A stretch of 64,000 bases of DNA from positions 1 through 64,000 of the forward strand of contig NOWV01000133.1 of assembly GCA_003344405.1 (NCBI GenBank), given 5' to 3'. Under the pieces are notes generated by a model, which was given only the letters and a program-made list of their open reading frames with translations, was not told where the DNA came from and made no database searches. Origin of the DNA: Trichoplax sp. H2. Its lineage: Eukaryota. Position 1 is the stretch's first letter, and each line of letters begins with the position of its first letter. Shown piece after piece: positions 1 to 64,000 of the stretch. A program made the translations under genes and the position numbers.

Positions 1-351
1 TGTCAATTACGACAATGCCTTACAACAGATCATATATGAAAATCAATGAATGATGTATCAATGGTGGAGATGTTCACTGCTGTACAACTACTAGGCTGCC
101 ATTAGCAATACATGTATCGATTACATCTGATGTGCTGTTGAATGGGTGCTGGCTGAAAGCTGAGCCAACAATGCAAATGCAATGAAGTATTTTGCTGACT
201 TGATGACTGTCAAAGTATGCAAAAGTAACATGCCTGACCATAGTAATTGAATTTTGCAATAGTAAATAGCAGTGATTGTCGATAATCTATCACCGTTTTA
301 TTGTTGTTATTTCCACTACTTTATGCATGCAATTGTAAAGCCAGGCATTAC

Positions 352-440
352 CTTCTCCTCGAGCTGTTTTTGCCTTTCCCATTGCTTCTCTTTCTTTCTG
401 CCACCACTATTGAGCAGAGTCAAATCTCGGTCGTCATGTC
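352..440 (-). CDS. Probable 5' exon of a gene divergent from Ral, continuing beyond the left edge of the window; product unknown
   Basis: Purine-rich segment ending in a strong donor (GAGAAG|GTAATG). Two readings are possible: first exon MGKAKTARGE (ATG at 382, phase 1), or internal exon HDDRDLTLLNSGGRKKEKQWERQKQLEEK after a TACAG acceptor. No downstream exon was seen in 1-350. Confidence 0.35.
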
Positions 441-1270
441 CTGTACTTGTACAGTACAGTATTGAACAAGATATCCGATTCTACAGTATAGTACTGTAGA
501 GAAAGCTGAACGGTATCCTAGTAACGATAGTACAGTACTGTGAGTTGGCAACTTGGCATACTATACAGAACAGTCTACAGTACAGTACAGTGTACTGTAC
601 ATTGTCACAGCACTGTACTCTTTCAACTTGGTATTGTACACTGTCGCAGTTGCGCAGTTTGAACTCAGTGAGTTGGCATACAGAACAGTGTACTGTACAG
701 TGTACAGTACATTGTACAGCACTCTTTCAACTTGGTATTGTACAATGTACACTGTAGCTTGTGGTCCTGTCGTCCTGTAGTCCTGACTCCTGACGCCTGA
801 CAGCCAGTCGGCCGGCCCACCCCTCCCTGAAACCTCGCCCAGGTGTGAGTCAGCTTTCCCGTAAAAGAAAATGACAGAAACTGAAACCGCAATCAATCTA
901 CAGTACACTACTAATTTAAGCAGAAAATGTCCAGGTTGTAGAAAGAGTGTACACTGTACTGGATCAAGCTAGATCTGGAGGGAAAGATGTCATTTTCCTT
1001 ATCCACCATACTGGACTGTCAGGGACTACTAAGAAAGACCCAGTCCTGACTCTATGACATACTGAACCCAAAGGAAGACCACTACACTAGTAAGGCACTC
1101 ACTGTACAGTGTACAGTGTACAGTAGAAAGTGAATTTCCATGCCCAATTACTGTACAGTGTGACATTGTACTGTACTGTACGTACACTGCTATCCATACA
1201 ATACAGTACAGTGTAGTGCATACTGAGTGCAGTACCGCCCAGCAGTCTTGGAATAGTACAGTACCATAGT
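440..1270. promoter_or_regulatory. TACAGT/ACTGTA-rich, relatively GC-rich island upstream of Ral (putative bidirectional promoter)
   Basis: Dense copies of tacagt/actgta/gtacag at 440-760 and 1080-1265 flank a GC-rich core at about 760-850, just upstream of the Ral ATG at 1448. Confidence 0.5.
538..756. repeat. Imperfect two-copy tandem duplication
   Basis: gtgagttggca...acagaacagt...ctctttcaacttggtattgtaca occurs at about 540-645 and again at about 668-755. Confidence 0.75.
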
Positions 1271-1447
1271 AGGAAAGGCAACTTGCTTGCGTCACTGGAC
1301 ATCCTCCTGTGATTGGTGACAACCAGAGGATGGAATCCGATTGTCCGACTTGGCCATACAAATCCTTCAATTAAGGTGAAGACTTGCTTGAACGTCCATT
1401 TGTTGTAGAAGAAGCAAATAGTGGGGGGAAAAAGCCACCAATTCATC

Positions 1448-4400
1448 ATGTCGAAGGCGAAAGAGAAGCAATTACCACTGCATAAGATCATTATGGTCGG
1501 TACAGGTGGAGTTGGCAAGTCGGCACTAACTTTGCAATTTATGTACGATGAGGTATGTCTTACTATGTAGAGGGTGGTTGATCCTTGTTAGTTTAGCAAT
1601 AGAGTATCAGTATAAACTGGAGGCAAATTGACCGCCCAGTCGTTAAAAGTAACACAGACTCTCTCTCTCTTTCTATCCCAATGGATGACAATTTGCCAAT
1701 ATCAAGTATAGCAGCCTTATTGAAACAGATACTTTATAAACTATTTTTACAGTGATCGATTGCATTCGTTTGCAATGTATAATTTGATAAAGCCTTGGTA
1801 ATTTTTTTCCGTCCGCCAACCGTTGCAAATTGCCATGGCTATCCTAGTACAGCTGCTCGTTGCGGTCAAAGCGTATGCTAGATCGTACCCATTTCTCTTC
1901 CAATAATGACTTACTATAGACTATACAGTAGCCCACCATGGCAATACAGTCGTCTTATGGAACCATAATAATTCAATACTTTCATCATAATTTTGACAGC
2001 TTTACTCATCAACAACTTGCACAGTAGACAGTCGTTTCACTTCCAAAAGATACCCTGAAACTGGAGCAATCCTTGATTCAATACTAGAATTTTCTCATTT
2101 TCAATATTCATGTTGACTTGCTTGCGAGATTTGACTGGGTCGTGATTCCCAATATCGTTGTATCAAGAGTAAACAAAAAGTGACTTGGGCTACAACATTA
2201 AATGAATATCGCTCAACTCTTGATACTAATAAGTAACTGGCAAATTGTTGCTAAAAAGTGAAATAGACAAGTAGTTCTATCCAACAAGGAAATGAAATAG
2301 GAACGAAAATTACCTATAGAAAATGAGAACGTGACTTGGTGGCTATTATTGTACACCTTCACTTTTATATAATTTTAGAGAGAAAGTTCTCATCCATCAC
2401 AATTGAAAAAAAAACAGCCAAACTAGCATGCATAAACAGCCGACAATATACCCCTTATCCACTGCCCATACAGTCGGTACAATTTTCCAACCTGATTAAT
2501 GATTGCTCTCTCCGCTTATCAAGTCAAGTAAATGATACAAAATAAAATGGCTACCTTGTATTATTTCCTTACCATCAAGCGCAAAGAACGACATGATGAC
2601 GAGTCGTTTTGATGATAATGAGTACAGAGCATAGAAGAGCTAGCCATATCTTCGTATACCATGATGAGTACCATGCTTAAACTGTAGCATACTTCTTGAC
2701 GGCAAGTTTTAGTTATACATTGCTATTTATTATGACAAATGATATACTGCATTCTCTACCATTTCGTCATTTTCCAGTTGGAAACCGACCAGAGCACCCT
2801 TACCCATTTTATGCGGCATATTATGATCCAACTCTATACCAGACAGTTTAATAAGAACAACCGCTAATGATGATATCTATAAACTAAGTAAACTTGAAAA
2901 TACTTTTCTTTACCCTACAGTATATTGTAGTATAGAAAGTGGAGAACAAAAAATGACTAAGCAGAACAGGTTCGTTTAACATCGACTCTATTGTTGTCTA
3001 TAATCCTCGTAGTGTATATCTAAATTGAAAAAAAAAATATTTTAATAGCCGAACTTACGCTCGTAATGGAATCGGATCATCAGTTATAGGGTTATTCTTC
3101 GTCTTTGTCATTGATTCATTTAGACAGGCTATGAATACTTGCATTGCAATATTCTCTCTCTTAATACACGTATGTACTACTTGCATGAGATTGTGTCATA
3201 AATTTCTAGTTCACTGCAGCTGATGCTGCGACCGTAGATATGTCTGTATTCTAGATAGAATTAAGATAATAAATTAATAGTATTTACTTGAAAGCAAGAG
3301 ATTGAAAAAATCTTCATCTGTACTGCATCTTTTACATTTAGTTAAGCACATTCCCAATATCTAAATTTTTGCAATTTCTTATACTTATTATGATCTCACA
3401 GCTGCACAGTACAAAAATGGGAATAAAAGGTAAACCCCGTAGACGCACAATTACTCTACTGTATCATAATGATGATTGCTTACGCATTCAAATACGACAT
3501 GATATCGATTTCTTCTAGCTGTGATGCATGCTATGGTATACTTTCCCTTATTATAATGTGTGATATTTTACATTCTTGACTACTACCATTATAATGATTC
3601 TCAGCAGTATGTGTTTAGCGATTCCATTGACTGTGTTATCAGTAAAAATACAATAGCACATTTCCGCATTTTACTGTACACTAATCCTACCAACTTGGAA
3701 TGACACATTACTTGTTGTACTTTGCAAAGTTCTAGCTAGTAGCCAATAGATTATAGCTGTGCTATATTTCTACAATCTTAATTTCAAGCCATATTGTATG
3801 TGTTTCAATCAGAACAGCAGATTATAACATGCACGAAAGTTTTCAATGAGTTCAATTCTTTACTCACGACCCAAACTAAATAGCCTATACTGTGCGCACA
3901 TATAGGATTTAATTGCTCATCTATGATTGACTTATACTTTTATTTATTGAAGAAATGATCGTCAAAAGTAGTTGTTATAACAATTGACAAATAATATTAT
4001 ATATCATCAAAAGGAAAATGGATCGTTGGCTGAATAATTAAAATGGTGTACGTGATTTTATACATGTTCAACTGCGCATGTAGATAATACATACATATAA
4101 ATAGAATCGATCATGTAGCCTATGCAACAGAATAAAAGAAGATGTAATATATATATATTAATCATTAGTATACGAAAATATGGTTTAAAGTACTATACGG
4201 GTATGACGGCTTACATTAAACATTAAAATATATACTCTACTCGTATAGAATTCTTGAATTTTCCTTAATTTATTGTTATAAGTCTGACTTAATCTTCCCC
4301 CCAATAAAAAACAATTTCTCTTAAATGTACAATAAAGAGAAGATGTAGTGTTGTTGATCGTAGATTAATGTAAACGTCGTATTGTAGAGTAATAATTCAA

Positions 4401-5401
4401 GAAATCAAAAGTCGCCCACTATGCAAACTTGAGGTAGCTGTGGCCTTGATGATTATCACTTTTTGACTTTGTAGTTGCAGCCGAGGTGCTTATTGGTATT
4501 TCCTTGTCATCACTGGCAAGATTATTATTATATGCTGTGATGTACTACAGTACTGTACTTAGAAATAATGAAATGAAAAGTCCTCCGTATAATAATGTAA
4601 TAAAATTTTTCAATCAGTCTTTCGAACCAAATGTATCTCTTACGACTATTTTCTATATACAGTACATATAAACATCGGCTACGGTCGTACGCTTAATGAC
4701 TTTATTATCATCATGAACAATTTTCTATCACTGTATACGTCATAAAAGCAGAGTCAATATCGTCAATATAATTATTATTGCCCTGTATAATATATATTCT
4801 TTAAGTAAAAATTTTTGATTACTGCCAATAATAGACGAAATTTGTAATTAACTTTGTATTCGGCTTAATTGTAAGAAGTAGATGCTAATTTTCATTATCC
4901 GAACGCTTTTATTTACAGTTCGTCGAAGACTACGAACCAACTAAAGCCGACAGTTATAGAAAAAAAGTTGTATTGGATGGTGTCGAATGTCAAATTGATA
5001 TTTTAGATACAGCAGGGCAGGAAGATTACGCTGCTATTCGGGACAATTATTTTCGGAGTGGTGAAGGATTTCTGTGTGTTTTTTCCGTTGCTGAGCGAGA
5101 ATCATTTCAAGCTACAGCGGAATTACGTGAGCAAATTCTTCGTGTTAAAGCTGATGAAAGAATACCCATATTATTAGTTGGAAATAAATGCGATTTGGAA
5201 GATAGACAAGTGACTGCGGAGGAATGTCAATCTAAAGCGAATGAATGGCGTATTTCGTATGTGGAAACATCAGCTAAAACAAAGCTAAATGTTGATAAAG
5301 TATTTTATGATTTACTCCGAGAAATTAAAAATCGTAAAGATCAAGGCGTTGCTAAAGCTCCTGGTAAGAAAAAGAAAAAGAGCAAATGTACTATATTGTA
5401 A
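1448..5401 (+). CDS. RAL: Ras-related GTPase Ral, 2 exons (1448-1552, 4919-5401), 195 aa
   Basis: [51 protein letters not shown] gives the Ral-type effector loop. Also [30 protein letters not shown], a polybasic tail and CAAX CTIL. The phase-0 GT-AG intron is 1553-4918. Confidence 0.97.
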
Positions 5402-5538
5402 AATAGGTGTCCTTTTACATTGTGGGTTATTTAGCCGTAAGCGGATAGAATTTATGAATTGGAAAGAAAATGGATTACAAGTTTTTTGCGTCTATAAAAG
5501 TTGCTACAATTTAATTTTCTGTGTGTTGTTGTACATTC

Positions 5539-5544
5539 AATAAA
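5539..5544 (+). other. Candidate polyadenylation signal of Ral
   Basis: AATAAA about 140 nt after the Ral stop codon. Confidence 0.5.
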
Positions 5545-8500
5545 CATTTGGAATATGATACACACATATGCTTACCTTCTACAGTACACTAACATGGGTA
5601 TCCTCTCTATATATACTGTAGCCTTGTTTTTACCATCACTGTTTTATGCCTGTATTGGAATAGTGCTATGTAATTGTTAATTGCTCTTAGCCTCTTTTTC
5701 ACGCTTTTTGTTGTATTTCAAGTTTTATTCTAGGCTTCGATATTGTTGTTAGAGTTTAAAGTTATTGATGCATATTATACTACTTAAATAATCGTTTATA
5801 GGATTAATGATAAAAAATCATTATTGGATACTGTTTAATATTTCCGATAATAAGAATTTTGTTTTAAAATATGAAGGCAATTAATCGAATGGATGATAGA
5901 TCTACGATTTGTTGATGTGAATGCTGATCTCTCAATCATAGTTCTATGTTGATCCGTTTTGATAATAGAATTTAGTGGCTGAGATAATTTAATATGCGCT
6001 GATTGACCTTTTAAATTTAGTATCAACATGACTATAATTTGAATTCAACTAGTCGTAAGAAATGAAAGATTTTCAGTTTATGGATATAAATAAGCGTTAT
6101 TAAACCTCATTATCTCCAATACATGATGTCTGATATGACCTTGATTCATCTGGATCTGTTAAACTTTGTATCACTACTTTTCGTACTTATAATTAATTGC
6201 TCTGTTCCTTCGTTAATACTAAGTTTCATCAGCGTAAAGATAATAGTGATAATACACTATTATTCCTCTAACGTGTGTCATAAAATAACGGTATGTGAAG
6301 TATTCAATTCTTTAACAGTTTCTTAATCTTCTAGTGATAACAACTATCGTCAATGCGATGGTAATGAGGATAACATCGTTATATCGACGTTGGACGTAAA
6401 AAGTAGTACTTATTGAGGGATTTTATGCTCGTTTTTTTGTCATAGTAAAACTTTGTAAAGTCAAAGTTACAAGTACTACGTTGTATTTCCATCATACTTG
6501 TGTGTTAATATATGGCAGAAATAGATTGCATAATGAACACATCTAGTTATAATTCCAGTCTCTTTTAGTGTCATAAGGTTTTTCACTGAAACAGTTTTCG
6601 ATCATTGACGAACATGGGCTGTAATCATGTTTACCGATAGCATTTGTATAGCATCCGAAATCGCAACAGATACTAGAAATTTATTATATAATAGCGGAAT
6701 GTATTCGAACGTTTTTCGTTTTAAATAAAATTCACATAAGCACAAAATGATTGAAATAAAAGACCTTCATTGCAATGATTTCCATCTAGTGTAGACCCTT
6801 AATATGTTATAGACAAACCTAATGCTATCTCAAGTCCAATTAAATTAGAAATACAGAAGAAATGCATAATGTACCAAAGTACGATGTTGTAAAGGTAAAT
6901 TATCACTAGTGAGCTGCGTAAGCTGCAAATTCAACATTAGTAATACCGAAACGGCTATACACGTATCAAAGGCTTAAATTTAAACGGAATGTGGTCATTA
7001 TACGTCATAATAATGATGAAATACGAAAGCACAACCTTACAACAGTCAATTTTCGAACGTCTCTTTACACTTTGAAGTTTTACTTGCTATAAAGTTGAAT
7101 TTGTCTGAATTGTATAAATATACTACTTTGTAATGATTTCAGCTAATTGTAGTCATACAGTAGTCTGGTTAATAGGATAAGACGGCGCACTTATACTGTT
7201 TCTAGTATAAGAGTGTAGGGCGTATGTGAACCAACGGTAATAGCTGGAGACTATTACTCGGTCATTACATGCTTAAATGTAGTAGAATATGAACTATGAT
7301 AGACTGATCGTATCGCTTTTCGGATATTTCTATAACTTTCATATATTCGTAGTCTAAGTAGTATTAGAGTAATTAAAAGAGAAAAAAATTAAGTTATTTT
7401 ACTTTGGACGTTGTTCAACTATTCGTCGTGCATACGTAAACAAAATCAAGTATTAAAGTAATTGCCATCAAACAGTCAAAAGTAACACTTAGACGGGAGA
7501 TTTTAAACTATGGAAATAAGTCCACAGCAACGGTTTTCCTGAATTACGATGCTAGGTACCTAGCAAATAGTAATTTACTAGTACCTATATTGGAATACAT
7601 TTATTGAATGATTCAATTATCACTCGAATTAATTTACTCTCAAATCTTTGAGGAATCACGACTCGAAAGTTATTCTACTTTCATATAATGTAGGTATCGA
7701 TAATCAATTATAGATTTGGAAGTCGATCTAGCAATATAGATTGCATTACTTTCAATCATTAATCTTTCATTTGATACCAAAGAATAAATTAAATTTTGTA
7801 AAATTATGATAGAAAACACCACATAGAATAAGTTTCGAATCTAACTTTGAAGTCTGTACATTATATTACTATATTTTTTACATTAAACTCAGTAACAATA
7901 GGCCAACAGGGAGTAGATTTTGTTGATATTCATATATTTCGCATCATCCTGAAGATGCCCGGCTATGGACTAGGTATAAGAAAGCTCTAATACAACCATA
8001 GGCTAATATCAGAATATTTAAAAGAGTTGAAGTACTGTGAAATGCAACATGTACTACTTACGCTTGGAGTAATATCGAAATATTCAAGGGAACTTAATAA
8101 TATATATTTGCCTATACTCATTTCATCTAAGATACTATGTATTTTTCATGAAATTATATGCCCCTTATGGCGTAAATATTTCAAAAATATCATTTGTGCG
8201 TATCTATAACAATAAACTCGTTGGAATAACAAGCAATGTCGGAGTACTCTTCTTAAATCTTATAAATCGATTTTTTTATTTCGAGAAAGCATAAAATACA
8301 GGTCGGCATTGAGCATAATTACATGAATATATCTTAGAAGAACGCGTAAATAAATACTCTAAGCAATACTTGCCAAGTATACCAATAGATTTGATTATTT
8401 CAATTATATATAATTATACACTAGAATTTTAATTACTTCCATACGACATGTAAGATACCGTTGATAAATCAGTCGATGCTTGTGCACCGAGATTTAAAAA

Positions 8501-8582
8501 ATGTTAGCAATTCTAAGGTATCTAAAGTTAAAACACGTACAATTACTAGCTCTTACTTTAGAATCGAATTATAACAAGTAAT

Positions 8583-9914
8583 TCAATTTAATATATTATA
8601 CAGCGTATTTTCTCTTTCCGAGCGCGTAAACAGCTCATGATTAATCATTACTTGTCTTAATTCTGGATTATTCATCTTGATAGATACAAGATGAGCGCGG
8701 ATAGTTGGTAAATAAGGATCAACAAAATTCCGTAAATCATATTTCAAATGATCAATTAAACTAGTTAATTTACATCGTTTTCGGAAACAACATAAATGGA
8801 GACTTGCGACTACTTCAACCAAGTAGGATTTTTTACCTACAAATAATTCAAATGCAATAACTGTATCTCGAATTATTTTAATAATGTAGTATTCATCAAA
8901 GCGAAAATCAAAGGTAGAATTAAAGCAATATGGAATAGCTGCGTCTAACATGATTATCTTTACACGGACAGTATAATATAAAAAATAAATTATTTGCCAC
9001 ATGTGTTGAATTTCATAAAACTGCATAATATACATTTTACTATTTTTTTTCAAGAACTGCAATTTATACGTATTACCTTTACATTTTACCTTTTTACGAT
9101 ATATAGCTGTTTTAAGTGGATATAATTGCTTAAGAAATTTGTTATAAAATTGAATAAAAATTTTAAAGTGGCCCGTTAAGGGCATAATTCCAACCCTACA
9201 CGTAGAATTACCAATATGATGATTGAAATTGATACTGTTCCGCCCAGTCAATATTACAACCGCAGCATTTATCGCATCATAATGATATCGATTACAACTA
9301 ATGGTATATTGATGTAGATTATTTTGCAAATAGGATGCAGCATCGGTATTACTTTCAAATTGAGTTAATAACGCTTGCAATGTATATACAAAAAACTGAA
9401 GAGTATTTTCTTTCGTTGTATAGTCCAGATAATTTTTCCATGTACCAAAATTTGATATTATGCTCATGCTGCTTGGTATAGAACAAGGATTGATGATACT
9501 GTAGTGTTCGCTTGGAAGAAGAGATTCGTTAATGTCATGATCTTTAACATTATCTTGATTTAAATCGTCGCTAACAGATTGTTTCAACTCAGAATTATGT
9601 CTGGTTTGATACAATTCGTTTAAACCTTGTTGAGAAAGATCTGTAGTCGATGGATTATTAACAATATAATTATTTTGGCAGATTGTTGAAGTTACTTTAG
9701 GCGGTAGATAACTTGCTGATATACTTGAGTTACAAGATATTAGATGATCTATTCCTTCCGTACGACTTCTGCTGCTAAATTTACTAATAATTGGGTCTTG
9801 ATAATCTTGACCTTCTTTATTGGATTGAATCATTTCAACGTTGCCTTCAGATTTTTGCTTAACTGGATTAAAGCCTAATGAGAAAGTTGTACAATCGGTG
9901 AATTTAAGATCCAT
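8583..9914 (-). CDS. Hypothetical protein with intronless CDS (443 aa from the first ATG)
   Basis: Open frame of more than 1.3 kb in very AT-rich DNA. The N-half is S/N/Q/D-rich and the C-half is basic/hydrophobic. It is preceded by a branch site and acceptor (actgat...cttaaag| at 9932) and a GTAAGT donor at 10154, consistent with a 5'UTR intron. No family recognised. Confidence 0.7.
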   Translation of the reverse strand: MDLKFTDCTTFSLGFNPVKQKSEGNVEMIQSNKEGQDYQDPIISKFSSRSRTEGIDHLISCNSSISASYLPPKVTSTICQNNYIVNNPSTTDLSQQGLNELYQTRHNSELKQSVSDDLNQDNVKDHDINESLLPSEHYSIINPCSIPSSMSIISNFGTWKNYLDYTTKENTLQFFVYTLQALLTQFESNTDAASYLQNNLHQYTISCNRYHYDAINAAVVILTGRNSINFNHHIGNSTCRVGIMPLTGHFKIFIQFYNKFLKQLYPLKTAIYRKKVKCKGNTYKLQFLKKNSKMYIMQFYEIQHMWQIIYFLYYTVRVKIIMLDAAIPYCFNSTFDFRFDEYYIIKIIRDTVIAFELFVGKKSYLVEVVASLHLCCFRKRCKLTSLIDHLKYDLRNFVDPYLPTIRAHLVSIKMNNPELRQVMINHELFTRSERENTLYNILN

Positions 9915-11688
9915 AGGATTACTTTGAAGTCCTTTAAGAGAGTGCAATCAGTAATATAGCGGCTTACTGCACTTGTAAGATATAGGATGATTTATTCTCT
10001 TGATTCGATTCAATGTATTAATACCACATTAACTATATTTCGAATCTTTTTTTCCTTGCAATTTATTATAATTAAGTCAAATAGTTTTGAATTGGATCTA
10101 GATGTAAACTGTGATCAGTGTTGATCCTTTGCTTTTTCCTTTAACTTTACTTACAAATGTTCTTTCTTAACATAGAAAATCAGAGTTGATTTATCAACTT
10201 CTTGTATTAATTCGATGTTCAGGTTGTTCTTGCGGTAAGGTAATTTCCTGTTTAACAGATTATGCAAACTGTCGTCGCTCACACATAAATATGCAAAATT
10301 ATTCTCAGTCCGAAAGGTTTTACGTCCATATTTCAACTGAGTGACGAATCGATTTCATTTGATAGGAGTATTTAACTCTATATAAGTCAATGTTGCTATT
10401 TATATTATACATAATCGCTTCTAAAAATAGCTCATTTTTATTCCAGTGGTACATTAAAGTAAGTAAGTCAACATTTACAAGTTAGTATGACGTCGTTGGT
10501 TTCCCAAATTAAGTAAGTTATCATAGTTTTGGATAGGATATCATGAATTAGCTAATTTAGTATTTCAATGATTATGTTAGTAACTACCGAAGATTATAAA
10601 TACGCTGACATGGGTTATTATTTTACTCGTACTTAGTTGTGTGTCCTAACCGTATCCCATTATGGCCTTTCCATATATGCCTTACGATACCTTATTTAAG
10701 CTTCTATCACAGCTCGACAGTACAAAAAATGATCATATTCTACCTCATCTATGCCACTACTGTATACCCGATTTAATACCAAAATAGAAGCAATTTTTAT
10801 TCATATTAGGATGCTAAGCAAATATATATACATCAATCTTAATATGGATCATTTATCGAAAGTAAGGATTCTAGATTTTGTTCTTGCACTCAGCGGTTGC
10901 GCTAGGAATTTGTTGATATCATTGCAGCATTTGCGAAAATATTTCTATGGCGTAAAAAACAGGCATCTAAGGTTTACCATATTGAATTAAAAACAGACCG
11001 AGACAGTTAGCTTTATTAAATAAGTTATCAAATCCTTATATCATTGATTGATCACACGTTTTCATCTATCTTAAACCCACAGGCTTAGTTAGGCCGATTT
11101 TAGTCTTTTTGTCAATCATCTTCTTGAATTTTAGACTATATAGTGAAGATTAATATGGGCTTGACTTTATTGGCTGCCAAATATAGAGGTTAGGAACAAC
11201 AGATTTCAATCGTATCGGTGAGAGAAACTATCAGAAAGGCAAATACAAATTGATGTAATAATCTAGCTTCTACAGTATATACCACGAGGTAATGTTGGAA
11301 ACAGTAAAATGACTTGCTATTCGGTGAAAAAAATAACTTGATTGCCTAACTATAAGAAATTGACTTAAAATCTATTTTAATATCATAACGTTCTAATGAT
11401 TATTAGCAAAGGCACAATTTTGATAGAGATCAAGCACGTATCGCTATTTCAATATTTCACTATAAAATTTTAATTACTCTGACCATATCAGGCTTATTAA
11501 TTAAAATGAGTGATTATAGAAAAGAGACCATTTCTGTCTAAGCATATTGCCTATTTACCCCCTGAAATGGCAGGTATATACTTCCAGTAAAATCAGTATA
11601 TGAATATAAATTAAGAACATATTGCAACTGCTACAGTGATGATTATTTGCTAGATTAAAATCTATTATTGGCTAACGAAAGTTATCTA

Positions 11689-13116
11689 CTACTTTAAGGG
11701 AGAAATATCCTTCAAGGTAGTTACTTCGAAGCGAAAATTTGTTGGTATTGAGGATAATTTCAGCCGGTAAATAGCCTTGATGTCGTCAAGCTATAAAATA
11801 TAATTTAAATTGATGAGCATATTTAATGAATGAGAGTATTTAATGTCAGTTAACAAGTATATGTATGGTATGTAAACTATTTAAAAATGAAAATCAACCT
11901 TGAGATATCGTAAACATTTACGTATGCATTGAAGTATCTATATACTATACATGCAAATCGTCGCTCTAGTCAGATATAAGTTACTTTTAGACAATTATGT
12001 ACCTTTTCAGTCAAAACGCCAGTTTTTGATTCGGCAGCTAAAATAAAACTTGATTCTCCTTTACCGGAGATGCTATGCCATAATTTACCAAGATCTGGTT
12101 GTTGGTTGGACTGCAATTTTTTAAAATCAACATAACAACCACTAACAATAGCTTTAACGTTATGTTTTATCATTGGTCGCTGATCTATATCCACAGCCTC
12201 TAGACTACTGAACGAAGTACTTCCTCGAAAGCAAAATGGAGAATTGGAATTGAACTCTTCGATATTTGACATGACTTCCTTGAAAGTATCGCTACTTTCA
12301 CGTTGTGATGTCTTCATTTGCGCTGTAAAAGCTGATTAAAAGTCGATGAAATCTTAGATAATAAGTCTTTAAAACAATTATAATATATAATTGCATTATT
12401 CCGGTATTTATAATTATATCAAGGGATATTGTTGAATTGGAATTAAAAATAAATGGTATTTATATATTACAGGCTACTAATAATTTAGCATACTCCTTTT
12501 AGATTGGCTTGATAGGAATGCAATCATAGAAGGCATCAATTTATCATTTGTAACAATCCCGTCGGCGACATGTGCAACATTTCTTTGTTGGATGGACATC
12601 GTATACCCTTTTAAAAATTTATTAAGTGATGCGATGCCGAATAAATATCCAGTTTTGTTCAAGTTAGATGCATTGCCGTCGGTAAAATAGAGAGTAGCAT
12701 GATGATGCTTGGAGTGCATTTTAAACGCGATAGATTTTTGTTGAACCTAGTGATAGATAATAGGATGATGCTTAAATACGATTTTAATGATTCCATTTTG
12801 TTAATTAATTCTAAATTGGTCCATTAGGCTACAAAAATCAGGCGGGAATATATCGTAAGTTAGCTAAAAACTGTCGCTGGCAGCTACGAACAACGAATAA
12901 GAGTTCTGATCGCAGTAGTAACATTTGACGATTACCTGTTGGCAAATTTCATTATTTGATGGAGAATATTTAAGTAATTGAGTAGTAGTATTTGCCGTAA
13001 TCATGTAGGTACTGCCCTGAGGAATAAATAATGTAGCTCCTGAATCTAATCGCGCTGCTTGGCCATTAATTTCAGCATAAATGTTGCCTTTTAGAATGTT
13101 AACCATGACTGAAAAC
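11689..13116 (-). CDS. Four exons (13116-12936, 12746-12494, 12322-12003, 11790-11689) encoding the C-half of a cupin plus an acetolactate-decarboxylase-like region; probably the 3' part of the oxidase gene
   Basis: All junctions are GT-AG and phase-consistent (2,0,1,0), ending ...TTLKDISPLK*. VNILKGNIYAEINGQAARLDSGATLFIPQGSTY matches the cupin pattern. Confidence 0.8.
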
Positions 13117-14148
13117 CTATAAAAACGTTATAAGCATTTGTTACAACTTAAATGTAATCATTCGAACGTGATAAGCAAAGCACGCTATTTACCTCCTTTT
13201 GCTTAAAAAAACAATTATAGATTAAAAAAAATCATCAATTTTAATACTTCAGACAAACATCAAAGATTGCATGATATTGATATCAATTTCACTCCATTTT
13301 GTCTATAAAAATCGACATAAGTAACTGATGTTGTCGTATCATGTAGGTAAACGAGCGAAAGTACGATATACAATCAACTATATATTTACAGCACAATTAA
13401 AATAACGGTAATTAAGATTTGATATTAAATCAGAAATTATTATGATTTGGTTTAGAATAGCAAATTATTAATGCTGTTGCACGTCCCAGAAATATTGATC
13501 ATGATACTGCGGGCTATATCGCAGATCGCAGGTACGATAAAGTTGATTGTAGTCATATAAAAATTCGCCAAACTTACTAGAATGAAGCACTGGTACTGAA
13601 ACTAATGCAAACGTAGGTACGTAATTAAAGAAAATATTCAGTCAGCAGTTGTGTTACAAAGCAAATGAGGCTGGTAAAATGTAAAATTTTTAAGTTTAAA
13701 GGAATGAGGTAGAGGTGCTATTGATAACGTGGGATGTTAGCAAATCGTGTAAGGACTGCCTACTAAAGTATAATTAGATAACTGTTGGCATTAAATCTGC
13801 GTTTGATAGTCTTTACTTTCGCAATACTGCATAAAAATATAAACGAGATTGTTAGCTTGAAGTATACCCCAAGAATATCTCCTGATATGTAGTTTAGGTT
13901 GTCAGAAAAGAAATATAAATATCTTAAAAGGAAAAATTTTACGTTTATGATTATAGCTATAATTTAAGTGAGCAAAAACTACTAGTAATAAAACTTTCGG
14001 TAATTTCTGTAATATACCATATTGACTAAACTCACCAGTATAGCACAAAACATATTATCATATAATACGTAGGTCAATATTATACTTGTGTAAGAGGAAG
14101 ACAAGTGTTCTAGCAAGACTATTACGAGAGTAACAAATCGTATCTTAC

Positions 14149-17100
14149 CTTGTATTTTCACCGTATTCTCTTGCTTTAACAGCCATCGACTGATGAATAG
14201 ACATTACATCTTCTTTACATAATATCTTCTGTTCAATTCCTTTCGATGGTTTTAGTTGGATATAATCTCGTTTTTTGTCTGGATAATATTCCTTCCTTGA
14301 TACAGGATCAGCCGCTTTAGAATCGACGCTTGATGCTTGATAAATTTGGATTACTGCACGAAGTGCCGACTGTATAGCTCCTTGAATCCAAAAATGGGTA
14401 AACGAAGTATGTTCACCGGCAAAGAAGCAGCGTCTTTCTCCTAAAAATTCAGTATACTATTTCATTAGCTAAAATGGCAGATTCAGTGCTTGCTTAGTTT
14501 CTACTTATTTGATAAATAGTAGACGGTATCCAATTCATAAACTTCGTGCCAATTAGGTGAATTTTTGTAGATATACTCACGACTATAGCTGTTTCTGAAT
14601 AACAGTTCACGTTGCTGAGGATAAAAGTAAGAAACCGCAGCTCCGGTATAAGGTTGGTTCTTCCATACTTGTGATGTTCCAGTTTCAAAAAGATCATAGG
14701 CTTGATCGCCATGCATTTTAGCTACATATTCTAGTGCGCGACGTAATCTACAATTTTCATCCAAAGATCCCCAACGATCTGCTTCTGCTTCCCAGGTGTA
14801 TGCTGCTAAAAGTACCGCTATATACATAATAAAATTCATACTGATTAGTCTCAGACTAGGATGATCGTTTACAACGAAGTTTATTAAGAAAATGATGCAT
14901 ATTCTATGTATGTCATAAACTTCACTTTTTATGGATGTAGATGAAATGGTTTAACTCGGGAACATGCAAATAAGGAATTTCTGCAAGTTTGATTAAAATA
15001 TTAATTTATAGAAGTTACTATTACAAACCTCTTTGGTCATATTTTACACTTCCAGTCGGATAATAAATCGCTCGTAAAGGAAGATCTGTTGTTGAGCCAC
15101 CTCCATTAATGATGCCGGTTTGATTGAATTCAGCTGCAACCTAAATAGTAACATTAAAAATGATAGGTAAAGAGCTAAATCTTCATATTTCCTACGAACA
15201 ACTTTATAAACGCTTAGGACCTAAATTTGCAAATGTATTATAAGAAACTGAGAAAGATTTGTAGAAACTAACCAAAGGATTTGGTTTAACCCAGAACGCT
15301 TTACGAAATTGTAGTAAAATTTTTGTTGCACTGATGTAATGAAACTCTCGGATAGATTGCCTTTTGGCCGGAGAAAATGGAGGATCAGTAAGAACATCTC
15401 GTAAGACGGTGAAGGGCAATGTAATCAAGACAAAATCGAAGGTGAGTTTCTTTTTATAGGAGTTTTGAACGGTATATTCGACGGTAGCTAGACTGTCTGA
15501 TTGCTTAATGCTACGAACCAGTGCGCCAAATATTAAGTTGTCTTTTAAATCTAAATTTAATTAAGATATCACAGAGAGTGTTTCTTTAGTTAAAATTTGC
15601 AACCTAAATAGAATTATTAAATTATGATTGCCATTGTAAAATACACTTATACGCGCACAAAGAAAGGACGATCGAGTGATAACTAAGTCATTTTATCGCA
15701 TGACAGAATTACATACGGTAATGTATTAGTTATATTCATAAGTTCAGATAAACTGAACTTTATTTATAGCCTAAATTGAATCACTTAAGATTGAGACTCA
15801 TTTGCATTAGCTAAATTATATGATTTATAGTTTAGATTTCATAAGTTATTGTAACCTAAAGTTTAACAGCCTAATTTGAAGAACTTAAAATTCAAATTCA
15901 TCGGAATCAGCTAAATCAAAAACTTATTGTCTAGATTACATAAGTTCATATAACCTGAACTTTAACTGTCTAATTTGAATTATTTAAAATTTAGACTTAT
16001 TTATATCAGCTAAATTATATAATTTGTTGTTTAGATTACATGCATTCATATAACACAGTGGTGCAATATACTTTACCAATCGAGTAGTAGTTAGATAAAA
16101 TTTAGGCTCGCTTAAGTTAGCTATCAAATTTATCATATGGCTATGAATGCATAATGTTCAAACTTTTGCTATTACAGCATAATAAGCTCCCCTATCTTTC
16201 TAATTCTTTTACCAATAGATTTTCAATATGTTAAATGAAAAAATACTTACGTTTATAGAATGCAGATGGTAGAGCATCAGTACCGTTCATTACTTGATGT
16301 AAGTGGCTTCTAGGTAATCCACGATAAAGATTGTCGGAATCATTCTTTGGATATGAATAATAGGCATTATCGCTCCAAAATTGCCCAACATAATCCTAAT
16401 ATCAATAGCATAATAAAGCTTAAAATTTAGAAAATTATTTCTATTAATTTTGAAATGATATAAACGCATTCATATCTCAAAATAGGTCAAACTGTAATGC
16501 ACTGTAGATATTTTGTAGCAACAATGATCACCAATCAATGGTCTAATTAGGTAGATGAAAACTCTCCCTCTGTAAATTTCTCACGTTTATACTTTCTTTT
16601 ATATCGTATCATATATATTAAAAAGTGAACATTGCTTTATTGCTAAGGCACCTTAAAATACTCGATAAAACCAATATCCAAAAAGTTTTCTTGATTAATA
16701 ACCACGGATAGGAAAGTAATATAATTTTTTGACCACATCAAGGATTCCAAAAATGTTCTGGTTGAGTATTGGTCATATTTCTGCATCATATGTTCCCATC
16801 CTATTTGCACATGTCAAAATGTGTTAATTCGATTAATTATGATAGCAGTGAATTAATGTTAGTAATCATCAATGTAAATCGTATATCTAGCATCAAGTGT
16901 GAATCAAACAACATTACCGCATAATTCTAATTCTTTGATTTGCGATTTCATCGCATCTTCAAATCGTTTGACAGGCCATATGCATTCTTTTGATTCGACG
17001 TTAAAATCAGCGCATAGCTTCATGACAACATCGTGCCGGTAATCTAAATATCCATTAAATAACGATGGATTGTTAGAAGGCTTCTGATCCTTGATGATAT

Positions 17101-20100
17101 TATGTTAAAAATATAGCATAATATAGTTATATCTGTTAAAGTTGTGTGTTCATCAAAGTAATTTGATTTATTGCCCAATTGACTGTTTTCCAATAGTGGA
17201 TTAGTCAAATGTTGCATGTAGTTCATACTGTATAAAATTGAATAAACGGCTTATACTTAACTAGTAATCACTTAATAAAGTATTAGGATGGGACTTCTTT
17301 AGAAGTTGTATTATATTTAATTAACCTAGAATTTGAATAGCTGTACTTTACGGTTTATTAAGGGCAAGGACAAACTCATGATGGACATACAAAATTTTGA
17401 TACTGTAGACGGAGCCAATTATACGTGCCACAGGATACTTGTTGTCTACATTTTATACGCTTTCATTTCTTATGCTAATTTTTCTAGTTACCTTTGGTTT
17501 TCCAATTAAAAATCTTTTTTGGATAGGGCCTGCTTCTACCATCTTTACTGGTAAAGTAGTATAAAGATTCAGGTCCGGCTGTTGTAAAGCTGTTCCAACT
17601 CAAACCCATTTCTTGCAAATATGCAAAAGTAAGGTAATGAGACGGAGGGAAACGCATTGGTCCTGCTTCGCCGTGTAAATGATCCTGATAGTGCATGGAA
17701 AGGATGTTTTAAAAAAATTTTATTTAAAAATAAATTCTTCCTCTACTTATTCGGTAATTAATCGTACATACTATTAATAATAAATAGACTTGGTAAGATT
17801 TTTATAATAGTCGAAAGAGATTATGAGGTTACAAAACGAAATAACACATGAGAAAAGAAATGAAATGTGCCAAACATATTTCGAATTGAATTTGTTCCAA
17901 GAGATTCATTATATAGCAAAGCTTTCGATAAGAGTTGTTACAATTTTTAATATCTTCTATTTTAAAGTGTTAAAATAATGATAGACTTACCGAGAAAATT
18001 TCACTTCGGAATGTTTTGGCTCTGCCTCCGATTCTTTGTGTGGCTTCTAGAATAGTTATGTCGTAGCCAAGGCGTTTTAATTCATATCCAGCAACCTACG
18101 GAATAATATGACAGTCAATGATCATACTATCACAATTAGCAATATTTGAATACATATGAGTAGTTGTAATTATCTAATGTCAAGATTTAAGGAGATAACA
18201 GAATTTTAATATCAGCTAAGGTATTTCCAAGGCTAATTTGGCTTTTATTTTATTTATGCTCTATAGGTTAGGACTGAACACTTACCAAGCCCGACATACC
18301 AGCTCCAACGATTCCGATTCTGACTTTTCTTGTCACTTTCTTCATATTGCTTTTATTTCTGACAATTCTTAGTAGACATTCTCGAAATCGACTATCTTCG
18401 GTATGGGATTCCTTAACGAAGGTGTTGAATTTCTTGGTAGAGCCTTTACATTGTTCTTTAGTGAACCTATTTATTGAGAAAGATATGGCTATAGTGCAAA
18501 TGTAGTAACTGCTTAAAGATAATTAATTGGAGCTAAGGTATTGTCATATTTTTGCTTCTTTAGATTGCTTTGATACTTCCATGTTGGTATAATAATTATA
18601 AATGGTTTAGATATCGCTAATCATTTTATACTGTTCTTTAGAAGTTTAGAACTTATCGCAGAAATGAGTTGGAGCAAAGCAGTATTTTAATGCATTACTC
18701 ATTGTATGCTACACCCTTACTGGTATTTATCATAGCCTTCCCAATGCTTGCCAGGCGGAGAGTTTTCGACGTTATATAATACTGGTTCAGGTCCAGCAAG
18801 GTAATCTGCATCAACATTGCTGTAATAATTTAAGATAGCACTACAGTTATAATCATTTCCACCATTACAGTACCTGCTAATTTATTTTTTAATAGTGACG
18901 AAATTATTAAGTCCAATTTGCTTTGTATAAAATCTTTCAAAATTGTCAAATTATGAATATATTCAGTATCAACAATAAACTACAAATCGATATTACCAAG
19001 ATTGAAATTTGATATTATTACATTAGAAAACATGTGACGAGTTCAAAATGCCAAAGATAATTTTCAAAGATAGAAAGAGCTTTACTTACTCGAAATCGCA
19101 TTGTTTTTGTTCTGAATTATTTTCCGCAGTAGCATAAACTGCAATCTGTAAGTAGAATATCTATCTTAGCCATTGACTCCATTATCCAATGTAAAGACTC
19201 CTTTCAATAGTAAGTAGAATTTGGCATAGACCATGTTTATTCAAAATGAATAATCATTTGAGCTTGACTATTCGTTCTTTAAGGGTAGTTAATTCATCTT
19301 GTATGCCCCCCTCTACTTTACTAAAAGAAAATCAAAACTAGAAGACTAACTCTATTATGATTACCGATATTCAAAGTAAAAGTAATACTGCAAAGATCTT
19401 GTTAATACACTAGCATAGGCCGAGCATGATGAAAATATATAAATTGACGTGCTGTTATGGTTGTACCTATGTCCTGATCAACTCATTTCTCAAAAGAGCA
19501 AATGCTTACTACGTGCTTTTAGCTATTGCTTTAGCTAGCTTTTGCACAGCATTTGCGATAATTGTTGAAATAGCTACTGTAAAGTATAATGTATGGCACG
19601 TGCTTTGACATTTTAAGACGGCAGTCATTTTTTTAAAAAACCCAACTAGACACTTTTAAGGCCTCAGCTATCAATACCATGTTGCAAAATACAAGTAATG
19701 ATCACATTTTTAGTCGATACCGTACGATTATTGGCATAAAAGTCCTTGAACTGAAGCAATTGATCGTCTTAAATTAGTCCTTTTTAAATGTTCAATTCTT
19801 GTATCATTATAGATAAGTTCAAATATTGAGAGCCGTATATAAATGGTGAAATTAAGGTATCGGCCGTTTATATTACACTAGCTGTTACAGTATCTAGTTC
19901 CAATATTCAACAATCATATTATGGCCAATCTTAAGGAATGTCCGGTCAATCCTAGATATTCCAAGGCAGTAATCATGTGTCTGTTCTAGACATTGCTATT
20001 TGCGTTGTCTTACAACGAACAGCGCAAGAGGATTAATTTCGTAGAAAGAAAAAACATGTTTATTGTGAGATTAAAATTGAAATCTCGCGCGTAGATATAA

Positions 20101-21501
20101 ATGTTGCCGTCAGTCCAAAGATTGACCTGCTATTCCTATGGAATTACTTGTACATTCCTTGGGATTGTTTAATTGTAAGAATTGACAAAAATAATTCAAA
20201 TGTTCGCTGATCAAGATCAATATTTAAGGTTTAAATTACTGTAATATTTAATTAAATTAATCGCCTATTCTGTCGAAATACAAATGTTTTACACTATTGA
20301 GGTAAAGTACATTCGCTTTATAGTAGGCTAATTTTTAATGTCACTAGGACGAAAGGTCCACAATATCCTCTATTCATTTATTGACTTTTAATGGACAACA
20401 CTAAACTTTAGAATAATTTACCTATCAATTCATCGGTTAATACTCAAATTTATAGTATTTTAGAAATAGCAATAAACGCTCGATTTGCAGAAAGTAGGAT
20501 AGACAGAAAACCCTTAGAGAAGCCTAAAATCTTAGCAGAATAAACAGCTATTTCGGTACTACCTCGTAGTGCCATAATTAGCTCTTTAATTAAGTTTCAA
20601 GGGATTTCATGTAAATTTGACTAAAATTGCGCCCAAATAGATCCTTAAAACCTTGTGCAATTAAGATTGAATGTTTTTTATTTAATTTTTACTGCAGTAT
20701 TGAGTTACTTTATCCTTTATCAAATTTCTAATATTAACCCATCAGTGATCAATGTACGATCGATTCAAACAGTAAACAAGTCACGTACTAAAATGGTTTA
20801 ACCTTAACAGGAAGTTAAAATCATTTTATTACATGCTTTCTAGTATAAATAACGTACGATGTGACCCAATTATTTCGAAAGTTATTAGTGATTCTATTGT
20901 GCTATTTCCTCGGATTTTTATTAAGGAATAGGTTACCAAATAACACTGACTTAGAGCAAAACATCGGATCGATTCATTTTGTAGCGCCTTAGTTGACGAT
21001 CATTTAAGATGAGGAATATGCCATGAAAGATTAATTTGATATCGTATAATCATTAAAAATTAAAATCGGGGTGCGAAGAAATAAACAAGAAAGAGTTAAG
21101 CCCTATATATTCAATTGAGAACTACCGCACAGAGTTGACAGGAAATTATCCAATTAATTTATAAGCCGTATTGCGCTAATATCATATCATAACCAAGTGG
21201 ATTTTGAATTTATATTATTATTAATTAATACCCACTTAAATCTTGGCTAATAAAGATAGACGTGCTTTTACTGATACACAGTAGCTCAGGCACTAACTTT
21301 AATGATTTGCAGTTTATGTGTAATGTAGCCAATTTTGAAGGTCTGAATTATATTGGTTTGATCTTTCTATTGTACTGTATATCCAAAACTACAGTAATCA
21401 AGCATATTTCGATGTATTTGTAAAACTTTATTTTATTGTATAACGATATGTAGCTTACTTACCACAACAACCAGCAAGAATAGGATAGTCTTAGTTGACA
21501 T
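14149..21501 (-). CDS. Secreted L-amino-acid oxidase / flavin amine oxidase family protein, 13 exons (21501-21463, 19145-19090, 18819-18721, 18466-18286, 18095-17991, 17684-17492, 17043-16918, 16800-16652, 16395-16251, 15550-15273, 15140-15029, 14817-14581, 14440-14149); frame still open at 14149
   Basis: Signal peptide MSTKTILFLLVVV|IAVYATA. FAD-binding IGIVGAGMSGL|VAGYEL and LEATQRIGGR (GG motif). Also EAGPMRFP, HYISATKILLQFRKAFW, TTDLPLRAIYYP, LLAAYTW and FFAGEHTSFTHFWIQGAIQSALRA. All splice phases checked. Confidence 0.93.
15735..16053. repeat. Degenerate tandem repeat of about 100 bp (about 3 copies) in an oxidase intron
   Basis: cataagtt...aacctgaacttt...ctaatttgaa...agctaaat...tagatt units start near 15738, 15840 and 15938, with a partial unit at 16039. 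Confidence 0.75.
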
Positions 21502-22439
21502 CTTTATTTGCTACCAGTTATAGGATGGTTTAGCACTACTTTAATCACGCTTGACCAAAAGTTACGGCGTCGTTTGAAATATTTAAATATCTCCAATCTG
21601 CAATAATATTCAATTATTTCAAATGAGAGTTGAAAAATTTAAAGTTCAAAGCAGATTTTTGTTTTAATCATAATATTGATCAATTTATTATATATGATCA
21701 TTATAGGCGGTGGAAAATATCTGAAAAAGAGTTCTATACGCATAAAAATACAGTTTGACAGATGGCAACATTAATTTTTATAAGAACAAATTCTCCGCAC
21801 TCATCAGCACTTACTTATAATTCGAACTATATTTTAGTTATAAGATAATGTTTGCATATAGAAAGAAAGTGATGCTATTAAGGAGGGTTGATGCTCATTA
21901 TTAGAGAATTCAATTACTGGAGTGTGTCGACACTTACCGAAGCCAATTAATGTAATTTCGTTAAGGTGAAGCCAATCTAAGACTATCTTAATAAGAAAAT
22001 TTGCAAAGGTTACTCAGTAAACTAATTTATTTTTTTTTATCAGTTTATAAATAGCTAGAGAAACTGTAAAGAAATTAGGAAGATTCTATCGCTTCCAGAC
22101 TTCTCTAGCGAGGTTTGTTCTGCTATGAGGACAATCACTAGCAGAGCTTTAAATATATGCTCGGACTGCTTGTTTATTCTATTTCAAGATTTCGCAGCGC
22201 AGTTTCCGAGACTCATTACCATAATTATTTTCGGTATATTGTATAATATTGGATCCCTTAAATGCATGAAGATTCGCATCAACAAATTTTCGGTTTAAAA
22301 AAATTAACGAACGATGGCTGTATACGCTTAAGCTTTCGCTATAGGTCTACAGCTTTAAACGTGACTGCAAATCATGTGGACGTCATGCTGAAACCTTTCT
22401 GATGCAATCAGACAGTCTTCTATATTTATTTATCTAGTC

Positions 22440-22461
22440 TATATATATATATATATATATA
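22440..22461. repeat. (TA)n microsatellite
   Basis: About 11 TA units. Confidence 0.9.
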
Positions 22462-24112
22462 CAGTACAATTATCTGATCAGTTGTAGGTTAGAAAGATCT
22501 AGATACGTGTATACGTGTTCTATTAGTGTTTGGTGGACATTGTTGTTACCGTACACTATAAAGTAATAACGAATTAGGCTTGTTCATTTAAAACTAATTC
22601 TTAATAGTTATTACTATAAGTAATATCGACTACACCATCAAAATTAAGTCTATGAATCATACTTGTATAAGATCATGACTAAAAAATTGAGGAGTTATTA
22701 TGCTACCGTAGTTTAGGGTAAACCAGAGAATAAATCATGAAATCATATATTAGCCACATGAGGTCGGTCTATGCTATGGAATGTTGGTAAATTTTATCTA
22801 TTCTTTCATAAGGTGTCACGTAATAATATTTCAAAAATCTCGATATTGAACTTTGCTCCAACTGTTTTAGGAAAGATAACTTCCTATCATTTGATTAAGG
22901 ATTTAATAATTGGTCTTGATTGCGCAAAAACTGGTAAGAGTAGCGCGTTTATTTTAATACGGATAGGAATAGAGTTGCTGTAGATAATGTTCACAGCATG
23001 AAAAATAAAGATAGGGAAAAACATCAGTTATACCTTATTAAAAAAGAAAACTCGTATTAGGCCGTAGAATCACTATATTGGCAGAAATCATGCATACGGG
23101 ATAGTTTCAGTAATTAGCGCATTGTATCGAATAGATGGCATCTTCATACGTTTCTTGTACATTGGAATGAACATAAATTAAAAATCTTGCGAAAAATTCC
23201 CATATGTCTACTCGTATAAATAATAAAATTGTGCATTTTTAAATAAAAACGTAATTTATTAAATTTGTTGTAATAAAATCAAGGTTACAACAACACGATT
23301 TAATTCAAAGAGTAATTTTGGTTATGTTAAATTATTGATAGTCCAAGCTAGATGACGACAGTAATAAGCCTACGATGACCACATGCCTCATGGTTGCATG
23401 AGTAAGTTATAAATTTTTGTTTCATTTAAGAATACGTCCGCATACCATAAAGCATAGACAGGAAAATTCTACATTTTCAAAACAACAGAGGGAGATATTT
23501 TATAAATGTTTCCCGCCTATATTATTATCAATTTTCTGGCTTGATCGTTGCTAGGAATCAAAGTTCATAGATTCATTTTATTATCATTTGTCGTACTAAG
23601 CCACACAGCGACAGAATACCGCATCAGCAAAATAAGATCGATAAAATTTTTACAGCAAGCTTTAAAATTCACTTTATTATTTTCAAAGTAAAGTTGATGT
23701 AGTATTCCGAGCATAAGGCGATAGATTATAAAGCAGAATTACTAATTTAATTATGGTGATTATTTTACATCTTGAAAGTCAATAAAAGCATAAATTTCGT
23801 AGAGGCAATTGATGGTATTGACAGCAAATAAAATTACCTGCATATACATGTACTGTATGTACATTTTCGTGCTTCTATTTAATTTTTACCGCCAGTCTGA
23901 ACTGATATTATTCCTGCTTCAGAAGTTCTTGAAAAATTTTTTGTACTAACATTGAAATATATACAAGAATAAAACCTTCAAGTAATATAATCACCAGCCT
24001 CCATTATAATTAGATTACGGCTATCACTTTCCAATTAACATGATATTATCGAAGGAATAAACGATGTGTTTACAGTTTGGCAATCTGGCATCTACTTGAA
24101 GATGTATCTTTG

Positions 24113-27100
24113 CTATCGTTTCTTATATACACATGGTTTCAATAAGGATAAATTAGCTACTTCAGTATTACTTTTCTTTAGTTGTTTTGATACTTCAACG
24201 AACTGGAAGCGGATAAACATTTTCGATAATACAAGCTAGAATAGATATACAACAAAATATGATAAATTTTTATAAATTGATACACTTCTTTGAATACCAT
24301 AGATTAAACAATACTGATTCGTATAACCTGTTCTACCCTAATAAAGATAGAATATATCGAACAGAATATACCTTCTCCTTTAATTTAAATCCAAACATCG
24401 ATAAAGAACGAACGAATCTAGCTTCATGCTCAATCCTACTTAGAACTTCCGCAATTAGGAGGATTCCTCTATACGAAAGTGTAATTTTCGGTAAGGCATA
24501 TAACAGTTAATTATGCTGACAGAAATGGTGTTTGATTAATTATCCATCTACCCTGGTTTAAGTATGCGCTTTGCTTCTTTAACATAATCTAGTAAATTGG
24601 TGCCCATAAGAGCCAAACAAAAGACGACCATATCCACATGAGCATCCTCTAGCGGCGTCTTAAAAGTTGGCAAAAATTTAAAATTAGCATTTCTTATAGC
24701 ATCTAAAGACGGTATCACCATACTGTTATATTAGCTGCTGATTACACTGCTTTATCGTCTACTAGTAACTCTAAAGCCAATGAAAGGTAAATATCAACCA
24801 GATAGCACAGTTTTAGAAGTTATACTGTGCATATCGTATTACTGTAGATCGAAGTACTAATTTACTATACTGTGTGCATCATTTTAACTGTAGTCTACAT
24901 ACGTTTGCCATATCGCAAGCAATGATGTGGTCGGCGCGAGAAGCTAAGTCAATAGAATAGACTTTATTTGGAACTGACTGAGCCAAGCGACCTTCGCCAC
25001 AACCTAAATCGGCAATAATTAAGTCTTTGGATCTAATAGAAGAGGTGGAGTTCAAAAGTATCAGGTTAAATTAAATACTTCCTTATGTATGAGCAGCAAA
25101 TACTATATAAGATTATGTATAACCAGCCACCCAAAAAAGCTCTCGGCCGGCGAATATATTCAGAGATTCTAAGTAAAGTAATATTAAAGCATATACAGTA
25201 CGAGTATAATCTCCTAGGGATGTTAATTGTACGTGAGCATTTTAATACCATACAATAATTAAATCGGGCGTATAAAATATGCCGCGCTACCCAATATGCA
25301 TCGTATCAACTTTCCATTTTAAATATCTTACTTTTAATTCCTAATATCGAAGTACGTATACGAGTATACAGTATTTTTGTTAATTTTAAGAATTTTCTTT
25401 TGAAAGTTACACACGTGCAAATAGATTACACAAGTTGGTCATGGTTGCTTCTACTTCAACCACTGAATTTTAACGAAAGAATTTATTATTGTAGAAATGA
25501 TTCAGTGCACGTAAGACTTGCACGCACTTTGGTATTAAGTACATGCATGATGCTACCACAATCGTTCACTGGATCTTTCTTCAAACAAAGTAATTTGAGC
25601 AGAACTACCACCATGCATGAAAACAGTTACTTGGATTTTATAGAAAAATTAGGCTACTAATGCACTTCCTCAAGCATTAAGTATTCGATTTATCTAGATT
25701 GTCTCTACAAATACCCGTCTCTTATAAAGGATTTATTTATTCATTCACTTTTTTTCAGGCCTATTTATTTTAGAGCAACTTTATGACGATATAAGATAAA
25801 TCGAACATGGCTCAATATTATACCAATACAAATGGTGTATTGTAGATATGCAGTAAAGTACATACTATAGAGTAAACGGCATGCATTCACTTCAAGCTTT
25901 TTAACCTAATAAACATTTCATATTGTAATGTTGTATCATTGATTCGAAAGCACTATATCGAGAGCAAAGGATTAGCTTATAAGTGTACTTGGGCTGGTCT
26001 TTTGACTTGGTGTGCAGAGGTCTGGCCCAAAGTGCATCTTCTTTTCTAACTGTCGGTAATTTCAAGCTAGTACAAGTAGTGAAAGTTATGTAGCTACTGA
26101 TTTTGCATGCACTATACTAATGCAGTAACAAATGCACCTGCTCCTAAGCAAATTACCCATGATGTTCCAGCTAGGGTACGTTTATTCAGTTCATGGCATT
26201 ACCTACGATGCTAATCTATTGCAATGTCAATCCTGAGCATGCTAGGCTACAGTATAGTGGTGTGCTTATCTCATGTCAAGGACTGGTACTAAAGGATCAA
26301 TATCTTTTAGTAGGGGAAATTACAAAGTGTTGCAAATGTTTGGACTGGACTTTTGACTTGGTCTACAGAGGTCTGGCCCCAAAGTGCATCTTCTTTTCTA
26401 ACTGTCGGTAATTTCAAGCTAGTACAAGTAGTGAAAGTTAAGTAGCTACTGATTTTGCATGCACTATACTAATGCAGTAATAAAATGCACCTGCTCCTAA
26501 GCAAATTACCCATGATGTTCCAGCTAGGGTACGTTTATTTTTAGTTCATGGCATTGCCTACGATGCTAATCTATTGCAATGTCAATCCTGAGCATGCTAG
26601 GATACAGTAAAGCGGTGTGCTCATCTTATGTCAAGGACTGGTACTAAAGGATCAATATCTTTTAGTAGGGGAAATTACAAAAAGCAAATGTTTGGACAGA
26701 AGGTGAGCATAGTACCGTGCTGTATCATATTTCGATGAGATGCAGTCTTCATCATGCTCTAGTCAAAAGGGTATAGCAGTCAAAGATGCAGTCTTCATCA
26801 TTCTCTACTCAAAAGGGTATAGCAGTCAAAGATGCAGTCTTCATCATGCTCTAGTCAAAAGGGTATAGCAGTCAAAGATGCAGTCTTCATCATGCTCTAC
26901 TCAAAGGGTATGGCAGTCATCATCTCGGATGGTAATGTCTATCTCACCTATTTCTGATGAAATCGATGATGTTATCCAACGGATTGATAGGCCATTTATC
27001 AACCTGAGTTTGGAATCCAGAATGATAAATATCAAAGAGATTGGGATCACTTTTAAACATATGAAACGCTTCCAATCCTTTGATAGTATAGAGTTTCTCA

Positions 27101-27486
27101 TTGACCCAGCGAAATCTTCCAGCTTGTAGTCTCTGAGCAAACTTATTATTTCCTTGTGTTTGGTATTGACCTGAGCCAACCTTGGTGTCTTTGCTGGTTG
27201 CTTGTACATTAGATAGACCTACACCATTTGCATGCAACTTGTCCATCTCCGATCGCTTACTGTTGTCTGACAATTTGACCTGAACTGGTGTGGACTTTAA
27301 GGGATCGGTATACAGTGGACAAGCCTTGACCCTCTTTTCAACATTAGCAAGCATCTTCTTGTTCCTCTTATCCCTTATTCTCTTTCTGAAATGATTCCAT
27401 TGCTTGCCTGTTAATTTCTTGAATAGTTGGAATTCTGCATAGGAATAGCGATTTTCATCACCCCGACGGTGATTTAAGGATAGCAT
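24113..27486 (-). CDS. RRP8: Ribosomal RNA-processing protein 8 / nucleomethylin (SAM-dependent rRNA methyltransferase), 5 exons (27486-26948, 25032-24903, 24658-24552, 24468-24372, 24235-24113)
   Basis: [65 protein letters not shown] and the C-terminal [10 protein letters not shown]. The start codon is the first in-frame ATG and is less certain. Confidence 0.95.
26000..26697. repeat. Near-identical tandem duplication of about 350 bp in RRP8 intron 1
   Basis: tttgacttggt...aaagtgcatcttcttttctaactgtcgg...ggggaaattacaaa...gcaaatgtttggac occurs at about 26000-26345 and 26351-26697. Confidence 0.95.
26738..26919. repeat. 46-bp minisatellite, 4 copies
   Basis: agatgcagtcttcatcatgctctagtcaaaagggtatagcagtcaa starts at 26738, 26784, 26830 and 26876. 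Confidence 0.95.
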
Positions 27487-27599
27487 TGGCAATGGAGGGA
27501 TTTGCAGACGATAGCGTTATTCGCTTCTTCTGCAGATTTCCTGTGCTCAATATCAAGGCAAATTTTGTACACAACCCGATCAGCTGGAAGAGAAATTCT

Positions 27600-28900
27600 C
27601 TTCTACTGTAAGTCGGTATAGTTGCTATAGACATGTCGCGAAATTCAGGTACAGTACAGCGTACAGTACAGTACTGTACGCTCTACACGCCTAGTACTGT
27701 AGTGTACAGTACTCGATCCAAATTGTACCGCCCCCCCCCCTTTGGACAGGAGTGACAATGGTTATGCACGAAGTATCGTTTGGAATGGCGTCATCTCTGC
27801 CTCTTGACCCTTGACTGCAGTCAGTCAGCTACAGCACGTTTGATCTGCCAAGTGACGTGCCAGCGTTGCAAATCCTAATTGCAATGCAGTGCAGCCCAGT
27901 AGTATTTTGTGGATGGATTACTCAATGTAATAAGATGAATCAATCTCTGTGCCTTCGTTATGTTTGAAGTATAGTCCGATTTGAGTCAGGCTTACATCCA
28001 ACTTCCAGAAGAACTTGGACAATTTGGTTCTGCTGTACAGTGTACAAGTGTACAGTATACAGTAGTGTATACTGTATACACTCGTGTACTCGTCCGCCGC
28101 AAACGATGATCCATTTAGACTGCTATAATCCTATTTCTGGCGTACAGCCTACTGTAGCTAACTGAAGTTGAGTGATTGCGCAATACCTTATTACAGTCAC
28201 AGTACTTTCCGTTATACGGTACTGTAGTGTACAGTGTACTGTACACTGCACAGTACTGTACTGTATGGTACTGTATGGTACTGTGTACAGTACAGTGACC
28301 ACAGCGGCTCACCATTGAAGCCATCGCATTGCCATTGATGATTGGCTGAGTGTCTGCATTTCTCAGACAGTCGTGTCAATTCTCAGGGAAACGAACCAAC
28401 GCCACGACGTCCAACATAGGTGAATGACGCTTCCAAAGCGTCAAGGAAGTTGATTGCAACGCGTCCATTGAAATCAACGCAACTTCCAGAAGAACTTGGA
28501 CAATTTGTTTATGCTGCACAAACGATGATCCATTTAGACTGCTATAATCCTATTTCTGGCGTACAGCCTACTGTAGTCAGCTGAAGTTGAATGATTGCGC
28601 AATACCTTGTTACAGTACAGTACTCTCCGTTATACAGTACTGTACACTGTACAGTGACCTAGACCTTGAGTGACCACAGCGGCTTACCATTGACGCCTTC
28701 GCATTGCCATTGATGATTGGCTGAGTGTCTGCATTTCTCAGACAGTCGTGTCAATTCTCAGGGAAACGAACCAACGCCACGACGTCCAACATAGGTGAAT
28801 GACGCTTCTAAAGCGTCAAGGAAGTTGATTTCAACGCGTCCATTGAAATCAACGCTACTGTCGTCAGTCTTGTGTCGCAAAGAAATGATTCCAATTTTGG
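27600..28900. promoter_or_regulatory. TACAGT/ACTGTA-rich island between the divergent RRP8 and glycosyltransferase genes (putative bidirectional promoter)
   Basis: Motif clusters at 27650-27712, 28034-28090, 28195-28296 and 28610-28655, plus a C9 tract at about 27732. It lies between two head-to-head start codons. Confidence 0.55.
27999..28855. repeat. Two-copy tandem duplication (about 480 bp and 375 bp)
   Basis: caacttccagaagaacttggacaattt...ttctcagggaaacgaaccaacgccacgacg...gaaatcaacgc occurs at 27999-28480 and 28480-28855. Confidence 0.95.
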
Positions 28901-29021
28901 GGGCACCCAGGTTGCCGCCACCTTGAATCCAATTTGAAAGCAAAAATTGGACTGTTGAGCATGGAATAATTCCAATCATTCCGTGGTAGGCATTGGTACC
29001 AAATTGATACAGTCAGCGCAG

Positions 29022-32000
29022 ATGGCTCGGTATACTTGTCATCAATTTTACATTCTTTTCCAACTATGTCTAGTATTGATTTTGATACAGTGGACAATCC
29101 ATCATGTCAATTATGCCAGTGATCGTTTATACCAACGCCGTAATGGCGCGTTCAAGCTGCATTCCCTACAGCAGTCAGTCCAAGTTGAAAAGGCGAACCA
29201 TAGGATCAGAAAATTAAGTAATAATAGTCGTCAATCAGTCAATTTAATCACCATCGAAAGTGCTAGACGTAGTAACCGTGATATCTTTCCTGTCAAGTCT
29301 TATTTTATACCAATGGTGATTTTTTCATCATTTCGGCTCCATTATATCACTCAATTATTACAATCATTAAAAGTGGCTGCTATGACTGCTAATTTAGATG
29401 GTGCAAGCCCTTGCTTATTTGTATTACATCGGAATAAGGATGTTTCACAACAGCATATCCGTGATATGCAACGACTGTTGAATACCATTCAATTTTGTAA
29501 GGTGTACCAGTGGAGAGTGCATGCTCCTAATCAAGGCAAAAGGACAGCTTCGTCCTTTAAAGCTGTCTGGTTTGATGCTGTTAAAAGAGCCTTTGAAAGC
29601 CAAAGTAAGTTCGAAATTAAAATACTGTAGTATGAATCCTGCGCTATGACCAAGTCGCGTAGCTCGTATTTCTTCTTCACAACGTAATAACTGGTAGTAG
29701 TAGATCAAGTTGTAATTCATATCAATTAGCATTGAATGGATCAAGGCCCATCATATTTTCTTTATGATTAACCAAAATGAGTACTAGTCTGGTTTTGTTA
29801 CTTATTTTCTGTTCTGTTGTCCATGATTATTATAATAATATTAATGATATGGAACACACGTTTGCGGCATACAACCTATCAAATGGACTGTATACAGTAT
29901 GTTATGGCCAATCCTAGAACATCAACTCGACTATTTCTTTATACTTACTTTTCATTAGAATAAAGTCTGTTCTACAGCATTCTTATGGACAGACTGAATG
30001 GAGTTGACAAAATCTACTAATCGCTTACCTTGACTACTATTGGTACTCAAGATACGAAAATGACTCTTCTAATTTACTCACCACCGTAATACAGAATAGT
30101 ATACTATTATACTGGTGCTGTCTTCTTATTGATAGTGTACATAAAGTGTTTGTAAATGATTATTTTTTCAAAACTTAATCAATCAATCATCATAATGCAG
30201 AATACTAATCTACTATACAGTACTCTTATTAGCAGACTTCATGGAAATGATAGAAATCTATCAATAGCTATCGTAGTACTCTTTGGACTCTAGATATTTC
30301 GTAAATGACTATTTCTTCAAACTTAATAATCACCATAAAATACAGAATACCATTCTAGTATACCGTAAAGTATTATTATTAGCAGACATGCTAGAGAGGA
30401 CACAATCTACTAATTACTCACGTACTACTAATTGTACTCAAAATAGATACTGGAATGATCTAGTTTACGTTTATGCATGCATATTCAGTTACTGACAGTA
30501 GAATACAGCCGTTTTGATCACCTTTACTTTCTACGCTCTGATAGGACTTTCTATGTCAGTAATGTCATCTTCAGCTGATTTGAAGCTGACTTGAATGGTA
30601 TCCTCAACTATATCAACTCGTATACCTTATGTGCGTTAACTCTATAATAAACTATAAATGATTGCTAGTAGAACAAAGATACTGTGTATGGAAGGTACCC
30701 TCTTGCTATTGATCCAACCTAATGATGCCTTTTAACTGGAACGAGTCAATTTTCATTTATCAACATTTTTCCATAATTGAATGTGATTTATCAATCAATT
30801 GATCTGCTATATACAATTTATTACTAGTATGGTATTTTAGTGCCTCAAGTTCGAATATACTAATTAAACTATAATAATTCATATCAATCGAGATGCCAAT
30901 TGCAATAGTACTCAGAATACTAATAGCTTATTCAATTATAATTTGTTCCAACAATTTTGATACTCTTAGTACCCATAATAGACGTTATATTATGCTAGGC
31001 CAAATATTACTTGATAATTCAGAATGTTGTCTTTTGTAACAAGATAGCTGGAAAGAATTTTTAAAGTATTCAACATAGATTACGTATTAAGCAACTGCTA
31101 TGAATTATGAATTTTAAATTTGAGTGGTAGATGCAACTGTATTTGCTTTTATTGGATTGAATATATTACAACCGATTCGTTTCCAGTAGTTAAATAATGT
31201 CGCTATTTGCTCGGGATTAGAATAGCGGCTATATTCAGACACTGTTAAAATTTGCGATTAATTGAACACTATTTCCTAATAGATAAAATAATAGGTTAAT
31301 TTTCTACTTTATAGTATCCTTATTATGATGTATTACAATTCTATAGTATCGCCATGATATACAGTAAATATTTTAACAGACAATGAAGAACTGATATAGC
31401 TTTGCTGTAATGCGTAAAATTAGTTACAACAACCAATATAGCCTCTTTCACTCGTAACTTTCTGTGATCCTCCAAATTTCGAAGACTATACGTTTATCAG
31501 AGATGAATGAGTAAAATCGATAAATTTTATAATGAGTTTCATAGTAATGCAACAGTTGAACTGCTAGTATTTAATCATCTATCTAGTTTCTCATATTTAG
31601 CAGTACATGAATATTAATCTAAATTCCTAGAGCCGTTACAGCAATTAGAGAACAAGCGTGAAATTACGACGTGATATTCATTGAAATGTAATTTCCGGCA
31701 TATGCATACTAGTACAAGTTCACATACTACTGATGTAACTATGGATCAGGGGATACTGGATCCATTATGTATTCCTGTACATGATAACAACGGATAGAAC
31801 ATTTCATTTTGTGAAATTAATTTCGCAATCTGTCCTAATCGATCATTTGCAATTACTATATAATGGTAATGTTGCTTCAAAATTTACTTTAATAATAGTG
31901 AATGAAGACAAACAACCGCATATGTATTTAATGTAGTATCCAACCAATCATCCCGTAACCACAATGTATAATCTGTAAACTATGAGTGATATTGATTGAT

Positions 32001-32940
32001 AATAAATTTAGCAGTAATTCATGCACATCTTTTCGACATGTAACACCTAGCTTTTATCTTTGCATAATTTGTAACTTTAACCCATGATTTTTACGATTTT
32101 TATGATTTAATGTTGACGTTGCCTGTAACGTTAGCAAAAAGTATACCTTTATGAACAACTTTACTGTAGGTCACAACACTAGCTAGTGCTATTTACAGGA
32201 CGCACAAGTACAATTATAGTAATGTTATTTTTTCATAACTTTTAGAGTTTGCTACTAGTACATCATCGTATGAAGATGATATCATCTTTTTGGAAGACGA
32301 CATTATCTTATCGCCGGATGCGTTAAAAGTCTTCAGATATGGTATTTATCAGAAAAATCGGCATAATAGCGTGATTGCTGTTGCATTAGGAGGTTGGTCG
32401 GGTGAGAACGTTATTAATGCACATCCTGATACATTTATCGTGCGCCGTTCATTCCATTTTCCTTCTATGGCATATGCGTTTAATGTGTCAACTTGGAAAA
32501 TCATCAAGTCCTCTAAATTCTTAAAGCATCGCAATAGAGATTGGTCAGAAGCTTTAGGCGATATCGTTAATAGACGATTGGGTTGGGTGCCTTATTTTAT
32601 TGTACCTACACTTGGCCGTATTTGGCATATTGGTTCTCAAGGTTTAGGTTTAAGAGGAGATTCATCTATGAGGCGCCATGTTGAATTACGCGCTCATTGG
32701 ACTAAGGCGCCACGATTAATTAATTTCCACAGTGCAAAAGTAAATAAAGGTTACAGAGATCTATTTGGTTTTTATTGTGGTCAATTTATTCTAAAGTCAT
32801 CGTTATGTCCAAGATCATATATTCGATTTCCTCCCGGCAGAAGGTTTGATATTATTTGCATAGATGCAGGGAATGGTCCGGAACCTTGCTTGCGGAAATA
32901 TCCGTATCTTGAAAGAGATTTTACTAATTGGATTCATTAA
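29022..32940 (+). CDS. Type II membrane GT-A glycosyltransferase, GT13-like (MGAT1/POMGNT1-related), 2 exons (29022-29604, 32246-32940)
   Basis: N-terminal TM segment FYILFQLCLVLILIQW, then IPMVIFSSFRLHYITQLLQSL, IIFLEDDIILSPDAL (EDD motif), DWSEAL and VPTLGRIWHIGSQG. The phase-1 GT-AG intron joins in frame. Confidence 0.8.
30145..30450. repeat. Degenerate tandem duplication of about 150 bp in the glycosyltransferase intron
   Basis: gtaaatga.tattt.ttcaaa.cttaat...cagaatac...ttattagcagac occurs near 30152 and 30301. Confidence 0.6.
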
Positions 32941-35244
32941 TTTGAAATGCATCGGCTTAAGCTTTGGTTGCATAATGGATTGCTACAATTCGCCCCATTA
33001 TAACACGATATTTATTTATCTTTACAATCTTATAAAGATTGTGAAGCGACCTTCATTGAAATCAAGATTTTATTTTGCGATTCATCCATAATCCGGTCCT
33101 AAAGTTAAATTTCGATAATAGTACAATAATCCCAAAATATCGAAAATCGAAATAAGATTTACAAGAGCATTTTATGAATGTTTTAATGTTATTATACTTG
33201 ACACTAAAGCATATATCTTGTAAAAAATTGATTCATCTGTTACTATGAACAACTTAATGTATTAACACCTGCAGCTAACCGATGGCAACAAAGACTTCAT
33301 TGAATATCAGTTGCATGACATGCCTATATATCCTGTCGTAAATTATTTAAATTTTAATTAGTTAAACAAATTAGTTATGCTGTATATGTTGCATCAATGG
33401 CATTCAGACTTTAAATATTGATTGAAGAACTGAGCGAGGCTTTCATAAGTTGGACTAGTATTCTGTTGATATATTTAATATGCTTAATTTTGATATATTT
33501 TAACTAATTAATTGCTGAAATATCTTTGTTATACCTAAATATATCCGAATTTACAAATCATTTCTGGTAGAAAATATGATCTAAAAATTGTACTAATTAA
33601 AATGAGCATAAGTTAACCGTCAATAATATAATCTATGCAGTAATATGACAATGTATTGTACCATAGACTACTAGAAGAAACATAGTAGTCTATGAGTGTG
33701 CATGCAGTGATATAAAACTTTATAATCCAGTATTTCTATAAAATTTTGTTAGTTAATACCGACTTATACCAAAAACTTTTCATTAATAAATATATTCAAG
33801 GTATAACAACCTTTACGTGCTTTTCTAATTTAATTTATCAACCAAAAAAATAACAGAGTAAACGTAATGCATAAGTGGATTATTTATGCCATTTTTGACA
33901 GTTTTCTTACTAGTAACAGTTATCTGGTTTGAAGAGAGGATGAAGACGCATCGACTCCATTGCCTAACGATGATCTATTAATCCTAGCTTAAAATATTTT
34001 AGTTCAAAAACAAACGATTACGTTCGGTAAACAATATACAGTACTTTTGTACTTTATGAAAATCGGTACGTCAATGCGAATGCACACTGTAATACACTAC
34101 CATACTGGTTAATCTTTTCTCCTTTTCAACTTATTTAATTTATAGATAAACAACCCAATAAATATGCTACTGTACGTACAGGATTTCAAGAAATCTATCG
34201 TTAAGTCATTTCAAATATCGTCCAGTAACACTAAATCTTGCGCTGAGAACTGCATAGAAATTGAGATTACTGTTTGGTGTTAAAATTTTAATATCATGTA
34301 ATGGTAGCTTAAATTGTAATACTAGTACATTTCTTGCACGTCATCGTGGTCTCCAATTTCCTTTTATGTTATTTTGTTTTAATTTGATATCGAAAAATCA
34401 ATATGTAACAATAAGCAATTGCAATTTAAAGAATTACTTATTTAATATTTTTCGGTTATATATTAGGTTATCTATACATAAATTGGATGTTCATATTGAC
34501 AATTTCTGGTCTACAATAGTTTGCGGATAATCATTTATCCAGTCTTCAATCTGCTACGTTAATTATTTATGTCATTAAGCAATAGCTTTAAATAATGAAG
34601 AGCCAAGCTAATGCCATAATTTTATAATGAACTTCGCCCCGCTGTAACTTAACCACAAAAGGAATAACTAATGAGATTATTTAACTTTAACCCACATATA
34701 ATAAGGCATAATCAATACAGAGTTGCTAATGCAAGCTTTTGATTGTTTACGATCAAGCTAAAGAAACTTTCGCTAAAATTTTGAAATTAGAGTGAGTATA
34801 AATAAATAAGACAAGGTTTACATCATTTCAAAACATCATTATATGGTTGCCTCTCATCAATTTTATAAATTGATAATCCAGGTATCCGTTTTTTTCTGTC
34901 AAAAAGGCTTAACAAATAATTAAAATACAATACACCGAATGCAAAGTGATCTGCACGTATACTAATTAAATGACGGTGGAAATCATCTAATTGCATACAA
35001 CAGACGCTATTTTAAATAATTATAGTATATTTACATAGTAGGTTTAATAAAATTTTACTATTCATAGCATACATACAATCTAGAGCTGCAACACTGGATT
35101 TAATTACATATCACAATCTTCATTAAATTTTAATATTACTGTGTCATCATATCCAATTATTCTCATTAATTAATCGCGTCAATCAATTACGTATGATAAT
35201 TCATTCATGATTTTGAGAACAATGCTTGCGGTTACCAGTATGTA

Positions 35245-35252
35245 TATATAAA
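35245..35252 (+). promoter_or_regulatory. Candidate TATA box of astacin gene 1
   Basis: TATATAAA about 120 nt upstream of the ATG; the paralog has the same element. Confidence 0.4.
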
Positions 35253-35371
35253 TAGCCTAGGTTCAATTTAGAATTCCGAATTGGTCGATAGATCATCTTC
35301 CAAACTGGGTAGTTATTTATCTAAGTAATTGACTATAAAGCAATATTCACCACAGCATTTACCTAGAGAAA

Positions 35372-38300
35372 ATGATGTTGAAAAGATCATCTTTGCGGGT
35401 ATTACTTGTGATTGTCCTTGCCGTTGTAGTTTTGACATGGCAAGATGGCGTAGAAGCAAGAACTGGTCCTAGACCACATCGAAAACTAAGTAACATTTTA
35501 AGCAAAACCAGTCATCATTCATGGATGACCTCCAACAGCTTCGGAACCAAAGTCCTCAATCGCTATTTGAACTACTTTGATGATATATTGAAAGCTAAAT
35601 GCATCACACAAAAAGGAACCAAATTTCGCTTCAGTAAACGATGGTATGATTTTTTTCGACGATTTTGGCGTTTACGCAAGAGAAGACAATTCAAATTCTT
35701 CCCTCATACAAAATTCAGTACAAACGAGAAATTTCGCAATCGAACGTTCGATAATTTCTGTTACGGCTCTTTACTCGATTTAAGTAACGCAGAATTCATT
35801 TATTCCAAGATCGATGCTGGCAATAAAAGTAAATAAAATAAGTTACTACTATCCACTGCTTTACATTGCTATTGAGAGTTCTTTGATAGAATAAAGCTAT
35901 TTGCATAAAATGAGTGATTGCTTGATCTTGGGCTAGCTTAATTCTCAATTCGTGAGGTAGTAAAATAAATAATATCACGGATTATTGCGTTGCAATATGT
36001 CAAATATAATGCGAATAACTCTTAATTTTTTAAATTCTACCTTATTTTTTTAGAACGCGGCCGAAAGATTAAATACTCCTTATGGGAAGGTGACATTTTA
36101 ATACCTGATACAACTATGGATGCATTCTTAGAGATCGTAAAGAAAAATTCAAGTAAATCCGGCACTCGAGCAGATTTTGATATACAAACTGGAATAAGTG
36201 GCTCTTTGTGGACTGATAATATAGTCCCGTATCAGTTTGCTTCTGGCTATTGTAAGTATCATATTATCATCATTTCAAGTCGATTGGATGTACTAATAAT
36301 AATTCTGATACTATCACAAATCTTTAACAGCCCAAACTGATCAGCAAAATGTTAAAGCAGCAATGCAACGTGTGGAATCTCAAACTTGCGTCAAATTCGT
36401 TCCTAGAACCACAGAAATCAACCATATTGTGATCAACGCACTGACAGGGTAAGCTTAAAGTTATCCGTCAATAGATATTACAGAATTAATATAATTATGG
36501 ATAACATAAGTATATATTCACTCTATTTGACCATCTTTACAGCTGTTCATCGCTTATTGGAATGCATTCAGGAGCTCAAACTTTGTCCCTTGATAATTAT
36601 TGCGCATCTCAACCGGGCATCATCGAACACGAATTGGCTCATACTTTAGGAATGCACCATACGCATTCCAGAGTCGATCGCGACGATTACGTCGCTGTTA
36701 ATTTCAGCAATATTAGTCCAAGTTAGTACATGAAATAGTTAACCTTCGTCTTGTATAATATTATTTTAAATGACTGTATCATAATTATATCAATAACCTG
36801 TGTTTACGCGTGTGCCGGCATAAAATCTTAATCACATGTTTTACGAGGAAAGACCAGAATTAATATCATAATGAATAACATGCCATATTCTAACGTAGAG
36901 TTCAAGAGATTTTATTATCGTGACATCTAAAACTATAAGTAAAGAACTGAATTTACATCATAATAAAGAAGATAATATAATCAAGTATTGAGTACTATAA
37001 TGAGACATTTTCATCCTATTTTGATATAGTGTCTTTTTTTCATGAAGAAACAAAACGATGATTACTCGCTTAATCATATAATCTCAACTCTCCTATATTT
37101 TCTTTGCACTCCTTAGAATTATTACACAATTTCAACATTTATCCTAATGTCCATTCGGATCCACTTAGCATCGAATATGATTACTTTTCGGTCATGCACT
37201 ATAGCGAGAGCGACCATGCCATAGATGACGATATACCTGTAATTGATCCACATGTTGAACAAGCAAGCATCGGACAACGTGATGGTAGCAGTTACTTAGA
37301 TTATGTCACGATTAATCAAATGTATGATTGCTACGGTAAGCAATATAATAGCTAAAAAATCGTATAGTTGATCACTTAAAATGACCTTAAATGATAGTAT
37401 AGAGGACATTTTATTTGTATTTGAGGACTCTAATAAATATTACTATAACTGTGTATCGTATTTGAGTCGATTCTACTCGACGGAGTAATTCTAGCAATTG
37501 ATGTTCTAAATCCAATTACAGTAGTAATATTGTTGCGATCAATAGATTTTAGTAAGACGATAAAGGTGGCATACTGGTGATGACATGATCTTTCTTAGGA
37601 TATCAGAAGCATTACAGATTGACCAATTCAACGTCATACAATTTTGATTTTAAATTTATATAAACATGTACTTGATGCTAATCATGATTTTAGACAACTG
37701 TAACTAAAGTTATAAGGATATACTTATATTCAAACTACAAAACACCTTTGTCAATTGATTGATTTACTTCCGTAAAGAAAAGAAAATCAAAATACAGTAT
37801 AGTTAGTTCGGATAGAAGTCTCTATCGACATGTTCAAGATACTAGTAGAACATTTTGGTATGATACTCCGCTTTTGTATACAGTTTCGACTCCTAAATAT
37901 AGTATATAATTACATGTATACTAGTATCATGGTTCTACCTAAAAGTCGAACTCTTATAGATAGCTGTTTCAAATACTATAATTACTGGTATATCTAAGCC
38001 TGTTCATTGGTCTGTCATTATAGACAAAACTCCTCATTACTGGCCTATGGATGAAATCGATGAAACGAATGGTTACATCTTGGGTAGCGATCTTATCTAT
38101 CCTCCTCCTGCTAGTACTCGAAGTTCTGAATATTTGTTAGGCCTAGATGTTGGTTATAAACTTAGTGCATTACGCGTTCGCGGTGCTGATTCCTTTGCCG
38201 ACATCGGCTCTTATCCAAATAAATGTGTGGTTGATCCTGAATTTTGCAGCAATGGCTTAACTGTAGCTTTCTGGTATAAGTTCGACACTGCAACATTACC

Positions 38301-39091
38301 AACGCCAACCTACTTGATATCAACCATGAACGAGAATTTACTTATTGATGCGGATCGCGGCTATGAAATAGTAGTCAATCGTGCCTTTAATGATAAACTC
38401 CTCTTTAGAATCTCTATTGTCCAACAAACAACTTGCTATATTGGATCAACTTTACCTTTCGGTGATTACATCAACGATAACTGGGGTCATTTTGCTTTCA
38501 CTTGGGATGCAACAATAGGTATGAAAGTAATTAAATTAAAAGAACGATTTTACATGACCGATTGGTAATCTATATAATAATTGTTACTATATGGACGAAT
38601 TTTGTGTCTCTATCAATAGGTGTTCAAATGTACGTCGATGGAGTTAGCCAAGGCTTTTCTGTCCCATGTGGAATTTTAGGTTCTTCATTTAGTGTTGACG
38701 AGAAAAATCCATCATTAATCATTGGAAAACCTGCTAGTTTACCTGATAATCAATATAATACTGACTTTTATATGGGTAAGATACAGTAATAGCTGCTTCG
38801 TTGATAAAAATATTACTGATTAATCATTTAGTTAATGTAAGGTCATCATGCAAAGATGAGATTTAAATAGTAAAGAATTCGTTTCAATGACTATTTTCTA
38901 TGCGGAGATTATTTTAATCTGTGTTTTGATGTATTTTAGATGATTTGGTAATATGGGAGAAATCCTTGAGTAGCAATGAAATTAATAGCATAAGAAATGG
39001 CGGTCCTTATCACGATATGCCGAGTAATGTCGGCAGCCTTGGCAGAAGAGAGATTGTTATAGGAACTGTGGCCGGTTACACGGAATTGTAA
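35372..39091 (+). CDS. Secreted astacin (M12A) metalloprotease with a C-terminal LamG/pentraxin-like domain, paralog 1; 8 exons (35372-35828, 36054-36251, 36331-36448, 36543-36721, 37117-37335, 38024-38518, 38620-38775, 38940-39091)
   Basis: Signal peptide, pro-motif WEGDIL, IVPY, TCVKFVPR, CSSLIG, HELAHTLGMHHTHSRVDRDDY and the Met-turn YDYFSVMHY. Then HYWPMDE, CVVDPEFCSNGLTVAFWYK, WGHFAFTWD, MYVDG and MDDLVIWEKSLS. Confidence 0.93.
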
Positions 39092-42000
39092 TAAAAATAC
39101 TCATTCTATGCTTTCCTATTATACAATGATTTATACGCCTTTAAGGCAGCAGAATTGCCTTAATTGGAGATAGTTTAATCTTATAATATAATCTACTTCA
39201 CCAATTCCTAATTTACGGGCCTATAGACTTAACAGTCTGTATACTGTTCTTGATAACCTATTAGTACAATATATAATTACAAATTACAGTTATGTAATTT
39301 ATCAAATTTTCCCTGGCCGTAACATTGACGAATAGTTTATAATATGCATTAATACGATAGATACTTGTATTAGCGAATGTCGGTATATCTAGCCAATAGC
39401 CAACTATTATAATAATAATTAATGAACTAATGGATTAATTGCATAATTACTAGCAATAAACAGGAGAAATTAAACTCTATTGTGAAGTTCAACGCCTGAT
39501 TTGTAACAACTACGGTAATATAACAAACGTATTTCTTGCAATATGCTACTAGTAGCAGAAAACAAACACGGCGTTTTTTAAATACTACTATTGTCCATTT
39601 GTATTCACGACCAATATCTGCTTAGTTGATTAATTTTGGACAGTTATCATGGGTTGTTCATACCGTAGTAATTTTAAGGTCAACCTACGCCGGAATATAG
39701 TATCGTAGCAAAAGTAGATCCAAAAGACACTAGAATAACATAGATGGTCAAACAATACTAGTTAGTATTTAAATTAAGCTGTACGTTCGGCTTTGAAAAA
39801 GGTTGCAGATTGCATATTAATACTGTAATTTTTAGTGTTAACTGATCAAAGCAACTGTTATAAGGAGCAAGACACTTTTCTAATAATGGAAAGATTATTT
39901 AATTATACGACTTCAATGGTTCGATTGATTATTCTAAGAAAGTTAATCCTGATCCAATTTTAATTCAAACGATGCTCGATTAGCAAAGAATACAAAAGTC
40001 ACTCTATGATTCAAAATTAGCTTGGAACAATAGTAACATTTCATAAAAATTTCTAACACAGGACAAATATAGCTAATTTATCATTACTAAATATAGAATA
40101 GAAATATAGGTATAGAAAGAAGTAAAACAATGTCGGTAATTCGATATACAGTAAATGTAGTTGATAGTTTTCCTTTATTAAAAAATGATCGAAATTCCTG
40201 ATCGAAATGTTTACTAGTTTTTGTTAGAGCTAATTTCTTTATTGTTGTGAAGAGTTCCTGAATTTAAGATTATTGTAATTGAAATTAAACTAGCCTAGTC
40301 ATTAGCAGACAGTTGCTATCGTTTAGAAATTAATTAAACTGCTTCTGGAGATTCAGCTATGATTTACTTTAAAGGAGGTCGGCTTCTTTGCAAAGCAGTA
40401 ATGACTAGATCATATAGGTATTAAGTGTTGAACTCTGTTCATGATTTGGTTACCACATTAAAAATTGTCGATATCTCATCAGTTTAGTTACTGTCATGCC
40501 TGCAATTGCAGAATTGTAAGATGATGGTTAATTCGGATAAAATATACGCGTATCTTTGCCATTTAGTCTCTACTAGACCTTGATTAAAATGAAGCATTCT
40601 GCCATGGTCAATTGAAGAGCTTACGTATAAACTAATTAAATGAAGGCCAATTAACATAATTTTAGGTTAAGCGATTAGAATATACCAGAATCGGAATTAG
40701 GAAAACGTTATTGCTTAATTAATAAGCTTGAAGTATTTTATAATATATTTGATCCCATGTATACTATTGGAAATAGTAGCTTTCAGGAGTTAATGTTATC
40801 TTTACTACAGCACTTAGTAGAATGTCGATGTGTTGCTTCAAGATTGATTACAAAAAATATCTACCCTTATGTTTGCTGTAATTCGATATTAAATTTCACT
40901 ACAACACCATTATACTGAATATATTCTTTTTAAGCGAAAGCTTACTTATTAAACTGTATCCTTACTTCACTGAACTTTAGAATATATCACAATGCTATTA
41001 ATTAATCGAATATCTATAATGGTCGATATCTATGTAACTTTGTTACAATATTTGCGTTTAATCTGTTGACGTATATGACCTATTTCATATTTTAACGTTA
41101 AAAGATACCTACGGTAGGGAGCTGATTGATAAACCGTTCTCATATCATTAACTGGTTGAGAATGATTGCTTTCTAAAAGTAAAGAAACGAAACTAGTAAC
41201 TGATAAAAATGTAACGACTAAGAATAAAAATATAAAAATTAAGTTACAATAATCTATTATATAGGTCCGCAGTCGCAGACCTGGCTGAGGTAAAATTGGT
41301 TACTTATTTAACTAAACCGATAGGAAATTATTTTCGATCCAATTTCCATCTTGAAGGCTATTTAAGTCATTTAATAATAGAGTAATGATTATTTTATAGG
41401 TCTTATAGGAAAATTTATTTATCGAATAATAAACCTTTCCCAAGATAAATTTGTAATTGATCGCAATTTATAAATATATAAATTTCATTAAGTCTAGCGG
41501 ATCTAATTGTGCTATAAAAGTTAACATTCATTTATCTATGTATTAATAAACTCTAAGATGCGATTAGATACATATATCACATATATCAATTGATGACAAA
41601 TATAAAGTGATACTATTACTATGACATAATAACTAGTAACAATTTTGAATCGAATAAATAATTTACTTTCTCGGGTTGAATTTCTATTTGTGTAGGATAT
41701 TTTAGGATAAATACCTGACTGGCCTGATCGATATATTTTTAGAACAGGATTACATTCCTTTTGTTCTACTGGATTGAACACCGTAATGTCAAGAATTATT
41801 ATTTATTTGCAGTCTATTAAATCCTATCGCATTTTACATTAAGATACGAAGAACAAAAGCTCTTCTACCTGCTTTGTGATCGATTTATTTAATTGAGCTG
41901 CTAAAACTATTCCATTATAATATCAATTGTGAAAGTAACTGTAATAGTAAGCTTGACTTGAAGCTATTAATTGACCAATCAAGAAATAACATAATTTATA

Positions 42001-42963
42001 TGCATATTGCACTAAAGCCTGGAAATAAGTTTAATGTGAAGATAATCTATAATTGTGGTATTTTAAAAACCATAAGGACACTACAATTGAAAAAAATAAT
42101 ATTCAGATCTGAAATTTTATTGTTTCATCAATTCAAGGCGGTTTAATTAATCAGTATATTATTTAAAGAGAAAAAATTACTGTCAATGTTTGGGCGAAAT
42201 TAAAGAATGATATCATGATATGTATCACTTGCAGTGCATGAAATTATTTCTATTAGTATCGAATGAAGGGTAAAAAATTTATTAACAATAATTAATTATA
42301 CTGTACGCTTGTATTCATAGCTGTTATTGCTCTTTGAAATTTATTTTCGAAGTAATTGCGTAGGAGGATATGCTACCAAATTAGCGGAAAATCTACAATC
42401 TGATTCAGATAGTAATTATAAATGCGTCGTTGAGATGAATTTTGATCAGGTATAGTGTTTGATTACATTATTAGACAATATTTTCGGTCAACTAGCCGTT
42501 ACCGTTATCATCGAATAAGTAATAAAATAAAACTATGTGAGTAAACATATTAATAATTAAATTCTTTAATTATAGTTGAAATCTAGATTAGTAATAAGAA
42601 AATTAATACATTAAGTTATGCAATTTTATGGCTAACTTGCAAATATGATCATAAGAACATGCGAGTAAACAATGATGTTTACGGATGTTTGAATCAAGTG
42701 GATCAAAACAATCAGTAGGAATACCACAAAACCATAAAAGCGTACCTTCCTTATTATAATTCATTTCACAAACAAATAATTCCTTTATCTTTCCTAGCTG
42801 CTGTATAAATTATATTTGTTTTCAAGATCTAAGTCGGCCATAATTAATTATGCTGCGAAATTTTATTGCGAGAAATTACCGGTATTGACTTTCCTTTACA
42901 TTATTAATGTACAACTTGGCATTGAGCTAATTTTCATGTCATCTGGAATTGGGGTCTACAGTA

Positions 42964-42971
42964 TATATAAA
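42964..42971 (+). promoter_or_regulatory. Candidate TATA box of astacin gene 2
   Basis: TATATAAA about 255 nt upstream of the ATG at 43224. Confidence 0.35.
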
Positions 42972-43223
42972 GCGATCCTTATCCAATTTTTTTATAATTT
43001 GAAGGACCTTTTTTGCTGTGGATATACTTGACCTTAAGTATATTTATTTACCGTCATCCTATAGTAAAAATTTATATTTTCAATCAGTTACTAGTCATCG
43101 CGATTACTGTAATTATTGACAATATCTAAGATACTTTTCTAAGTTGATTTCAATATTTAGACTACTCTATTTCCTATTACCCCATTCAAAATTATCGGCG
43201 GCAATTTCTAACTCTGACTAACC

Positions 43224-46200
43224 ATGGTAACAAAATCTAGATTTCTATACTTTTGGAGCTGCCTGACTATTTGCACGCTACATACAGAAGTTTATGCAAC
43301 TACAGCATCCACCTCCTCAACTACAACCAAAAGTACATCAACCCTTCGGGGCACCGCTACACCGTTATTTTTAAATCCAGATGATTTATCCGCCATTACA
43401 GGCCATAAGCCTTTATCGGAAATGGACTCCATTTACTCATCTATGGGTAAAGATATGGCCTACAAAGATTACTTAATGCAATTAAATTCTCAGAGACAAA
43501 TCAGCATTTACAAACATATTGAATATAGTACCAACCAAACTTATCGAGACCAGTTTCGCAATACGTATTCCGCAGATGCAAATATTGACGTTGTTACTGA
43601 AAACCGCCCATTTACATCAATTATCAGCGATATCAATTCACGTAAGATTTATAACAATATTACAGTATAACTTGAGTTCTTACTCCTTAATTATATATAT
43701 GAATATTGAAATATTTCATTTATAATATGTAATAGAACTTGGTCTAAAAGATCATTTACTGGAATCGGATATATTAGTCCCTAATTCAATCTTTAATAAT
43801 CGAAGTTACGATCAAGGAACAATACGCAAACGTTATCTTCCTTCAGGTGGAATTGCTGGTCAAATTTGGGGCTTAATGGTACCCTACAAATTTATTCCCG
43901 GTTACTGTAAGTTGATTACATTTATCATTTAATCGTATATGCGATACTAAAATTTGTAGGCTCTCTAGAAAGGATATAATTTATATCATTTAATATCTCT
44001 GTCATTACTTTTTTTGTTAGCATCTGGTGATAAACAGAAAGTATTAGATGCAATGGACAAGATTAAAACGGCAACATGTATCGATTTTCACGTTAAATCG
44101 GGTGGAGATAGTGATTATTTGGACATTACAAATGTTGTAGGGTAAGCTTTCATCATAGTTTTCTAAGAAATTTGAAGATATTAATCGGCAAATGTGCATG
44201 GAGAATACATGTTTCTTAACTCTGGGAATGCAATTTCCTGTTTTACTATTATTTTATTTGGGAGCTATAAGAGAAAATAATTTGAATATTGGAGATAGAT
44301 ATAATTCTATTAAGAAAATAATATAGATCAATTTTGTGTACTCTTTATGTAAGGCGTTAATAATGTTATAAGTTATAATAAGTTCTTATCCTAATCATAA
44401 TTGCTGAAGAGGTTTTTTAGCATGTAATACGCTTTCGTAAAAATAATTGTAAGTTGAAAATAGAATCGAAAAGAATGGACAGCCTGCCTAGTGTTTGTTT
44501 TGATAAAATTCCACATCAATAATTAATTTTATTAAAGATAAAGTTATTTATAGTCGATAAAGATCATTCGTATTTTAATGATTTCTGTAGTTGTCTTCTT
44601 ACAGTCTGCTAAAGGTAATTAATATCCAAAATGCCTCATAAAGCCCTAATGTTACTGTAAATAGGATTTAGGATTCCAAGGAATATCCTATAATGCTATG
44701 GCTATAACAAAACATACTTAATTTTAGTTACAGCAATGAATGAAACGTATAGTGAGAAAAGTTTTATTCCGACAAAAGATGGTTTATAAATAATGTCTTA
44801 TATTAATTATCGTCACATTGAGTCATTACGACGTTTTAAAGAATATCAATCTGCCTGACAATCGTAATCGTAATGACAGTAAATTAAATATTTGTGAAAT
44901 TAAGCGAAATTTTTATATTTTAACTGGATATCTAATCTATCTGCTCGGTGATATTCAGCATTAACTTTGTCATAGATAATTTTGTTCGTTGATTTGGAAT
45001 TTTTATGCGATATGTATAGAGACACTGCAGCTCATCAGTAAATTCTATCCCAGTAATCCATTTCTTAAGAGCTATACACGCGATAATTAGTGAAATTATG
45101 AATACGTATTATAAAAATACAATATCTTGAGTTCTTTTCAAGTACATCTCTCATACCATTTGTACACATTTATAAAACCATTGAGACTCGGATGATGTAT
45201 TTTTATCCAATTGCACGATTTAAATCAAAGGTTAATGCTCATTTCTAGGTGTTCATCAGCCGTTGGTAAACATGGCGGGGCTCAAGTTCTGTCCTTAGCT
45301 AGCACTTGCGTTAGTGAAGAAGGAATTATTCTTCATGAATTACTACATGCATTAGGCATCCATCATACACAATCTCGCCTAGATCGTGATAATTATATTA
45401 GTATCAATACTAATAACGTTGCTCAAGGTGAGTTCATAATAAGTAATTAAGTATCGGATTCAATTTATCCAATATTAAATTACTTAAAGATAAAATCGAT
45501 TTTGGATAGCTAAAAATAAGTCATTATCGAAAGTTACATACAGCATAAATTCATTCTCTAAAGTATTTACCTATTCAAAATCTACAGTATATATGACTGA
45601 AATAAATATTATTTTACACGTATCATTATGCTATATCATCCTTTGAATGATATCGAAATATAATCAATACATAAGATACAAATACCAACAGCGATGGTTA
45701 TTAATCATTCTTCAATGTTTCTCAATTTTCATTAGGAGATCTTCCCAACTTTGATATCTATCCTAATCAGCATACCGATCCATATTCGGTCGAATACGAT
45801 TATCAGTCAGTTATGCACTATGGGGAAGACGATTTTAGCACCGGTGGTACAGTTATTACACCATTAGCTACTGGAGCAAGTATTGGACAACGCAATGGTT
45901 TAAGTTATCTGGATAAAGTAACGCTAAATCTATTATACGGGTGTTATGGTTAGTTATGTTAATTTTAGGATATTAATAGCGCTTAAGTCTATAGTAATAA
46001 AATAACATCGGTGATGACGAGACCTTTGAGATATTCAACTTTGCATTTTTTTCTTTTATTTTATTTAACACTATTTAGATAAAACACCGCATTATTGGCC
46101 TATGGATGAAATTGATACGACTAACGATTTAGTAGTTGGAACTACTGATGTGACTGGACCTACATTCAGTAGTGACCCACAATTTTTAACAGGACTTGAT

Positions 46201-47561
46201 GGTGGTTATCATCTGAATGCTTTACGTATCAGAAGTGAAGATGGTTATGCTAATCTAGGTAAAAAGTAGATCAAAACTTTATGACATTCAAGTATCTATT
46301 AATGTATTACTTTCCCAATTTAAATGATCTTAATAACAGAATACTAATTTTGCTTTTATTTAGGCTCACACCCAAATAAATGTCTTGTTGATCCAGAAAG
46401 GTGTAATAATGGCTTTACTCTTCTATTTTGGCTTAAAATAGAAGATCGCCATCTGTACAAACAGCACATAATCTCAAGTCTTGATCGATCTAGTGAAGAT
46501 CGCGGCTTTGAAATACAATTCGATTCACTACCGCTTATTGGTCGCTTTTTAGAGATTCATGTCCAACAAGAAGATCAACATGACATCTTACCAATATTCA
46601 ATGACTACAAGTACTGGAATCATATAGCCGTGACATGGAGTACCACTAACGGTAAGTTAATTGATGTAAGGATCTAAGCTATTGACGAATTTTGCAATAA
46701 TTGATAAGAGGAACAGCTTTGGTCAAATTCTTAATTAATTATTTCAGTTGCGTTCATAGTTATATCACGACGTATATTATCGATATGATTTAAATCGTGT
46801 AGTGGGCTTTAAATTATATCTAGATATGGAATAGGTCATTCTTTCAATATCTCTTTTATTCTCTAGAAATAAATGCACTAATATTCAACAAATTTTCTTG
46901 AATGTTATCTTCATTGTAGGTATAAAATCATACGTAAATGGCACGGTCAATAATATCCCTGCTATACAGATCCCAAATGGAATGAGTATAGACGATAACA
47001 AACCTAGCTTGATTATTGGTAAATCGCCTGATCTTAATGGGAGTGATGATGCGGACTTTTTAATAGGTAAAATATACTCGAATATCACTGTACACGGTAT
47101 ATTGCTTTCAAGGCTACATTAAATCGAGCTGCAATAAGTAATAGTACCTATTTTAAGGTATAGGATTAATTTTATTCTTTATCCAACACGATTCAAATTC
47201 TATATGGCCAGTCTACAATGCAATAGAATTAAAATAATAAAAAAGTACATTAAATGATTTAAAGGGTTCAATCGACGATTTTTATACCATATGCACGTTT
47301 ATTAAACTATTTTTCATACTACATAAATATTGTATTTGCTACAAAAGAATTTCTTCGTACCATTTATGATCTAATTTTCTCTCTATATTTTATAATACTA
47401 CTATTCCAGACGACGTAGTATTCTGGGAGAAAGAAATTTCGGTAGCAGAAATCTGTAACATCAGAGATAATGGACCATATCATGATATTCCTTCTGGTGA
47501 AGGCAGCCACGGAAGACGAGCTACCACAATTGGAACATTAACATCTTATGTTGGTCTATAA
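43224..47561 (+). CDS. Secreted astacin + LamG/pentraxin-like protease, paralog 2; 9 exons (approx. 43224-43641, 43736-43906, 44021-44141, 45250-45427, 45738-45948, 46079-46258, 46364-46651, 46920-47065, 47410-47561)
   Basis: Signal peptide, Ser/Thr-rich segment, LESDIL, TCIDFH, CSSAVG, HELLHALGIHHTQSRLDRDNY and YDYQSVMHY. Then KTPHYWPMDE, CLVDPERCNNGFTLLFWLK, WNHIAVTW and DDVVFWEKEIS. Confidence 0.93.
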
Positions 47562-49805
47562 TTTTCTTTACTAATGAAGATGAAATGACATTAAATGTCA
47601 TAGGCTTAAAATGAACACAATAATAAATTTCATTGCCAAATATATCCGTTAGTAGACTAGAAATTTAAATCAGTAGAAAATTGAAAAATTTTCTACGAGA
47701 TGATAAGCTAAGACATCCTTTATTGTATTATATGGTATTAAAGATAGTTCAATACCCCTATAAATGTATTAATTGTACTCTTTTATTAGGAAATTATATG
47801 TATATGATAATTTTAACAAATCCTGCATTAAAAGCAGCATAGCAATAACTTAAGCAGACGCTGTGAAAAATATATAGATATTCCAGTATAAATTAATCAT
47901 GACATATATCATAATAAGGAATGCAGTTTCAAATTTGCTCCAATTGACTTTCGTACTATTAATTAGCGGAGGAATTGGAATGTATTTCATTAAAAAAAGA
48001 TAGCCTCATAACATTCCTTTTCGTAATTACTACCAATTCTGTACTAGAAATTTAAGAAGAAGAATTATTCAATCGGACGCAAATTGCAATAAAAATATTG
48101 ACATCACTAGCTACATCTGCATGTGTCATTTTATTCTTGAGAATGATGGATTGATCATAATTTAATGATTCAAATAATATTAATTATTTAAGTAGTAGAA
48201 AAATGACTAGGCCTATTATAGTTTTATTCACGTAACGGTAGGATGTCTACCGATAAAAAGTAGTAAAAGACTAGTTTATTTTAATAAAGAAGTTAGTGGC
48301 ACACATGCTTAGAACTACTATTATCATATACTTATGAAATTTTATACACTGTCACAATAATAAAGCAAATTCAATAATACACTCCTGTCATTAAAAATGC
48401 AAATGGAAGGAAATGCTTTGAGCCTTGCATTTATTGCAAATCTCATTACAAATACTACCTGATCGTTCTAATATCTGGCCTATGTATTACTATTGTCAAT
48501 TGAATGTGAATATTCAATACTCGCAGACTGGGTCAAATTTCTTGTAATACTACATTAAATTTAAAAACATGCTCGATAGATAGTTTGCATGTATGCTGAT
48601 ATCAAGATCAATTGGAGTTATAGTTCTGGCCATGTAGTAAGTAGTATAGTTTCGATATTCTGCAGTACCAATGTAAGAGTTATTGATATCAACGGAGTTA
48701 AAGGCAGGAAGTAAGAGAGTCAATATAGTATACTGGGCATGCTTTTAAATTCAACTCCAGAATGTATCCGATATTCATTATAATTATCCGCGAACATCCT
48801 ATAAAGTAACAAGAATTATCTTGAACTGACAACAGATATTCAATACGATTGGTTATATCAAACTTAGTTGCCATTTATGGAATCAAATATGATATTACAC
48901 TGCAATTTTTTAGACTATGCCATTAAATTATATGTAATGTTGAAGCTATAATTTGCTATTACAAGCTCTTGAAATTCTACCAGACTTTATCACTTATGCG
49001 TGTACAAGTATATTTCCATAAACAGAGACCAGAGACTGAGTCGACAATGATCTTGATTTACGATTATTGCTATCTAAGTCTTAATTATAAATATAATATT
49101 ACCCTACATTTTACCGGGGCTCGAGCAACTAGTCGTATTAAACTACGCAAGTATTATAGCCTATGGTAGTGCATATTAGTAATTCTACATTTAATTAAAA
49201 ATTTAATTCAAGTACTAAACTCACGGCACTAGAAAACTATACCCGGGTATTAATTAATGATTAGGGCTAGTCTTTATTGTAAAGACAGTGCACAGATAGA
49301 GATTGATAGTAAAGTAATAATTTTTCTAATTCTATTACAATCCTCAGGACTTTCGTTATAGAATGATACAGAATCAGAGCAGAGAAGCGGTTGCTAGTGC
49401 TGATTTAAGTTATAGAGTATCCTACACGCGTTAGCACCAAGTTGCCACAGACTTGGATACAATCCTTAATTTCTAGTATAGAGTAACACAGAGTTAGAGG
49501 TAGAGCAGCAGCATTATTTCCAAATGGGAACTTGAAAGTATCCAGAAAATAGCGTCTTTGCAACCGGGTGTTTCTCTTCTATCGATCATTCTTTCAGTAA
49601 CAACATTTTTAAAATCTGATACAACTTATCTTGCTTTTAGGTATATATTTCTGGTAGAGAGGCTCATTAAATTGCCCTACTTTACTATTAAGGCCGCCAT
49701 TTTATGATTAGTTTAAGTATGATGGATATTATTGCATACTAATACGAGTTTATCCTATTTCTTATGTAATGTTTCTATCTAGGTAACGTTTCTTACAACA
49801 TAATC

Positions 49806-52600
49806 ATGGCGTTAAAAAGTGACGAAAATGAAAATTGTGACATTGGCCATCCATATCTCCATACCAATTTCTTCTTTAAATATTGCTCATTCTGGTATGT
49901 CCTCCTCACAGTAGCGTACATGCTATAGTTATTATCAATATATATTTGAATATCAGCGCATATATCATATCTAGGCCTCCAAATCTAAAGAAAATTTAAT
50001 TCGTGGTAGCTTTGTCGTTCGATAACTGATATAAAGACTTGAAGTTACTGCAAATTTTGCAATTATTACCGTACTGTTTCGTTACTCGATGATAATTTTA
50101 TAACCTTAGGACACTTTGGCTTGCTTTAAAAATTAAAATTATTCTAGAGCAATCGTACTATAGCTATGGATATTTCAAGTTATCGCCAATCTTTCAACTG
50201 TAGTTGTATACTGAATTGTTGTTTTAGTGTATGAATTTTATTTAATATAAATCAATCGTTTAATTTATATTTCATTAATAATTTAAATTGTGGTAAAATT
50301 TGTATTGTTTAACGCGATGGTGTGGCTATCACGTAGATATTCTAAGTGGATTATACTTGACATTTGTAGCATTTGCTGGTGTATTCAGTTTAAAAGGTGA
50401 AGTTTATAAAAAAACTTTTATAATTACTATTAAATGTTGATGTCAAGCAAGTATAGAAAGAAAGGAATGTGTAGTAAATGAATGATAACAAGTGTTAATC
50501 CATTTTTATAATGTGAACTATTGTAGCAATCTCGTCTAAGCCCTAACCTGTAAGCATGAATAGAAATTTTAGTTAGATGAGCTATATTTTAGAGGTCTTG
50601 ACATTTTAAATTAACGGAATAGTTATAGCGAAAACTTATAAAATGTGAAGTGATTAAATATATAAATCGATGTTATTCGCGTATTTTAGATATTAGTGCT
50701 GGTGGAATCGGCCTTTCCTTCACTTACACTGTCCTTTTGCTGGGAAATCCGTAGTGGTTTGTAAGGCAAACTGCAGAACTCGAGAATCAGATCATTGTAT
50801 AATATTTTAAAATATTTATATCTGCGTTTAACCAATAGCTATTTTACTCATTATATTTTTCCTTTTTTTTGTGGCTTTAAAAGAATATTCAAAGCATTAG
50901 ATGAGAGTTATACCTCATCTAAAGCAAGGAATTGTATTGTATCTATTAGAACATAAAATGAAATATTCACTTATTACATTTTTAGATGACATCTGTGGAA
51001 AGAATTAAAGAATATACGGAGATAAAGCCTGAAAGTGCCAACACTGAAGTTACCACACCGAAGGATTGGCCAAGTAATGGTAGAATTAACTTCGAACATA
51101 TGTCATTCCGTCACCATAAGAAGTTGCCTTACGTTTTCCATGATATAAGCTGTTCTATTAAACCTAGAGAGAAGGTAGATTCTAAGTTAATATTAACAAT
51201 TACCTCTAGACATTAAAATTTAATATACAGTGTAATGTACCTGACTGTTTAATTGAATTACTAATGATTTCTGATCCATTGGTATTGTTATCATGATTGC
51301 ATACATACTAATGTAGATTCTCACTGGAATTATTAAAATAGATGGAGTTCGATATCCAATGTTGGTCTTAGCTTTCTTCGTGGTAAGATTTCTGTGATAC
51401 CCCAAGTAATAAAGTGCTGTCCTTGATTAACATTTAAGCTTTGTACGAATTTTTATGAAATTGAAAATGCACTTTGATTTATAGCTCGATCTACTATGTA
51501 CTTTATAGTAATATGAAACCTGAAATATAAAAGTTTTTTCGGTAGATTTTTTTATGCCTTAGAAACTATAATTTTAAGTTTAACTTATGATTTTATTGGT
51601 ACAGGATCCATCATTGTTTGTCGGAACATTACGTAGCAATCTTGATCCATTTAATGCCTATGACGATTCTCAACTATGGAGAGCCTTAGATGAAGTATTT
51701 TAAAAATATAAATTTAAATGCATACCATAACAGCCTATAGCTTAGGAGTCTTGATAGTATGACATACCGTTCTGTACTAAGGGCGATACTCAAGAAGAAT
51801 AAAATTTTAATAATTGATGAGGCAACTGCTAATGTCGATTTCAGGTATTCTGTATGTTAACATTCATGAATCTTCGCATTATATTAAGTACTGTACACAG
51901 TGATTATTAACCTACGTTGAGTGATGTCTAAATACGTAGATTTGTCAATTCTATTTACTTGATTGCTTACCTTTATATCTAATGCTACTATTTTTTTTTA
52001 TAATCAATCATGGCTTTGATGCTTATAGCACCGATCAAATCATTCAAAAGTCGATTAGAAACAAGTTTCGTCATTGCACTGTCATAAGGATTGCTCATCG
52101 ACTAAATACAATAATAGACTGTGATCGAATTATGGTAAGTTGCAAAGTGACTTCATCTTATTACGGAATTAATTTTAGAAATATCGCATAGTCTCAAAAT
52201 ACCTGTATAAATGCGTACTATAAAGAATCGTATTTAGTTCTAAATGCCTTTCATTACAAGGTTAAAAACCATGTAATATGATATTTGCCTTATAGCTACC
52301 TCTGCCCATGTAATTTTATTTTACTTTCTATTCAAATTTTTAGCTGTTTAAAGATGGCCGATTGGTTGAATTCGACTCGGCATTCAATTTACTACAGAAT
52401 CAGAATTCTCAGTTTTTTTAAAATGGTGAATAAGACTGAATCAAAAGCACGAGAAAGACTTTATGATATGGCAAGAAAAGTTCATCTACAGGGTAATAAA
52501 TCAACTCGTTTATTGGAGTCAATTCCAGTTACTGACACTGACGACATAAATGCCAAGATTTTGCCGCCTCCAATTGCAAAAAAAACTAGTTACAACTGTT
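49806..52600 (+). pseudogene. Internally deleted, decayed ABCC4-like paralog
   Basis: Exon 1 (MALKSDENENCDIGHPYLHTNFFFKYCSFW, 49806-49894) is followed within about 400 nt by a late-TMD2 fragment (TRWCGYHVDILSGLY, about 50310). Lesions: in-frame TAG at 50752, donor mutated to AT at 50791, NBD2 Walker A and signature segments absent, and a frameshifting T run at 52413-52419. Confidence 0.88.
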
Positions 52601-54820
52601 TAGTTGTGTGGCAGGAAACCTTTATTATACATTTCGATTTGATTATCTCGCTAATTAAAACCATCCATTTATCAAAATCTTTGCATTAATAATTTGAGAT
52701 ATTGTCATAAAATTCAATGAATTTCTAAATTTCAATGTTTATTGTTGATCTGAAAAGCAATATAAGATGCGCGTTGTTATTTTTTCAAGTCGGTATCTTG
52801 TTGATTTATTTTGTTTTTAAGTATCCATTTTTTGTATATAGCCAAACAAACATCTATATTATTTTAATTAGAGTGAAACATAGGGTTTGCGGTACTTACA
52901 GCTAAAAATTCAATTTGCATGATATGTTATGGAATAGAAAATTTGGGGAATACTGTGTAATTGAAAAAAAACTTCTTTTTTTTTCAAAATATCATGATGT
53001 AGCATTATCAATTTCTTATAACCATGCTTAAATCTATATAATACAGCATGTATTGCTTTATATAACAAATAGAAGAGCATCGGTATAGCACTATGCGAAA
53101 TATTTCCATCGTAGATCTTCATTTGATTCCTCATTGCCAATAATTTTTTGAATACAGTATCTTACAATAGAATATTAAACATATCATCATATATCGTTTT
53201 GGTTCCTGGTAACTAATCTTGATGCTGAATAATGAGTTATTGGATAAATCATAATTCATTAGGTATAGTATAGTATGTCAGAATTTTAAATGATCGTCGT
53301 GTATCGTTATTGGTATCAGATACCCACAGTATGCTCGTAGCAATCCATTATTGCAAGATATAAGAATTTGAGACTCAGTGTTTATATATAATTTGCTATC
53401 TATTCCAATCGTGTTTTATATGACTATCCGGATAATATTTCATGCTGCAGTGTCTCAAAAGGTTAATCTACTGAGAGTATGGATATCTAAGTTGTTACTT
53501 TGTAAAGTTTTTAAGGACGCGATTTAGCTACTAGAAGAATTTTGAGAATCAGTTTATTGTTAGCAATGCCTCGTATTTCTACCTATTTTACATAACAATT
53601 CTTATAAGGTCATAAATTAGAAGAAACCTCATTAATATTCAATTTATTGTAGTTATTTATAGCATTCGACATAATTAATATACTATTACCGTTTATAATT
53701 AATCCATGGTAATACTAAAACATGCATACTATGGTATAATACTAAATAAATCAATATTACATACTAAGATCATGTAACCCATTCACCATGTAAAATCTTT
53801 GCTTAAAGTATTGAAATCTCCTTACTGAGCTACCACTAGTATGCTTATAAACGAGACTGTAGATTAAACAAACAACTACATACATTAAGAGATGTCTACC
53901 TGCTGCACTTTAGGAAACGGTAGGTTACATGAATGCTGACATCAGCACAATATCGTCTTAATTTCTACTCTATTTTCTAGAGATTCAAAGTCCAATTTCT
54001 TCTCTACCACCTTCAATGTACTATAGATCATTTATCTTATTCCTTTCTCTTATTATAGCCCTTTGCCTTAATTTATCTTTAAGTTGAACAAAATTCGGTT
54101 CAAATCAAATGACGTAACTGGATTTGCAAAATATCAGAGATTTTATCACAAGGTAAGTCGGTTTCATTCTTGAATTCGGCTTGCATTAATGTTTACTCCA
54201 AGCTAAGATTCGCTTGTTGTTAAGTAATTTGTAGCGATTTCAGCTAATTGCGGTATAGAATGATGTGGCGTAAGATAGTATGAGATGCGTAATAAAGTAA
54301 TTCTAGATAATGGCCGAGAGGACTAAAAACTCATTCGCTACACAAATAAGTAACTAAATGACTTAAGGTGATAGCTGCTGTAGTGATTACAGCTAATTAC
54401 CTACAGCTGTTATGTGTTAGGAAATACAGTAATAGTGTGTAGTGTAGAACTGCATATCTTAATAAAGTAAGTGTCGAAGAATCCATGCACTACACCTCTC
54501 AATACTAGTCAAGAGTAGAACTTATATAATTAGATTATCTATTTCGATAATTTTATAAAGCTTAATAGGGAGGGTGTTAAATTTTAAAATAGCATTAGAA
54601 TCTGTATTTGCAACTTCAGGACACTTGTGAATCAAGTTCGTGGAATGGACTTGATCCATTTTTAGATTATAATTCAACAATGCTTATTAAAGCAAAGTCA
54701 ACAGATAGGTGGTCCAACGTTAAAATTTTCTACCATGGAGACAAATTGTATGTTACAGCTAGTCTTTTGATATCGTTTTAACGAAACGTTTTGAAATTAA
54801 CTTTACAGAGATCAACAGAT

Positions 54821-63293
<8,473 letters not shown>

Positions 63294-64000
63294 TACTTGA
63301 TACATCATGATGAGTATTGTAGCTTTCCAAATATATGACTTATTTGGTTGATTATAACAGTAGACTTTACTTAATATCATAGCATATTGTAAACCCGACT
63401 GCTTTATTCGGGTTAGAATTTAAGATAGCTTGTAGTAAAATTTTTGTTCGAAATGAGATATTGTGAAATTGTTGTTCAAAGGTTGCAATAAAATATATAT
63501 ATGTAGCTAATTTTGATCCTTGATCAAGTAGAGTGAATTGAATGTCTCTTCGTGACATGCTCTAGGGTATCCAGACTTGAGAGAGAGAGACTAATAAAGA
63601 ACTAATTTATAACTCATGTCAGTAGTATTCTTGAGAGATAAGCCTAATTTATTTTGTAGGGAGAAAATGGTAGCAGTTTATGAGTTGCTTTCTTAGTTAG
63701 TTCTATACAGATTGGAGAGCAAACTGGATTTTGTGGAAGCTTTGTCGGGAGTGGGAACGAAACGACATGATATTTTGATGGTGTCAAATATAGTAGAGTA
63801 CAGTCATACTCTATCTATAATACCGTACTAAGCTTTATGGTAGTAGGATAGAGTATCAAGGAAAAAGGTTAGTTAATGGCAGACAGTCTAGTCTATTTTA
63901 TTGTTCAACAATTTATCTGAAAGAAAAATTAACACTCGTGTACTAGGTGATCCCCTCTCAAAATACTTTTGAAAGCTTTGAATGGATGTACTTAATAATT

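Follow-up and report, generated by a model that had tools for sequence, protein, structure and literature searches.

L-amino-acid oxidases (LAAOs) are known as defence enzymes in the venom, mucus and ink glands of vertebrates and molluscs. The animal enzymes are secreted and make H2O2, and the chemistry of the family is established, with alpha-keto acid, ammonia and H2O2 formed from L-amino acids. The records closest to the gene analysed here are database models of the same gene. GenBank RDD39479.1 (P0002 in the protein search), from Trichoplax sp. H2, is entitled 'putative L-amino-acid oxidase YobN' and has 958 aa, and XP_002111205.1 (TRIADDRAFT_54930), from Trichoplax adhaerens, has 937 aa; neither is annotated beyond the amine oxidase domain, and the tail behind it carries no annotation in either. 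A literature search found nothing on a Trichoplax L-amino-acid oxidase or on TRIADDRAFT_54930, and no title or abstract among the papers listed names an amino-acid oxidase with a C-terminal cupin fusion. In the excerpts returned, the only passage on an amino-acid oxidase in placozoa was a reference to D-amino-acid oxidase, and the excerpts on Trichoplax and amine oxidase were unrelated to this protein.

We analysed the gene in a 64-kb stretch of Trichoplax sp. H2 DNA (hereafter the window), which holds no second copy of it. The original prediction had read the locus as a secreted LAAO fused to a cupin and a further C-terminal domain, in an architecture that it did not recognise. As a sequence the architecture is not new, given that it is already in GenBank as the 958-aa record and the 937-aa T. 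adhaerens model. With a probability of roughly 70%, we read the locus as one placozoan gene for a 958-aa secreted flavoprotein in which a cupin-type barrel without metal ligands and an orphan region form a non-catalytic accessory tail.

A single gene with 17 coding exons

The coding sequence (21501-11689) lies on the minus strand, as do all features described below, and runs from an ATG at 21501 to a TAG at 11691-11689. Exon arithmetic finds GT donors and AG acceptors at all 17 coding exons named earlier, with agreeing phases and a single ORF of 955 codons. RNA support consists of assembled contigs from 4 runs (of 22) in 4 studies, 3 of the 4 runs being RNA by guess only. The joint table holds 15 of the 16 coding introns, 14 of them in all four runs and 1 in three; the 16th, 18819|19090, is seen in X15 alone. 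Upstream of the coding exons there is at least one further exon, non-coding, placed at 21938..22119 (3' end at 21938 firm, start approximate) from contigs that extend past 21598 in all four runs and match 21939-21968 exactly; its donor reads ttcg|gtaagt, and the longest loose contig end has 182 letters. Beyond the intron at 21598-21937, the exon at 21463..21597 (acceptor cag|a, 21598/21597) carries the remaining 5' UTR, the first 13 codons and the start of the signal peptide, and its joint 19145|21463 is present in all four runs. Exon arithmetic and RNA together give coding exons 2 (19090..19145), 5 (17991..18095), 6 (17492..17684), 7 (16918..17043), 8 (16652..16800), 9 (16251..16395) and 11 (15029..15140), and coding exon 3 (18721..18819) has its joint 18466|18721 in three of the four runs.

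At the 3' end, the acceptor of coding exon 16 (12003..12331) used in RNA is 12331/12332 and not 12322/12323, the joint 12331|12494 being unambiguous in all four runs. With this acceptor the coding sequence gains 9 nt in frame and the protein has 958 aa, not 955; the extra TFTA residues are present in P0001 and P0002. Coding exon 17 (11689..11790) contains the stop; contigs continue from 11790 to 11300 and beyond, and the 3' UTR extends below 11689. The count of 17 coding exons in the original prediction thus stands, with the acceptor of exon 16, and hence the length of 955 aa, to be corrected and an upstream non-coding exon to be added. The corrected protein is identical to RDD39479.1 over all 958 residues, which means that the gene model was already public and that the practical gain today, RNA support for it, is small. 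The older T. adhaerens model shares the 14149|13116 junction and the exon-16 acceptor but has an alternative first exon inside intron 1, without a signal peptide, and a C-terminal end that comes from read-through of the exon-16 donor; it can now be corrected at both ends.

The joint that decides whether oxidase and tail belong together is that of intron 13 (13117..14148, 1,032 nt), whose donor at 14149 (CAAG|GTAAGA, phase 2) matches the acceptor at 13116, as claimed earlier and as exon arithmetic confirms. If this donor is not used, the frame meets a TAA immediately (AGG TAA). On the sequence by itself, an independent oxidase gene that stops at 14149 was therefore a fair alternative, with exons 14-17 as a downstream gene with its own start, and the fragments P0005 and P0054, as delimited by an ORF caller, likewise stop at ...ENTR. 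RNA decides against it: spliced contigs join 14149 to 13116, skipping 13117-14148, in all four runs (shorter side of the joint 30, 181, 181 and 181 letters), and oxidase and tail exons lie on single contigs, such as the 3027-nt X9 record 11, which runs from 11398 to 17683 and beyond. In addition, exon 14 covers no more than the second half of the putative barrel, a search of intron 13 found no convincing ORF or start, and no loose contig end or contig start is reported near 13116. Two genes are, on this evidence, hardly credible, and the single gene proposed across this junction is borne out: the locus is one gene of 17 coding exons and at least one non-coding 5' exon, transcribed as one mRNA.

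A further reading keeps the single gene but gives it two products, the full-length protein and, by retention of intron 13, a regulated 671-aa oxidase that lacks the tail. An unspliced intron 13 would bring a stop one codon past the exon, and low-depth contigs do lie in the intron (X8 record 8, unspliced over 13705-14176, depth 4.8; X9 record 12, depth 4.4), which leaves room for a minor unspliced form. The spliced contigs are far deeper, at 25.1 to 85.5 in X8 and 543.9 in X9, although these depths are per-contig means that cannot rank expression, and the contigs show the junction rather than isoform proportions. Pre-mRNA or library DNA would explain the low-depth contigs equally well, and the short form would retain half a barrel, all of which makes a regulated short form improbable.

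A probably secreted flavin amine oxidase

The N-terminus of the spliced protein is signal-peptide-like, in agreement with the secretion proposed earlier. Residues 6-19 form a hydrophobic core with a mean Kyte-Doolittle value of 2.97, and the protein has no other long hydrophobic stretch, with no other 19-residue window above 1.8. Exons 1 and 2, which bring this N-terminus into the protein, are joined in RNA.

Residues 122-603 match Amino_oxidase (PF01593) with 203 bits against a cut-off of 19.8, over profile positions 1-439 of 443. NAD_binding_8 (PF13450) matches with 46.9 bits against a cut-off of 21.9, and the GxGxxG dinucleotide-binding motif is present as IVGAGMSGL in coding exon 4 (18286..18466). 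That exon, as well as coding exons 10 (15273..15550) and 12 (14581..14817), both within Amino_oxidase, is supported by arithmetic, RNA and Pfam. In coding exon 13 (14149..14440) the oxidase finishes (FAGEHT...WIQGAIQSALRA) and is followed by a linker and by the conserved block LKPSKG...AREYGENTR. In the PDB, an ancestral tetrapod LAAO matches best (E 5.8e-61), ahead of L-glutamate oxidase at 9.2e-56 and the snake-venom LAAO 1f8r at 2.9e-47, whereas monoamine oxidases and LSD1 reach only about 1e-9 in the same search. The stretches GPMRFP, SATKILLQFR, AIYYP and FAGEHT each line up with the corresponding block of the ancestral LAAO; following the Calloselasma LAAO structure, we take the Arg of MRxP and the Tyr of IYYP to be the residues at the substrate carboxylate and the Lys of TKI to be the flavin-side lysine. 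By homology, residues 122-603 are a flavin amine oxidase, closest among solved structures to L-amino-acid and L-glutamate oxidases. The LAAO-type flavin domain is complete, as had been predicted, given the Pfam span and the PDB relatives. NCBIfam matches to the whole protein are limited to N-terminal FAD-binding.

A conserved tail with a predicted cupin-type barrel

The region behind the oxidase likely begins with a small cupin-type beta-barrel at residues ~627-735, straddling intron 13. The structural evidence comes solely from the predicted model in the ESM Atlas (mean pLDDT 0.62 over the whole protein), for which 9 of the 10 structure rows are single-domain bacterial cupins with TM by row of 0.72-0.83, aligned over 104-108 residues of query 623-736. 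In sequence, hhalign against 20 bacterial Cupin_2 proteins gives a probability of 79%, compared with a maximum of 1.4% for 30 column shuffles and 4.1% for the reversed query. Coding exon 14 (12936..13116), which would encode the second half of the barrel, reaches 87.5% on its own, and the exon-13 part alone 0.2%, so the cupin signal in sequence is limited to the second half. Five Pfam cupin families match weakly at exon 14 (E 0.025-0.11), and weak cupin matches recur in fragment P0004, but no Pfam cupin family reaches its cut-off (best Cupin_6, 14.8 bits against 26.7; in P0004 Cupin_2, 16.5 against 27.2). A search of the PDB with a profile of the tail alignment returned 23 sequences at E up to 10, none of them significant; 20 are oxidases, picked up by way of the oxidase end that P0005 contributes, and the others are 3fjs, titled as a cupin fold, at E 0.8 and two at E 1 to 1.5. 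An AlphaFold2 model of the 347-residue tail, built from an alignment of 4 rows, was unusable (mean pLDDT 32.5, pTM 0.22, 0 of 347 residues at 70 or above). The idea of a cupin barrel split across the intron is thus supported by sequence for its exon-14 half, through hhalign and the weak Pfam matches. The exon-13 half, not visible in this way, is based on the ESM Atlas model, its conservation and a Cys pair that is conserved, and the block LKPSKG...AREYGENTR should be the first half of the barrel.

Metal-binding cupins carry their ligands in two motifs, G(x)5HxH(x)3-4E (motif 1) and G(x)5PxG(x)2H(x)3N (motif 2), and the same pattern is visible in the cupin consensus. In the hhalign alignment, motif 2 is kept as G-x5-P-x-G-x2-Y, with Tyr708 in place of His. 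In motif 1 the first His is replaced by Arg671 and the Glu by Ser673, and the second His falls in a 6-residue deletion of the HxH loop. None of the 4 canonical metal-ligand positions is kept, and we therefore read the tail as non-catalytic. The alternative would be a second enzyme, a cupin acting on the alpha-keto acid, imino acid or H2O2 released by the oxidase in a bifunctional protein. Many cupins are metal-dependent oxygenases, decarboxylases or isomerases, and coupling one to an oxidase that supplies keto acids would be sensible as a pathway. Set against this, the ligand positions and the HxH loop are lost and no Pfam enzyme family matches within residues 604-958; we consider a bifunctional protein improbable.

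Residues 736-958, which start in coding exon 15 (12494..12746; exon arithmetic and RNA), likely form one or two further domains. No relative of this region was detected outside fragments, either in the protein search or in the ESM Atlas, where feature matches of 0.85 or below are at chance level and structure TM by query does not exceed 0.34 (best, acetolactate decarboxylase). One ESM Atlas row, a 255-aa protein at TM 0.44, had raised the idea of a bicupin, which was dropped with hhalign of the last domain against cupins at 0.5%.

Among 1.84 billion representative proteins, the tail is not found outside placozoan-like fragments. Its relatives are exon-sized pieces with open frames and 56-63% identity, namely P0005 and P0054 (exon 13), P0004 (exon 14) and P0003 (exon 16), which probably come from other placozoans. 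A 477-aa repeat protein, P0006 (E 1.5e-06 in 6 stretches), was judged compositional and kept out of the alignments. Three lineages show almost no variation in the block LKPSKG...ENTR just before the junction, the fragments retain all of Cys648, Cys729, Cys849 and Cys881, and strain variants in the tail comprise 5 synonymous and 2 non-synonymous changes. Judged by this conservation, the tail is a real, selected protein. It might still be a pro-domain or a latency domain, removed when the protein is secreted, just as some microbial amino-acid oxidases mature from precursors. Dibasic sites do lie in two linkers (KKR at 629-631 and KR at 814-815), and PDB entries of L-glutamate oxidase are titled 'precursor' and were solved as several chains. 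However, KKR is not kept in P0005 (IKT) or P0054 and sits at the start of the cupin-aligned stretch 627-735, and the four Cys and the barrel block show the conservation of a functional domain. We regard a cleaved pro-domain as unlikely and retain the accessory tail.

Possible role and comparison with known systems

If the non-catalytic reading of the tail is right, it would serve as a binding or assembly module. The enzyme would be released outside the cell and would there convert free L-amino acids by oxidative deamination into alpha-keto acid, ammonia and H2O2. The tail, as an accessory module and not a second enzyme, may bind a prey surface, mucus or a small ligand, or may drive assembly, and peroxide would thereby be made where it is useful, in feeding or in defence. 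A more specific and frankly speculative version is that barrel and orphan domain are a placozoan invention that anchors the peroxide-making oxidase on prey cells or in the ventral mucus of the animal itself, Trichoplax killing or pre-digesting algae and bacteria in its external 'stomach' by local H2O2. One of the simplest animals would in that case wield a targeted chemical weapon, and the C-terminal domain may have a new fold. If the tail does target the enzyme, it would offer a molecular handle on how prey and microbes are dealt with in an animal without a gut or immune cells, and a metal-free secreted cupin with an orphan domain would join the list of lineage-specific inventions.

The animal LAAOs of known structure (1f8r, 1reo and 3kve, and the ancestor in 9qs1 and 9rum) share the flavin amine oxidase fold, align over query residues 96 to 609-610 (E 5.8e-61 to 2.9e-47) and conserve the dinucleotide-binding motif and the surroundings of MR[FI]P, TKI, IYYP and FAGEHT. 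Identity to them is low, and substrate preference is not readable from the alignment. Their chains of 483-507 aa end where the alignment ends (query 599-615), in line with the earlier statement that venom and fish-mucus LAAOs stop shortly after the flavin domain, whereas the Trichoplax protein is about 350 residues longer. The second-best solved relative, the L-glutamate oxidase of Streptomyces (7e0c, 8jpw, 2e1m; E 9.2e-56), is likewise of LAAO type but longer and, going by its entry titles, is produced as a precursor. Its extra length is not a C-terminal cupin, and its alignment to the query ends at residue 662 of a 687-residue chain. The closest long relative of the oxidase part, the metagenomic 821-aa P0007 (37% identity over 55% of the query, E 4.3e-76), combines Peptidase_M28 with Amino_oxidase; its accessory domain is a peptidase and not a cupin, without similarity to the tail.

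For the barrel, the nearest counterparts are single-domain bacterial cupins (Cupin_2 PF07883, AraC_binding PF02311 and PDB 3fjs, 'RmlC-like cupin fold'), whole proteins of 106-126 aa that superpose on predicted residues 627-735 at TM 0.72-0.83 and whose YIL.G...G..I..P.G..H block aligns to the second half of the barrel. Unlike them, the Trichoplax barrel scores below every Pfam cupin cut-off, has its HxH loop deleted and all four metal-ligand positions lost, and is probably extracellular, with a conserved Cys pair and fused behind an oxidase. In this placozoan, one mRNA encodes an LAAO-type enzyme together with a two-part tail that is conserved and probably extracellular; the protein is a lineage-specific variant of an enzyme type already known.

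Oxidase and tail on one transcript

Read from the window sequence, the gene lies on the minus strand as 17 exons, all with AG acceptors, GT donors and agreeing phases, which as first drawn join into a single 955-codon frame that opens with the ATG at 21501 and closes with the TAG at 11691–11689. The original prediction argued for a single gene from a phase 2 donor at 14149 that matches the acceptor at 13116, and the sequence bears this out (CAAG/GTAAGA, phase 2, with a compatible acceptor). A point absent from that prediction is that without splicing at 14149 the frame hits a stop immediately (AGG TAA), which makes a separate oxidase gene ending there a fair rival on sequence alone. A convincing open reading frame was looked for on both strands of the intervening intron 13 (13117–14148, 1032 nt) and none was found.

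Public RNA shows one mRNA carrying both the oxidase and the approximately 350-residue tail behind it. We used Logan contigs from four of 22 public runs, from four studies; X8 is recorded as RNA, and X9, X13 and X15 are taken to be RNA by guess, with sampled-word shares for the four (0.36–0.46) that by our own arithmetic are near the exon fraction of the stretch. The joint removing 13117–14148 is present in all four runs (shorter sides of 30, 181, 181 and 181 letters), with CT..AC ends on the plus strand, that is, GT..AG on the minus strand, and oxidase and tail exons share single contigs in X9 (record 11, 3027 nt) and X13 (record 2, 2943 nt), in agreement with the single-gene claim. Of at least 17 joints, 15 are listed, of which 14 occur in 4/4 runs and 18466/18721 in 3/4; 18819/19090 is reported outside this list, for X15. 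A processed copy in the DNA could in principle also lie behind the joined form, though nothing suggests one.

The predicted exon borders hold except for the start of exon 16, which is at 12331 in the RNA and adds 9 nt in frame, giving 958 residues instead of 955. The observation thus holds, and RNA now supports the gene model. Contigs from all four runs also extend past 21598 into letters located at 21939–21968; hence, the first exon is non-coding and ends at 21938, set off by a 340-nt intron at 21598–21937 (exon and 5′ UTR intron together 21598–22119, minus strand). A TATA-like catatatttaaag is found near 22150, approximately 30 nt upstream of the farthest reach of the contigs on the minus strand. 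Within intron 13 there are low-depth contigs (X8, 13705–14176, depth 4.8; X9, 13261–13512, depth 4.4), for which pre-mRNA, carried-over DNA and a minor form that retains the intron are all candidate sources; contigs cannot separate pre-mRNA from a minor isoform. A regulated short isoform is a less likely rival, in which retention of intron 13 would cut the protein short at residue 671.

The RNA-corrected model is identical at every residue to RDD39479.1 (Trichoplax sp. H2, 958 aa), deposited as ‘putative L-amino-acid oxidase YobN’, so the gene model including the fusion was already in public records. With exon 16 as query, one longer protein was found, XP_002111205.1 (TRIADDRAFT_54930, Trichoplax adhaerens, 937 aa), whose 90% cluster includes RDD39479.1. 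It has the same 14149/13116 junction, and its end is a read-through of the exon-16 donor. Its N-terminus (MTAVLKCQ...) is read from approximately 19510–19630 on the minus strand, within intron 1, where RNA contigs have a depth of approximately 5, while the spliced contig from that run has 359; such a start is probably misannotated, at the cost of the putative signal peptide.

Elsewhere in the window, a 170-codon open frame at 4889–5401 (plus strand) resembles by eye a largely complete small GTPase of the Ras family (DTAGQEDY..., NKCDL... and an 11-residue C-terminal stretch). Two unrelated neighbours are open frames that by eye are like an ABC-transporter membrane domain (59520–59975, plus strand) and an rRNA-processing methyltransferase (26944–27516, minus strand). 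The G+C content is approximately 41% at 1–2000 and 26001–30000 and 28–34% in the rest; overlapping ORFs in both directions and repeated short words make 1–2000 probably a tandem repeat.

The oxidase domain

Profile and structure-database matches assign the protein to the flavin amine oxidase family, LAAO type. Pfam places Amino_oxidase at residues 122–603 (203 bits) and NAD_binding_8 at 117–161, and among solved structures a reconstructed tetrapod LAAO (E 5.8e-61) and Streptomyces L-glutamate oxidase (9.2e-56) match best; snake-venom LAAOs match at approximately 1e-47 to 1e-48, and monoamine oxidases and LSD1 at only approximately 1e-9. The GPMRFP, SATKILLQFR, AIYYP and FAGEHT blocks are kept in the alignment to solved relatives, and presumably hold the substrate carboxylate and flavin as in the Calloselasma LAAO structure. 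Enzymes of this family oxidatively deaminate L-amino acids to a keto acid, ammonia and H2O2. The protein would be secreted: its N-terminus has a 14-residue core with a mean Kyte-Doolittle value of 2.97, and no other hydrophobic window was found in the protein on this scale.

A probable cupin-like barrel and a last domain

The tail is probably cupin-like in fold and a member of no defined cupin family. Exon 14 alone matches the second half of five Pfam cupin profiles at E 0.025–0.11, all under the cut-offs, and P0004, a database relative of this exon, likewise has weak cupin matches (E 0.0072–0.089). In the ESM Atlas model of the same protein (mean pLDDT 0.62), residues 623–736 align over 104–108 residues (TM by row 0.72–0.83) to nine clusters whose members are complete single-domain cupins from bacteria. 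Of cupin loci collected from 31 bacterial genomes, 33 were fetched and 20 with short open frames aligned, giving the classical G.H.H...E...YIL.G...G..I..P.G..H consensus. Against this alignment, hhalign scores tail residues 1–130 at 79% probability (P 1.6e-05), with 30 column shuffles at ≤1.4% and the reversed query at 4.1%.

A cupin barrel split by the intron, as originally proposed, finds sequence support for its exon 14 half (87.5%) but not for its exon-13 half (0.2%). Since the hhalign signal is confined to exon 14, a barrel across the intron rests on the Atlas model, the LKPSKG...AREYGENTR block immediately upstream of the junction, near-invariant in three lineages, and Cys648 and Cys729, one on each side of the junction and both kept in database fragments. 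In the hhalign alignment, Arg671, a 6-residue deletion, Ser673 and Tyr708 stand at the four metal-ligand positions, and the barrel would have a cupin fold that lacks the metal site of the family.

For residues 736–958, neither Pfam nor NCBIfam gave a family match, and Atlas structure matches stayed at TM 0.34 or below; hhalign gave no cupin signal here (0.5%). Cys849 and Cys881 are kept in the fragment P0003. AlphaFold2 modelling of the complete tail was of too low confidence to use (pLDDT 32.5).

Conservation and possible role of the tail

The tail is conserved. A phmmer search against 1,835,955,588 representative proteins gave four matches at E ≤0.001, of which three are fragments about as long as one exon (P0005, 63% identical; P0004, 63%; P0003, 56%) and the fourth, a repeat protein, was put aside; P0054 came from a further, word-based search aimed at shorter proteins. 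Fragment ends coincide with exon ends in the window, and the fragments are probably from other placozoans. Counting strain variants in the CDS, with UTR and intron variants left out, 15 of 18 are synonymous (tail 5/7, elsewhere 10/11).

Among the roles open to the tail, we give about even odds to its being a binding or assembly module. The missing metal site leads us to read it as non-enzymatic, against the rival of a second catalytic activity. The tail could instead be a cleaved pro-domain, given dibasic sites at 629–631 and 814–815, although the former is not conserved.

With the whole protein as query, 48 long relatives were examined and none lists a cupin Pfam family, and the part of the literature available to us held no paper on this protein or on an LAAO-cupin fusion; an amine oxidase fused to an unrelated cupin may exist outside this gene. 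Among long proteins, the one nearest to the oxidase part, P0007 (metagenome, 821 aa; 37% identity, E 4.3e-76), is another accessory-domain LAAO, with Peptidase_M28 alongside the amine oxidase, an architecture that would link peptide trimming with amino-acid oxidation. Known LAAOs were said to stop after the flavin domain, and the solved chains (483–507 residues) do end with the alignment at query residues 599–615, whereas the Trichoplax protein continues. We regard it as a known type of enzyme in a lineage-specific form, whose tail is unexplained.
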